Positions 1-57,865 of a stretch of DNA of 57,865 bases are shown here, piece by piece. Source of the DNA: Desulfocapsa sulfexigens (GTDB taxonomy: Bacteria; Desulfobacterota; Desulfobulbia; Desulfobulbales; Desulfocapsaceae); assembly GCA_015662865.1 (NCBI GenBank), contig DQTH01000232.1, positions 1 to 57,865 of the forward strand. The letters are read 5' to 3'. The translations under genes and the position numbers were made by a program. The notes beneath the pieces are model-generated. The model made no database searches, had not been told where the DNA came from, and saw nothing but the letters and a program-made list of their open reading frames with translations. How positions within the stretch are numbered: the first letter of the stretch is position 1; the number at the start of each line of letters is the position of its first letter.

Positions 1-42
1 ACTCTTGCTCGCGGGTGAACCAGCCTTCTCATTATACCTTAC

Positions 43-64
43 CTCTCGCCTCCGCGGGAATGAC
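43..64. repeat. Degenerate REP-like palindrome (…CGCCTCCGCGGGAATGAC)
   Basis: Right arm GCGGGAATGAC matches the copies at 27226-27237 and 50368-50378; left arm degenerate. Confidence 0.5.
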
Positions 65-230
65 AAACAAAATGGCTGAGTTTTGTACGTAATCAGAATT
101 TTTTTTGATCAGGTGCAAAATTCAGTCAGATTTACATGCTGTATGGATAACCAATTGATTAAACGAGAATTTTACAAATATATGGGATGTCAACAGCGTA
201 GGTTGGGATTCAATTTCGTACCAGAAGATC

Positions 231-256
231 TGGATTCCCACCTGCACGGGAATTAC
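231..256. repeat. REP-like palindrome ATTCCC-N8-GGGAAT
   Basis: TGGATTCCCACCTGCACGGGAATTAC; its reverse complement nearly matches GTCATTCCCACGCAGGCGGGAATCCA at 27169-27194. Confidence 0.75.
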
Positions 257-365
257 TGATAAAAATGGATGAGCTTTATAGGTAATCATGTTTTTTTGAT
301 TGTAATACAATATGATGCCGTGTAATTGTGATAATTATTCCCTAAAATTTACTCAAGGAGGAACT

Positions 366-1199
366 ATGAAGACACTGAATAGAAATATGCTGGCCATTGG
401 TCTGATACTTGTGTTGACAGTGGCAGCTCTGCCGGCACTGGCAGGAAAATTACAGAATCAGCTGGTGGCAGAATCAACGATAGATCAGGTCGTTCGTCGT
501 GGAGTTTTGCGGGTGGGGATGGATACCTTTCTTCCCTGGGCAATGAAGGATAAAAAGGGCGAACTGGTTGGCTTTGAAATTGACGTGGCGAGAAGACTTG
601 CGGCAGATATGGGCGTGAAAGTGGAGTTTGTTCCCACTAAGTGGGCCGGGATCATTCCTGCACTGCTCACCGGTAAGTTTGATGTGGTCATTGGCGGCAT
701 GGGAATCCAGACCAAACGGGCTCTGAAGGTCAATTTTACCATTCCTTACGACTATTCAGGCATGGCCATTGTGGCCCACAAGAAACAAGCTGCCGGATTC
801 AGCACTCTTGATGATTTCAACAAGGCTGATGTGGAGATCGCCTGTAAACTTGGAACCACTGCGGTAACAGCTGTTAAAAAGTATATTCCCAAGGCTAAAT
901 TAAGACTCTTTGACGATGAGGCTCAGGCTTATCAGGAACTGCGAAACGGCAATGTTCATGCCGTGGTAGGATCCTCTCCACGCCCGGCATATGAAGCTAT
1001 AAAATATCCTGAGACAATGTTTCTGCCTCTTAAGTCCAATTTTACGAAAGAACCCATTGGGTTTGCCGTACGCAAAGGAGACTTTGATAGCCTGTCATTT
1101 TTCAACAACTGGATCACCATTGTCAGTCATGAAGGCTGGCTGGAAGAGCGCCATCAGTACTGGTTTGGTTCAAAGGAATGGGCTCACTTGGTTGAATAA
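366..1199 (+). CDS. Polar amino-acid ABC transporter substrate-binding protein (family 3)
   Basis: Signal peptide, GFEIDVA, WAGIIPALLTGKFDVVIGGM, EPIGFAVRKGD; AAGGAGG RBS before ATG 366 (ORF track starts at 312). Confidence 0.92.
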   Translation: MKTLNRNMLAIGLILVLTVAALPALAGKLQNQLVAESTIDQVVRRGVLRVGMDTFLPWAMKDKKGELVGFEIDVARRLAADMGVKVEFVPTKWAGIIPALLTGKFDVVIGGMGIQTKRALKVNFTIPYDYSGMAIVAHKKQAAGFSTLDDFNKADVEIACKLGTTAVTAVKKYIPKAKLRLFDDEAQAYQELRNGNVHAVVGSSPRPAYEAIKYPETMFLPLKSNFTKEPIGFAVRKGDFDSLSFFNNWITIVSHEGWLEERHQYWFGSKEWAHLVE

Positions 1200-1202
1200 A
1201 AC

Positions 1203-2093
1203 ATGACCGGTGTCTATCTGATCAGAAAGAGGAGCATGGTTCTCGATTTAATCGTGACCGCTGCTCTTCTTTTGTTTTTAGGCTACACCACCTATCGGGT
1301 GAGTGTGGGACTTCATTACCACTGGGACTGGGGGATAATTCCCAACTACCTGATTCGCTGGGATGAAGAGAAAGGGCGCTGGGTTACCAATATTCTCCTT
1401 CATGGTTTCTTCACCACCATCCGTCTCAGTGTCTGGTCCATTCTTCTTGCCACCGTGATCGGGGTGGTCATGGGAATTTTGCGGACACGGGAGCGACTTT
1501 TATTCCGCTTGATAGGCCGAACGTATGTGGAGCTGATCCGTAATATTCCGCCGCTGGTTCTGGTTTTTATCTTCTATTTTTTTGTATCTGATCAGTTCAT
1601 GCAGATGCTTGGAGTGGAGGAGTTTATTCGCAGCAGATCAGATTCGGCTACCTGGTGGCTCACTGTTTTTGTTTCACCGCCAGAGCTGTTTACCGCATTT
1701 GTCTCAGGCGTTTTCACCATCGCTCTGTTTCAGGGAGCGTATATTACCGAGATCATCCGGGCGGGTATTGAGTCCATCGATAGAGAACAGTGGGAAGCTT
1801 CAGCAGCCCTTGGCCTGACCTGGTTGCAGCAGATGCGTTTTATTATTCTTCCTCAGGCCACCAGACGCGTGCTGCCGCCTCTGGTCAACGAGGTGATCAA
1901 CACCATTAAATACTCTTCCATCGTTTCCATCATTTCCATCCAGGAACTGACCTTTCAGGGAATGCAGATCATGTCATCAACCCAGCGGACAATAGAGGTG
2001 TGGCTGACCATCTCGCTCATGTATCTGCTTCTCTGCTTTTCCGTATCAGTTCTTGCCCGCCGCCTTGAGATATCCATGGCTGAGCCACGCTGA
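1203..2093 (+). CDS. Polar amino-acid ABC transporter permease (HisM/GlnP type)
   Basis: YVELIRNIPPLV, EIIRAGIESIDREQWEASAALG (EAA loop), TM segments. Confidence 0.92.
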   Translation: MTGVYLIRKRSMVLDLIVTAALLLFLGYTTYRVSVGLHYHWDWGIIPNYLIRWDEEKGRWVTNILLHGFFTTIRLSVWSILLATVIGVVMGILRTRERLLFRLIGRTYVELIRNIPPLVLVFIFYFFVSDQFMQMLGVEEFIRSRSDSATWWLTVFVSPPELFTAFVSGVFTIALFQGAYITEIIRAGIESIDREQWEASAALGLTWLQQMRFIILPQATRRVLPPLVNEVINTIKYSSIVSIISIQELTFQGMQIMSSTQRTIEVWLTISLMYLLLCFSVSVLARRLEISMAEPR

Positions 2094-2235
2094 TGGATTC
2101 GTAAAAATTCTTCACCTGCTTCGTTGCTACAGATCATGAATGATTTCAACGTACTTTTGTACGCCGAAATCATTCATAACTTGCGCGCCTCGCATCTGAA
2201 GTTTTTCGAAGTCTACGCTTATCTACGAATCCATC
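2092..2235. mobile_element. MITE copy 1 (cargo type A hairpin)
   Basis: TIRs GATGGATTCGTA…TACGAATCCATC; internal hairpin 2136-2177; similar to 6193-6335 and 37359-37520. Confidence 0.8.
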
Positions 2236-2258
2236 TAAAAAAATGGTTTACAGGATGC

Positions 2259-2990
2259 TTACAGAATCTGATTTAAAAACAGTTTAGTCCGCTCGTGGGA
2301 AGGATTGGTAAAAAAGTGTTCTGGAGGACCGACCTCAACAATACGGCCTGAGTCCATGAATATTACGCGATCAGCAACTTCCCGGGCAAAGCCCATTTCA
2401 TGGGTGACGACAACCATGGTCATACCTTCTTTAGCCAGGGTTTTCATAACATCAAGAACCTCACCGATCATTTCAGGGTCAAGGGCCGAAGTTGGCTCGT
2501 CAAATAGCATAATCTTGGGATCCATGGCAAGCGCTCTTGCAATGGCCACACGCTGCTGTTGACCACCGGAAAGCTGGGCAGGAAAAACTTTGGCTTTGTC
2601 CTGGATACCGACTTTGGTAAGCAGGGTGGCAGCACGTTCTTTTGCTTCAGAAAGAGAGCGTTTGCGGACAACACGCTGGGCAAGAATGATATTATCCTCC
2701 ACGGTTTTGTGGGGGAACAGGTTGAATGACTGGAACACCATGCCCACTTCCGCCCGAATATGATCTATATTGGTCTTCGGATCAAGGATATCCACTCCGT
2801 CAATAAGAACCTGTCCGGCATCCGCCGATTCCAAGTGATTTAAACATCTCAGGAATGTGGATTTACCGGAGCCGGACGGCCCGATAACCACAACCACTTC
2901 TCCACTGTCGATATGGGCTGTAACGTCAGTCAATGCTTGTATTTTGTGGGGTGCGTAGAATATCTTGTCTACATTTTTTACATCAATCAT
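2259..2990 (-). CDS. Polar amino-acid ABC transporter ATP-binding protein (GlnQ type)
   Basis: Walker [35 protein letters not shown]. Confidence 0.95.
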
Positions 2991-3982
2991 GTGGTTCCCA
3001 TCCTCCTTTCAAGGTATTGGACAAACAGGGACAGGGTGAAGGTTATTATCAGATAGAGAGCGGCACAGGTGAAAAACAGCTCAAAGGAGGCAAAGCTTGT
3101 GGTGACAGCTTCCCGTGTCGCCTTGGTCAGTTCTCTGACAGCAATAATACCAAGGAGTGATGAATCTTTAATCAGGCTGATAAACTGGCCGGCCAGGGGA
3201 GGCAGTATGCGTCGCATGGCCTGTGGCATGATGATGTAGCGTAGCGATTGAAAATGTGTCATACCAAGTGATCTGGCGGCTTCGGTCTGTCCAAGGTTAA
3301 TTGACTGGATACCGGAACGGACAATTTCTGTTACATAGGCACCGGTAAATATGGCAAGAGCAATGACACCATACCAGAGGGCAGGTATTTCAAAACCGGC
3401 ATACTGCCGAACAAGCTGATTGACCAGGGTGGAGCCAATGTAATACCAGATAAAAATCTGCACAAGCAAAGGGGTACCGCGGATGAGTTCCACATAGGTA
3501 TAGGCAAGCCATCTGGCTGCAGGATTTGCCGAAATTCTGGCAATTCCTCCCCATATTCCAACTAATATGCCAATTACAATGGCATAAAGACTGACCTTGA
3601 TGGTCATCATCATACCAAGCATCAGGAGACCGGGACGCCACTCCTTATAGTTGCCAAGAGTATCACCCGGGAAAATCATGTCAGTTTCGCTGACCAGGAT
3701 TTCTCCTTCAGGGATTTCATAGCTTTCGCTGGTCCCGTCATCTCCTTTGACAACTATTCTGGTGGTCGTGCCTTCAGTTTCAATTGCTGAAACTGTGCCT
3801 TCCAGCTCAGATTGTATCAAGATGGTTTCATGGGCGACAAAATAGGACGGTACCACCGACCAGCGCCAGGAATAGGTGATTTGCGAAGTCGCCAGTACAA
3901 AACCGCCAATGAGGGTAAAGATAATTACAAAGTAGGCGATGGACCAGAAACGAATCTGTTTTTGAGTCAGTTGTTCTTCCAC
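2987..3982 (-). CDS. Polar amino-acid ABC transporter permease with periplasmic insertion
   Basis: [35 protein letters not shown]; 4-bp overlap with ATPase gene. Confidence 0.92.
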
Positions 3983-4011
3983 TGGAATATTATCTGAAAA
4001 GTTAAGGGGAT

Positions 4012-4058
4012 AAAATAAAATAAGCCGATGATGCCATTGCTGACGTCATCGGCTTATT
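4012..4058 (-). terminator. Hairpin/partial terminator between binding-protein and permease genes
   Basis: 13-bp stem AATAAGCCGATGA / TCATCGGCTTATT followed by T-rich tract on the minus strand. Confidence 0.7.
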
Positions 4059-4075
4059 CTTACCGGAATGGGTTG

Positions 4076-4906
4076 TTATTCAACCAGTTTCAACCAGTCT
4101 GAACCACGCATCCATTTGTTGTACATTTTGTCATAGCGACCGTCATGTTTGATCTGGCGAAGGAAATTGTTCAGCCAGTTAAGGAAGTCGGGATCACCTT
4201 TACGAATGGCAAATGCCAGAGGCTCAAAGGTAAAAGGCTCGTCAAGAAAAACTGTATTAGCATTGGCTCCCTGGCGGGCCTGGAAGGCTGCACAGGTTGG
4301 AAGATCGTAGATGAACGCATCGGCACGGCCACTGGCTACTTCAAGGGCTGCTTCGGTTGCATCTTCGAAAGATTTATATTTAGCTTTTGGCATCAGGCGT
4401 TTAACTGCCATTTCACCGGTGGTTCCGAGTTTGGAAGTGATGGTGTATTTAGGATCATTCAGATCCTTGTAGGATTTTACACTATCTTTGTGTTTGCCGT
4501 TTAAGATAACGGTCTGACCGACGATGATGTAGGGATCGGCAAAATTAACTTTCAGGTTTCGCTCCTGAGTGATGGTCATGCCGGCAACGATGATGTCCAG
4601 TTTTTCGGTTACCAGGGCAGGAATGATACCGTCCCATGCAGTGTTGACAGGTACAAATTTTACGCCCATGGCTTTGGCCATCATTTTGGCGAGATCGATA
4701 TCAAATCCAACGAAGTTTCCTTTCTTATCAGACATTTCAAAGGGTACATAGCCCACATCAAATCCAATTCGGATTTCGCCTCTTTTAAGAATCTGCTCAA
4801 GGGTTGAGCTTTTGGCTAGATCGATATTGCTTGCCTGGGAAGTGGACAGCAGTCCTGCGCAAAGTATTGCTGTGCTCAACAGTACAGCCAGTAAACCTTT
4901 TTTCAT
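4076..4906 (-). CDS. Polar amino-acid ABC transporter substrate-binding protein
   Basis: Signal peptide, GFDIDLAK, WDGIIPAL, EPLAFAIRKGD; paralog of 366-1199. Confidence 0.92.
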   Translation of the reverse strand: MKKGLLAVLLSTAILCAGLLSTSQASNIDLAKSSTLEQILKRGEIRIGFDVGYVPFEMSDKKGNFVGFDIDLAKMMAKAMGVKFVPVNTAWDGIIPALVTEKLDIIVAGMTITQERNLKVNFADPYIIVGQTVILNGKHKDSVKSYKDLNDPKYTITSKLGTTGEMAVKRLMPKAKYKSFEDATEAALEVASGRADAFIYDLPTCAAFQARQGANANTVFLDEPFTFEPLAFAIRKGDPDFLNWLNNFLRQIKHDGRYDKMYNKWMRGSDWLKLVE

Positions 4907-5159
4907 CTGAATATTCTCCTGAAATAATGATAATAATCCGGCAACGGTTATCGTGCCGGCCCACTTGTTAATTAGACTCTTTTTGTAGCAGAGATCAATA
5001 TGGATAGCAACCTTGTTTGTGCTGCAAAAGCCAAGTTGTACTTATTATCTGTTTATCGACCCTGACGCGAGCTGAGGAAAAACGCTAAAAGTTGTATTCC
5101 TTCACCATACCTGCTACATTCTGCTCGAATTGATCCATTTTTAAAACAATAGCAAAAAT

Positions 5160-6194
5160 ATGTTCTACTCAAAAGTTTGTCTCCACACCTTCGGCTATGA
5201 ATTGCCTCCGCATGTTCTCAGTTCCGATGCCATTGAAAAACGGCTTGCACTCCTGTATGAACGCCTGAAACTCCCGGCTGGCAGACTGGAATTAATGAGC
5301 GGCATTCGGGAAAGGCGGCTGTGGGAGCCAGGAACCAAGCCAAGTCAGGGAGCCGCGCGGGCCGGGAAAGCAGTACTCGAGAAGGCGGATTTTGATCCAG
5401 CAGCCATTGAATGTCTTATTTTCACTTCGGTTTCAAGGGATATGATGGAACCGGCCACAGCCTCTTTTGTCCATAACCAGCTTGGCTTATCAGAAGACTG
5501 TCTGCTTTATGATCTCTCCAATGCTTGTCTTGGATTTCTTGATGGCATGGTCATGCTGGCCAACATGATTGAGCTGGGGCAGGTGGAAAACGGATTGATT
5601 GTGGCAGGCGAAACAGCGGAAGAGCTCGTGGAATCAACTATTCAGGCTCTTTTAAATGATGAGACATTGACCAGAAAAAAGATCAAACCAGCCTTTGCGT
5701 CCCTTACCATCGGTTCCGGATCCGTTGCGCTTTATATGTGCAATCGTAAGCCTGATATGGATAAACCGCGTCTTATCCACGGTGCCTGGAAGGCCAATAC
5801 CAGACATTCCGACCTCTGTCAGGGAGCACAAAGCGGTGGTACAACTACTCTTATGAACACCAATTCTGAAGAATTGCTGATAAGAGGCGTGGAAACAGCA
5901 CATCAAACCTGGCAGAAATTTTCTTCTATTCCCGGTTGGAACGGGAATGATATTGATCGTTTTTTCTGTCACCAGGTGGGCACTGCCCATGCACGACTTC
6001 TTTTTGATACCCTTGGTCTCGATCAGGAAAAAAACTTTGAGACTCTGCAGATTCTTGGCAATGTGGGTTCAGTTTCTGCGCCGATCACCATGGCCATGGC
6101 CATTGAACAGGACTGTTTTCAAAAAGGTGAAAAAGCTGCCATGCTGGGAATTGGAAGCGGGATTAATTGTCTGATGCTGGGTGTGGAATGGTGA
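5160..6194 (+). CDS. oleA: OleA-like 3-oxoacyl-ACP synthase III family thiolase
   Basis: EPATAS, SNACLGFLDG (catalytic Cys), HQVG, GNVGSVS, LGIGSGINC as in OleA-type FabH homologues. Confidence 0.75.
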   Translation: MFYSKVCLHTFGYELPPHVLSSDAIEKRLALLYERLKLPAGRLELMSGIRERRLWEPGTKPSQGAARAGKAVLEKADFDPAAIECLIFTSVSRDMMEPATASFVHNQLGLSEDCLLYDLSNACLGFLDGMVMLANMIELGQVENGLIVAGETAEELVESTIQALLNDETLTRKKIKPAFASLTIGSGSVALYMCNRKPDMDKPRLIHGAWKANTRHSDLCQGAQSGGTTTLMNTNSEELLIRGVETAHQTWQKFSSIPGWNGNDIDRFFCHQVGTAHARLLFDTLGLDQEKNFETLQILGNVGSVSAPITMAMAIEQDCFQKGEKAAMLGIGSGINCLMLGVEW

Positions 6195-6335
6195 TGGATT
6201 TGTAAAAACTCTTCATCTTCTTCGTTGCTACAAAAATTATATCATTTCAACGTACCCTAGTACGCCGAAATGATCCGATTTTTGCACTCAAGGGCATAAA
6301 CGCGCCTCGAATATGGCGTTTTTTACGAGTCCATT
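6193..6335. mobile_element. MITE copy 2 (cargo type A)
   Basis: GATGGATTTGTAAAAA…TTTTTACGAGTCCATT; flanks AATGGT/AATTTT (degenerate 6-bp duplication). Confidence 0.8.
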
Positions 6336-6399
6336 AATTTTTAAACCACCAATAAACTTCCGGATGAGAAGTGTTATAGTAAGATTTCGTTATTTAAAA

Positions 6400-6443
6400 C
6401 TTTGGTCATTCTAATTTGTTTCGAATTTCGAGATTAGGATTTT
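6400..6443. repeat. AT-rich ~7-bp-period repeat relic (TTGTTTCGAATTTCGAGATTAGGATTT)
   Basis: Similar tract in reverse orientation at 33524-33556. Confidence 0.5.
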
Positions 6444-6499
6444 ATTAAGTATAGAAAGTAGAGCATATACATGCAATTTGGAAAATTTTTGAGATTGAG

Positions 6500-7069
6500 A
6501 TGGAAAAGGTATTAACAGAAGAGCAGGGTAAAACCTTACTGGCACTTGCCAGGGAGACCATCAGCGAAAAACTGGGTGGAGAAAGCCAGGCTGCAATACC
6601 TGAAGATCCTGCATTTGATGCCAGATACGGCACATTTGTTACCCTGAAAATTATTGGTGCCCTGCGAGGCTGCATCGGCAACCTTACTCCTGCAGGATCA
6701 GTTGCAGAAGGAGTCCGGCGCAATGCCATTAATGCTGCCTTTAATGATCCCAGGTTTTCTCCCCTCACTGCCGGGGAACTGGCAAATATGGAGATTGATA
6801 TTTCAGTGCTCAGCCAGCCGCAAATACTTGCATACAAAGATGGAGAAGATCTTATTTCCAGACTGCGCCCTGGAGTAGATGGGGTTATCTTGTCACTGGG
6901 CCGTGCGGGAGCAACTTTTTTGCCGCAGGTCTGGGAACAGTTACCCATTCCTGAACAGTTTTTGGGTCATCTTTGTAACAAGGCAGGGCTTTCTGAGACG
7001 GCGTGGTGTGATTCATATCCGAAGATAGAGATATATCAGGTGCAATGTTTTGAAGAGGAAAAAGCATGA
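6500..7069 (+). CDS. amrA: AmmeMemoRadiSam system protein A (AMMECR1 domain)
   Basis: GTFVTL, LRGCIG, AAFNDPRF, ATFLPQVWEQLP, LCNKAGL. Confidence 0.92.
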   Translation: MEKVLTEEQGKTLLALARETISEKLGGESQAAIPEDPAFDARYGTFVTLKIIGALRGCIGNLTPAGSVAEGVRRNAINAAFNDPRFSPLTAGELANMEIDISVLSQPQILAYKDGEDLISRLRPGVDGVILSLGRAGATFLPQVWEQLPIPEQFLGHLCNKAGLSETAWCDSYPKIEIYQVQCFEEEKA

Positions 7070-7713
7070 AAGAGGTGGTGCTCAGCAAAGAGCTCATAGG
7101 AGAAATAGGCCGGATTTATAAAGAAATGGAATCCGGTTATGACGAAGTTGCCAGGGCTCTGAAATTCAGTTGTGATGGGTGCCCTGACAACTGCTGTGAT
7201 TCCTATTTTCTTCATCACACCTATACAGAGTGGGCATATCTCTGGGAGGGTGTGCGGGAACTTGCAGAAGAAAAACAGCTGGAACTCATTGAACGTGCCA
7301 GACAATATATTCTTGAATGCGCGCAGGCAGAAGCGCGGGATGAACGACCCCAGATTATGTGCCCGTTGAATGAACAAGGTCGCTGCCTCCTCTATACCCA
7401 CAGGCTTATGGTGTGCAGAACCCACGGTGTACCCGCTTCCATGCGAAGACCTGACGGGCAGACACTGAACTTCCCCGGCTGTTTTCGTTGTCAGAAAATT
7501 GTGAAAAAGAAGTTTGTCCACGATTCTCAGGCACCGCATGTGGAGCGCACCCCTCTTTTGCAGCGTCTCGTGGCAGTTGAACGAGAACTCATGGGTGAGA
7601 AAATCCATCTCTATCCACGGGTGAAACTTACCATTGCTCAGATGCTGGTCAAAGGGCCACCTGCCATTCCAACACCTCATTGTGAGAGATCGGACAGCAA
7701 ATCCAATGTATAA
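7066..7713 (+). CDS. Cysteine-cluster protein (YkgJ/UPF0153 CxxCxxCC-like)
   Basis: CDGCPDNCC … CPLNEQGRCLLYTHRLMVCRTHG. Confidence 0.75.
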   Translation: MKEVVLSKELIGEIGRIYKEMESGYDEVARALKFSCDGCPDNCCDSYFLHHTYTEWAYLWEGVRELAEEKQLELIERARQYILECAQAEARDERPQIMCPLNEQGRCLLYTHRLMVCRTHGVPASMRRPDGQTLNFPGCFRCQKIVKKKFVHDSQAPHVERTPLLQRLVAVERELMGEKIHLYPRVKLTIAQMLVKGPPAIPTPHCERSDSKSNV

Positions 7714-8203
7714 TCCCGGAGAAGAAATCGTCCAGATTGTTGATCGCGACAATCGTGAAATAGAGGCACTGTCCAGATATGTCATGCGGGAGCGTGGTCT
7801 TATTCACCGTGCCTGCTACATCTTTGTTTTCAATGATGCCGGAGAACTCTTTCTGCAAAAACGGACAGCTACCAAGGACGTTTATCCTTCATGCTGGGAT
7901 GTTGCCGCAGGGGGTGTTGTGCTTGCAGGGGAATCTTACGAAGAATCTGCCATACGTGAGCTTGCCGAGGAACTGGGAGTTGAAGGTGTATCCATCACCC
8001 ATCATTTCGATCAATATTTCGAGAAAGACACTAACCGGGTTTGGGGGCGAATTTTTTCCTGTATCCATAATGGTCCCTTTCTGCTGCAGAAAGAAGAAGT
8101 TGCCTGGGGCAGTTTCATGAGCGTTGCTGAGATTTTCAAGCTCAGTGAACAAGAAGATTTCACCCCTGACGGGATAGATATGCTGCATAAAGTTGCAGTT
8201 TAA
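7706..8203 (+). CDS. yfcD: Nudix hydrolase, YfcD-like
   Basis: Nudix box GGVVLAGESYEESAIRELAEELG, QKRTATKD, FTPDG; ATG at 7706 overlaps upstream stop. Confidence 0.85.
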   Translation: MYNPGEEIVQIVDRDNREIEALSRYVMRERGLIHRACYIFVFNDAGELFLQKRTATKDVYPSCWDVAAGGVVLAGESYEESAIRELAEELGVEGVSITHHFDQYFEKDTNRVWGRIFSCIHNGPFLLQKEEVAWGSFMSVAEIFKLSEQEDFTPDGIDMLHKVAV

Positions 8204-8208
8204 AAATA

Positions 8209-9642
8209 ATGAAAAAACGACAAATCAGACAGCGATCAATCAGAAGAAAAAAGCTTCGCATGGTCAGAAGATGCGGGGTGGTTTCAACTGCCTCATCCCA
8301 AAAAAGCATAACGGAACCTGTAAAATCCGTTCCCCTGATTGCTGCTGAAACCAGGGCACCTGAACATCGCAGACAAACCGCCGAGAAACCCGTATCCACA
8401 AAACAATCCACCGGTCGAAACAAAAAACCAAAGTGGAGTATGTCTCAATTTAAGGTTGTACCGGAAGAGGGAAAGTCCCGGTTTCACGACTTCAGGCTTC
8501 CAGCCGGTCTCATGCATGGAATCGCGGATCTTAACTTCAAGTACTGCACACCCATTCAGGAGAAATCTCTGCCGGATGTGATGGCTGGCAAGGATCTCAT
8601 TGGCAAAGCCAGCACCGGAACAGGAAAAAGTGCTGTGTTTTTAATTGGCATTTTTTCAAGATTGATCAGGGAAAAACAGCAGAAACGTATAAACGGAACA
8701 CCGCGAGCCCTCATCATTGCACCAACCAGAGAACTGGTGATCCAGATCGCCAAAGATGCCAGAGCAATAGGCAAATATCTGCCTCTGCGTGTGGCAGAAG
8801 CCTATGGAGGTACAGACTATGAACGCCAGCTGCGTGGCCTGCGTGACAGGCCTGTTGATATTCTGGTGGCAACTCCGGGCCGGCTTCTTGATTTTTCCCG
8901 CAAGCGGGTGGTGCAGTTGAACCAGGCAGGAATTATGGTGATTGATGAGGCTGACAGGATGCTCGATATGGGCTTTATCCCTGACGTTCGTTCAATTATC
9001 CACAAGACACCCAATAGAAATAAACGTCAGACCATGATGTTTTCAGCCACTCTCACTGAAGATGTCAGGCGTCTTGCATCTCAATGGTGTGTTGACCCTG
9101 TTTCAGTGGAGACTGAGGCCGAGCAGGTGGCAGTGGAAACAGTGACGCAGATCGTGTACATGACCACCAGAGATGAAAAATACCAGCTTCTCTATAATAT
9201 TATTAACAGCAAGGACTGTGACCGGGTAATTGTTTTTACCAATATGAAAAGGGATGGCAAAAGACTCAATGATCGTTTGCGCCGGGACGGCATAAACTGT
9301 ACTCTTCTCACCGGTGATGTCCCCCAGCAGAAGAGAACAGCACGTCTTGAGAATTTTCGTAGCGGCAAGATTAAAGTGATGGTTGCCACAGACGTTGCCG
9401 GCAGAGGAATTCACATCGATGGCATCAGCCATGTGGTGAATTACACTCTCCCCTATGAACCGGAAGACTACGTTCACCGCATCGGCCGCACAGGACGCGC
9501 CGGAGCTGCCGGTATTTCCATCAGCTTTGCGGATGAGGAAAGCTCGTTTTACCTCATGGATATTGAGGAATACATCGGAGAAGCTCTTCCCTGTGTGGTG
9601 CCGGGAGATGAGCTGTTGAAGGCTGTTCCAAAGAAGAAGTAG
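8209..9642 (+). CDS. rhlB: DEAD-box RNA helicase, RhlB-like
   Basis: TGTGKS, PTREL, TPGRLLD, DEAD, SAT, HRIGRTGRAG; N-terminal RFHDF motif. Confidence 0.85.
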   Translation: MKKRQIRQRSIRRKKLRMVRRCGVVSTASSQKSITEPVKSVPLIAAETRAPEHRRQTAEKPVSTKQSTGRNKKPKWSMSQFKVVPEEGKSRFHDFRLPAGLMHGIADLNFKYCTPIQEKSLPDVMAGKDLIGKASTGTGKSAVFLIGIFSRLIREKQQKRINGTPRALIIAPTRELVIQIAKDARAIGKYLPLRVAEAYGGTDYERQLRGLRDRPVDILVATPGRLLDFSRKRVVQLNQAGIMVIDEADRMLDMGFIPDVRSIIHKTPNRNKRQTMMFSATLTEDVRRLASQWCVDPVSVETEAEQVAVETVTQIVYMTTRDEKYQLLYNIINSKDCDRVIVFTNMKRDGKRLNDRLRRDGINCTLLTGDVPQQKRTARLENFRSGKIKVMVATDVAGRGIHIDGISHVVNYTLPYEPEDYVHRIGRTGRAGAAGISISFADEESSFYLMDIEEYIGEALPCVVPGDELLKAVPKKK

Positions 9643-9736
9643 CTTTTTGCAGGTTTATGGTCTTACTGGGATTTGTTTCGTATGCGTGCATGTATTGTAG
9701 CATTATATGTTTCGAAATCGGTAAGTTGCAAAAAAC

Positions 9737-11041
9737 TCAATCAGCCTCCGGCAGCTGGATGGAGGCGGGTTTTCTTCTACCTGTAATAATATAAAGCAGC
9801 ACAGCTCCAGACAGCAGGTAGCCAAACATCTCAACATTTTTTGTTTTGAAAATATAGGCTATGCTGAGCGTTATCATGGAACTTGTCATGATAAAAACCG
9901 GTTTGGGTATCTGTTTGAGCATGACTCTGCCCAAATGGGCAAACTGAATATTGCTTATCATAAGACCCACTGAAATCATTGCTATTGCAGATAAGAGGTT
10001 TGGCGAAGCGACCAGTGAGGCACCTAACACAACCATGGCTCCTGCCGGACAGGGCAGCCCGTTGAAAATTCCTGGCGGGAGATCTTTCCGTTTTTTATCC
10101 ACGGTCAGAAAGCGAATCAGCCTGAAAGCCACTCCGCATAAGAAAATAAAACCAAACAGCCAGGACACGGTACCACCGGATTTGATGATGATGTAGGCCG
10201 GGGCAAGCCCAAAGCTGATAAAATCGGCAATGTCGTCCAGGTAGGGACCATACTTGGTTCCGCCATGCTTTTCTGCCATTCTTCCGTCAAACAGATCAAA
10301 GAGTTGACCCATAATGATAATCATGATAGCCCAGACCAGATGGTGTTGGTACGTGAGGTAAAGGCTCGATATTCCACAGAAGAAATTCAGCGTAGACAGG
10401 ATATCCGCATATAATCTGTTGGGGACAAATTTAAAAACAATTGATGCCGAGGCAAGGACGATACAGGCGATGAGAACCTCGTCGCCCATGTTGATAACGT
10501 CAGGTTTCTTGTCTAGCAATGAGCAGAAAACAACCAGTGCAAAGCAGATAATTGCCTTGATTTTACCAAAATTATTTGCAGCCCCGGATAGTTTGAGCAA
10601 CGCAAGTACATGTCTGACTAAAAATTGACCGACAAGCTCAATCGCCACGAGGATCCACACAAGTTTTGGTTGAAGAATTCCGATATAGGCAAAACCGATC
10701 ATTGGCGGTAAGTAGGTGAGCTTGTCGCACATCGGATCCAGCCATTTTCCCCATTCAGAAACAAGATCACAGCTCCTTGCAACCAGGCCGTCGACACCAT
10801 CCAGTACTGCTGCAATTGAAAAAATGATAATGGCAAGCGTTTGCAGTCCGAGAAAAAAATAGAACAGGTATGCCACAAACGCAATTGCAGTCCGCCAGTA
10901 ACAGATAGCATTTGGGTGAAGCAGGTTTTCGTGGGACAGAATGTATTTCTGTACGGATGATTTGCGCACCAGTATGATGCACAAAAAATAAAAACCAAGC
11001 GCAATGGCAGCACTCAAAAATATTACCAGTAGTCTTTCCAT
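9737..11041 (-). CDS. CDP-alcohol phosphatidyltransferase with two catalytic domains (PgsA-like + PssA-like)
   Basis: Two D-x2-DG-x2-A…G-x3-D-x3-D motifs: DGVDGLVAR…GKWLDPMCD and DLFDGRMAE…GPYLDDIAD; FNGLPCPAGA. ATG 11041 chosen. Confidence 0.85.
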   Translation of the reverse strand: MERLLVIFLSAAIALGFYFLCIILVRKSSVQKYILSHENLLHPNAICYWRTAIAFVAYLFYFFLGLQTLAIIIFSIAAVLDGVDGLVARSCDLVSEWGKWLDPMCDKLTYLPPMIGFAYIGILQPKLVWILVAIELVGQFLVRHVLALLKLSGAANNFGKIKAIICFALVVFCSLLDKKPDVINMGDEVLIACIVLASASIVFKFVPNRLYADILSTLNFFCGISSLYLTYQHHLVWAIMIIIMGQLFDLFDGRMAEKHGGTKYGPYLDDIADFISFGLAPAYIIIKSGGTVSWLFGFIFLCGVAFRLIRFLTVDKKRKDLPPGIFNGLPCPAGAMVVLGASLVASPNLLSAIAMISVGLMISNIQFAHLGRVMLKQIPKPVFIMTSSMITLSIAYIFKTKNVEMFGYLLSGAVLLYIITGRRKPASIQLPEAD

Positions 11042-11306
11042 TATGTCTCTGTGTATAGAAGAAATAGTTATCAGCTGAATCCGTTGACAGCTGCTGTCAA
11101 CGCATCCCGATTCTTTTGACACCTAGATATAGTTCACTATTCTCAAAGCGTTCAAAAAACGGGGCTACATCCCCATCGCAGACTCCCGGATTCAGCTATT
11201 AGAAAGTGGAAACAGATAAAGCTAACTCAATTTGAGCAGGCGACAGGCGGAGTGCCCGGCCAACTAATACACCCTAAAAGATCATGTCCGATTTGATCTG
11301 CTTATG

Positions 11307-11648
11307 TCATTTGAGCCCTGCTATTTCCATCTGTAATCCACAAATATAATTGCGAACCAGTGAATCTGCAAGGGTTTCAGCTGATGCAGCGTTCACGACA
11401 TCCAGTTTTCACTCATTGCCAGAGAACAGACGCCGTGCAGGCTGGCCCAGACTGGCCCAGAGAACCTTGGCAGCGTTATCAGCTTTTTCCCGATCATCAG
11501 CAACCAGTGGCGCCACCAGATTGCTGACCAGGAGAAAGAGACTGTCCACTTTTTTGTTGAAACTATCAGGTATTGTGTTGCCTGGCGACAGTTTGTGGTC
11601 GACCAGCAGACTCCAGTGGTGATAGTTGTCGCGACTGAAGGCGACATC
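11307..11648 (-). pseudogene. TetR-family C-terminal (WHG-like) remnant lacking HTH
   Basis: VAFSRDNYHHWSLL…AKVLWASL|HGVCSLAMS|KLDVV…LVRNY across frames; 10-bp tandem duplication CTGGCCCAGA at 11442-11461 shifts frame. Confidence 0.65.
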
Positions 11649-12420
11649 AGTGTCAGCAGCATAGGCGTGCAGCTCAGTTTGAACCTGTTGAACCTGCTCT
11701 GGCGTAAAGGATGTCTTCTGTTTCAACAGAAGATCTTCAACTGCGACAGAAAGTGAACTCTGCCAGAAGGCAGTGAAGTTATTATTCATCTACTCAACCA
11801 CCGGTCCAAGGAGAAAAATATTACGATCCCGGAAGGTATAGTCCTGATTGTAATCAAAATATTCATCAGCCATATTACGGCCGCCGGTGATGGCCACCGA
11901 CTGGTCAATGATCATGGTTTTGCCGTGCATTCGTTGGTTGAATGAACGAAAACCCCTTAGCATATTAAAGAGCCGCCTTATTTTGGAAACTCCCACCGAA
12001 TGCTGAGGATTATAAATTTTGATCTGAATATTGGGATGGGCTGCAAGGGCGAGCATGGTGTTGTCCGGAGCATCAATGAGTAGATCATCCACAATAACCC
12101 GTACTTGAACACCACGCCTGGCAGCCCGTAAAAGAAATTCTGCAGCAAGAATGCCTATGTTGTCGCTGCTTCAGATAAAATATTGAACATCAATACTTTT
12201 CCCGGCATGATCGGCCAGCCATGCCCTGGCCGGCAGAGATTCTCCACCTTTTTCAAGGATCATGGCTCCACTGAGGCTGTTCTTATCAGCCAGTTGGGAT
12301 TCAATGAACCTGGAAAGAATGGCGGGTTCGTCGGCAGCACGCAGTGGTTCTGCAAAACAGGGAACAGCTGAAAAAAAGAAAAACAGGACCAGACAGCAAA
12401 CAGATTTATTTCTTATTTTG
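11649..12420 (-). pseudogene. Phospholipase D/cardiolipin synthase (ClsC-like) pseudogene, N-terminal half only
   Basis: SIDVQYFI*SSDNIG (TGA 12171-12173), RGVQVRVIVDD, RMHGKTMIID…GGRNMADEYF, in-frame TAG 11790-11792; no second HKD motif; 5' end approximate. Confidence 0.85.
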
Positions 12421-12468
12421 GCCGATATTTTTTAAGAATTGCAGAAATACTATTTTACACAGAACCTG

Positions 12469-13815
12469 TCATGATCGTAATTTGTCGTAATATTTTTTCA
12501 GATCACCTTCAAGGAATCGCTGTATTTTATTCAGGTTGCCGGAATGCCTGATCCAGATATCTTTGGCTTTACTGTTGCTGACCAGATCAATGATTTTCCC
12601 CTGCATTTTGTTCCAGAGATTTCTACGGTATTCATTCTCCCGGTTCACCAGATTGCTGCTGTTTTCAAGTGTTTTCCGGAGAAGCTTTTTAAAGCCATAA
12701 TTATTATAGAATATCCACCCGAGAACCAGTGTGGCGCAGAGGAAGATAAGTGGAAGAAGCAGGTTGCCAAGAGAGAAAGTTCCTCCTCTCACCGACGAGA
12801 TAAGGGTTTGACGGGGCAGGGAAAGAATGCTGTTTGTCAGAACATCTCCAAAACAAAACAGGCCGACACCAATGGCAACTGTTATTTTGCCTATCTTCAT
12901 GAAAAGACTGCGGCCTCTCCGGTTAAATTCGGCCACAGCCTCGCAGACGATCTGCAGCTCATTCACCTGACGGTCGATATCTTCCAGGATATGATTCAGT
13001 CTGAGATCTGGAGCAGCATGTATTTTTTCCATGAGTTCCGTTCTTTCCTGGGGCCATAGCTCAGAAGTATTCTGGGTGCTTGCCACTTCAGGAGAATAGG
13101 TGAGATAAATATGGGGAATATCTTTGCGACCTGTCATCTGGGACATATTCCAGCACAGCGTACCGTAGGATCGAACCAGATCACTGATGTTGTCACATTC
13201 ATCAATTCGGCTCATGACAAAGATGATTCTGTCTTCTCCGGATTTTTCAGGAAGAGTGTTTCGTATGGCTGAATAGGTTTCTTTTATGGTTCCAGCCTTA
13301 TGGGGATCGAACATGAGAACAATGAGGTCGGCCATTTTTGCAAATTCACCGAGTACTTCCATGTAATTGTAACCACGGTCTTTTTCGGTAGTGGCATCCA
13401 GCATACCGGGGCTGTCGATAATAGCCATGTTTTCAAAGGCCGGTGAATCAATGTTTTTCAGGCAAAGGTGAGAGGTGAGTTTCTCACCATATTTTCTGAA
13501 TTTAACAAAGGGCAGGTTATCATCATTGATGAGTGTGGAACCGGGAACATCTTTTGGTCGGTTGCTTCCTTCTGAAGTAATTACGGTAAAGGCGTCATCG
13601 GTCGGGGCCTGACCGGTCCGCTGGATTTCTGTGCCTATGATTTCATTAATCAGAGTGGATTTACCGGATGAGTAGTTACCTATTATCAGGACAATAGGCT
13701 TCCATTTCATACCGGACTCCAGGCTAGTGAAATCAATATCATATTTGGAAAATAACGGAGCTATTTTCTTATTTACTTTGTTCTGAAGTTCAGTCTGTAT
13801 TTTATTTTTAAGCAT
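12469..13815 (-). CDS. Dynamin-superfamily NTPase, EHD-like, with C-terminal TM pair
   Basis: GNYSSGKS, TGQAPTDD, DSPG, RGYNY, LMFDPHK; two hydrophobic segments near C-terminus. Confidence 0.8.
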   Translation of the reverse strand: MLKNKIQTELQNKVNKKIAPLFSKYDIDFTSLESGMKWKPIVLIIGNYSSGKSTLINEIIGTEIQRTGQAPTDDAFTVITSEGSNRPKDVPGSTLINDDNLPFVKFRKYGEKLTSHLCLKNIDSPAFENMAIIDSPGMLDATTEKDRGYNYMEVLGEFAKMADLIVLMFDPHKAGTIKETYSAIRNTLPEKSGEDRIIFVMSRIDECDNISDLVRSYGTLCWNMSQMTGRKDIPHIYLTYSPEVASTQNTSELWPQERTELMEKIHAAPDLRLNHILEDIDRQVNELQIVCEAVAEFNRRGRSLFMKIGKITVAIGVGLFCFGDVLTNSILSLPRQTLISSVRGGTFSLGNLLLPLIFLCATLVLGWIFYNNYGFKKLLRKTLENSSNLVNRENEYRRNLWNKMQGKIIDLVSNSKAKDIWIRHSGNLNKIQRFLEGDLKKYYDKLRS

Positions 13816-13859
13816 GAAAGAGTTCTCTGTATAACTAGTTAATAAATTGGGTAATTCTT

Positions 13860-14005
13860 ATGAGCTACTTTGGGAAATTGCCTTTTCGCTCCAACTCATC
13901 GTTGCGAGAAAAATTTTATCCTCAGAATATCAATCATATGCCTGCGGTAAAATTTTAATCACGCCTCGATTTAGAACGAAAATGCTAATTTTTCAAGGCA
14001 CTCTA
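13860..14005. repeat. MITE-like palindromic element with cargo-A-like core and different ends
   Basis: Imperfect IR GAAATTGCCTTTTCGCTCCAA / TTAGAACGAAAATGCTAATTTTTC; inner CGTTGC…stem-loop…CGCCTCG as in cargo A. Confidence 0.6.
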
Positions 14006-14268
14006 AAATATATGCATACAGGTTACGTTGGGCAACCCGGCTATTTGTCGTAGTCTCTGGATAGGAAAGCTGTCAACGAAAAGAAAAGGTGGTTGAATAG
14101 TTAACAGCTGGATCTGCTACCCGGACTGTAAAGTATTATACTCTAGCACACTAAGTTTGGGGCTGAAATAAAAATGTTAGAAAAGATCTGAGATATGGAG
14201 GTGTTAATTTTCATACGGCCTCACACTGTAGAAGCGATGTAAGGCCATATATAAGTATGGCGGACGTA

Positions 14269-14718
14269 TTATTTCACAGCAGCATCACTGAATTTTGCAA
14301 GGGCACCAGACATTTTTGCAAATGCTTTTTCACGGTCTGCAATACCATGCCGTTTTGACAGCCATACGGGATCATTGTACTGAAGGGTAACCACGCCTTT
14401 TACATTCTCCCATACCAGGACTTTGAGAGGCAGGTCAATGCCGATGGTCTGAGTGGATTGCATAAGTAGAGTGCCAAGTTTTGGATTCCCGAAAATAAGG
14501 ACTTCAGTGGGAAGCAGTGTCAATCCCGATGCTTTTGCAGCCGCTGTATGATCAACACGTGCCGCAACATTGAATCCTTTAGCCCGGACAATTTTCTCAA
14601 AGGTGTCCATGGTTTCTTTGACACTGTGATTACTGGTCTTGCTGATTAAACCTTCTGCTGCCTGGACTGCTGTACAGGTGAAAAAGAAAATGGCAATTAA
14701 AAATATGATTTTTTTCAT
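14269..14718 (-). CDS. DUF302 domain periplasmic protein
   Basis: Signal peptide; LIFGNPKLGTLLMQ, GIDLPLKVLVWE. Confidence 0.88.
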   Translation of the reverse strand: MKKIIFLIAIFFFTCTAVQAAEGLISKTSNHSVKETMDTFEKIVRAKGFNVAARVDHTAAAKASGLTLLPTEVLIFGNPKLGTLLMQSTQTIGIDLPLKVLVWENVKGVVTLQYNDPVWLSKRHGIADREKAFAKMSGALAKFSDAAVK

Positions 14719-14795
14719 GGGTTACTCCTTGTCCGTAATAGTAATTTTAGAATTCTTTCAGAGTCTGATTACTCAAAAAACAGGAAACTGCACCT

Positions 14796-15284
14796 CTATA
14801 CTGTGACATTCAGTACAGTGGCAATCTCCTGCAGGGCAGCTTTTTCTTTCTCACTGACCCTGGTGCCTCCAAAACCAAGGAAACCTCCCTCTTTTGCGGC
14901 TTCTGCTGCCTTCACGCTTACATCATAAAGCCAGGTTTTTACCTCTTGTGCTTCTTCGTCAGCTGTTTTGTCCTGAAGTATTTCAGCAGCCTGTTTCAGG
15001 GAATCAAGGGCAATTTTTTTAATAGAGGCCACATCTTTTTTTTCATACTCAAGACGGGCCTGTTTCACCATTTCTTTGTCATTGAATTCTGCAAGCAGAA
15101 AGGTCAGTAGTTCACCGTTGTCTTCTTTTCCTTTATTGAGGATACTGCTGGACACAGCAAGGGCTTCCTTCATGTTGCCAACCAGAAAGTTTGGATCAGA
15201 CATCATGATGTAAATTCCTGCGGCACCAGGTGCCTGCAACAGATGTTTCCATTCTTCGGCTGAAAAATCGGATTTCGTAGTCAT
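14796..15284 (-). CDS. Conserved hypothetical protein (TerB-like helical)
   Basis: 162-aa ORF with GGGAG RBS; AAKEGGFLGFGGTRVSEKEKAAL motif. Confidence 0.7.
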   Translation of the reverse strand: MTTKSDFSAEEWKHLLQAPGAAGIYIMMSDPNFLVGNMKEALAVSSSILNKGKEDNGELLTFLLAEFNDKEMVKQARLEYEKKDVASIKKIALDSLKQAAEILQDKTADEEAQEVKTWLYDVSVKAAEAAKEGGFLGFGGTRVSEKEKAALQEIATVLNVTV

Positions 15285-15370
15285 TATTTATAATCTCCCT
15301 GAAACTGGTCAAATTAAGTAAAGCGTAGTTACTGCAGCCAATGTTCCGGACCGCTTTCTAGTGTGCCAAT

Positions 15371-15413
15371 AAAAATGGCCGGTGCGTTCCTGTTATTTGG
15401 AATACATCGGCCA
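15371..15413 (-). terminator. Probable intrinsic terminator after LysM gene
   Basis: TGGCCGGTG…CATCGGCCA imperfect stem, then T-run on minus strand. Confidence 0.5.
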
Positions 15414-15452
15414 GATCCAGCTTGATTTCATTTTCTCAAATCTGTCATAAAA

Positions 15453-15884
15453 TCAATCAAGGAGTATGCGCAGTTTCTGCCCGACATATATTTTATCCGG
15501 ATCTTTAATGACTTCACGGTTGGCCTCAAAAATCCTCATGTAAGCTGAAGATTTGCCATAATACTTCTTGGCCACTGCTGACAATGTATCTCCTAAAACT
15601 ATTTCATAATACTCAACTTTTTCTGTGGCAGCAGGAGCAGTCACAGCGTCGGACCGTACTTCACTCACTCCTTTAACATTACCAGCCATCAAAACCGCTT
15701 TTTCCAGGGCTGCAGCACTTTCCGCATCCCCACTGATTGAAACAACATCATCTTCAACAGTTACTTCCAGATTGTTGATTCCCGGATTGTCCTTGTTGAT
15801 GTATGATTTTATGTTCTCAGATGCTTCTGCAACATTGCTGAACAGTTTTTTGCCGATGTTTTTCGCAAAATTTAACATTCCCAT
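15453..15884 (-). CDS. BON-LysM protein (Kbp/YgaU-like)
   Basis: MGMLNFAKNIGKKLF, BON domain, LysM GDTLSAVAKKYYG…IFEAN…PDKIYVGQKLRI. Confidence 0.9.
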   Translation of the reverse strand: MGMLNFAKNIGKKLFSNVAEASENIKSYINKDNPGINNLEVTVEDDVVSISGDAESAAALEKAVLMAGNVKGVSEVRSDAVTAPAATEKVEYYEIVLGDTLSAVAKKYYGKSSAYMRIFEANREVIKDPDKIYVGQKLRILLD

Positions 15885-15944
15885 GGGAAGGTCTCCTTTA
15901 CAGAATAGATTTGAAGAGTTTTTAAGCAGTTGTTTTTCCGTATT

Positions 15945-16736
15945 TCAGGCGGTGACACCTAATGTCTCCTCTATGTAATCTACAACCTGTGGATCCAGTT
16001 TAAGGCCTGTTGCCAGCTGTTGCATATAAGACTGCTCAGCAGCAGTATCAACTTCGATTGCGAGTAATGAGGCTGCATAAATCTGGGCTGCCATTTCTGT
16101 CTCACCCCCAGCTGAAGCTATGATTTTATCAATATCCATGGGTTTGTTTGCTTCAGCAATAAAGAAATCTTTTTCTTCCTGGGTGAGTCCTTCTTCTTCC
16201 AGTTTTCCAACAATCTTCTGGATCTCCGCCTGGTCAATCTGACCATCAGCTTTAGCAGCATTAATCATTGCCTTGACGATAACCTCCGCATCATTTTCAA
16301 GTACCTGCTCTTCCTGTGATGTTTGTGGTTCCAAAAAGGCTCGGGGTGCCTGTCCTGGTGCCTGGCCAGCTTTTCGTAAAGCGGCAAAGGCCAGCGATGC
16401 AAGCATGGCAAGTCCTCCTCCGCCAACAGCGCCACGTGCAGAACGTCTTCCTCCACCAAGCAATGCGCCTGCCAGCGCACCCAGCCCGCCAAGGGCTACT
16501 TTATTGTTTCCAAGACTGTTCATTACTCCACCGAGTATGTCACCCAGCCCGCCAGCTCCGGCCTGACCTCCACTTCCCGACCCACTGCCACCTCCCATCA
16601 TCTGGCTGAGGTTGCCTAGAATATCATTGAGTCCACCGGAATTGCCCGCACCAAGACCTCTAGATATTCGAGAACCACTGGATCGTGACATGCCCTGTTG
16701 TACTATTGTCCCTAAAATATCCATGAAACCGGCCAT
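15945..16736 (-). CDS. DUF533 / TerB-family protein
   Basis: Gly-rich N-terminus; AMINAAKADGQID, IYAASLLAIEVD. Confidence 0.88.
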   Translation of the reverse strand: MAGFMDILGTIVQQGMSRSSGSRISRGLGAGNSGGLNDILGNLSQMMGGGSGSGSGGQAGAGGLGDILGGVMNSLGNNKVALGGLGALAGALLGGGRRSARGAVGGGGLAMLASLAFAALRKAGQAPGQAPRAFLEPQTSQEEQVLENDAEVIVKAMINAAKADGQIDQAEIQKIVGKLEEEGLTQEEKDFFIAEANKPMDIDKIIASAGGETEMAAQIYAASLLAIEVDTAAEQSYMQQLATGLKLDPQVVDYIEETLGVTA

Positions 16737-16934
16737 TTGTGTCTCCTTCTGGGGTGGTTGAGTAAGTTAGTTTCAGACCTGAGCCTACTGTAAGACACGT
16801 GCATAAAAAAACACGATGAGTCACAATACTGTTTATGAGGGTATTGCAAGTGGGACTTATTATCAATCTTTTTCTGAAGGTATTATTTGCTTCTCTGACA
16901 AGTTGAAAATGAAAGATGAGTTATGTACTTCTCG

Positions 16935-17597
16935 TTATTCCATGTAAGTGCAGAATTCTTCAATTTCTGATCGCTCTGTTCTGTAGGCATTTACAGGTGA
17001 GTCAATATCCGGATATCCAACAGACAGGCCGAGAATCAATCGTTTAGAGGTGGGAATGCCAAGGAATTCTTTGACTTCTTTTGAATAATCAGTAGCAAAG
17101 GCCTGGGGCACAGTTGCCAGTCCGCTGGCATGGGCTGCAAGCATCAGGTTCTGGGCAAAAAGTCCGATATCAAAGAGTGACCATTCACTCAGGCTTGCAT
17201 CCTGAAAGAGATAGATAGCATGGGGTGCATAATAAAAATTGAAATTTGCCTTTTTTGCTTTGACAATTATTTCCGGTGAATTGAGATCGATACCAGTGAG
17301 TTCCTTGCGTTTGGCAAGTAGTTGTTTAATACGGTTACCTTCGGCCTCAGGCCAGGCAGTTGGTGGCGCCAGATCAGGGCGGCTTTCTTTATTGTCCGCA
17401 AGCAGGCCGACCAGCATTTTCGAGAGGGCTTTCTTTTTGTCACCGGATAATATAATTGCTTCCCATGGCTGGGAATTCTTATAGGATGGGCTCCAGCGAG
17501 CTATTTTGATCAGCTGTTCCAGGTCTTTTTTGGGAACTGCTTCAGATGTAAATTTTCTGATACTTCTGCGGGTTTTAATACATTCCAGGGCATCCAT
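16935..17597 (-). CDS. Nitroreductase family protein
   Basis: TRRSIRKF, WSPSYKNSQPW, DIGLFAQNLMLAA. Confidence 0.9.
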   Translation of the reverse strand: MDALECIKTRRSIRKFTSEAVPKKDLEQLIKIARWSPSYKNSQPWEAIILSGDKKKALSKMLVGLLADNKESRPDLAPPTAWPEAEGNRIKQLLAKRKELTGIDLNSPEIIVKAKKANFNFYYAPHAIYLFQDASLSEWSLFDIGLFAQNLMLAAHASGLATVPQAFATDYSKEVKEFLGIPTSKRLILGLSVGYPDIDSPVNAYRTERSEIEEFCTYME

Positions 17598-17847
17598 GTT
17601 TTACTCCGGGCTGAGGTTAATTAAAGCTGAAATTTCAACGGATTAAAAGTTTTGCCTCTGAGTTAAGGGGCAATAGATCCAGCTGAGTTTTTATCTTTTA
17701 GTATCTTACAGACTATTTTCGTGTTTTTTAAAAGAAAATATTCTCATAAGGTACTTATACCCCCTTGTGGGGTGTTAGAGTGTATCATGGATAAATTGTT
17801 TGCAATAAAATGTCCAAATGTTTTTCAAGCTTAGGGAAGAGATCTTT

Positions 17848-19236
17848 ATGCTCAGATTATGGCGTACCTGGTACAAAAAAAGTCGCTACCGCGAAGTAGC
17901 CAGAGTTTGTGTTCCTCTGGTTACTGGTATGGCCGCCACAACTGTCATGGAGTTTACTGACCGGATATTTCTCTCCCATTACAGTGTCAATGCCATTTCT
18001 GCTGTTGTCCCGGCAGGGGTAACTGTCTTTCTGGTTCTCTGTTTCCTTGGCGGCATCGCAGGTTACACCTCAATTTTTATTGCTCAGTATCATGGTGCCG
18101 GACAGCCGGAGAAGATTGGAGCTACTTTCTGGCAGGGGATGTTTTTCACTCTGGTATCAGGTGCATTGCTCATCCTGATAGCTTTTCAGGCCACTACACC
18201 TTTTTTCAAGCTTATCGGCCACAGTCCTGAAATTCGGGTTCTTGAAGAGCGATACTTCATGATTCTCTGTCAGGGAGGTGTACTGCATGTTGCCATTCAG
18301 GTTCTGTCCGGATTTTTCACCGGTAGAGGAATGACAAGACCGGTCATGATTGCCAATATCGTGGGAATGGTGGTGAATGTACCACTGAATTATGCAATGA
18401 TTAACGGTGTATGGGGTTTTCCGGAACTGGGTATAAGCGGTGCCGGCATTGCCACTGTTGTATCCTGGGGGGTGACTGTTTTTTGCCTGGCTCCTGCAAT
18501 TTTTTCCCGACGATTCGTAGAACAATTCAGACTACTGGAAACCATACGACTGGATCGTGATATTCTGATCCGTTTACTAAAGTTTGGAATACCGGGTGCA
18601 CTGCAGTTCAGCCTGGACATTTTTGCCTTCACTTTTTTTATTCTCATGGTTGGCCGCATGGGAACCGTACCCCTCGCCGCGTCCAATATTGTTATTTCCA
18701 TCAGCTCCCTTGCTTTTATGCCGGCCCTTGGTTTCTCCTTTGGAATGAGCAGCATGACAGGGCAGGCTCTTGGTAAAGGCAAACCGGAAGAGGCAAGAGC
18801 TGCAGTCTGGAGCGGCATTCATATTCTTATTATGTATACACTACTACTTGATGCCCTTTTTTTGATTGCGCCGGAATCCGTTATTACTCTTTTCATGGAT
18901 CGAGGGGATATGGGAGGTAATTATGAAGATATACTGCAAATGGGTTCAACACTCCTTAAGCTGGTCGCGGCGTATATTCTGCTCGATGTTTTTTATATGA
19001 TTTTTGCAGCAGCCCTGAAAGGTGCCGGGGATACCCGTTTTCTTTTACTGGTGATTTTTAGTGCATCGCTTGGCTGCATGATTATTCCTCTCTATGTGGG
19101 AATTAAGTTTCTGGGTATGACCATTTATGGTGCCTGGAGCTGTATTATCGTTTTTATCGGCCTTCTTGCCGTTTTGACTGCCCGGCGCTATCACGGAAAG
19201 AAATGGGAAGAAATGCTGGTGATTGACAAAGAATAG
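17848..19236 (+). CDS. MATE family efflux transporter
   Basis: About 12 TMs, FTDRIFL, FPELGISGAGIAT, ALKGAGDT; start 17818 or 17848. Confidence 0.9.
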   Translation: MLRLWRTWYKKSRYREVARVCVPLVTGMAATTVMEFTDRIFLSHYSVNAISAVVPAGVTVFLVLCFLGGIAGYTSIFIAQYHGAGQPEKIGATFWQGMFFTLVSGALLILIAFQATTPFFKLIGHSPEIRVLEERYFMILCQGGVLHVAIQVLSGFFTGRGMTRPVMIANIVGMVVNVPLNYAMINGVWGFPELGISGAGIATVVSWGVTVFCLAPAIFSRRFVEQFRLLETIRLDRDILIRLLKFGIPGALQFSLDIFAFTFFILMVGRMGTVPLAASNIVISISSLAFMPALGFSFGMSSMTGQALGKGKPEEARAAVWSGIHILIMYTLLLDALFLIAPESVITLFMDRGDMGGNYEDILQMGSTLLKLVAAYILLDVFYMIFAAALKGAGDTRFLLLVIFSASLGCMIIPLYVGIKFLGMTIYGAWSCIIVFIGLLAVLTARRYHGKKWEEMLVIDKE

Positions 19237-19463
19237 CTAACCTTCTCCCATTGTCTATTGTAAATATTTCGAATTTCCTGCCTGACACCAATTTCTGAAA
19301 CACCATTGTTGTTCCATACCTTCTTTTTTCCTGCATATCCGACACATTTCTCTTTTTGAGACACCTATCCGAAACAATCTGCAACACTTCCGTTGAATGA
19401 AAACCACACTTTTCCGATTCAATGCGACATGTGTGATCGCCGCCACACTTTGTGCAACATATG

Positions 19464-19476
19464 TGTAGAAACGACA
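19464..19476. promoter_or_regulatory. Putative enhancer-binding-protein site TGTA-N5-GACA
   Basis: TGTAGAAACGACA ~85 bp upstream of the -24 element; related TGCATATCCGACA at 19332 and TGTAAGATTGACA at 24983. Confidence 0.45.
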
Positions 19477-19559
19477 GCCGACCCCATCATCCTGTAAAAA
19501 TAGTTTGATTTCAGGATGTTATCCGTATTTTTAGCTTTTGTTTGTTGAAAAGGAAAAAC

Positions 19560-19575
19560 TGGCATCGTTACTGCT
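19560..19575 (+). promoter_or_regulatory. Sigma-54 (-24/-12) promoter
   Basis: TGGCATCGTTACTGCT: GG-N10-GC spacing, 57 bp before the ATG at 19633. Confidence 0.8.
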
Positions 19576-19622
19576 ATATATAAAGCAAATAAAAGAAAAA
19601 GAACGAAATATCAAACAAATAT

Positions 19623-19936
19623 GGAGGACACCATGACTGCAAACACACAAACCGCAACCAGAAATCAGGCTGAAGTTGGATACGAAACATCAAAATTTGC
19701 TCTTGGAGTTGGAATTGCTTCTGCAGCAATGATCGGACTCTGGGCAACCGCCTGTATGGCAAGCGCATTACTCAGTAATGGACTTGGTGGAACAGTTAAA
19801 GCCTTATTCACAGCCATCACCGGCTGACAGCATCTGAAGAATAAGCTTTTTAGAGAATGAATATAAGAACAGACAAGGAGGACACCATGACTGCAAACAC
19901 ACAAACCGCAACCAGAAATCAGGCTGAAGTTGGATA
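19623..19936 (+). repeat. 60-bp exact direct repeat (19623-19682 and 19877-19936) covering RBS and 5' coding region
   Basis: GGAGGACACCATGACTGC…GAAGTTGGATA identical in both; period 254 bp. Confidence 0.95.
19633..19827 (+). CDS. Small hydrophobic protein, paralog 1 (64 aa)
   Basis: GGAGG RBS; synonymous differences versus paralog 2 show it is coding. Confidence 0.85.
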   Translation: MTANTQTATRNQAEVGYETSKFALGVGIASAAMIGLWATACMASALLSNGLGGTVKALFTAITG

Positions 19937-20081
19937 TGAAACCTCAAAATTTGCACTTGGTACCGGAATGGCCATGTCAGCCCTTGTTGGTCTCTGGGGT
20001 ACTGCATGTCTCGTGAGTGCCCTTGTAAGTGTTGGTCCTCTGAATGTTGTCAAAGGATACATCACAGCAGTACTCGGCTGA
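19887..20081 (+). CDS. Small hydrophobic protein, paralog 2 (64 aa)
   Basis: AAGGAGG RBS; first 25 aa identical to paralog 1; GLWGTACLVSAL. Confidence 0.85.
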   Translation: MTANTQTATRNQAEVGYETSKFALGTGMAMSALVGLWGTACLVSALVSVGPLNVVKGYITAVLG

Positions 20082-20136
20082 TAGATAAAGATAGAAATAA
20101 ATATGTCACACAAATAGAATGACAGAGGAGAACACA

Positions 20137-20436
20137 ATGGCTGCAAATACTTCAAAAACGGCTGGTAGAATACTCCTGGCAGCAGGTTCAATAATGTGTC
20201 TTTGGGTAGGTGCTGCTTTTATCAGTGCCCTTTCAAGCAGTGGCTGGTCAGTTGGTGAACTTGCCGGACAGTACATGACCGCAATCGGGATGGTAAAACC
20301 ACTTCATACCCTGGTTGATTATTACACACACATCAAAGGGATTGAATATCTGATCTGTGTTGCCTTCTTTGTTGTCTTCCCTGTCTTCTTTAAATATGTG
20401 AACAAGGCTCCTGCAAAGGTTCCGGCAAAGAATTAG
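20137..20436 (+). CDS. Small membrane protein, paralog 3 (99 aa) with HmcD-like C-terminal segment
   Basis: GAGGAG RBS; LW…SAL…TAIG shared with paralogs; tail HTLVDYYTHIKGIEYLICVAFFVVFPVFFKYV. Confidence 0.8.
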   Translation: MAANTSKTAGRILLAAGSIMCLWVGAAFISALSSSGWSVGELAGQYMTAIGMVKPLHTLVDYYTHIKGIEYLICVAFFVVFPVFFKYVNKAPAKVPAKN

Positions 20437-20456
20437 TTTAACAATTTTATTTTCTC

Positions 20457-20497
20457 AACCTCCTGTTTATCGAAGATGATGGACAGGAGGTTTTTTT
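20457..20497 (+). terminator. Rho-independent terminator closing the small-protein operon
   Basis: AACCTCCTGT…ACAGGAGGTT stem running into a T7 tract. Confidence 0.85.
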
Positions 20498-20635
20498 ATG
20501 CACAGTTTTCAAACTGCAATATTTGGGTTATCATGAAATGACTGGCTTGTTTTGTCAGCTAATTCCGTGGTCTTATAAAATTAATCGTTGAGTAAAAGGG
20601 GCGACACAACAGTTGGCTGTCCCGGAGATATGAGG

Positions 20636-20806
20636 ATGGATGAAGATCAGGACAGGAAAGAGCGCATGGTGCGCATGGGACGTGGCATTTTTGGCATGTT
20701 GGCCATTGGTACCCTGCCCATCCTTTTTATGAATCCATTGCAGTATCTATTTGGCCTGCTAGTTTGCGGTATTATCGGTTTCGGCCTTGCCTGGGTAATG
20801 GTATAG
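20636..20806 (+). CDS. Small membrane protein (2 TM)
   Basis: GGAG RBS; charged N-terminus then two hydrophobic helices; start uncertain (20588/20630/20636). Confidence 0.55.
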   Translation: MDEDQDRKERMVRMGRGIFGMLAIGTLPILFMNPLQYLFGLLVCGIIGFGLAWVMV

Positions 20807-20837
20807 AAACCATGATCGGCAGGTGGGTAATCACATT

Positions 20838-21236
20838 TCAGTGGCTTTCTTTCTCGATATCTCTGTGATAATGCTTTACTTCTGCAAAGTCTTTGCTGAG
20901 CAGCGCTGCGAGGGCTTCAGTGACTGCAACCGAGCGGTGATGGCCACCGGTACAGCCAATACCGATCCGTAACTCTTTCTTGTTACTGCTCCTGAGCTGT
21001 ACAGCCCAAAAATGGGTTAAGCGGTGCAGATGCTGCAGGCATTCTTTTCCTGCTTCATTTTTGAGAACATAGTCGGAAATATTTTTTTCGAGACCAGTAT
21101 AGGATTTCAGACTTTCAACGTGAAATGGATTGGCCAGAAAACGAACATCAAAGAGCAGATTCACATCCTGTGGCGGTCCGTATTTGTAGCCAAAGGAGAA
21201 TAGCGTGACAGGAAGGGGAGAGGTTTCTGTCATCAT
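20838..21236 (-). CDS. RapZ C-terminal-domain protein (stand-alone)
   Basis: FSFGYKYG, FDVRFLANP, IGIGCTGGHHRSVAV, HRDI; no P-loop domain. Confidence 0.88.
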   Translation of the reverse strand: MMTETSPLPVTLFSFGYKYGPPQDVNLLFDVRFLANPFHVESLKSYTGLEKNISDYVLKNEAGKECLQHLHRLTHFWAVQLRSSNKKELRIGIGCTGGHHRSVAVTEALAALLSKDFAEVKHYHRDIEKESH

Positions 21237-21808
21237 AGTCTTGCTCCAAGGATTTCATCACGACTGTAGAGCACTTTTACCGGACAGTTATTCATCTGAT
21301 TAAGTTGTGTAAATTTCACAATATTTTCAACTCCGTTGCCATCCTGAATGTCGACGGCAATTATAATTTTGACAATATATGCTCCAAACTGAATCACCTC
21401 TTCCAGTGCACGTATGAGCTGGCTTCCTGTGGCAACAACATCTCCAACCAGTGCAACTCTGTCACCGGCTTTGATCCTGGATTCAATCCACTTTGGCTCT
21501 GAAAGATTTCCTTCTTTTCTCATGGAGTCACGGATATAAAATACTCCGATTTCCTTAAGAAATGCTGCCCTGCAGACTATGGATGTAATAGGGTGGCCCG
21601 GCCCGCCAAGAGCGCAGATATCTAAGTCTTTGATTTCTTCGTAAACGAGTTCTCCTGCCAGCTTAATTCCCTGATGTTTAAGAGAAATTTTGAAAAAATC
21701 GAAGTAATTTGTAAGGATTCCGGAAGGCGTGCGAAAGTGGCCCTCTTCCTGGTAGGCACGTTCGGCAATTAAAGATTTGAGTTCTTTTCTGGTATCAGTC
21801 ATGGCCAT
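21233..21808 (-). CDS. Orotate phosphoribosyltransferase-like protein (divergent)
   Basis: FRTPSG…YFD, PRPP loop VALVGDVVATGSQL; start MAMTD chosen. Confidence 0.7.
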   Translation of the reverse strand: MAMTDTRKELKSLIAERAYQEEGHFRTPSGILTNYFDFFKISLKHQGIKLAGELVYEEIKDLDICALGGPGHPITSIVCRAAFLKEIGVFYIRDSMRKEGNLSEPKWIESRIKAGDRVALVGDVVATGSQLIRALEEVIQFGAYIVKIIIAVDIQDGNGVENIVKFTQLNQMNNCPVKVLYSRDEILGARL

Positions 21809-21934
21809 ACAGATACTACCCAAAATTAAATTTTTAGTGAAACTGTCAAATTTACTGCTGCAATCATAGAGAGTTCTTGGCATGTTGGCAATTTATTATT
21901 TCTCATAAAAAGAGTATGAAGGAATAAAGGAATT

Positions 21935-22798
21935 ATGATGAGTGTCGAAAATAAAAAAATAACAGGTATTTTGCTCATGCTCTGTGCGTCCACCTGTTTC
22001 GTTACCATGTCGATGCTGGTCAAGGCAATGGGGGACTCAATGCCCATCCTGGAACTTATCTTTCTCCGCTCTTCCCTTGCCGTTCCCATTCTCCTGGCCG
22101 CTTTAATCAAACGTGGAAAACCTTTGGTGACCAGAGCCTGGGGAGTTTTACTGTTGCGCGCGCTCTTTGGTTCTGTGGCCATGTTCTGTTTCTATTATGC
22201 CCTCACCAACATGCCGCTGGCAGATTGTGTGTTTCTTGGCCGTACCCAGCCGCTGTTTCTCACTCTACTGGCTCCCTTTATAGTGAGTGAACGAGCCCCC
22301 AAAGAGGCCTGGGTTGCCATTTTCTGCGGCCTTGCCGGTTCCCTTTTTATTATGCGTCCGGGATTGGCCTGGAGTCTGGCAGCATGGGTAGCGCTTTTGG
22401 CTGCATTGTGTGCGGCAGTTGCACATCTTATGGTGAGAAGGCTCAGTCGTACCGATGACCCTGGTGTGATTGTTTTTAATTTTACCCTGATTCTGGCCAT
22501 TATCAGCGGATTATTCTGCTTTAATTCATTTCAGAAACCAGACTGGCAGCAGTGGGGACTGATATGCGGTGTTTCATTTTTTGCAAGCTCAGGGCAGTAT
22601 TTACTGACCACGGCTTATCGCTATGACAAGGCTCCGGCAATTGCAGCAGCAAGCTATGCCTCGGTTATTTTTTCTGTTATTTTTGGATATTATTTCTGGG
22701 GAGAAATACCTGCGCCAGCCACCTGGATAGGCGGATTCTGCATCGTGTGCGGAGGTATATGGCTGATTTACAGTCGCATGCGTTGTGTTGATGAGTAG
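21935..22798 (+). CDS. DMT/EamA family transporter
   Basis: About 10 TMs in two EamA repeats; YYALTNMPLAD, GYYFWGEIP. Confidence 0.9.
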   Translation: MMSVENKKITGILLMLCASTCFVTMSMLVKAMGDSMPILELIFLRSSLAVPILLAALIKRGKPLVTRAWGVLLLRALFGSVAMFCFYYALTNMPLADCVFLGRTQPLFLTLLAPFIVSERAPKEAWVAIFCGLAGSLFIMRPGLAWSLAAWVALLAALCAAVAHLMVRRLSRTDDPGVIVFNFTLILAIISGLFCFNSFQKPDWQQWGLICGVSFFASSGQYLLTTAYRYDKAPAIAAASYASVIFSVIFGYYFWGEIPAPATWIGGFCIVCGGIWLIYSRMRCVDE

Positions 22799-22821
22799 TA
22801 GAAACAAGAGAAGGAAATTTT

Positions 22822-23232
22822 ATGTATTCCATTTTTGAAACAGAGGTCACTGTCAGACCGGATGATATTGATATGAACAACCATGTCCACTTTTCCCGCT
22901 ATCTGGATTACATCCTCATGGCTCGCTATGATCAGATGAAAAAGGATTATAAGGTGTCAATGGAAGAGTTTGTGGCACGTGGCTTTTCCTGGGTGGCCTC
23001 GGAAGTCAGGATTCAATATAAACGTCCCATACTGCTTGGCGACAGAACCGTAAAGGTGCGCACTCAACTGGAAGAATTTGACGGCGCCAGAGCCCTGGTT
23101 AATTTCTGGATAGTAAAGGGTGAAAATGAGAAGGCCGCCGCACTGGGGCAAGTCCAATATACTATGATTTCAATGAAAAGCGGCAGACCAACCCCTGTAC
23201 CTGATGATATAGTTGAAAAGTATCGAATTTAA
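22822..23232 (+). CDS. Acyl-CoA thioesterase (4HBT/YbgC hotdog family)
   Basis: VRPDDIDMNNHVHFSRYLDY. Confidence 0.9.
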   Translation: MYSIFETEVTVRPDDIDMNNHVHFSRYLDYILMARYDQMKKDYKVSMEEFVARGFSWVASEVRIQYKRPILLGDRTVKVRTQLEEFDGARALVNFWIVKGENEKAAALGQVQYTMISMKSGRPTPVPDDIVEKYRI

Positions 23233-23395
23233 GAAGAAGAGCCGGCTTTGCATTGCTGCTTGATTCCATTTTATTACCCGTGCAGTAAGTTAACCACGCA
23301 GATCCTGATAAGTGCCTTGGTGGTATGATCAGGTATTGAATTAAAAACACATGCCGGTTTCTTGTTTTTTGTTACAGGTTTTACGGGATAAAGAG

Positions 23396-24709
23396 TTAAT
23401 ATTCTTCAATTTGTTTCCTGAACCTGACAAGCTGGCTGGTACGGATATCCTTCATGTCAAGATGGTAGATGTCCGAAGGAAAAAGGAGCTCAGCCACTCC
23501 AGTATCAAATATACGTTTGACTTCGTATTCATCGTGGGCCACGTCACGCTGATAGATATAGTTGAGATAGGAGCGGTTGGTGTGGATAATGAATTCAACC
23601 CGCATACCCCCGAGCCGGGCAAAGAACTTGAGCATGGGGGTTTTGGCGGAGCTTCCTGTTGCAGATCCCCTGTAATTACCGCCGGTCAGTGTGTCTGAGA
23701 TATCTTCCAGTGTCATAAAAGAACCGGCCTTCACCGCGCTCTGTGTCAAATGGCGAAGGAACAGTTTCACATCGCTGACAGAATTAAGAACAGCCATCAG
23801 GCCCAGCTCATCATCAACGGCAGTGGCTGGGTTTTTTTCATTTTTTCTCAGCAGTTTGAGTACCTTGGCTGCTGGTTGTTTGTTGCGGATTGTTACGTAA
23901 ATGGGGATGTCACGATCATGATTTTGAAATCTACGCCGCTTGATCAGAGTGAGTTTTTCTCCGGCAACCGGGATGATGCTCCGGGCCTCATCTTCAGAGA
24001 GAACACAAACTCTTGTGCAGCTGAAATCGTCGTCTACACGGTGTTTGGAGTGTAGGTAACTGATTTCAAGATCACCAATTTTCAGACTGGAGCTCCAGAC
24101 AAACACATTCAGAAAGCTTAGAAAGTCGGCAAACTGCTGCTCAATTGCTGTTTCCCGTTCTCTTTGATCGATCAACCCGGCAAGGTTCATGAGAACCAGT
24201 TTTCGCTTTGCCTCAAAACGGGCTTTGGAGTGAAATTGTTCATTGAAAAGCACCAGCAGTAGCTCCACCGGATTGTACATTGTTTCTATTTCATTGGTTG
24301 TTTCAATGTGTGAACTGTATGGGGCCAGTACCTTGGCCCGTAGCGAATTCACAACATCATCAGCGGTTCGGGCATAATCGTGGAGATGGCGGTCAATAAT
24401 CTGCGCATCGCCCCTGATACCAAACATGTTGCCGAGGAGCTGATGGGCGCGGGTGGTTACCTGATAATTAAGTTTTTTGTTATAGACCAGAGGCAGGATT
24501 TCATCAAAATTATTGGTTCCAAGAAAATCAAAGATCTGGTTGCGTACTGCCCGATACTTGGTTTTCATAAGAGGATCATCCTGTATTTCACGGGACCATT
24601 TTCTGGCTTCAGAAGAAAACGGGTGGGTCAGGGGGAGCGCGTCTTTGACTGCAAAGGGTCCGTTTTGCAGCATGGCGGTAAAGATGGATTTTTTACTTAG
24701 AATATTCAT
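23396..24709 (-). CDS. Hypothetical protein with RelA/SpoT-synthetase-like nucleotidyltransferase motifs
   Basis: 437-aa ORF; IRNK…KLLRK…DDELGL…VEFIIHT…AHDEYE order parallels SYNTH motifs. CDS certain, function tentative. Confidence 0.6.
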   Translation of the reverse strand: MNILSKKSIFTAMLQNGPFAVKDALPLTHPFSSEARKWSREIQDDPLMKTKYRAVRNQIFDFLGTNNFDEILPLVYNKKLNYQVTTRAHQLLGNMFGIRGDAQIIDRHLHDYARTADDVVNSLRAKVLAPYSSHIETTNEIETMYNPVELLLVLFNEQFHSKARFEAKRKLVLMNLAGLIDQRERETAIEQQFADFLSFLNVFVWSSSLKIGDLEISYLHSKHRVDDDFSCTRVCVLSEDEARSIIPVAGEKLTLIKRRRFQNHDRDIPIYVTIRNKQPAAKVLKLLRKNEKNPATAVDDELGLMAVLNSVSDVKLFLRHLTQSAVKAGSFMTLEDISDTLTGGNYRGSATGSSAKTPMLKFFARLGGMRVEFIIHTNRSYLNYIYQRDVAHDEYEVKRIFDTGVAELLFPSDIYHLDMKDIRTSQLVRFRKQIEEY

Positions 24710-24852
24710 GAGTTCCTGGTAGTACAGTTGAGTTGCCGGTGGATAGCTGACGATCTGTTACGATTGATACAGGAGGCTAATTAATAATGAACAATGTTTG
24801 TTCGAAAAATCAAGCAACAGACATTCAGGTTCTTCTCAACCAGAATGTTATT

Positions 24853-24868
24853 TCCATAATTCGTGCCA
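24853..24868 (-). promoter_or_regulatory. Possible non-canonical sigma-54 promoter
   Basis: TGGCACGAATTATGGA (good -24, GG instead of GC at -12); IHF-like TAACTATTTGAAA at 24896 and TGTA-N5-GACA at 24983. Confidence 0.4.
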
Positions 24869-25034
24869 ACGTCTGATTTTTATTGATCTCAATGTAACTA
24901 TTTGAAATAGTGGAGATTTCGTTTTCAAGTGTACTACGGAAAAAAGGAGGGAGCTGCTGGAATGTTGACAATTATGTGTGAATGTAAGATTGACACTTTA
25001 CATAATTGTTAGTTTTGTTACTGCCTTTGGGGCG

Positions 25035-26414
25035 TCAACATTCGCTGATGCTTACGGCAAGTCCGCCCAGAGAGGTTTCTTTGAACTTATCCGACATTTC
25101 AAGGCCGGTCTGCTTCATGGCAGCAATACAGCCATCAAGGGGCATAATATGCTGTCCGCTTCCATGCATGGCAAGAGAGGCAGCAGTGTAGGCCTTTACA
25201 GCACCAAAACCGTTTCGTTCTATACATGGTACCTGGACAAGACCGTTTACCGGATCACAGGTCATGCCAAGGTGGTGCTCAAGGGCAATCTCCGCACCAT
25301 TTTCTATCTGCTGTGGTGTGCCTCCCAGCACCGCGCACAAACCAGCGGCGGCCATGGATGCAGCAGAACCGATTTCACCCTGGCATCCAACTTCCGCACC
25401 TGAAACCGAGCTGCGATGTTTTATGATTCCACCAATGGCACCGGCGGTGAACAGAAAATCCCGAACCTGTTCCATGGTTCCATTATTATGTTTAACAAAG
25501 TAATACAAAACAGCTGGTATCACGCCGGCAGCGCCATTGGTGGGAGCAGTAACCACCATGTGACCGGCTGCATTTTCTTCACCCACTGCCATGGCATAGG
25601 CACACATCCAGTCGTTCAGCGTTGCTTTTTCACGCTGATTCTGCAACTGCAGGTGTAATGATCTGGCACGCCTTTGCAGGTTAAGGCCTCCAGGAAGAAC
25701 ACCTTGAGTACTCAATCCATTTTCGATACAGTGTTCCATTGCATGCCAGATACTGTCAAGTCCATGATCAAGCTCCTCGCTGGACATGTTTTTCAGTTCG
25801 TTTACCCGTTTCATCTCAGAAATGGATAATCCGCTGGCCTCAGACATTTCCAGCATGGAACGGGCTGAATCAAATGGATAGGGGCAGGAAAGAGCAGATG
25901 ACATCCCAAGTGGCGCAACGATCTCTTTAATTTCAGCAAGTGTACTGATAAAGCCGCCACCAATCGAAAAGCAGGTTTCAGACAGCACCATTTTCCCGGA
26001 TGGATCCAGTAGCTCAAAGATCATTCCGTTCGGGTGTTCCGGGAGTGATTTGCCCTGATCAAAAAGAATATCCTTGTCTAAGGCGAACGAAATTGTGTGG
26101 TTTTTATCAATGACAATGGTCTCTGTTTTGCGGATATCAGAAAGTATCTTATCCACATTTTTGTCAGCCACATCCGATGGAGAATACCCATGAAGCCCCA
26201 ATGCCACAGCATAATCTGTGGCATGGCCCTTTCCCGTGTGGGCCAGGGAACCCTTAAGAATACATCTGATATGAAAGTTTTGAGAAGAGTGATGCGTTGA
26301 AATATAATTTTGTACGCCAGCCAGAAATTCTTTTGCGGCCACCATGGGGCCAATGGTATGAGAACTTGAAGGGCCGATTCCGATTTTAAACAGTTCCAGT
26401 ACACTAATAAACAT
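25035..26414 (-). CDS. sdaA: L-serine ammonia-lyase (Fe-S dependent)
   Basis: IGIGPSSSHTIGPM, VVTAPTNGAAG, GAEVGCQGE, HLGMTCDP…VPCIERN, KETSLGGLA. Confidence 0.95.
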   Translation of the reverse strand: MFISVLELFKIGIGPSSSHTIGPMVAAKEFLAGVQNYISTHHSSQNFHIRCILKGSLAHTGKGHATDYAVALGLHGYSPSDVADKNVDKILSDIRKTETIVIDKNHTISFALDKDILFDQGKSLPEHPNGMIFELLDPSGKMVLSETCFSIGGGFISTLAEIKEIVAPLGMSSALSCPYPFDSARSMLEMSEASGLSISEMKRVNELKNMSSEELDHGLDSIWHAMEHCIENGLSTQGVLPGGLNLQRRARSLHLQLQNQREKATLNDWMCAYAMAVGEENAAGHMVVTAPTNGAAGVIPAVLYYFVKHNNGTMEQVRDFLFTAGAIGGIIKHRSSVSGAEVGCQGEIGSAASMAAAGLCAVLGGTPQQIENGAEIALEHHLGMTCDPVNGLVQVPCIERNGFGAVKAYTAASLAMHGSGQHIMPLDGCIAAMKQTGLEMSDKFKETSLGGLAVSISEC

Positions 26415-26422
26415 GGAGATCT

Positions 26423-27013
26423 CTATCGGTCTGTCTGGCAGGTGGCATGCTCAAGATATGGAATCAGAAAGGGTTTATGTTCCCTGATCTCATCCATGGT
26501 GAGCCCACTGATTTCATAGGGAAAGACAAGCCAGTCTTCTGTTTTATTGAGCACAAAATCGGGCTTTATTTCTGTTTCCCTGCAGGATGGCCGTTGCCAC
26601 AGGGTTGCAATCTTCACCTGCTCCGGCATATTTCTTTTCAGATGACGACTTAAACGTTTGATAACCGCATCAATACTTTTGCCGGTACTGAAGACATCAT
26701 CGACCAGCAGTAAAGAATCATCAGCATTGAGGTTTTCAAGGAGATACTGTGTGCCATGGACCCTGATTTCAGCATCTGCAGAGGCAACCATTTCCTGATA
26801 ATAGGGCTGCCCCCGATAGGAAGTGCGCAGAGAAATGTGATTTGTTTCTATGCCAAGCGTCTGCAGACATTCCTGGACATAAATACCAACAGAGCTGCCA
26901 CCACGCCATAATCCCACGATGAATGTCGGACGAAATTCGTTTTCAAAGATCTTCACACCCAGTTTAAAAGAATCAAGAATCAGGGTTTCTTCGTCGAGAA
27001 ATTTTTTTTTCAT
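26423..27013 (-). CDS. Type I phosphoribosyltransferase (purine PRT-like)
   Basis: GLWRGG, LLVDDVFSTG, WLVFPYE. Confidence 0.85.
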   Translation of the reverse strand: MKKKFLDEETLILDSFKLGVKIFENEFRPTFIVGLWRGGSSVGIYVQECLQTLGIETNHISLRTSYRGQPYYQEMVASADAEIRVHGTQYLLENLNADDSLLLVDDVFSTGKSIDAVIKRLSRHLKRNMPEQVKIATLWQRPSCRETEIKPDFVLNKTEDWLVFPYEISGLTMDEIREHKPFLIPYLEHATCQTDR

Positions 27014-27139
27014 AACAATATCCCGGTGAGGGATTTTAAAAGAGATGAATGGTATTATTGGATTGAGTCATTGCTTTTACGATACCCTTTTTAGAACATT
27101 ACTTGTATGAAATAGATTCTTATATATCGACTTACTCTT

Positions 27140-27273
27140 GATGGTATCGTAAAACAATCTCCTGCACCGTCATTCCCACGCAGGCGGGAATCCAGAAGGT
27201 ATAGAAATGACAGGATTCCCGGCTACGCGGGAATGACGAAATAGTAAAAATTTCAAGTTTTTACGAATCCATC
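27140..27273. mobile_element. MITE copy 4 (cargo type B: two inverted REP-like units)
   Basis: GATGGTATCGTAAAA…TTTTACGAATCCATC; perfect 6-bp TSD ACTCTT (27134-27139, 27274-27279). Confidence 0.9.
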
Positions 27274-27292
27274 ACTCTTTACAGGGTTAATA

Positions 27293-27865
27293 ATGAATAA
27301 GATTTATTTAACAGCGCAGGGTTTACTGGAAGATTCCTTCAAACTGGCGCAACAGGTTCTTAAGAGTGGTTTCAAACCTACCTTTATCATCGCGGTGTGG
27401 CGCGGTGGAGCCCCAATAGGTATCGCTGTTCAGGAGTATTTGTCCTTTCATGGCATACAGTCAGATAATATCGCCATCCGAACCTCTTCCTATAGCGGGA
27501 TTGACAACAAAACCCGTGAAATACAGCTCTTTGGTCTGAATTATCTCGTGAAAAATATGCAATCCAGTGATCGTCTACTCATTGTGGATGATGTTTTTGA
27601 CACGGGCCGCTCGGTTGAGGCCATTATCAACGAGTTGTATCGCAGGCTACGATTAAATACGCCGGAAGATATCCGCATTGCTGTTCCCTATTATAAACCC
27701 ACCCGCAACCAGATCGGTAAAGCACCGGATTATGTGGTGCATGAAACAGCCGACTGGCTTAAATATCCTCACTCGCTGGAAGGGTTGAGTGTTGAGGAAA
27801 TAAAAGAAAAACGTCCTGCCATTTATGACATTCTGAAAAAGCATCTAAAGGAAACAAAGAATTAA
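27293..27865 (+). CDS. Type I phosphoribosyltransferase (hypoxanthine/xanthine PRT-like)
   Basis: AVWRGG, LIVDDVFDTG, WLKYPH; paralog of 26423-27013. Confidence 0.85.
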   Translation: MNKIYLTAQGLLEDSFKLAQQVLKSGFKPTFIIAVWRGGAPIGIAVQEYLSFHGIQSDNIAIRTSSYSGIDNKTREIQLFGLNYLVKNMQSSDRLLIVDDVFDTGRSVEAIINELYRRLRLNTPEDIRIAVPYYKPTRNQIGKAPDYVVHETADWLKYPHSLEGLSVEEIKEKRPAIYDILKKHLKETKN

Positions 27866-27889
27866 AAAAAGGTGCCTAACCAGCATTTC

Positions 27890-28651
27890 TCAATAGCTTT
27901 CACACAGATCTTTTCTGATCGAAGCTCCAATCCAGCAGTCAGGTTTTTTTCCTTCGCAATATTTGGCTGCTGTGATGACCGAAAGTGCTTCTTCCCTACC
28001 GCCGGGAATGTCTGTTTTGTTCAGCAAAATATAACTGCGTGCGTTTTCCGGACATCCCTTCAGGAGTCCTTCAGGGTGCAAGGCCAGTCGGGCTATGGCA
28101 CGCGGGGTGATTTCATCTCCCATATTTAATCCTGTTCTCTCTGACACAAGTTCTGCACGAAAAACATTATCGTCTGTTAAAGCTTTGCCGATGATATCAA
28201 GGCCAACCACAGAGATGAAGACATCGGTAATTTTCGGAACGACTGGCTCGTTATCACCGGGTGCTTTGAAAGATAACTGCCTGGCGCCGTCAGCTTCAAT
28301 CACAATTCGCTGGGCAGGGGAATGATCAAGAAGTTCTTCCACCTGTGAGCAGCTAATCCCTTCCAGTTTGTCACCCGTCGGTAAAAGACGTTGAGCTACT
28401 GTTGCATGGCCATGCCTGTTTAAGCACTTCTGTAATTGATCATTAAAATTATCTTGATCATACAAAACAACCCCGCTGGTCTGCTGTGGTGTGGGCCTGA
28501 GGATACGGGTTGTGGTTGTGGAGATGACTTTTACGCCTTTTTGTTGGAATGCATGGGCCAGCTGAAACATGAGAGACGTTTTACCACCCCCACCGACAAT
28601 GGAGATGACCCTGTCATTCGCTCTGATCAGGCTTTTAAAAATGTCGGCCAT
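27890..28651 (-). CDS. yqeC: Selenium-dependent hydroxylase accessory protein YqeC
   Basis: VGGGGKTSLM, STTTTRI, IEADGARQLSFKAPGDNEPVVP. Confidence 0.9.
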   Translation of the reverse strand: MADIFKSLIRANDRVISIVGGGGKTSLMFQLAHAFQQKGVKVISTTTTRILRPTPQQTSGVVLYDQDNFNDQLQKCLNRHGHATVAQRLLPTGDKLEGISCSQVEELLDHSPAQRIVIEADGARQLSFKAPGDNEPVVPKITDVFISVVGLDIIGKALTDDNVFRAELVSERTGLNMGDEITPRAIARLALHPEGLLKGCPENARSYILLNKTDIPGGREEALSVITAAKYCEGKKPDCWIGASIRKDLCESY

Positions 28652-28655
28652 ACGA

Positions 28656-29663
28656 TTACATGGCTCCTGAGCGGGCTGCAATAAGTTCAGCTACAATACT
28701 GACTGCTATCTCCCGGGGTGTTTCAGAACCGATTGAAAGTCCTATGGGACAATGAACACGATCAAAATCAGCATCGGTAAAACCCTGGTCACGCAGGCTG
28801 GAATAGACAATATCACGTTTTCTTCTGCTGCCGATCATGCCGATATACCTGGCAGGTGTTTGCAGGGCCTGGCCAAGTATTTCCCGGTCGTAGCTGTGTC
28901 CACGACTGATTATGAGCAGATATGAATCCTCTTCCTGTTCAATGGATTGAAACAGATTTTCAAAATTTTTGATGACGTGGGTGGATTTTGCCATGGGAAA
29001 CCGGTCCTTGTTGGAAAATTCCTGTCTGTCATCACAGACCACAACTTCAAAATCCAGATAGGAGGCCAGCCGGGCAACTTCCCTTGAAACATGGCCGCCA
29101 CCAAACAGAACAACAGTGCCGCTTTTGGGCAGCGGATCAATGACAATGGATTGATCATTGTTTTTTATCAGCTGTGTGGTTCTGCCGCGTATGAGAGATT
29201 TGAAATCAATATCATCTGCGGGTGGCCGGCCATCGCGCATATCAACAAAAGAGCGCAACGGATGTTGCGGATCAGTGATATCTATTCTCCAGACACCTTT
29301 TGTGCCATGGAGAAAACAGTCCATAGCCTGCTCGAACATGGGCACCATGTCAGGAGTGAGCCTTTCGATGAGAATAAGCTGAACACCTCCACAGACCATA
29401 TCCGTATCACCATCAGTTCCACTTCCCCGCATATCAAATTCAGTTAGAAGAGGTGAGGAATCACCACGCGCAACTTTTTTTGCAGCTTCATGGGCCGTAT
29501 ACTCCATCCTTCCCCCGCCAATGGTGCCATGCAGGGTACCATCTTTTTCCACAAACATTTTGGAACCGGGTAGCCGCGGTGCGGAGCCGTTTTTATCAAT
29601 GATGGTTACCAGGGCAACGCTGTTTCCCTGTAGCAAATGGGCAAGTATTTCTTTCTCTATCAT
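28656..29663 (-). CDS. XdhC/CoxI-family Moco insertion chaperone
   Basis: GSAPRLPG, GTIGGG, MVCGG, FGGGHVS, YIGMIGSRRK, PIGLSIGSETPREIAVSI. Confidence 0.92.
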   Translation of the reverse strand: MIEKEILAHLLQGNSVALVTIIDKNGSAPRLPGSKMFVEKDGTLHGTIGGGRMEYTAHEAAKKVARGDSSPLLTEFDMRGSGTDGDTDMVCGGVQLILIERLTPDMVPMFEQAMDCFLHGTKGVWRIDITDPQHPLRSFVDMRDGRPPADDIDFKSLIRGRTTQLIKNNDQSIVIDPLPKSGTVVLFGGGHVSREVARLASYLDFEVVVCDDRQEFSNKDRFPMAKSTHVIKNFENLFQSIEQEEDSYLLIISRGHSYDREILGQALQTPARYIGMIGSRRKRDIVYSSLRDQGFTDADFDRVHCPIGLSIGSETPREIAVSIVAELIAARSGAM

Positions 29664-29690
29664 AACTATGCGAACAGGTTGTGAATTATT

Positions 29691-29723
29691 AAAAAAGGGC
29701 GACTGATCCGATCAGCCGCCCTT
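29691..29723 (-). terminator. Intrinsic terminator after porin gene
   Basis: AAGGGCG.CTGAT / ATCAG.CGCCCTT stem with T6 tail on minus strand. Confidence 0.75.
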
Positions 29724-29756
29724 GAACAATTTAGCAAAAATGTAAAAATTTTCTGC

Positions 29757-30593
29757 TTAGAATGTTGTTACCCAGAAGACAGTCGGGTTAAATTCAATGT
29801 CACTGTTGGCCTGGCTGAAGAATCTGGTGGAAAGCTCAAATTCCATACCAATGGCGGAATTAGAAAGCCAGCTGTCTTTGCCGACAAAAGAGTCGAGTTT
29901 GAGTCTGATCTGTGGCTCGGTGAGGATAACAACTTCATCATCGTATTCCCACACATCAAAGAAACCCTGGAAGTCAAAGTTTACAGAACCGATGGAAAAA
30001 GGCTGGCCCCAGACGAGGGTTACCTGCCAGTTGGTGTCACTCTTTTCTCTTTCGTCAAAGGCCTGGAAATCTTTAACCAGGAAGGAGATGTTGGTGAAAC
30101 CGAAGTTGGGCTGTCCCAGGTTGAGATCAAAAGAAACACCATACAGAAGAGCATCGTCAATATAGTCGAACTGGCTTACACTGTTGACAGGTGAGCCACC
30201 ATTGTATTCAATTTTAATGTAGGTTTCCTTGAGGAAGGAACCCAGCATATTACTGCCTTCTTCAGGGCCGAGGATAATTTTGTCAAGGCTGATCCGGGTT
30301 GCGAATTCGCCGTAATACTGTGCAGGTTCAACTTTGTAACCATCTTTTCCCTCGATATCGATAAAGAAAAAGTTGTCACCATATTTCCATTCTGAAAAAT
30401 GAGCGATGGTAGCGGTGAGGATTTCACTGTCAATCTCATCACCATTGGAATCTTCAAAACCTTTGGTTCTGTCAAAATCAGCGTGCATCTGAATTTCTGT
30501 TTTGTGGAAATAGCTTTTTGCATCAGCCGGTCCGGAGCAGAGGGCGCCCAAAGCAAAAACACACCCTGCCATTAAAAATACATTTTTCTTCAT
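29757..30593 (-). CDS. Outer-membrane nucleoside channel, Tsx-like
   Basis: Signal peptide, HFSEWKYGDNFFFID, amphipathic beta strands, C-terminal Phe; AAGGAG RBS. Confidence 0.75.
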   Translation of the reverse strand: MKKNVFLMAGCVFALGALCSGPADAKSYFHKTEIQMHADFDRTKGFEDSNGDEIDSEILTATIAHFSEWKYGDNFFFIDIEGKDGYKVEPAQYYGEFATRISLDKIILGPEEGSNMLGSFLKETYIKIEYNGGSPVNSVSQFDYIDDALLYGVSFDLNLGQPNFGFTNISFLVKDFQAFDEREKSDTNWQVTLVWGQPFSIGSVNFDFQGFFDVWEYDDEVVILTEPQIRLKLDSFVGKDSWLSNSAIGMEFELSTRFFSQANSDIEFNPTVFWVTTF

Positions 30594-30652
30594 TTTTTCT
30601 CCTTTCATTGAGATAGTAATAAGTGGTGATTGTTCACCTGGTTAAACTCTTC

Positions 30653-32002
30653 TTATATTTGACTTGTAAGCTCCCGGGCAGCCTGGGTATGTTCCTCCTG
30701 GAGGTCCCGAAGATTCACATTTCCCAGCCTTCCTTTTGCCACTTTCCATTTGCCGGCGACCATAACATAATCGGCCTTATGTGCACCACACAGAATGAGA
30801 GCGGCCAATGGATCACCAGCTCCTGAAAAACGTGTTTCATCAAGCTTGAATAAAGCCAGATCAGCTTGTTTGCCGGGTGCAATTTTACCAATATCGTCTC
30901 GGCCAAGACAGTGAGCAGAACCTTGTGTGGCCCAGCGCAGAGCATCAAAATGGGTGATTCCCGCTGAGCCGTAACGTAGCCGCTGGAGCATCAGGGCCTG
31001 TCGTACTTCCTGCATCATGTTGGAGCCGTCGTTGGAGGCTGAGCCGTCAACACCAAGCCCAACCGAACAGCCTGCTTTCTCAAGATTACGTACCGGGCAG
31101 ACTCCGGAACCAAGGATCATATTGGAACTTGGGCAGTGGCTGATACACACACCAGCTCTGCCTAGTCGTTCAATTTCTTCATCATTGAAATGAATGCCGT
31201 GGGCCAGCCATACGTCTTTTTCCATCCATCCAACCCGTTCCAGGTAATCAACAGGACGCACGCCAAAGAGTTCTATGCAGAAATCGGTCTCATCGTCTGT
31301 TTCAGCAAGATGTGTATGTAGCCGAACATTTTTTCTTCGAGCTAGCTCTGCACACTGTTTCATCAGTTCTTCTGTCACACTGAATGGCGAGCAGGGGGCA
31401 AGGGCGACCTGGAGCATGGAACCTTCCTGACCGTCATGATATCTGTCTATGACACGTTCACAATCGGCAAGAATATCATCTTCATCCTGGATGGTGTTGC
31501 GGGGTGGCAGGCCGCCGTCATCCTCACCAAGACTCATGGAGCCGCGTGTCAGGGTGGCACGGATGCCAATCTTTTTCATGGCATCAACCTGTATGTCCAG
31601 CGCTTCACGCGCTGCTTCGGGAAAGATGTAATGGTGATCCGCAACAGTAGTGCAGCCTGAAAGCAGCAACTCCACTGCTGCCAGACGCGTCGACACATGA
31701 ATCATTTTTTCGGTGAGTCCTGCCCAGATGGGATAAAGACTCTTTAACCAGGGAAATAACTCTTTGTTTAGAGCGTCAGGGCAGGCACGGGTGAGGGTCT
31801 GATAAAAATGGTGATGCGTGTTGATGAGGCCCGGAAGTATGACGTGTTCAGACGCGTCAAACATCTGGTCCACATCTGTTGCCGGCTGCTCACCAGGGGC
31901 AAGCAGTTCTGTGATTTTACTATTTTCAAGGACGATACCACCACGCGCATCAATGGTATCATCCACAAATACAGCAAGTGGATTTTTCAGCCAGAACTTC
32001 AT
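30653..32002 (-). CDS. 8-oxoguanine deaminase-like amidohydrolase
   Basis: INTHHHFYQTLTR, APCSPFSV, HTHLAET, SHCPSSNM, GVDGSASND. Confidence 0.82.
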   Translation of the reverse strand: MKFWLKNPLAVFVDDTIDARGGIVLENSKITELLAPGEQPATDVDQMFDASEHVILPGLINTHHHFYQTLTRACPDALNKELFPWLKSLYPIWAGLTEKMIHVSTRLAAVELLLSGCTTVADHHYIFPEAAREALDIQVDAMKKIGIRATLTRGSMSLGEDDGGLPPRNTIQDEDDILADCERVIDRYHDGQEGSMLQVALAPCSPFSVTEELMKQCAELARRKNVRLHTHLAETDDETDFCIELFGVRPVDYLERVGWMEKDVWLAHGIHFNDEEIERLGRAGVCISHCPSSNMILGSGVCPVRNLEKAGCSVGLGVDGSASNDGSNMMQEVRQALMLQRLRYGSAGITHFDALRWATQGSAHCLGRDDIGKIAPGKQADLALFKLDETRFSGAGDPLAALILCGAHKADYVMVAGKWKVAKGRLGNVNLRDLQEEHTQAARELTSQI

Positions 32003-32014
32003 CGGTCTATATGA

Positions 32015-33499
32015 TCAACTTAATTTTTTCAATAGACCAGTGCGCTCGTTGAACGAATCGATCAGACTATCAATCTTATCCATGGAATGATGAATATCAG
32101 TCCAGTAATCAGGCTCATACCACTGGGCCTGGATTTCCTCATAACTTTTTCCCTGTTGTTCCACCCAGGTGAAATATTTCAGGTTGTGAATCCGTTTTCG
32201 ATCAACATAGCTAAGCTCCTGCATGTTGTCAGTGGATTCACCCAGCATATAACGATGGAAAGTGGCGGCAGCATCGAGGGTTGTGAATACTCCTTCCTCT
32301 TCAGTAAGTTCTGTGAGCCGACTCTGGTACATTTCCATGGAATCAGTGGCCATGGTTACGATCACATCATGCTCATCCATCTCATAGTATTTGGCAGTTT
32401 TGATGGCAGCCAGTACATTTGCGACACTGGAAATCCCCAGCAGGTGCAGATTGTCCACCAGATCCTGCGAAACTCCCTGATCAACCAGATATTTTTTGCC
32501 TGCAGACTGGTTGAACAGTCGAATCAGGCCCATGGGACCAAAGTCATCGATGGCAGTGACAATATCTGTATTTTTCACATTATGAATCCAGGGAACATGC
32601 TTGTCACCAATACCTTCAATGCGATGTGCTCCGAATCCGTTATTGAGCAGGGTGGGGCACTGCAGGGCCTCACTGGCGACAATTTTGGAGAGCGGAAACT
32701 GCTCTTTCATGTAATCGCCACAGGCAATGGTGCCGCCTGACCCGGTATTGGAGACCGTTGCCCGGAAGCGGTCACCCGGGCCCATTGTTTCTTCCAGGGC
32801 TTCCATCATGGCCCGGGAGGTGACTTCGTAATGCCACAGGTAGTTGCCAAATTCGTCAAACTGGTTGAAGATGGACAGTTGCTGGCCGGAATTACGCAGC
32901 TCCCAGCATTTATCAAAGATTTCTTTTACATTGCTTTCCGAACCTGGTGTTTTGATGGTTTCTCCTGCCACATCAGCAAGCCAGTCGAAACGTTCCTTAC
33001 TCATACCTTCGGGTAAAATGGCGATGGAATCACAGGCCAGCAGGTTGGAATCATAGGCACCACCCCGGCAATAATTACCGGTACTGGGCCACACAGCTTT
33101 CTGAGTTGTGGGGTCAAACTGGCCGGTTACAAGTCGAGGCACAAGACAGGCATAGGCAGCACCAACCTTATGGGCACCTGTTGGAAACCATTTGCCAAGG
33201 AGGATGACGATGCGGGCATCAATGCCAGTGAGTTCTTTGGGAAGAACCAGATAGTTCACGCCGCCGAATTTACCGCCACTTTCTTTGGGTTCGTTGTGCC
33301 AGTTGATGCGGAAGAGGTTCAATGGATTCAAATCCCACAAGCCGACATCTTCCAGCTGTTTTGTGATACCATCCGGAATCAGGGCCGGATTAATCATCTG
33401 TTTGAAGGTGGGAATGATGATGTTCTGTTCCTGAGCACGCTTTATTGCGTTTTCAAGTTTTCCTTCATCTTCAATGCTTAAGTCAATCAAATTACTCAT
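32015..33499 (-). CDS. Fold-type II PLP-dependent enzyme of unknown specificity
   Basis: FPTGAHKVGAAY (PLP Lys), PSTGNYCRGG, TGSGGT, HRIEGIG. Confidence 0.85.
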   Translation of the reverse strand: MSNLIDLSIEDEGKLENAIKRAQEQNIIIPTFKQMINPALIPDGITKQLEDVGLWDLNPLNLFRINWHNEPKESGGKFGGVNYLVLPKELTGIDARIVILLGKWFPTGAHKVGAAYACLVPRLVTGQFDPTTQKAVWPSTGNYCRGGAYDSNLLACDSIAILPEGMSKERFDWLADVAGETIKTPGSESNVKEIFDKCWELRNSGQQLSIFNQFDEFGNYLWHYEVTSRAMMEALEETMGPGDRFRATVSNTGSGGTIACGDYMKEQFPLSKIVASEALQCPTLLNNGFGAHRIEGIGDKHVPWIHNVKNTDIVTAIDDFGPMGLIRLFNQSAGKKYLVDQGVSQDLVDNLHLLGISSVANVLAAIKTAKYYEMDEHDVIVTMATDSMEMYQSRLTELTEEEGVFTTLDAAATFHRYMLGESTDNMQELSYVDRKRIHNLKYFTWVEQQGKSYEEIQAQWYEPDYWTDIHHSMDKIDSLIDSFNERTGLLKKLS

Positions 33500-33523
33500 T
33501 ATAAAATCCTATGTTTTAAAAAT

Positions 33524-33556
33524 AAATTCGAAATATGAATCTCGAATTTTAAACAA
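33524..33556. repeat. AT-rich ~7-bp-period repeat relic
   Basis: Reverse complement TTGTTTAAAATTCGAGATTCATATTTCGAATTT resembles 6416-6443. Confidence 0.5.
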
Positions 33557-33605
33557 TAAACTGAAATCTTTTATTTAAAGGGTGCCTAAAGTAGATGCCG
33601 GCAAA

Positions 33606-34871
33606 TCATTGAATATTAAGATATCGAATTTCTTTGCGTACTGCCTCCATCTTTGGCTCAATGATAAAGGGTTTTACCCCCGCCATTTCAACTGCAGTCA
33701 TGGTGTTTTTTATATCTTTAAGGCCGTTTCCCGTGTTGAGCACCACAATGCGTTCATCTGCCTGGACCAGGCCTTTCTCAACAGCTTTCACAAGGCCTGC
33801 GTAAGCAGCTGCGCCTGCGGGTTCTGCAAAAACTCCGACACCTCTGGCCAGTACTGGAATGGCGGATAAAATTTCATCATCACTGATACATACATAAGCG
33901 CCATTTGTTTCATTCACAGCCGCAAGTGCCTTGATTCTGTCCCGTGGAAGCCCGGCACTGATACTGTCAGCCACTGTAATGCCAGAAACCGGGGCCTTTG
34001 TGAGAATATCTTCGTTGTTTGTCCAGGCCTCATACAGAAAATTGGAGCCCTCTGCCTGCACACCGATGATGCGGGGCATCCGGTCAATCCAGCCGAGAGC
34101 CAGCAGATCTTTCAAACCCTTGTGCAGCCCGCCTATGATGCAGCCATCACCAACGCTCACAAAAATAACATCGGGAGCCTGCCAGTTCAGCTGTTCGCAT
34201 ATCTCATAAGCTGCTGTTTTTTTCCCTTCTGTCATGTACGGGTTGTAACCGGTGTTGCGGTTATACCAGCCATATTCGGCCGCAGCTTCAAGACAGAGTT
34301 CAAAGGCATCATCATAGGTTCCTTTGACGAGCATCACCGTGGAATTGTAAACCAGCAGTTGGGCGATCTTGGCAGGTGGCGCGGAAACAGGCACAAAAAT
34401 AACATTGGGCTGCCCGACACTGGCACATATTCCAGCCAGTGCCGCTGCCGCATTGCCGGTGCTGGCGGTTGTGATTATTTTTGCATTTTTCTCATGCGCC
34501 TTTACAACGGCAACAGCACTTGCCCTGTCTTTAAAACTTGCCGTGGGCAGGCGACCATCGTCTTTTACCCACAGATGTTTCAACTGTAATTTCTGTGCCA
34601 GCCGGGGTGCCTCATACAGCGGTGTCCAGCCAATGGCAAGGGGTGGCACCTCTGCATCCGGAAAAATCGGCAGCAGGGGTTTGTAGCGCCAGATGGAGTA
34701 ATCGCGGCTTTTGGTCAGGCTTTCTCTGTTGATACGACTTTTTATAAGATCGTAGTCATAGCGAACATCCACAATCCCTTCATTTTTATGATCGGGACAG
34801 ATGTAGTCAATTTCATCCGTGGTATATTCTTTGCCGCAGATGAGGCATTTTAGGTGCAGTACGTGATCCAT
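33606..34871 (-). CDS. thrC: Threonine synthase-like PLP enzyme
   Basis: N-terminal CxxC…CP, PTASFKDR, TASTGNAAAA, EGKKT, SVGDG, AEPAGAA, NTGNGLKD. Confidence 0.8.
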   Translation of the reverse strand: MDHVLHLKCLICGKEYTTDEIDYICPDHKNEGIVDVRYDYDLIKSRINRESLTKSRDYSIWRYKPLLPIFPDAEVPPLAIGWTPLYEAPRLAQKLQLKHLWVKDDGRLPTASFKDRASAVAVVKAHEKNAKIITTASTGNAAAALAGICASVGQPNVIFVPVSAPPAKIAQLLVYNSTVMLVKGTYDDAFELCLEAAAEYGWYNRNTGYNPYMTEGKKTAAYEICEQLNWQAPDVIFVSVGDGCIIGGLHKGLKDLLALGWIDRMPRIIGVQAEGSNFLYEAWTNNEDILTKAPVSGITVADSISAGLPRDRIKALAAVNETNGAYVCISDDEILSAIPVLARGVGVFAEPAGAAAYAGLVKAVEKGLVQADERIVVLNTGNGLKDIKNTMTAVEMAGVKPFIIEPKMEAVRKEIRYLNIQ

Positions 34872-34877
34872 AGTCTT

Positions 34878-35711
34878 TTACAATGCCTCGCTGATGAGAT
34901 CCAGAACATCCTGCTGGCTCTTTACTGCCAGCACTTTGCTGGCATCGATTGTGTAGCCGTACTTGTCGGTAATTCGTTCATACAGTGGCCTGCGGTGGGC
35001 AATGAGGCTGGGAAATACCCACTGCACATATTCGTCCGGATTCATCTCATCAGTATCATTAAATCCATTCAATTCAAGGTACCTGGCGATATGTTCATCA
35101 AGAAAAGCATCATCATAGTACAGAGGTTTCGGGTCAGCCTGAGCGCGCTCTATGAGCATCTGTTCCATTTTTTCATCCGCCCGGAGGTAGAGGATCAGTG
35201 AATGTTTTGAAAGTTCTGTCCATGCCTCATCATCTGTCAGCTCACAAATACTGCCGCCGGTATCGTTAATGAAATGGGGTCTGCCGTAAAGATTCCTGGC
35301 CTTTTCAATAAAGGTGCCCACATCCCGGATGGCTTTTACCTCAGCTTTTCGGTGCAGTTGCTGCCTGCGTTTGAACTCTTCTAAACTGCTGCCACCCAGT
35401 TCAGGGTTGCCAATTTTTCCAAGAAAGGTGGAGACCGGTTTTAAGTGATGAAAGGTGATGTTGCTTCGGAAGGAGATGGAATCACTTAAGACAAGATCAC
35501 GCAGGAAGGGCTGTTGCATGGCGTGAACCTTGATGTTGTCCAGAATCGGTTCTTTCAGATAGCGCGTACCGATACGGTAATCAGCGGAATAGTGAAACCA
35601 CCTGTCCTTTGGTAATACACTGGCAAGCGTTGTTTTGCCAACGCCGGACATACCCATGAGGGTGATCACTTTGTTTGGCCAGTTAAGAAATTCGGCCTTG
35701 CTCATCTTCAT
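34878..35711 (-). CDS. P-loop ATPase/kinase of unknown function (NMP/shikimate-kinase-like)
   Basis: Walker A GMSGVGKT, FHYSADYRIG, INDTGGS, HRRPLYE. Confidence 0.75.
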   Translation of the reverse strand: MKMSKAEFLNWPNKVITLMGMSGVGKTTLASVLPKDRWFHYSADYRIGTRYLKEPILDNIKVHAMQQPFLRDLVLSDSISFRSNITFHHLKPVSTFLGKIGNPELGGSSLEEFKRRQQLHRKAEVKAIRDVGTFIEKARNLYGRPHFINDTGGSICELTDDEAWTELSKHSLILYLRADEKMEQMLIERAQADPKPLYYDDAFLDEHIARYLELNGFNDTDEMNPDEYVQWVFPSLIAHRRPLYERITDKYGYTIDASKVLAVKSQQDVLDLISEAL

Positions 35712-35728
35712 ACTATTTTACATATACC

Positions 35729-37270
35729 TCAAACACTTGCAGCTTCCTGCTCTTCACCGGTCATCATCAGCCCGATTGATTCCCGGGTGGCATCTTCCTG
35801 GTTGATTATTCCCATGATTTTACCGTCAAACATCACTGCTATGCGATCAGACAGGGCCATCACCTCATCGAGATCTTCTGAAATAACCACGGAGGCAGTG
35901 CCTCTCTGTCTCTGCTGAGAAATGCGTTCATGAATATATTCCGCGGCACCAATGTCAACTCCACGGGTTGGCTGGGAGGCCAGAAGTACCTTGGGACCGG
36001 CTGAAAGCTCTCGGGCCATGATAAGTTTCTGGATATTTCCGCCGGAGAGGTTTTTTGTCGTTGCATCAATACTTGGTGTTTTTACCGCGTATTCTTTGAC
36101 CAGCTTTTCACTGTGACTGCAGATTTCGCGAAAGTTGAGAAGGCCGTTTTTGCAGAATGGTTCACTGTTATGGTTGAGTAAAATCAGGTTTTCCTTTACG
36201 TCAAAATCACCCACAGCACCATCCTTCATTCTTTCCTCGGGCACATAAGAGAGCCCTACCTTGCGAATCTTCGCCGGTTTACTTGCAGTGGTATCCTGAC
36301 CGTTAATGGTGATCTTACCCGACTGAGGCGTACGCAGGCCGGCAATTGCTTCTGCCAGTTCTCGTTGTCCGTTACCTGAAATCCCGGCAATTCCCAGTAT
36401 CTCACCACTTTTTACTTCCAGATTCAGTCCCTGCACGGCATGCCTGCCCCGATCTCCATCCACGTAGAGATCTTCTATGACGAGAAGCGGCACACCTGTT
36501 TCAACTTCATGTTTATCCGGGGCGAGTTTCACTTCACGGCCAACCATCATCTGTGCCAGATCATGCCGGTCAGATTTGGCAGGAGTGGTATCACCGGTGA
36601 CCCGGCCGTGGCGTAAAACAGTGATCTTGTCACTGAGATCCAGCACTTCCTTCAACTTATGTGAGATAAAAACAAGCCCGCGGCCATCTTCTGCAAGTCT
36701 TCGAAAAATGACAAAAATATCATCAACTTCACTGGGAGTGAGAACCGCGGTTGGTTCATCCAGAATGAGAATTGATGCATCTCTGTACAATGCTTTGATT
36801 ATTTCCACCCGCTGGCGTTCTCCAACGGATAATTTCCAGACATGTTCATCGGGATAGACATGCAGTCCAAATGTTTTTGAAAGTTCGGTAATACGTCTGG
36901 AGACAGTTTTCAGGTCAGTGAGGGCCCCACGGGTTGATTTGAGGCCAAGTGAAACATTTTCGGCAACTGTAAGCGTTGGCACCAGCATAAAATGCTGATG
37001 AATCATACCGATACCATGGGCAATTGCATTGGCTGGAGAAGTCAGTTGGACCGGCTTGCCGTGGAGTAAAATTTCACCTTCATCCTGCTGGTACAATCCG
37101 TACAGAATTTTCATCAGGGTTGATTTTCCTGCCCCGTTTTCACCTAAAAGTGTGTGTACCTCACCCGCGCGAACATCAAAATCAACATTGTCGCTGGCCA
37201 GGACTCCAGGGAATTTTTTGGTGATTCCTCTCATTTGAAGCATTGGCGGATTGTTTAATTGCGAAGACAT
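35729..37270 (-). CDS. Nucleoside/purine ABC transporter ATP-binding protein (two NBDs)
   Basis: [36 protein letters not shown]. Confidence 0.93.
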
Positions 37271-37358
37271 GATATTTTCATTGAAATGGAGAAAGGTGAA
37301 TGTATAAATATATTTTAATTAAGTTTGGTTACTCTGGTTTTTAGAGGCTGTATTGCCA

Positions 37359-37520
37359 GATGGATTTGTAGAAAGCTTCATATTCGAGATGCGTTTATGC
37401 CCGTTTGGGTAGTAAAAATCCATTCTTTCTGCGTACCAGAGTACGTTGAAAGAATGGATTTTGAGCAGCAACGAAGAAGATGAAGAATTTTCGAAGTCTA
37501 CACTTATCTACGAATCTATC
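37359..37520. mobile_element. MITE copy 3 (cargo type A, inverted)
   Basis: GATGGATTTGTAG…CTACGAATCTATC; 15-bp inner stem 37415-37429 / 37448-37462. Confidence 0.8.
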
Positions 37521-38493
37521 ATTTGTGACCTGTCTTGATGGAACCATCCTTGATTCCGGCAATGGCTTTCATACCGGCTTCTTTCACAGAAGCATCAAGT
37601 TTGTAGGCATCGTTGAATTCAATGACAATGCCGCCATTGGCAAGATTGATTTTATACATTTTTCCACCCTTTACGCCAGCGTCCATATCTGCAATGATTT
37701 TGTTTAAAATGACGTCCCATTTGTAAACCTGGGAGGCAACAACGATTTCAGGAGCCAATTCTGTCTGGTTGGCCTGGGTTCCAAACCATGGAACTCTTTT
37801 GGCTCTTGCTGCACCAATTGCGCCGACAACCATCTGGGCGGTTCCTGTCAGAACGTCAGCACCGGCAGCCATGTGAGCACGCGCGGCTTCTGCGGCAAGG
37901 GCAACATCAGAAAATGATCCGATGTAATTTACTTTGGCTCTGATTTTTGCATTCTGTGCTTTTGCGCCCTGAACAAATCCGTCCACATAGAGTTTAGCAT
38001 CACCTACTTCAATGGGACCGACAACGCCAACACCACCTTTTTTACTCATGGCAGCGGCCATAACACCCATTACATATCCACCCTCATCAGAAGCTGCTTC
38101 GTAAGAGGAAACATTGGCAAGTCCGAATGTATCTGCGGAAGTTCCCCAGGCAAAGGCGGTATCGGGGAAATCAGGGGCGATCTCTTTTAGGGATCCGCCA
38201 TACTGGGAACCGTGGGCCAGAACAAGGTCAAAACCTTTTTTGGCATAGTCGCGGATGGCAGCGGCAGCATCTTCAACAACAAAAGTTCCGTCAGTGATGG
38301 CAAGTTCTATTTCACGATCTTTCTGGATCGCCTTGATACCGTCAACAATACTTTGTGTGAAAGCCAGATCGTTTTGAGCACTGGGGGCAATGATGGCAAC
38401 TTTAAGGGCCTTACCGGAAGCCAGAAGTGCTGACGGGCTCAGTAAGATAAGGGCCAGAAAAGCAGCCGACAGATACAGGTTGAACTTTTTCAT
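37519..38493 (-). CDS. BMP-family ABC substrate-binding protein
   Basis: Signal peptide, NDLAFTQS, AHGSQYG, YIGSFSD. Confidence 0.88.
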   Translation of the reverse strand: MKKFNLYLSAAFLALILLSPSALLASGKALKVAIIAPSAQNDLAFTQSIVDGIKAIQKDREIELAITDGTFVVEDAAAAIRDYAKKGFDLVLAHGSQYGGSLKEIAPDFPDTAFAWGTSADTFGLANVSSYEAASDEGGYVMGVMAAAMSKKGGVGVVGPIEVGDAKLYVDGFVQGAKAQNAKIRAKVNYIGSFSDVALAAEAARAHMAAGADVLTGTAQMVVGAIGAARAKRVPWFGTQANQTELAPEIVVASQVYKWDVILNKIIADMDAGVKGGKMYKINLANGGIVIEFNDAYKLDASVKEAGMKAIAGIKDGSIKTGHK

Positions 38494-38543
38494 TGTGACA
38501 ATCTCCTTATAAAAGAAATGATGAATGGTGGCGGGGAAAAAAA

Positions 38544-39476
38544 TCAGCCACCTCGTACATACGGTTTTGTCAGCGCGGCAGGTTGTTTAAACCTCTTTGC
38601 AACGACAACAAGTGCTAAAATGGTAATAATGGCCGGAGCCATGGCAGCAAGATCAGACGCACTGCGGGGGATGACCCCAAAAGTCTTGCACTGCAGGACA
38701 ATTGCCTGCACAAGCCCGAAAACAAGGGAACCGATCATTACACCCTTGGGGCTCCATGCTCCGAAATACACCAGGGCAATGGCGATAAAACCCATAGCAT
38801 TGGTCAGGTTCTGCTGAAAAATACCAAGTTCAATGGCAAGGGCGGCACCGGCAAGACCAGCAAGACCATTGCCGATAATGATGGCCGAGTATCTGGTGGC
38901 CATGACACTGACACCAAGGCTGTCTGCGGCCTCAGGATTTTCCCCGATGGCACGGATATTAAGTCCGTAGGTTGTGCGATGGAGCACAAAACTCATGACA
39001 GGTACCAGGGCAAAGGCAATATACACGATAATGGAATGCTGGAATAGCATTTCTCCCACTATGGGAAGACCTGACAGCACAGGAATGTCAAGGGGCATGA
39101 AGGGCAGGATAGGCCGCGGGGTTCCAACAAATTTCTGGAACAGCAGGTCACTCATGCCAAGGCCGAAAAGGTATATTCCAATACCACTGACTCCCTGTTC
39201 TGCCCGCAGGTTGAGGGTGATAAAAGCATAAAAGAGGCCGATAATAAGACCAAGGCCAATACCGACCAGCAGACCGTAGTAGAGATTATTGGTCTGTAAA
39301 ACCATGTAGTAGGCGCCAAATGCACCAAGAAGCATAACTCCATCAACACCAAGGTTGAGCACACCACTTCTCTGACCCAGTGCCTCACCAAGGGAGGCCA
39401 GCAGAAAAGGGGTAGCCAGCCGGATTCCAGAGGCTATAGTTGCGACAATGATCATCACTGCAAATGAATCATTCAT
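38544..39476 (-). CDS. Nucleoside ABC transporter permease
   Basis: RSGVLNLGVDG, RAIGENPEAADSLG, GFIAIALVYFG. Confidence 0.92.
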   Translation of the reverse strand: MNDSFAVMIIVATIASGIRLATPFLLASLGEALGQRSGVLNLGVDGVMLLGAFGAYYMVLQTNNLYYGLLVGIGLGLIIGLFYAFITLNLRAEQGVSGIGIYLFGLGMSDLLFQKFVGTPRPILPFMPLDIPVLSGLPIVGEMLFQHSIIVYIAFALVPVMSFVLHRTTYGLNIRAIGENPEAADSLGVSVMATRYSAIIIGNGLAGLAGAALAIELGIFQQNLTNAMGFIAIALVYFGAWSPKGVMIGSLVFGLVQAIVLQCKTFGVIPRSASDLAAMAPAIITILALVVVAKRFKQPAALTKPYVRGG

Positions 39477-40575
39477 GGGAGCCTCCTGCAGGTGTATCTT
39501 CCTCATCCACTATATCCACGCGGCCGGATTCAAGGAAGCGCTGTTTGAAATATTCCGAGCTGACAACAAATACTACGATTAAACCGTTCAGGGCAATGAT
39601 CAGCGCCGAAGGCACCTGGGCAGCCCTCTGCAGGGCGTTGGCACCAACCAGCATACCGCCGAACAGGAGAGCCGAAGGAATTGACCAGATGGGATGAAGC
39701 CCTGCAAGCAGTGCCACAACAATGCCGTTAAATCCGGCACTGCCTGTAAAACCGGTGGAGCCGCCGTCTGTAACCATTCTGTGGGATTCGCTGCCGAAAA
39801 CCAGGATGGCACCGGCAATTCCGGCCATGGCACCACTGAAAGCCAGCGCTGAAGTTACATTTTTAGGAACGGATATTCCTGCATAGCGTGAGGCATCCGG
39901 ATTATAACCAACTGCCCGAAGGCGATAGCCCATTGCAGTCCGCCATAGGAGAAAATAGGCACCAACAGCCACAAGCAGGGCAACAACAACACCAAGGTGC
40001 ATGCGCATTCCTTCCAGCAGGATCGGCAGATCCGCATTTTCAGAGAGACGCATGGTCTGCGGGATCCCTGTTCCCCTGGCAACTTCAGCAGGATCAATCA
40101 TGAAGCCGCGCAGCAGGAAGTTCATAAACTGCACGGCAACAATGTTGAGCATGATGGTACTGAGTATTTCACTAACATTAAAATAGGCTTTTAAGGCTCC
40201 GGCGATTGAACCCCAGAAAGCCCCTCCAACGGCCCCTGCTATGAGTACCATGGGGATAAGCATCAGGGACGGCAGGCCGGGGAAAGCCAGAGCAACCGCC
40301 GTTGCCAGCAGGGCACCCATAACCATCTGTCCCTCTCCACCGATGTTAATAACGTTGGCACGGAAGGCGATACAGATACCGACTCCTACCAGGAGCAAAG
40401 GAATGGATTTAACCGCAGTTTCGGAAAAACCTTCCAGGCTGCCAAAGGCGGCGCCGAACATGGTTACATAGCCGCTTATTGGATTTGCTCCAAGAGAGAG
40501 CAGCATGATGGCACCGATCATAAGTGCCAGTAGTACAGCACATAAGGGGATGATCAGGCTGATAAATGATTTCAT
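39469..40575 (-). CDS. Nucleoside ABC transporter permease
   Basis: NIGGEGQ, EILSTIMLN, RAVGYNPDASRYAG. Confidence 0.92.
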   Translation of the reverse strand: MKSFISLIIPLCAVLLALMIGAIMLLSLGANPISGYVTMFGAAFGSLEGFSETAVKSIPLLLVGVGICIAFRANVINIGGEGQMVMGALLATAVALAFPGLPSLMLIPMVLIAGAVGGAFWGSIAGALKAYFNVSEILSTIMLNIVAVQFMNFLLRGFMIDPAEVARGTGIPQTMRLSENADLPILLEGMRMHLGVVVALLVAVGAYFLLWRTAMGYRLRAVGYNPDASRYAGISVPKNVTSALAFSGAMAGIAGAILVFGSESHRMVTDGGSTGFTGSAGFNGIVVALLAGLHPIWSIPSALLFGGMLVGANALQRAAQVPSALIIALNGLIVVFVVSSEYFKQRFLESGRVDIVDEEDTPAGGSHE

Positions 40576-40602
40576 TTTTTATTGTTTCTTGATTATCTGG
40601 AC

Positions 40603-40641
40603 AAAAAAAGGGGGAGACAACTGGTCAAAATGTATCTCCCC
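40603..40641 (-). terminator. Hairpin plus T-tract after BMP gene
   Basis: GGGGAGA…TCTCCCC stem with T7 on minus strand. Confidence 0.65.
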
Positions 40642-40655
40642 TGTCGTTTGATTTA

Positions 40656-41741
40656 TTATTTGGGGATATTCCCGAGAACACCTTCAACATAGTAGTTCAT
40701 ACCAAGAAGATCCTTGTCGGTGAGGGATTTTCCGGCTTCAACAACAACTTTTCCACTCTGATCCTTGATGGGACCGTGAAAGGGGTGAAAGGAGCCGTCA
40801 GCAATCCCTTTCTTTGTTTTTTCTACAAGTGCCACAACATCTGCAGGTACTGCAGGATTGAAGGGGGCAAGCTCAATGGAGCCTTCTTTTATACCGCTCC
40901 ATACTGCTTCAGGTTTCCATGTTTTATCAAGCACAGCCTGGGTTGTTTTGGTGTAGAAATCGCCATAGACGTGTGTGGCTGCAGTGAGGTGGGCTTTGGG
41001 GCCATACTTGGACATATCAGAGTGATAGGCGATGGCGTACACACCTTTTTCTTCAGCGGTAAGTACTGCCGCAGTGGAATCGGTATGATGGGTGATAACA
41101 TCTGCACCCTGGGTAATAAGAGCTTCAGATGCTTCACGCTCTTTGCCCGGATCAAACCATGAATTTACCCAGATGACCTTTACTTTGATATCGGGATTAA
41201 CAGATCTGGCACCAAGGGTAAATGCGTTGATTCCTCTGATTACTTCAGGGATGGGGAAGGCTGCCACATAACCGAGGATATTGGATTTGGTCATCTTACC
41301 GGCGACGATTCCGGTCAGGTAACGTCCTTCGTAGAATCTGCACATATAAGTGCCCACGTTTTTGGCTGTTTTGTAGCCGGTGGAATGCTCAAAATGTTTT
41401 TTCGGGAACATTTTGGCAACTTTAAGGGTGGGGTTCATATAACCAAAAGAGGTTGTGAAAATCAGATCGTGGCCACTTTTGGCAAGATCCCTGATGACGC
41501 GTTCGGCCTCGGGGCCTTCGGGAACACCTTCGATAAATTTAGTTTCAATTTTATCACCAAGATTTTTTTCAAGCGCCAGCCTGCCGAGATCATGCTGGTA
41601 AGTCCATCCCGCATCTCCAATGGGACTGATATAGACAAAGCCTACTTTAAGCTTATCTCCGGCTGATGCAGACAGGGAAAATCCTGCCACACATGCAAGA
41701 AGAATAAAAACTGATAAGACATGCTTTTTTGTGATTGCCAT
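40656..41741 (-). CDS. BMP-family purine-binding protein
   Basis: VGFVYISPIGDAGWTYQHD, TTSFGY, PIPEVIRGINAF, WFDPGKE. Confidence 0.92.
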   Translation of the reverse strand: MAITKKHVLSVFILLACVAGFSLSASAGDKLKVGFVYISPIGDAGWTYQHDLGRLALEKNLGDKIETKFIEGVPEGPEAERVIRDLAKSGHDLIFTTSFGYMNPTLKVAKMFPKKHFEHSTGYKTAKNVGTYMCRFYEGRYLTGIVAGKMTKSNILGYVAAFPIPEVIRGINAFTLGARSVNPDIKVKVIWVNSWFDPGKEREASEALITQGADVITHHTDSTAAVLTAEEKGVYAIAYHSDMSKYGPKAHLTAATHVYGDFYTKTTQAVLDKTWKPEAVWSGIKEGSIELAPFNPAVPADVVALVEKTKKGIADGSFHPFHGPIKDQSGKVVVEAGKSLTDKDLLGMNYYVEGVLGNIPK

Positions 41742-41767
41742 CTGTTTCTCCTTTTGTTTAAAAAAAA

Positions 41768-42697
41768 TTATTGGTTGTCAGGATGATACGTTATACCCAG
41801 CGAAGCAGGTGAATTCAATCGTATTGTATTTTGATCCCTAGAAATTAAGACAAGTACGACGATGGTGGCGATATAGGGTAGCATGGATAAAAGCTGGGAT
41901 GGAATTTCAATACCAAAACCCTGTACATGAAACTGAGCAATGGTAATACCGCCAAACAGGTAGGCGCCAGCCATAACCCTTGCCGGTCTCCATGTGGCAA
42001 ACACCACAAGAGCAAGAGACACCCAGCCCCTTCCCGCAACCATACCTTCAACCCACATGGGCGTATAGGCAACTGAAAGATATGCTCCGCCAAGTCCTGC
42101 CATGGCTCCGCCAAACAGGACAGCAAGGTACCTGATTTTGATCACGTTATAGCCCAGCGCATGGGCGGATTTCGGTGCTTCCCCGATACCTCGTAGAATA
42201 AGTCCGGCCTTTGTTTTATATAAAAACCAGGAGACAGCTGCAAACAGGACAAATGAGCTGTAAATTAAAATATCATGTGAAAAAAGAAGCTGCCCTATTA
42301 CTGGGATATCACTCAAAACAGGAATGTGTAATTCTTTAACTCCGGGAAGAGCGATACTTGTATATTTCAGACCCAGAAAGGCACTTAAGCCCACTCCGAA
42401 AATGGTGAGGGCAAGACCACTTGCCACTTGGTTGGCCATCAAGGTTAGGGTTAAGACTGCAAATATGCATGCCATGAGTGCACCTGCAGACATTCCGCAA
42501 AGGACAGCCACCAGCAGGCTGCCTGTCTTGGTCATGGCAATAAATCCGCTTATTGCCCCAACCAGCATCATGCCTTCAACGCCCAGGTTAAGTACGCCTG
42601 ATTTCTCAGTGACAAGTTCGCCAAGGGCCGCATACACAAACGGGGTTCCAGCTGCAATTGCCGCAACCAGTATATGGATAAAGATATCAAAATCCAT
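41768..42697 (-). CDS. Purine/nucleoside ABC transporter permease
   Basis: EKSGVLNLGVEG, ANQVASGLAL, GRGWVSLALVVFATWRP. Confidence 0.92.
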   Translation of the reverse strand: MDFDIFIHILVAAIAAGTPFVYAALGELVTEKSGVLNLGVEGMMLVGAISGFIAMTKTGSLLVAVLCGMSAGALMACIFAVLTLTLMANQVASGLALTIFGVGLSAFLGLKYTSIALPGVKELHIPVLSDIPVIGQLLFSHDILIYSSFVLFAAVSWFLYKTKAGLILRGIGEAPKSAHALGYNVIKIRYLAVLFGGAMAGLGGAYLSVAYTPMWVEGMVAGRGWVSLALVVFATWRPARVMAGAYLFGGITIAQFHVQGFGIEIPSQLLSMLPYIATIVVLVLISRDQNTIRLNSPASLGITYHPDNQ

Positions 42698-43773
42698 CAG
42701 TCGGCCTCCTGCTGCAAAGTATTGAGGCGTATCCGGTAATTAATGAGAAAATCCGCAGCAAGAAGATAGAAGAGCAGCAGACCCTGAAAGATTCCGGTGA
42801 CCGCAGACGGCAGGTCGAGATTCATCTGGCCGGATTCTCCGCCCAGATACAGGAGGGCCATGAGAAGGCTTGAAAGAAAAATTCCTCCGGGATGCAGTCT
42901 TCCCACGAAGGCAACAATGATAGCAGCATAGCCGTATCCCGGGGAAACAGAAGGCAGTAATTGGCCAATGGGGCCAGCAATCTCAAGCACTCCGGCAATA
43001 CCTGCCGTGACACCACCTGATAATAAACCAATCCAGATCAATTTTTTGTATTTATAGCCAGCATATGTTGCAGCTTTTTGCGCAAGACCAGCCACCTGGA
43101 TCTGGTATCCGGTGAAACTTTTGAGCAAAAATACCCAGCCAACAACAACACCGGCCAGAGAGAGAAAAACGCCAAGATGAAGCCGTGTTCCTTCAAGAAG
43201 AACAGGAAGAATGGCGGAATCAGCGAAAAGCACAGACTGAGGGAATCCGTAACCGTTGGGATCTCTCAAGGGGCCGTGCACCAGCATGGCAAGGAGCAGA
43301 ATTGCCACATAATTAAGCATCAGGGAGACGAGAATCTCATTGGCATTGAAAACGGTTTTCAGAAAAGCCGGGATGGATGCCCAGAGAATCCCGCCCACCG
43401 CACCGGCAAGAATCATCAGTGGCAGAATAAAAAATCCGCTGCTGTCATTGAAGATAATTGCAATATAGCCGCCAAGTATGGCGCCAATGGCAAGCTGGCC
43501 TTCTGCTCCGATATTCCAGATACTTGCCCTGAAGCCCACCGCGAGTCCTGTGCCTATAAGCATGAGGGGCGAGGCTTTTATAAAGAGTTCGCCAATGCCG
43601 TACAGATCATTTACCGGTTCTATGAAAAAGGCGTGAAAGGCGCTGGCAGGATTTTTACCAAGCAGGGTAAAAATAATGAGCCCGCTGACGAGCATGAGTG
43701 CTGCCGCAAGCAGGGGGGAAAGATATTTCATAGCCCTTGACGGTTCAGGCCGTGGTTCGATTTTAATGAACAT
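42697..43773 (-). CDS. Purine/nucleoside ABC transporter permease
   Basis: WNIGAEGQ, ANEILVSLMLNY, GYGYAAIIVAFVGRLHP. Confidence 0.92.
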   Translation of the reverse strand: MFIKIEPRPEPSRAMKYLSPLLAAALMLVSGLIIFTLLGKNPASAFHAFFIEPVNDLYGIGELFIKASPLMLIGTGLAVGFRASIWNIGAEGQLAIGAILGGYIAIIFNDSSGFFILPLMILAGAVGGILWASIPAFLKTVFNANEILVSLMLNYVAILLLAMLVHGPLRDPNGYGFPQSVLFADSAILPVLLEGTRLHLGVFLSLAGVVVGWVFLLKSFTGYQIQVAGLAQKAATYAGYKYKKLIWIGLLSGGVTAGIAGVLEIAGPIGQLLPSVSPGYGYAAIIVAFVGRLHPGGIFLSSLLMALLYLGGESGQMNLDLPSAVTGIFQGLLLFYLLAADFLINYRIRLNTLQQEAD

Positions 43774-45328
43774 GATACTCCTGACCCTGTTCTGATTCAT
43801 TCACTGCGGCCTCAGCAGGGCCACCCGGAAACATACCGCTCATCCACAGTCCTATTTCCTCTTTGGAGGTTTCTTCCACAGGAACTGATGGTGACACATG
43901 ACCTTCGGCAATGACAATGAGGCGGTCGCATATTTCAAAGAGTTCATCCAGCTCCTCGGATACCACCAGCACCGCGGAACCGTTGTTGCGCAGATCGATC
44001 ATGGACTGGCGTATGATGTTGGCGGCGCCTATATCCACTCCCCAGGTGGGCTGTGACACGATAAGCAGTTTTGGCGCCTGCTGGATTTCCCGTCCGGTAA
44101 TATATTTCTGTATATTGCCACCGGACAGGCTTGTGATGGGATCATCCTTGGAACCGCATTTGACTGCAAAATCAGCAATACATTTTTTCGCAAAATCAGA
44201 AGCTTTCGTAAATTTCAGCAAGCCTTTTTTCACCATTCCGTGCCGGTGGGCGGTGAGAATCGCATTATCCGAAAGTGACATACCTGGTACCGCACCTCGG
44301 CCAAGACGTTCCTCCGGGACGAATCCCAGGCCCCTGTTTCGTCTATCATCAGGATTTAAATGACCCACAGGGTCACCGCATATGGTGATGGCGCCATTAT
44401 CCTCCACAGGCCTCTCTCCACTGAGTGCATACAGTAACTCCTGCTGGCCGTTACCCGATATACCGGCAATACCCAATATTTCCCCGCCATGAACAGAAAA
44501 ACTGATGTTTTTCAGATTGGTGCCAAACTGATCGGCAGAGCTTTTGGACAGGTTGCTGACTCCAAGATATTCGCTGCCGAGGTTTTTGGGTTTTTCATGC
44601 GAACAGACAGGAAGTTCCTTGCCTATCATCATTCTGGCCAGACTTGAGGCTGTTTCATTGGCTGGGATTGCATAACCGGTGACTCTGCCACCGCGAATTA
44701 TGGTGGCACTGTGGCATAATTCCATGATTTCATCGAGTTTATGGCTGATATAGAGAATGGAGCAGCCTTCATCTGCCAGGCGGCGCAGAGTTTCGAACAT
44801 CTTGCGGACGGCCTGGGGAGTTAAAACAGATGTGGGCTCATCCATGATCAGCAGTTTGGGTTGCTGGAGGAGGCATCTTAGTATTTCAACCCTTTGACGG
44901 AGACCAACAGACAGGGAATGGACAAGACGGCCAGGATCCAGGGGGAGTCCATATTCCTCCGAGACATTTTTTATGCGGCTGGCCAGTGTTTCAAGGCTTT
45001 TGTAATCATCCATTGCAAGAGCAATGTTCTCGGTTACAGTCAATGTCTCAAATAGTGAAAAATGCTGAAAAACCATGCCGATACCAAGTTTTCTGGCATG
45101 GGCGGGATTCTGGATGGAAACCACTTCTCCATTCCATAAAATTTGCCCTTTGTCCGGTTTTACAACACCGTAAATTGCCTTCATCAGGGTACTTTTCCCT
45201 GCTCCATTCTCACCGAGCACAGCATGGATCTCCCCAGGAGCAATTGTCATGTCAATGGAGTCATTGGCAATGACAGAGGGGTAGATTTTAGTCATCCCTT
45301 TTAGCTGAAGGCGTGGTGTTGTGTTCAT
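43763..45328 (-). CDS. Purine/nucleoside ABC transporter ATP-binding protein
   Basis: [35 protein letters not shown]. Confidence 0.93.
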   Translation of the reverse strand: MNTTPRLQLKGMTKIYPSVIANDSIDMTIAPGEIHAVLGENGAGKSTLMKAIYGVVKPDKGQILWNGEVVSIQNPAHARKLGIGMVFQHFSLFETLTVTENIALAMDDYKSLETLASRIKNVSEEYGLPLDPGRLVHSLSVGLRQRVEILRCLLQQPKLLIMDEPTSVLTPQAVRKMFETLRRLADEGCSILYISHKLDEIMELCHSATIIRGGRVTGYAIPANETASSLARMMIGKELPVCSHEKPKNLGSEYLGVSNLSKSSADQFGTNLKNISFSVHGGEILGIAGISGNGQQELLYALSGERPVEDNGAITICGDPVGHLNPDDRRNRGLGFVPEERLGRGAVPGMSLSDNAILTAHRHGMVKKGLLKFTKASDFAKKCIADFAVKCGSKDDPITSLSGGNIQKYITGREIQQAPKLLIVSQPTWGVDIGAANIIRQSMIDLRNNGSAVLVVSEELDELFEICDRLIVIAEGHVSPSVPVEETSKEEIGLWMSGMFPGGPAEAAVNESEQGQEYHVH

Positions 45329-46644
45329 GATTCTTCCCGTTTGTGCACAAGTTGACCATACACATAGGTATGTGCAATATTTCTATCATCACCAAGTATG
45401 ATGAGACTAAATAATAAATCCTCTATGTTCCGTGATTTTTTTGTGCGCTTGGCCTGGAGAGCTGTTGCTTTAGGATCAAGCACCACAAAATCAGCCTCTT
45501 TGCCAACATCAAAATTACCGATCAGGTGATCCAGAGAAAGCGCTTTGGCACCACCCAGAGTTGCCAGATAAAAAGCTTCATAGGCTGAAAATTTCTGTTT
45601 TTGCAGCTGCATCACTTTGTAAGCTTCATTTAAGGTCTGCAGCATATTAAATGATGTGCCGCCCCCAACGTCAGTGGCCATACCAACTTTCACATTGTTT
45701 TCCCGGGCACGGTGCAGATTAAATAAACCACTTCCCAGGAAGAGATTGGATGTGGGACAAAAGGCAATGGCAGAATCCGTATCCTGCAGACATTGCCATT
45801 CCCTGTCTTCCAGATGAAGGCAGTGGGCAAAGACACTTCGTGAACCGGTTAAGCCATAATGATGGTAGACATCCAGGTAGTTTTCCCGCTCCGGAAATAA
45901 TTCTTTTACCCACAGGATTTCCTCCCTGTTTTCAGAGAGGTGCGTATGCAGATAGGTGTCCGGATATTCTTGTTTCAGTTTGCCTGCCATCTCCAGCTGT
46001 TTTGACGTTGACGTGGGGGCAAAACGGGGAGTAATGGCATAGAGCAGCCTCCCCTTTTTATGCCATTTCTCAATCAGTTTTTTGCTTTCGCTATATCCTG
46101 TTTCAGGTGTATCGAGCAGCTCTTTCGGGGCGTTGCGGTCCATCAGCACTTTGCCCGCAATAATACGCATGTTTTTTTTGTCCGCAGCGCTGAAAAGTGC
46201 GTCCACCGACTCGGGATGAACAGTACAGAACACAAGAGCTGTGGTGGTTCCGTTTCGTAGAAGCTGACCCACAAAAAAGTCTGCCATCTCTGCCGCATAG
46301 CTTTTATCCCCGTACTGTTTTTCAGCAGGGAAGGCATAGTTGTTCAGCCATTCCAGCAGCTGTTCACCATATGCCCCTATGATTTCAGCCTGCGGGTAGT
46401 GGATATGAGTATCGATAAAACCAGGCACGATCAGTTTGCCCCGGTGGTCTTGAACAGCACAATTTTGAGGGAGTTTTTCTTTCCCCTCATGCCAGTCGCC
46501 AAACCCGTCAATGTGCCCATCTTTAACCAGCAGCAGGCCATCTTCAAAATGTCGAATATCAAGCTCTGAGGGAGATTCGACAACTCCAGTAATATCGAGA
46601 AACCGGCCTCTGACAGCCAATATGGATTGTTTCTCTCTCGTCAT
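45325..46644 (-). CDS. guaD: Guanine deaminase
   Basis: PGFIDTHIHYPQ, YAITPRFAPTS, HTHLSEN, CPTSNLFLGSG, TDVGGGTS. Confidence 0.95.
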   Translation of the reverse strand: MTREKQSILAVRGRFLDITGVVESPSELDIRHFEDGLLLVKDGHIDGFGDWHEGKEKLPQNCAVQDHRGKLIVPGFIDTHIHYPQAEIIGAYGEQLLEWLNNYAFPAEKQYGDKSYAAEMADFFVGQLLRNGTTTALVFCTVHPESVDALFSAADKKNMRIIAGKVLMDRNAPKELLDTPETGYSESKKLIEKWHKKGRLLYAITPRFAPTSTSKQLEMAGKLKQEYPDTYLHTHLSENREEILWVKELFPERENYLDVYHHYGLTGSRSVFAHCLHLEDREWQCLQDTDSAIAFCPTSNLFLGSGLFNLHRARENNVKVGMATDVGGGTSFNMLQTLNEAYKVMQLQKQKFSAYEAFYLATLGGAKALSLDHLIGNFDVGKEADFVVLDPKATALQAKRTKKSRNIEDLLFSLIILGDDRNIAHTYVYGQLVHKREES

Positions 46645-47108
46645 TTTTTACCGGCAGTGATGGCAGCATTAATTATGGTCTGGTATCCGGTGCAGCGACA
46701 GAGATTTCCGGCATGACCTTTCTTGACCTCTTCACGGGAAAGTTTCTTTCCCTTGTTTTTTTCCAAAAATGAGGTCGTGGCCATGATGAGTCCGGGAGTG
46801 CAGAAACCACACTGGACAGCTCCCTCTTCTACATATGCCTCCTGCACAGGAGAAAGCCTGCCGTCTTTGCACTCGCCTTCTGCAGTGCGGATCGCTTTGT
46901 TATTTGCCCAGACAGCCAGGTAGAGGCAGGAGTCAACACTGACGTCGTCCACAAGAACCGTGCAGGCTCCACACTCGCCAACACCGCATCCCTGTTTTAC
47001 ACTGGTGAATCCCATTTCCCGGAGCAGATCCATCAGTGACTTGCGGATATCCACATCCATTTCATACTTTTTATTATTAATGGTCAGTTTGATATTTATG
47101 GTCTGCAT
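46641..47108 (-). CDS. xdhC: Xanthine dehydrogenase 2x[2Fe-2S] subunit
   Basis: GCGVGECGACTV, QCGFCTPG, GNLCRCTGY; TGATG coupling to xdhB. Confidence 0.93.
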   Translation of the reverse strand: MQTINIKLTINNKKYEMDVDIRKSLMDLLREMGFTSVKQGCGVGECGACTVLVDDVSVDSCLYLAVWANNKAIRTAEGECKDGRLSPVQEAYVEEGAVQCGFCTPGLIMATTSFLEKNKGKKLSREEVKKGHAGNLCRCTGYQTIINAAITAGKK

Positions 47109-47983
47109 CAGCATGCACCTCCCTGATTTTCCACAGCCTGTTTTGTTACTCTTTTAGCAAGCGTCCGGATAATATGGAGGCGAAACTCTTTGGTGGCCCG
47201 CCAGGATGTTCGCGGCTTGACATCTTCTTCAACAGCGTCGGCAATGGCCTCCAGCGTTTCATCGGTGGGGATCTGCTTTTCCGCTGCTTTTTCCGCATTT
47301 GGACAACGAATGGGAGTTGGTGCGGCAACCGCAAAGGCAAGTTTCAAGGTATCAATATATTGCCCGTCCATCCTGAGCATTGCTCCGCAGCCGATGGTGG
47401 CAATGTCCATGGCTCCCCGCATGGCATATTTTATATATGATCCGCTGAAGCCCTCATACTGTTCAGGCCGGACCAGAAAATATTTGAGCAGGTCGCTGTG
47501 GTTCAGAATTGTTCGACCGGGACCAGTGTGAAACCCGTTAATGGACTCCATACGTTCACCTTCACGGCCCTCAATGACAAGGTCAAACTCGTGCACAAGG
47601 GCTGCACAACCACTGTCTGCACTCACCGCACCATTGCAGATATTTCCGCCCATGGTTGCAGTGTTGCGAACCTGTGGACCGCCAATGGTAGCAAGGGATT
47701 CAACTAGCATGGGCAGATGCTTTCTGATGATTTCATGTTCCATAATCTCAGTACAGGTGGCAAGTGAGCCGATATAGATGTTGCCATCATCGTCAATTCT
47801 GATTTCTTTGAGTTTGTTCAGGCCATTTATGTCCACAAGGCAGCCGTACTCAGTGTCACCCTCATGGAGACGTACCAGGACATCTGTGCCGCCTGCAATA
47901 ATTTTCGACTTTTCATCAGCTGCAAGTGCCTGAATGGCATCGTCCACGCTGCTTGCGTAATGATATTTTTCAATTGGAAACAT
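47108..47983 (-). CDS. xdhB: Xanthine dehydrogenase FAD-binding subunit
   Basis: IAGGTDV, GGPQVRNTATMGGN, KYAMRGAMDIA. Confidence 0.93.
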   Translation of the reverse strand: MFPIEKYHYASSVDDAIQALAADEKSKIIAGGTDVLVRLHEGDTEYGCLVDINGLNKLKEIRIDDDGNIYIGSLATCTEIMEHEIIRKHLPMLVESLATIGGPQVRNTATMGGNICNGAVSADSGCAALVHEFDLVIEGREGERMESINGFHTGPGRTILNHSDLLKYFLVRPEQYEGFSGSYIKYAMRGAMDIATIGCGAMLRMDGQYIDTLKLAFAVAAPTPIRCPNAEKAAEKQIPTDETLEAIADAVEEDVKPRTSWRATKEFRLHIIRTLAKRVTKQAVENQGGAC

Positions 47984-48003
47984 TGTCTACTCTCTCAGCT
48001 ATC

Positions 48004-50286
48004 TTATATAAGGCCTGCATTCGCGAAATGTTTAAACAAAACCTTAGGCGTCATAGGCATCTCATCAATCTTTACCCCGGTTGCGTCCCATATTGCATTA
48101 CGAATGGCAGGTCCCTGGCTGATAATGGGCGGCTCTCCCAGTGATTTGTTGCCATAAGGACTTGTGGGATCAAAGGTTTCCACAAAAGCACCTTCAAGAT
48201 CCGGGATATCCATACAGGTGGGGATTTTGTAATCAAGCAGGTTGCCATTATAAATCCAGCCGCTTTCAGGGTCGATGAGCAGCTCTTCAAACAGGGCCAT
48301 ACCAACGCCCATGGCCATTCCGCCATGCACCTGACCCTCAGCTGAAAGTGGATGAATGATTTTACCGGCATCATGAACGTTTATGATCTGTTTGATGGTG
48401 ACTATGCACATCTCAATGTCTACTTCAAGATCAACAAAGGTGCAGCCGTAACTGGGTGCATTTGTGCAGGTCTTGCTTGATACTTCAGCGGTCAATTGGC
48501 CGCCGCGTTCCTTGTGGTAGTAGCTGTCCAGGGCCAGCTTGGAAAGCTCAAGGACAACGTTTTCCATCTGACCCCGGCGAATGATTTTTCCATCAACAAG
48601 ATCAAGATTTTCCACCTCGTCACCTGTCATAAGGTGGCAGTGCTCAAGGATCTTTGTCTTCAGTTTTTTTGCAGCCCTGTGCACAGCAGGTGCAGCCACG
48701 TATGTCTGGCGGGAGGCATAGGCACCGGGATCAAATGGAGAAACATCCGTATCCTGTTCTGAAACCACATGCACAGCGTCATACTCAATGCCAAGGGTCT
48801 CAGCAGCCATCTGGGCAAGGGCGGTATCCGAGCCCTGGCCGATTTCCGTGGCTCCGATCTGCATGTGGACAGTACCGTCCTGATTGAGAACCAATCGACA
48901 GCCTGCAATTTCCACGCAGGCCGGATAGGTGCCACTTCCATAGCTGAAGGATGCAACACCAAGGCCCCTTCGAAGCGCTCCTTCCTGGCTGGCAAACTCC
49001 TCTTTTTTCCTGTCCCAGTCAATGAGTTCGCGTCCTTTTTCCAGACATTCAACCATGCCTACAGAATGTTCGTTTGTACCTGTTTTAGGGACGATATCAC
49101 CGGGTCTTGCAGAGTTTTTTATCCTGAATTCAACGGAATCCATACCGATTTTTCGCGCGGCCTGTTCCAGCGCACATTCGATTCCAAAGAAAAGCTGGGG
49201 TGAGCCATAGGCGCGCATGGCCCCGGCAGCCGGAATATTTCCGTAATGGGTGGTGGCAGAGAAACGGGTCACGCTTTTGGGATACAGGTTGCACGATTTT
49301 GAACCGGCCGCCATGGGAATGGAGTGACCATGGGAGGCATAGGCCCCGGTATTTGAAACAACATTCAGATCAAGAAACTTTATTGTTCCAGTGATTGTCA
49401 CCCCGGCCCTGACTGTGACGGTCTGGGAATGGCGGGTGCGGGTGGCAACAAGGCATTCCTCCCGGCTCATTTCGATCTTGACCGGGATACCGCCAAGTTT
49501 TCTGGTCAGGAAGGCGACCATTGGCTCAAGGACCACATCCTGTTTGTTCCCGAAACCTCCACCAATATAGGGTTTGATTACCCGAATCTTCGGCCATGGC
49601 ATATCCAGTGCCTGACCAACAATACGGCGGCAGATATGGGGAATCTGGGTGGAGCTGACAATCACCAGGTGGTCATTGTCATCCATATAGGCGTATGCTG
49701 TATGGTTTTCCAGGTGGCAGTGGAGAATGATCGGTGTGGAATAGGTTCCCTCAACAACTGTGTCCGCTTCCTTTTCAGCATCACTGATAGTCCCGCCGAT
49801 TTCAAAGGTGGTGGATTTAATGATATTGCCGCCTTCGTGTATGGCTGGAGCATCTTTTGCCAGTGCTGCTTCAGAAGTCACACAGACGGGTAGTTCTTCA
49901 TATTCAACTTTCACGGCCTTTGCCGCCTTTTCAGCGCTCAGCAGGTCACGGGCAACAACAATGGCTACCTCGTCGCCGTGGTAGCGGACGTGATCGGTTA
50001 AGAGCAGCCGGTCTGCCACATCCTGGTGATCGGGATCAAGGGAAAAGGGGTGTCCGGCGGTTGGGAAATGAATTTTCGGGACATCCTCATAAGTGAAAAC
50101 AGCCTCCACACCGGGCATGGCCAGCGCTGCGCTTGTGTCTATGGACTTGACCAGACCGTGAGCAATTTCGCTTCTGACGTATTTTGCCTGCAACATGCCG
50201 GGCATGCTGAAGTCGTCGGTATAACGGGTTTTACCGGTAACTTTGGCCCTGACATCTTTACGTATATGTGATTGTCCAACTGCCAT
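48004..50286 (-). CDS. xdhA: Xanthine dehydrogenase molybdenum-binding subunit
   Basis: STQIPH, IGGGFGNKQ, AMRAYGSPQ, EIGQG, YASRQT, KSLGEPP (catalytic Glu). Confidence 0.93.
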   Translation of the reverse strand: MAVGQSHIRKDVRAKVTGKTRYTDDFSMPGMLQAKYVRSEIAHGLVKSIDTSAALAMPGVEAVFTYEDVPKIHFPTAGHPFSLDPDHQDVADRLLLTDHVRYHGDEVAIVVARDLLSAEKAAKAVKVEYEELPVCVTSEAALAKDAPAIHEGGNIIKSTTFEIGGTISDAEKEADTVVEGTYSTPIILHCHLENHTAYAYMDDNDHLVIVSSTQIPHICRRIVGQALDMPWPKIRVIKPYIGGGFGNKQDVVLEPMVAFLTRKLGGIPVKIEMSREECLVATRTRHSQTVTVRAGVTITGTIKFLDLNVVSNTGAYASHGHSIPMAAGSKSCNLYPKSVTRFSATTHYGNIPAAGAMRAYGSPQLFFGIECALEQAARKIGMDSVEFRIKNSARPGDIVPKTGTNEHSVGMVECLEKGRELIDWDRKKEEFASQEGALRRGLGVASFSYGSGTYPACVEIAGCRLVLNQDGTVHMQIGATEIGQGSDTALAQMAAETLGIEYDAVHVVSEQDTDVSPFDPGAYASRQTYVAAPAVHRAAKKLKTKILEHCHLMTGDEVENLDLVDGKIIRRGQMENVVLELSKLALDSYYHKERGGQLTAEVSSKTCTNAPSYGCTFVDLEVDIEMCIVTIKQIINVHDAGKIIHPLSAEGQVHGGMAMGVGMALFEELLIDPESGWIYNGNLLDYKIPTCMDIPDLEGAFVETFDPTSPYGNKSLGEPPIISQGPAIRNAIWDATGVKIDEMPMTPKVLFKHFANAGLI

Positions 50287-50325
50287 GGTTAGATCTCCAT
50301 GCTATTATCTGTATTACTCAATTGT

Positions 50326-50414
50326 GGTGATATCGAAAAAAACGCCTGTACAGTCATTCCCGCGCAAGCGGGAATGACTGAATAGCAAAAATTTTAGATT
50401 TATACGAGTTTATC
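50326..50414. mobile_element. MITE copy 5 (cargo type B, single REP-like hairpin)
   Basis: Degenerate TIRs GGTGATATCGAAAA…TATACGAGTTTATC; perfect 6-bp TSD AATTGT (50320-50325, 50415-50420); inner CAGTCATTCCCGCGCAAGCGGGAATGACTG. Confidence 0.85.
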
Positions 50415-51222
50415 AATTGTTAAAATGTCGTAGCATTGCTTCAAGTACACCGCCACCAATGGCCATTGCCTTGTCAGATGCCGTGCGGCAAAAAGCTGTC
50501 TTGCTCCGCGGGTCAATGTCTCCGAGTTTTGTTCCCTGCTCCACCGGAGTGGCTGAACGTAACAGCCCTCGTAACACACCGGAAAGGTCTGCATAAACCG
50601 GTGCGGAGTCCACTGTGGCTACGCAGTCTCCTCTGTTAACAGAGTCACCGATGTTATAATCTGTTTTGAACATTCCTGCACCCGGCGCACGCAATAATCG
50701 TTCATGGGTATAGCCGCCGATGTTCCCGGGAATTCCGGTGTCTGGCGTTGCATACCCATCATAAATAACCCGGCCCAGGCCGTGTCCCCGCATGGTCTCA
50801 ATAACGCAGTTTACGTCCCGGCCTGCCGTGAACCCAGGGCCCAGACCAATGACCAGTTCAGCGTCGTTTATATTGGTTCCTGTATTGCGTTTGGCAATTA
50901 TTGCGTCAATGACAATGTCGGGCTGCAGTGTCTGAATGGATTTTCCTTCCGGATCTATAACAACCGGAATTTCATCGTCCGGCAACCATTCATTGGCCCT
51001 CCCCATCTCATCAATACGTCGGGCAGTAACCCCTTCAACACAGACTTTTCCAAGATTTATGGCTTCAGAGAAAGAAACCATACGGCGTACCGCAAGAGGA
51101 TGGGCTGTTTCAAGGAGTAGCAGACACCTGAATCCTGAACGATGAAGTCGCAGCGCGACACCCGTTGCCAGATCTCCTGCACCCCGAAGGATGATTTTCA
51201 GATCTTTTAAACTATCCATCAT
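50413..51222 (-). CDS. yqeB: Selenium-dependent molybdenum hydroxylase accessory protein YqeB
   Basis: RGAGDLATG, AVRRMVSF, DAIIAKRN, IGLGPGF, ETMRGH, KLGDIDPR, SDKAMAIGGGVLEA. Confidence 0.93.
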   Translation of the reverse strand: MMDSLKDLKIILRGAGDLATGVALRLHRSGFRCLLLLETAHPLAVRRMVSFSEAINLGKVCVEGVTARRIDEMGRANEWLPDDEIPVVIDPEGKSIQTLQPDIVIDAIIAKRNTGTNINDAELVIGLGPGFTAGRDVNCVIETMRGHGLGRVIYDGYATPDTGIPGNIGGYTHERLLRAPGAGMFKTDYNIGDSVNRGDCVATVDSAPVYADLSGVLRGLLRSATPVEQGTKLGDIDPRSKTAFCRTASDKAMAIGGGVLEAMLRHFNN

Positions 51223-54200
51223 TGCACAAACGGTTTTCTTTTCTCCAGCAGGTTGAAAAGAATTGCCGCTTCAGCCGCTTCTTGTATACTTTTATTTTCC
51301 ACCCTGGTTTTTAACTCAATAACAGTCGCCTGCAAAGAGTCCTTGGCCAGGCTGAGCTTCACCTCATCATCTTCGAAGAGAAATGTATCATCGTTTTTAG
51401 TGAGATTTGCACTTTTGCCGCCATGCATGATTCTCATTGTGCTGGAATCTGCCATGAAAAATCCTTCACCATGCGCTTCAAGGCTGGCAGCGGAGAGATG
51501 AACACGGGATTTATCCATGTATGGTGCGCCGCTGGTAGGGCAGAAGGTCTGGCAGTTGCCGCATTCATTACAGAAATCAGCAATATTGATAATCTGGTAA
51601 GCCTGGGTTAGTTCAATCCGGGAGATGGTTTCAACAGAGCCGTCAGCCGCGACAACCTGTACCGGATAGGATACAGGAGCTGACCGCAGAGCAACATTTG
51701 CACGGTTCGGGCACACGGTCACACAGACATTGCAGACCAGATCACATTGCAAACAGCGGGAGGCCTCTGCTATTGCATCCTCTTTACTGAGGGTTCCCAC
51801 AAAAAGATCAAAGTTAAACCGTTTCGCCGCTGGCAGTTCCGGCATCTTGACACCGAACTGACGGGTTGCGTTTCTCTTCTGCAGTTCAGTAAGATTAAGC
51901 TTACGGTCATCAGTCGGTGCAATATTGACCTGTGGTTTGAGTCCGGAGGCAGCTATTATGGAATTTGTCGCCCGCCTGCCATGGCCGATGGCATTGATGA
52001 GTGAGGACACATCAATAACATCACCACCAGCAAGCACGCCGGGCAGGGATGAGCGCAACGATTTCCTGTCCACACTCAGTTCACCGTCTGGCAGAAAACC
52101 CAGTTCCACCCGCTGGCCGATTGCGACAATAATACTTTCAGCCGGGATAACGTAATTTTCTTCACCCTCAATCCTGACCGGGCTGCGGCGTCCGGAAGCA
52201 TCGGGTTTACCAAGTTTCATTCTGGCCACTTCAAGTCCGGTAACTTTACCATCTCTGACCTGAACAGCAGCAGGCCCTGCCAGTTCTATAACCTTCACAC
52301 CTTCTTCAATGGCAGCAGTAATTTCTTCATGATCGGCAGGCATTTGCCTGCGGGTACGACGATAAACGATGGAGACCTCCCCATCAGGTCCGACAATACG
52401 TTTTGCTGTACGCGCTGCATCCATGGCCGAGTTACCGGCTCCGATGATAATGACTTTTTTGCCGATGTCAGGGCATCCGCTCTGTCTGACATCACTTAAG
52501 AAATCAAGATGATCAAACATTCCAATGGCATCTGCTCCCGGAATGTTTAACTGCGAACTGGCCTGAGCGCCAATGGCGATGTAAACAAAGTCATGGGACT
52601 GGCGCAGTTTGGTAAATTTTTCTTGATCCACCTTTTCACAGGTATGGAGTCGGGCACCAAGGGCAAGAATACGATTGACATCTTTATTCAGACTGTCGTT
52701 ATCGAGGCGAAAAACAGGAATACCATCCGAGGCCATGCCGCCGACAAATTCCTTGGATTCATAGAGGTCAACCTGAAAACCTTCAAGGCGGAGAAAGAAG
52801 GCCGCGGAAAGACCGGATGGTCCGGCTCCTATGATGGCCACACTTTTACCGTTGTCCGGCAGGGGCGTGAGCTTGATATCCTGCTTCTGGTTCTCGGCAA
52901 TGAATCGTTTGATTTCCCTGATGAGCAGGGGAGAGTCGTAGTTTAGCCTGGTACATTTATACTGACATGGATGATCACAGACCATGCCCTGCATATTGGG
53001 AAAGGGGTTGGTGGCAAGGATGGTTTTGTAGGCATTTTCAAAGTCACCGCGGGCGGTATAGTCCATGTACCTGGGCACATTCTGGGAAGCGCCGCAGCTG
53101 GTTACACATGGCGCTCCTGCACAGTCAAATGTGGGCAGATTGCGCTCAGTCTTGACGTTTTGGTAGGGAAAGAGATCCTTACTGTAATTACCTGAATCAG
53201 TAACGTTTGCAGCATATGTTTTCAGGTTGGCAAGACCTGCAGCAACCGGATCGCTATCTCCTGCCCAGTCGCAGACCAATTTGTCAAGGGAGTCGGCGCC
53301 AACTTCCTTCATTCCTTCCAGTATGGTCACAGCATACTGGGAAACGCGGGCATAGCCGCCGGGTTTCAGGACATCGGAGCAGACTGTCACCGGTGCCATG
53401 CCGCAGGTAAGAGTATTGAAAATATTAAAATTATCAACGCCCGCGCAGAAGGAAAGGTCCAGTTTGCCGTCAAACTCCTCTTGGAGACGAGCAGCAAGGT
53501 TGATGCTGATGGGGTGGAGCGCCCGGCCGGACATGTAGCACATGGCCTCGGTTTTTGGTAAATCCTGATCAATATTAGTGGTTTCCAGGGTGTTGGTCAG
53601 TTTGATATTGAATTCAACACCTTTTTTATCAGCGGCATCAATGAGAGACTGGATCAGCTTGATGGCATCGGGGTATTTCAGATCATGCTCAAAGGCAAGA
53701 TCCGGCACATCAATTTCAAAGTCCAGTTTGTTATTTAAAATATCGCGTAAACGCTCAGGCCCAAGCAGGGTCGGGTTCAGTTTGATGGTGGTGTGATAGC
53801 CGCGATCTTCAATAAAGTAACGGGCGATTTTTTCAATTTCATCAGGCGGGCAGCCGTGCATGGTGGAAATGGTGAGACTGTCTGAGATCCGGCTGGGAAT
53901 ATCCAGTTCTTTGACCCGTGGATAGATATCAGCAATTTTTTCTATCTTTTCAGCAAGCTCTTTTGAGCAGTCCTCCATGCGATCAAAAAAGTTCTGAACT
54001 GTGGGGCTATGGATGCCTTTCAGTTCATAACCGGCACTCATGTTGAAGATAAATCCGGCCTCGTCTCCGGAAAATCCTAGTTTGTCGCGTAAAATGTAGA
54101 GGAGAATGAAACCATTCAGATATTCATTGAATGATTCATCCAGTTTCAGCTCCTGGGACCATTCGCAGTTATACCCTTCATCGGTCATGTCAATGCAGGG

Positions 54201-54494
54201 TTTGGTGACATCCAGTTCATCAAGTACCTGGACGGTTTTCAGTTCAATATATCGGCTTCCGGTGAGCCAGGCCGCGACGATATTCTGGGCCAGCTGGGTG
54301 TGGGGGCCGGATGCGACTCCCAGCGGAGTTTCCAGGAGGTTTCCATAACGGCTCATGCGGAATGAATTTGCGGAGTCGGGAATGAAAAACTGGTCCCGGT
54401 GGATGCCGAATATTTCGTTGTTTTCGTCGAGATCAGTGAGAATCCACTTGAGGAGAACGTCTATATCTGTGCAGAAAAATAGGTCTTTTTTCAT
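51219..54494 (-). CDS. ygfK: YgfK Fe-S flavoprotein oxidoreductase
   Basis: GPHTQLAQNI, ELKTVQ, NCEWS, STMHGCPPDEIE, YMSGRALH, GltD-like GAGPSG, C-terminal CLQC…CPNRAN and CNECGNC. Confidence 0.93.
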   Translation of the reverse strand: MKKDLFFCTDIDVLLKWILTDLDENNEIFGIHRDQFFIPDSANSFRMSRYGNLLETPLGVASGPHTQLAQNIVAAWLTGSRYIELKTVQVLDELDVTKPCIDMTDEGYNCEWSQELKLDESFNEYLNGFILLYILRDKLGFSGDEAGFIFNMSAGYELKGIHSPTVQNFFDRMEDCSKELAEKIEKIADIYPRVKELDIPSRISDSLTISTMHGCPPDEIEKIARYFIEDRGYHTTIKLNPTLLGPERLRDILNNKLDFEIDVPDLAFEHDLKYPDAIKLIQSLIDAADKKGVEFNIKLTNTLETTNIDQDLPKTEAMCYMSGRALHPISINLAARLQEEFDGKLDLSFCAGVDNFNIFNTLTCGMAPVTVCSDVLKPGGYARVSQYAVTILEGMKEVGADSLDKLVCDWAGDSDPVAAGLANLKTYAANVTDSGNYSKDLFPYQNVKTERNLPTFDCAGAPCVTSCGASQNVPRYMDYTARGDFENAYKTILATNPFPNMQGMVCDHPCQYKCTRLNYDSPLLIREIKRFIAENQKQDIKLTPLPDNGKSVAIIGAGPSGLSAAFFLRLEGFQVDLYESKEFVGGMASDGIPVFRLDNDSLNKDVNRILALGARLHTCEKVDQEKFTKLRQSHDFVYIAIGAQASSQLNIPGADAIGMFDHLDFLSDVRQSGCPDIGKKVIIIGAGNSAMDAARTAKRIVGPDGEVSIVYRRTRRQMPADHEEITAAIEEGVKVIELAGPAAVQVRDGKVTGLEVARMKLGKPDASGRRSPVRIEGEENYVIPAESIIVAIGQRVELGFLPDGELSVDRKSLRSSLPGVLAGGDVIDVSSLINAIGHGRRATNSIIAASGLKPQVNIAPTDDRKLNLTELQKRNATRQFGVKMPELPAAKRFNFDLFVGTLSKEDAIAEASRCLQCDLVCNVCVTVCPNRANVALRSAPVSYPVQVVAADGSVETISRIELTQAYQIINIADFCNECGNCQTFCPTSGAPYMDKSRVHLSAASLEAHGEGFFMADSSTMRIMHGGKSANLTKNDDTFLFEDDEVKLSLAKDSLQATVIELKTRVENKSIQEAAEAAILFNLLEKRKPFVQ

Positions 54495-54522
54495 TTGCTA
54501 TTCCTGTAACTACTATCTTTGT

Positions 54523-55905
54523 TTACGTTTGTATTTTACGATTTACGAAGTTGCCAAAACCTTTTGTGGCTGACATTTTTTCTTCATGAACAATGGTTCT
54601 CCCCCTGACCATCACGGTTCGTGGCCAGCCCGTCACCTTCATTCCGGCAAAAGGAGTGTAATCCACATGCTGATGCAGTATTTCGCGGGAGATCGTTTTT
54701 TCTGCTGTGGGGTCAAGGATCATGAGATCCGCATCCGCACCAATCGCAATGTCCCCTTTTTGCGGGGCAAGTCCCATGATACGTGCCGGATTCGTAGAAA
54801 CGAGCTGGACAAAACGGTTCATATCAATACGTTTTTTCAGCACACCCTCTGAAAAGAGGAGGGGAATACGGGTCTCAACACCGGGGATTCCACCGGGTGA
54901 CTGAAAAATATCTGTTTTTCCTTTTGCAAGTTTTTGCGCAAAAGAAAAAGCGCAGTGGTCGGTTGCGACAACGGAAATTGTTCCGTCTGCAAGACCATCC
55001 CACAGGGCGTCACAATCCTGCTCAGTCCTCACGGGCGGCGCCATGATGTACTGCAAGCCTTTGTCATCCGCTTCCCGATAACAGGAGTCGGTAAGAGTCA
55101 GGTACTGGGGGCAGGTTTCCGCGTAAATCTCAAGCCCCTGTTTTTGTGCATTGCGAATAATCTCCAGCCCTGAGGCTGTGGAGAGATGCACAATATAGAT
55201 CGGAACATTGCCGGCAGCTCGGGATAGTGCAATGAGCCGGTTAATTGCTTCAGCCTCAGCATAATCAGGGCGACTTTTGGGGTGACTGGCAGGATCTTTG
55301 ATATCACCAGTTTGGCGAAATTCTTGCGTCAGCTCACTGATTATGGCGTGGTTTTCCGCGTGAAATGTGGGCATCCCACCAGCGTCACGGGTGGCTTTCA
55401 TCACCTGAATAATTTCTTCATCACCAAGACGCCCTGAATAGGTGAGATAGACTTTCAGGCTTGCAATGCCTTTATCTGTAAGACTTGCCACTGATTGCAG
55501 TACCTGATCATCGACATGCTGCACAACTCCATGGAAACTGTAGTCAATGACCATTTCATCTGTGGCCTGTTCCTGATACAGATCAATCTGATGGCTCAGC
55601 TCACAGCCTTCAGGGCCAAATCCCGGATGTTCGACAATGCAGGTGGTACCGCCATGGGCGGCAGCCACAGAGCCGTGATAGAAACCATCACTGACATGTT
55701 TTTCTCCCACCGTGAGGTTCATGTGGGTGTGGACATCGACGCCGCCGGGCATGACATAACAGCCTGCTGCATCAATATTTTTCTCCACATTTGCACGGGA
55801 AATGTCTTCTTCGATGGCAGTAATGCATCCGTTTTCAATCAAAATATCTGATTGAAAAACCCTGGTGGCCGTGACCACCGTACCGTTTGCCACCAGTATA
55901 CTCAT
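54523..55905 (-). CDS. hyuA: Dihydropyrimidinase/hydantoinase (HyuA)
   Basis: PGGVDVHTH, GGTT, HAEN, YIVHLS, ETCPQYL, VATDHC, PGGIPGVETR. Confidence 0.9.
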   Translation of the reverse strand: MSILVANGTVVTATRVFQSDILIENGCITAIEEDISRANVEKNIDAAGCYVMPGGVDVHTHMNLTVGEKHVSDGFYHGSVAAAHGGTTCIVEHPGFGPEGCELSHQIDLYQEQATDEMVIDYSFHGVVQHVDDQVLQSVASLTDKGIASLKVYLTYSGRLGDEEIIQVMKATRDAGGMPTFHAENHAIISELTQEFRQTGDIKDPASHPKSRPDYAEAEAINRLIALSRAAGNVPIYIVHLSTASGLEIIRNAQKQGLEIYAETCPQYLTLTDSCYREADDKGLQYIMAPPVRTEQDCDALWDGLADGTISVVATDHCAFSFAQKLAKGKTDIFQSPGGIPGVETRIPLLFSEGVLKKRIDMNRFVQLVSTNPARIMGLAPQKGDIAIGADADLMILDPTAEKTISREILHQHVDYTPFAGMKVTGWPRTVMVRGRTIVHEEKMSATKGFGNFVNRKIQT

Positions 55906-55908
55906 GGT

Positions 55909-57189
55909 TTACCTGCCCAGTGCATCCCAGAGCCGTAGGCCCTGCTCGCGGGCAAAGGAGAGTATTTCCTCTTCATCCACAAGTGTCGATTTCCGGTCCT
56001 CGATAATCACCCGACCCTGAGCAATAACCGTGTTAACATGGAGTGCTTCCAGGCCGAACAGAAAGTGACCGTAAAAATTCTCGTCAGTGAGTTCCGTGGG
56101 GGTGTCGTAATCCAGGATGACAAGGTTATTCAGATCGTCACCTATTCCTTCAAACTGGGCAAGGTAGTTGTGAACATTACGGAAACGGCGATATACTTCA
56201 TCATAGCCTATGCCACCTGTGGTGGAGCAGACAAGGTGGTGAGCCTTGGCAGAGCGGATCATGTCATTGTGCATGCCGTCCGTACCCAGCATGATGTTGC
56301 CCAGCCAGTCATAGTCGGTGAGGCCGACATTGTTGTTCTGGTTGGATTCCACGTTGGATACCACCCAGACTGGAGAATCGGCGATGATCTTTCGTTCCTC
56401 TTCATCACAGTGGACGCAGTGGCCAAGGATGGTTTTGGGGCTTTCCAGCCCACCAAGATCACGGAGTCGCTGGGCGAGCCGTTTGTTATATGTTTTTTCG
56501 CAATGGATTTCATCGGCAATGTCTTCTGCCACATGGATATGCAGCCCAGTGTCATATTTGCGGGCAAGTTCCACTGATTTCGTGAACAGATCATCACCCA
56601 CGGTGAAAGATGCGTGCAGGCCGATGAGTCCGGGACGGCCGGAACCTAGATATGAGTCATGTTCGTCAAGGGATTTTTCCGCGGCCTCCGGGCCATTACG
56701 ATCAGATGATTCATGGCACATGAGATGACCAATTCCGCAGCGTTCAAAGGCACTGGCAACGGTTTCCAGACTGCCGGTCACATGCATGGGAGAGGCGTGG
56801 TGATCGATACAGAATGTCACACCGCGGCGTGCCATCTGCAGAGCAGCGCCCAGTGCACTTGCTTCGACCATGTCCTTATCAAGACGTTCATCAACCCGCC
56901 ACCAGATATACTGCAGAACTTCAGGGAAGTTTGTTGGAATCTGAGGAGGCGCAGGCATTCCACGACAGAGGGCGGAGTAGATATGGTGATGACCGCAACC
57001 GAAAGAGCGGGTGACAAAGCGGCCTTTACAGTCGATTACCCGGTCACCATCCTTTCGTTCACCGGCAGGCGGAATGGTATCAATGGGAGTAACCTTACCT
57101 GTGGCACCTTCTTCAACAGAGAGGTGGGTGGAGGTGACTTTAAGGGTTTGGGAATCGATGTATTGACTATTTTGTAAATAGAGAGTCAT
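55909..57189 (-). CDS. ssnA: SsnA-like amidohydrolase
   Basis: HHHIYSALCRG, IDHHASP, GLHASFTV, HIHVAED, ESNQNN, LGTDG. Confidence 0.85.
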   Translation of the reverse strand: MTLYLQNSQYIDSQTLKVTSTHLSVEEGATGKVTPIDTIPPAGERKDGDRVIDCKGRFVTRSFGCGHHHIYSALCRGMPAPPQIPTNFPEVLQYIWWRVDERLDKDMVEASALGAALQMARRGVTFCIDHHASPMHVTGSLETVASAFERCGIGHLMCHESSDRNGPEAAEKSLDEHDSYLGSGRPGLIGLHASFTVGDDLFTKSVELARKYDTGLHIHVAEDIADEIHCEKTYNKRLAQRLRDLGGLESPKTILGHCVHCDEEERKIIADSPVWVVSNVESNQNNNVGLTDYDWLGNIMLGTDGMHNDMIRSAKAHHLVCSTTGGIGYDEVYRRFRNVHNYLAQFEGIGDDLNNLVILDYDTPTELTDENFYGHFLFGLEALHVNTVIAQGRVIIEDRKSTLVDEEEILSFAREQGLRLWDALGR

Positions 57190-57207
57190 AGGATTGTTCC
57201 TGATTAC

Positions 57208-57865
57208 TTATTTCTTTTTGGTAGGCTCAAGGGGCAGAGAATATCTCCTCCTGCCATCAAAATCCGCAAAGGCATTGGCAATGGCGGGAGCCGTTGCAAT
57301 ACAGCCGATTTCACCAACTCCTTTTGCGCCGAATGGCCCTTCCGGATCATTGGATTCCACACCAATTACCTCAATTTCAGGCAGGTTATTGATTTTGGGA
57401 ATGCCAAGTGCTCTGTATTTGCCGGAGGTGAGATATCCATCCTCAAGGGGTACTTTTTCAGTGAGTGCGTATCCCACTCCCATGGCCACGCCACCTTCGA
57501 TCTGGCCCTGGAATAGTTTAGGGTTGAGAATGCGTCCGGCATCATGGGAGGCGATTATTGTATCGAGCTTGCCTTCATCATCCAGAATGGCAAGGTTGGT
57601 TGCATAGCCATAGGATATGTGGGAAATAATTTCGCCGGGTTTCCCGTCTGCCTGGGTATAATCGCAGAGAAAATCGCCTTCGTAGGTTTTTCCGGCAAGT
57701 TCTTCCAGTGATTTATCATTAAGATCTTCTTTCAAGGCCTTTGCTGCATCAATAATAGCACGGCCAAGAAGCAGGGTGCCGCGACTGGCGGTGGTGGGGC
57801 CACCAATGGCACCGGATGCCGTGGTGACAAATGGAGTCACCAGATCAATATCTTCAATTCCGGTG
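57208..57865 (-). CDS. Mo-hydroxylase large subunit (selenium-dependent Xdh/XdhD-like), 3' part; gene extends beyond window
   Basis: TTASRGT, HDAGRILNP, GQIEGGVAMGVGYALTE, GAKGVGEIG; frame open to the window edge. Confidence 0.85.
   Translation of the reverse strand, partial: TGIEDIDLVTPFVTTASGAIGGPTTASRGTLLLGRAIIDAAKALKEDLNDKSLEELAGKTYEGDFLCDYTQADGKPGEIISHISYGYATNLAILDDEGKLDTIIASHDAGRILNPKLFQGQIEGGVAMGVGYALTEKVPLEDGYLTSGKYRALGIPKINNLPEIEVIGVESNDPEGPFGAKGVGEIGCIATAPAIANAFADFDGRRRYSLPLEPTKKK

What the first reader, a model, noticed from the sequence alone, without database searches (positions are those of the whole stretch)
19560..20497. Self-contained sigma-54 operon of three paralogous small membrane proteins (best candidate for an undescribed system)
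Seen: a -24/-12 promoter, three genes (64, 64, 99 aa) each with a strong RBS, then a strong terminator. Shared core: LW(A/G/V)xA(C/A)xxSAL…G…TA(I/V)xG. No enzyme, transporter or regulator is in the unit. Inference: highly expressed, signal-induced subunits of a membrane or surface polymer, or accessory subunits of a respiratory complex. I do not recognise a named family.
Basis: partly seen in the sequence, partly recalled or inferred. Interest (0 to 1): 0.72.

Follow-up and report, generated by a model that had tools for sequence, protein, structure and literature searches.

The report
Detached, multiplied HmcD-like subunit cassette
This small operon from a Desulfocapsa-like bacterium encodes two copies of an unnamed membrane protein and a longer relative of HmcD, the tiny subunit of a known respiratory complex, and carries the same upstream control motif as a cytochrome operon elsewhere in the genome, so it likely supplies that complex's small membrane subunits from a separate, often multiplied, site.

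Summary
In detail: a sigma-54-type promoter, genes of 64, 64 and 99 aa (A1, A2, B) and a strong terminator. All three share one domain (hhalign 96%). The unit is not an orphan. B's C-terminal third is HmcD-related: below the family cut-off, but its profile retrieves true HmcD proteins. Across 251 genomes of the order, B tracks a single-copy HmcB-like gene (127 both, 102 neither, 22 discordant). A-B normally sits in or beside a sigma-54 operon for FtsH, a five-heme cytochrome and HmcB-/HmcC-like proteins. Here that operon lies on another contig without A-B. A motif trained on relatives' copies of its promoter ranks this cassette second of 1,877 sites genome-wide. Best reading (0.6): small membrane subunits or assembly partners of an Hmc-like quinone module, supplied in trans. 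It is not canonical Hmc: no HmcA or HmcE was found. Unexplained: up to 10 B and about 18 A copies against one HmcB, which could mean an abundant oligomer. A has no named family. Binding and expression are untested. The scan reported this cassette before in Desulfocapsa sulfexigens. The shared motif and the co-occurrence counts were tested here.

The parts
19361..19469 (+). Upstream activator-site region (predicted enhancer): conserved left-edge motif at 19361-19371 and three 16-bp ACA-N4-TGT-type sites at 19381-19396, 19424-19439 and 19454-19469
   Evidence: Left edge conserved in 7 of 7 aligned cassettes; motif trained on 19 relatives' cytochrome-operon promoters ranks this region 2nd of 1,877 clusters genome-wide; 0 of 2,000 shuffles and 0 of 500 permuted matrices reach its score
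19560..19574 (+). Predicted sigma-54 (-24/-12) promoter
   Evidence: Sequence; pattern in 60 of 67 related cassettes against 49 of 2,335 background regions
19633..19827 (+). A1, 64-aa membrane protein of an unnamed family; subtype shared with UWK_00943 of Desulfocapsa sulfexigens
   Evidence: no Pfam or NCBIfam family
19887..20081 (+). A2, 64-aa paralog: one predicted transmembrane helix (GxWGxACL core) followed by a short amphipathic helix
   Evidence: model pLDDT 67; no named family in the Atlas or PDB sequences
20137..20436 (+). B, 99 aa: A-like domain (residues 3-50) fused to an HmcD-like C-terminus (residues 57-88)
   Evidence: hhalign to A; NF045712 HmcD E 7e-4, 19.5 bits, cut-off 34; Atlas clusters 46-59% PF28260; profile retrieves over-cut-off HmcD proteins
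20457..20499 (+). Intrinsic terminator
20636..20806 (+). ORF C, 56-aa hydrophobic protein of no family, after the terminator; a likely optional fourth gene
   Evidence: 19 matches in 16 of 30 genus genomes; by my comparison with B positions, 12 of the 19 lie within about 500 nt downstream of a B gene on the same strand; no family

Best explanation
The cassette encodes two A proteins and an HmcD-related B protein that likely act as the small membrane subunits or assembly partners of a five-heme cytochrome / HmcB-like / HmcC-like complex encoded on another contig of the same genome. Shown: homology, gene order in relatives, co-occurrence and a shared upstream motif. Inferred: the sigma-54 response regulator beside the cytochrome operon (C216) binds that motif and switches both loci on together. 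Inferred: B inserts with both ends in the cytoplasm, its A-like helix serving as anchor, and its DxYxHIKGxEY loop and second helix pack against the HmcB tail and HmcC at the periplasmic face. Inferred: A packs alongside and stabilises or helps assemble the complex, while the operon's own FtsH would remove unassembled parts. From the literature, the HmcBC module would pass electrons between periplasmic cytochromes and menaquinone. Because each cassette carries its own enhancer, promoter and terminator, it would keep working after duplication to new sites, which would raise the dose.
For: (1) B hits HmcD in NCBIfam (8 of 10 B-type relatives tested also hit, all below cut-off, the two misses being degenerate second copies). 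The B profile retrieves short proteins of which 7 of 19 tested pass the HmcD cut-off, plus one HmcD-cytochrome fusion (19 picked from 85 hits). (2) In the order, 127 of 251 genomes have both B and the HmcB-like gene, 102 neither, 13 B only, 9 HmcB only. (3) Outside the genus, 49 of 52 loci examined held a B; 40 of the 49 have HmcB/C-like genes in the same stretch of up to 20 kb, 33 have FtsH, 43 have A directly upstream. In the genus A-B follows the operon directly in 9 of 20 loci. (4) In other Desulfobacterota a 53-62-aa form lacking the A-like helix lies just upstream of the HmcB-like gene in 8 of 8 loci examined, with the five-heme cytochrome recognised between them in 6. (5) The motif from relatives' operon promoters ranks this genome's operon 1st, this cassette 2nd and the second cassette (C298) 5th of 1,877; 61 of 67 related cassettes exceed the 99th background percentile; 9 other sigma-54-like promoters score at most 7.7 against 40.3. 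(6) This genome's operon lacks A and B, and its only HmcD-like hits are the two detached B genes. (7) Purifying selection: B copies pS 0.63, pN 0.08. (8) PMC6303296 (passages read) says HmcC keeps most of the quinone-site and proton-path residues of QrcD.
Against: Dose does not fit a 1:1 subunit: the HmcB-like gene gave one match in all 136 genomes that have it, while B reaches 10 matches and A 13-19 in three genomes; 68 of 140 B-positive genomes show two or more matches by my count (matches are not strictly copies). A is not tied to this module: G014 has 5 A matches with no B and no HmcB-like gene found, and A alone leads other operons with FtsH and other cytochromes, or FtsH only. B scores below the HmcD cut-off, and no HmcA or HmcE was found. 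In 9 of 49 loci no HmcB/C-like gene is in the stretch. Genomes are kin, so the co-occurrence overstates independence, and I chose the loci from the best-scoring hits on longer contigs. HmcD's own function is not established in the papers read.
Confidence: 0.6

Rival explanations
1. A and B are made in large excess and form their own membrane oligomer, a ring or scaffold around the Hmc-like module or a membrane-shaping coat, switched on with it. The analogy (recalled, not tested) is the paired small antenna polypeptides of purple bacteria, encoded by several scattered operons.
For: Many selected, promoter-bearing copies against a single HmcB; tandem arrays of up to five A genes; helix with small residues at packing positions plus an amphipathic helix; repeated within-genome expansion in the tree.
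Against: Many genomes of the order hold a single B match (72 of 140 by my count); B's best-conserved part is the HmcD motif, which elsewhere sits as a lone small gene beside the cytochrome; no fold match to a polymer-forming protein; no expression data.
Confidence: 0.18
2. A (and B) are regulators of the co-encoded FtsH protease or of the sensor kinases: adaptors, substrates or feedback inhibitors in a sigma-54 membrane quality-control circuit, as in the phage-shock response (recalled).
For: FtsH lies in 33 of 49 B loci; in L143 and L144 two A genes lead straight into FtsH, and A-FtsH order recurs on C156, L126 and L149; PAS/GAF kinases flank the locus.
Against: A-B leads directly into the cytochrome with no FtsH in L031, L124, L125 and L128; the short HmcD-like forms in L241-L248 show no adjacent FtsH in the 3-kb stretches read; no homology to known adaptors.
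Confidence: 0.14
3. A is a membrane sulfur carrier that holds sulfane sulfur on its conserved cysteine and feeds the cytochrome/NrfD modules in sulfur disproportionation.
For: C41 is kept in 35 of 40 A sequences; the family is largest in Desulfocapsa and rare elsewhere in the phylum (9 of 301 genomes).
Against: The cysteine is not invariant and B's A-like domain lacks it; the family is missing from 111 of 251 order genomes; the disproportionation papers checked do not mention Hmc.
Confidence: 0.05
4. The cassette is a passively mobilised or selfish repeat without a role of its own.
For: Sharp homology limits and varied neighbours; an IS1595-derived gene sits in the parent operon; near-identical copies within genomes.
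Against: No terminal inverted repeats in 3 of 3 cassettes examined; purifying selection; promoter and motif kept in 60 and 61 of 67 copies; presence tracks the HmcB-like gene.
Confidence: 0.03

Closest known systems
HmcD (NCBIfam NF045712, Pfam PF28260), the hydrophobic peptide of the Desulfovibrio HmcABCDEF complex
   Same: B residues 57-88 are homologous; relatives lie with HmcB- and HmcC-like genes. Composition of Hmc from 10.1101/2023.11.02.564894 (passages).
   Different: B is twice as long, with an extra A-like helix and amphipathic helix, and scores below cut-off. The partner cytochrome has 5 hemes, not 16. No HmcE was found. The gene is detached and multiplied, under a predicted sigma-54 activator, with FtsH in the parent operon.
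Nhc (nine-heme cytochrome complex NhcABCD; recalled, no paper read)
   Same: Cytochrome + HmcB-like + HmcC-like + small hydrophobic subunit, without the cytoplasmic HmcEF part.
   Different: Five-heme cytochrome (only a weak hit to the nine-heme family); extra A family; detached, multi-copy small-subunit cassette.
QrcCD / HybAB dimeric redox module (PMC6303296, passages)
   Same: The linked 4Fe-4S and NrfD-family pair belongs to this module.
   Different: These describe the partner complex, not the cassette; no A- or B-like subunit is described in the passages read.
TMH1-DsrOhPh-tetrahaem locus of cable bacteria (PMC13047784, section 11 read)
   Same: A small single-helix protein of unknown function encoded with a cytochrome, Fe-S protein and NrfD-family protein in Desulfobulbales.
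   Different: DsrP-like rather than HmcC-like; the paper calls TMH1 unique to cable bacteria; homology to A was not tested.

Membership tests
HmcD (NF045712) | Score at or above the curated cut-off of 34 bits | tested here: not met
   19.5 bits; relatives 19.6-27.1 bits
HmcD (NF045712) | Homology to the HmcD motif and helix | tested here: met
   E 7e-4; B profile retrieves 7 over-cut-off HmcD proteins of 19 tested; Atlas PF28260 in 46-59% of cluster members
HmcD (NF045712) | About 40-50 aa with a single hydrophobic helix | tested here: not met
   99 aa with two predicted membrane helices
HmcD (NF045712) | Encoded with hmcB and hmcC | tested here: inconclusive
   Not in this genome; yes in 40 of 49 loci outside the genus
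HmcD (NF045712) | Physical subunit of the membrane complex | not testable with these tools
   Needs co-purification
Hmc complex (HmcABCDEF) | 16-heme HmcA | tested here: not met
   No match over cut-off in the genome; best 23 bits against 400; operon cytochrome has 5 CxxCH
Hmc complex (HmcABCDEF) | HmcB and HmcC | tested here: inconclusive
   Best family for both, but below cut-off: 398.7/420 and 353.2/550 bits
Hmc complex (HmcABCDEF) | HmcE (NarI-like cytochrome b) | tested here: not met
   No match in a 98.8% complete genome
Hmc complex (HmcABCDEF) | HmcF | not tested
   No HmcF-sized gene in the operon; no genome-wide search run
Sigma-54 regulon of the C216 activator | -24/-12 promoter and shared upstream activator motif | tested here: met
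Sigma-54 regulon of the C216 activator | Activator binding and dependent transcription | not testable with these tools
   Needs EMSA or a deletion
MITE / non-autonomous IS1595 element | Terminal inverted repeats at the cassette ends | tested here: not met
   None in 3 of 3 cassettes
A protein | Match to any named family or solved structure | tested here: not met
   Pfam, NCBIfam, Atlas and PDB sequences all blank

The most novel reading that the evidence does not exclude
A and B are the building blocks of an undescribed, abundant membrane oligomer that surrounds or organises periplasm-to-quinone redox modules in Desulfobulbales. Desulfocapsa tunes its amount by scattering up to ten self-contained enhancer-promoter cassettes, and HmcD would be the minimal relic of this scaffold.
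Probability: 0.18. Interest if true: 0.75.

Novelty: new variant of a known kind. Interest (0 to 1): 0.42.

Why it matters
HmcD has no established function, and the Hmc-like five-heme module found in over half of the Desulfobulbales genomes searched was not described in the papers I could find. The cassette defines a sigma-54 regulon with a concrete operator motif, activator and targets in sulfur-cycling bacteria, and an unnamed membrane protein family (A) that recurs at the head of several cytochrome/FtsH operons. The mismatch between many small-subunit copies and one core complex is a sharp, testable question. If the proteins are only stabilising subunits, the interest is for specialists.

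Tried and rejected
Complex prediction of HmcC-like protein with B: score 0.20, mark 0.32, no verdict; not used either way. RNA runs: X1 and X2 cover genes and intergenic DNA of relative G013 flatly, like DNA; X3-X5 give scattered short contigs and were found through this gene; expression is not shown. Single-chain models are low to moderate (pLDDT 67, pTM 0.3) and Foldseek found nothing. PDB sequence searches with A, B and HmcC profiles found nothing meaningful. Strict sigma-54 consensus search missed the site. Mobile-element reading: no terminal repeats. One search used a guessed accession that was an unrelated family. Literature: no paper describing this cassette or the A family in searches for Desulfocapsa sulfexigens+UWK, HmcD+Desulfovibrio, sulfur disproportionation+Desulfobulbales+hmc, a five-term disproportionation search, D. 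sulfexigens+transcriptome, D. propionicus+Hmc+Nhc, Desulfobulbaceae+sigma54+small membrane protein, Desulfolithobacter+disproportionation+transcriptom. The library lacks most subscription papers, the original hmc paper was not held, and I read no supplements, where expression values for these genes may exist.

Full report
Observation. The unit is as described. A1 (19633-19827) and A2 (19887-20081) are 64 aa and B (20137-20436) is 99 aa, each with a strong ribosome-binding site. A -24/-12-type site lies at 19560-19574 and a terminator at 20457-20499 (z -5.4). The promoter alone is no better than chance, but the pattern precedes 60 of 67 related cassettes against 49 of 2,335 background regions (9 of 76 loci dropped for short upstream DNA). 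A1 and A2 are 69% identical, and A matches B's first 50 residues (hhalign 96.4%). Synonymous differences far exceed non-synonymous ones, so these are real genes under selection.

The proteins. A is modelled as a long helix with a hydrophobic core and a short amphipathic helix. It matches no family in Pfam, NCBIfam, the Atlas or PDB sequences. B is modelled as helix, amphipathic helix, loop, helix. Its residues 57-84 hit HmcD (E 7e-4, below cut-off). The nearest Atlas clusters carry PF28260 in 46-59% of members. A B profile run against 1.84 billion representatives gave 85 hits; of 19 short or fused ones tested, 7 pass the HmcD cut-off. B is therefore an A-domain-HmcD fusion. Topology (both ends cytoplasmic) is inferred from charge distribution only.

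Where it lives. Relatives are Desulfocapsa and other Desulfobulbales. B matches 140 of 251 genomes of the order. In a phylum-wide draw A matches 9 of 301 and full-length B 4 of 301. This genome holds six A genes and two B genes: the window, a second A-B cassette on C298, and three distant A genes on C156.

The parent locus. Across the order A-B accompanies one operon: sensor kinase, sigma-54 response regulator, FtsH paralog, five-heme cytochrome, HmcB-like Fe-S protein, HmcC-like NrfD protein. In some families A-B comes straight after the regulator; in others it follows hmcC or the second kinase with its own promoter. Of 52 loci examined outside the genus, 49 held B; 40 of these had HmcB/C-like genes, 33 FtsH and 43 an A gene directly upstream. 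I chose these loci from high-scoring hits on longer contigs. In the genus the cassette follows the operon directly in 9 of 20 loci. Presence of B and of the HmcB-like gene agrees in 229 of 251 genomes (127 both, 102 neither), though kin are not independent. In other Desulfobacterota a 53-62-aa form without the A-like helix precedes the HmcB-like gene in 8 of 8 loci read. This genome's operon is on C216 and has no A or B. It is not canonical Hmc: no HmcA or HmcE was found, and HmcB and HmcC score below cut-off.

Shared control. The parent promoter carries three repeats of a 16-bp motif. A matrix trained on 19 other genomes, leaving this one out, ranks this genome's parent promoter 1st, the window cassette 2nd, two further sites in the linked loci 3rd and 4th, the C298 cassette 5th and the C156 A genes 10th, of 1,877 clusters. 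No shuffle (0 of 2,000) or permuted matrix (0 of 500) reaches the window's score of 40.3, and 9 other sigma-54-like promoters score at most 7.7. The motif score passes the 99th background percentile in 61 of 67 related cassettes. That the adjacent regulator binds it is inferred.

Amplification. Homology between dispersed copies runs from the motif region to the terminator and then stops. B reaches 10 matches per genome and A 13-19, against one HmcB-like match in all 136 genomes with it. The tree of 57 B genes shows both old locus-specific copies (the window copy groups with same-locus copies from two other genomes, 99/98) and within-genome clades. No terminal inverted repeats were found.

Mechanism. 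Most likely (0.6) B is the HmcD-type small subunit of the cytochrome-HmcBC module and A a companion helix, both supplied in trans and co-induced. PMC6303296 (passages) suggests HmcC may reduce quinone electrogenically but says its function is uncertain. 10.1101/2023.11.02.564894 (passages) lists HmcD only as a hydrophobic peptide. PMC10920352 (passages) did not detect HmcD by proteomics. Against this reading stand the copy excess and A's independence: G014 has A with no B or HmcB-like gene found, and A leads FtsH or other cytochrome operons alone. These keep an abundant oligomer (0.18) and an FtsH or kinase regulator (0.14) alive. Binding and expression remain untested.

Other papers seen: PMC3739170, PMC13490349 and PMC7117923 (passages) and PMC13047784 (passages and section 11) do not mention Hmc. 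Nhc, the antenna analogy and the phage-shock analogy are recalled, not from calls. No supplements were read.

Novelty. I found no paper on the cassette in the searches listed under Tried and rejected. Verdict: a real, conserved feature; a new variant of a known kind (HmcD / Hmc-like module) with one unnamed family and an unexplained amplification. Interest 0.42.

Noticed in passing
L130:9406-10311 (G000:C216), and 40 loci among L042-L129: An IS1595-derived gene is the first gene of the parent operon, in the same place in 40 other loci at about 30-76% identity. It passes the IS1595 transposase cut-off and keeps the zinc ribbon, but appears to lack the usual acidic catalytic residues seen in other IS1595 copies of this genome. 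It looks like a domesticated transposase, possibly a regulator. It occurs where A-B has left the head of the operon. One search found only ciliate papers.
   Followed up: partly
window 20636-20806: ORF C, a 56-aa hydrophobic protein of no family, follows a B gene in 12 of 19 genus matches although it lies past the terminator.
   Followed up: partly
window 19614-19707 and 19868-19961: A1 and A2 have nearly identical 5' ends (4 synonymous, 0 non-synonymous differences in 25 codons) but 53 differences in the rest, suggesting gene conversion between two old subtypes.
   Followed up: partly
G000:C156:3049-16612: A paralogous locus: two Fe-S / multiheme cytochrome / NrfD sets, kinase, sigma-54 regulator, three distant A genes and an FtsH paralog, with the same upstream motif. 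No B.
   Followed up: partly
   Followed up: no
P0164, P0165, P0172, P0178: The HmcD motif is also fused to GcvH-like proteins and to a class III-like cytochrome.
   Followed up: no
L243, L246, L247: Where the short HmcD-like form occurs, an unrelated 80-90-aa membrane protein and a lone receiver-like protein lie upstream, in the place A takes in Desulfobulbales.
   Followed up: no
window 17818-19236 and 20838-21883: Flanks are a MATE transporter, a stand-alone RapZ C-terminal domain and a phosphoribosyltransferase-like gene; the same neighbours flank the cassette in L002.
   Followed up: no
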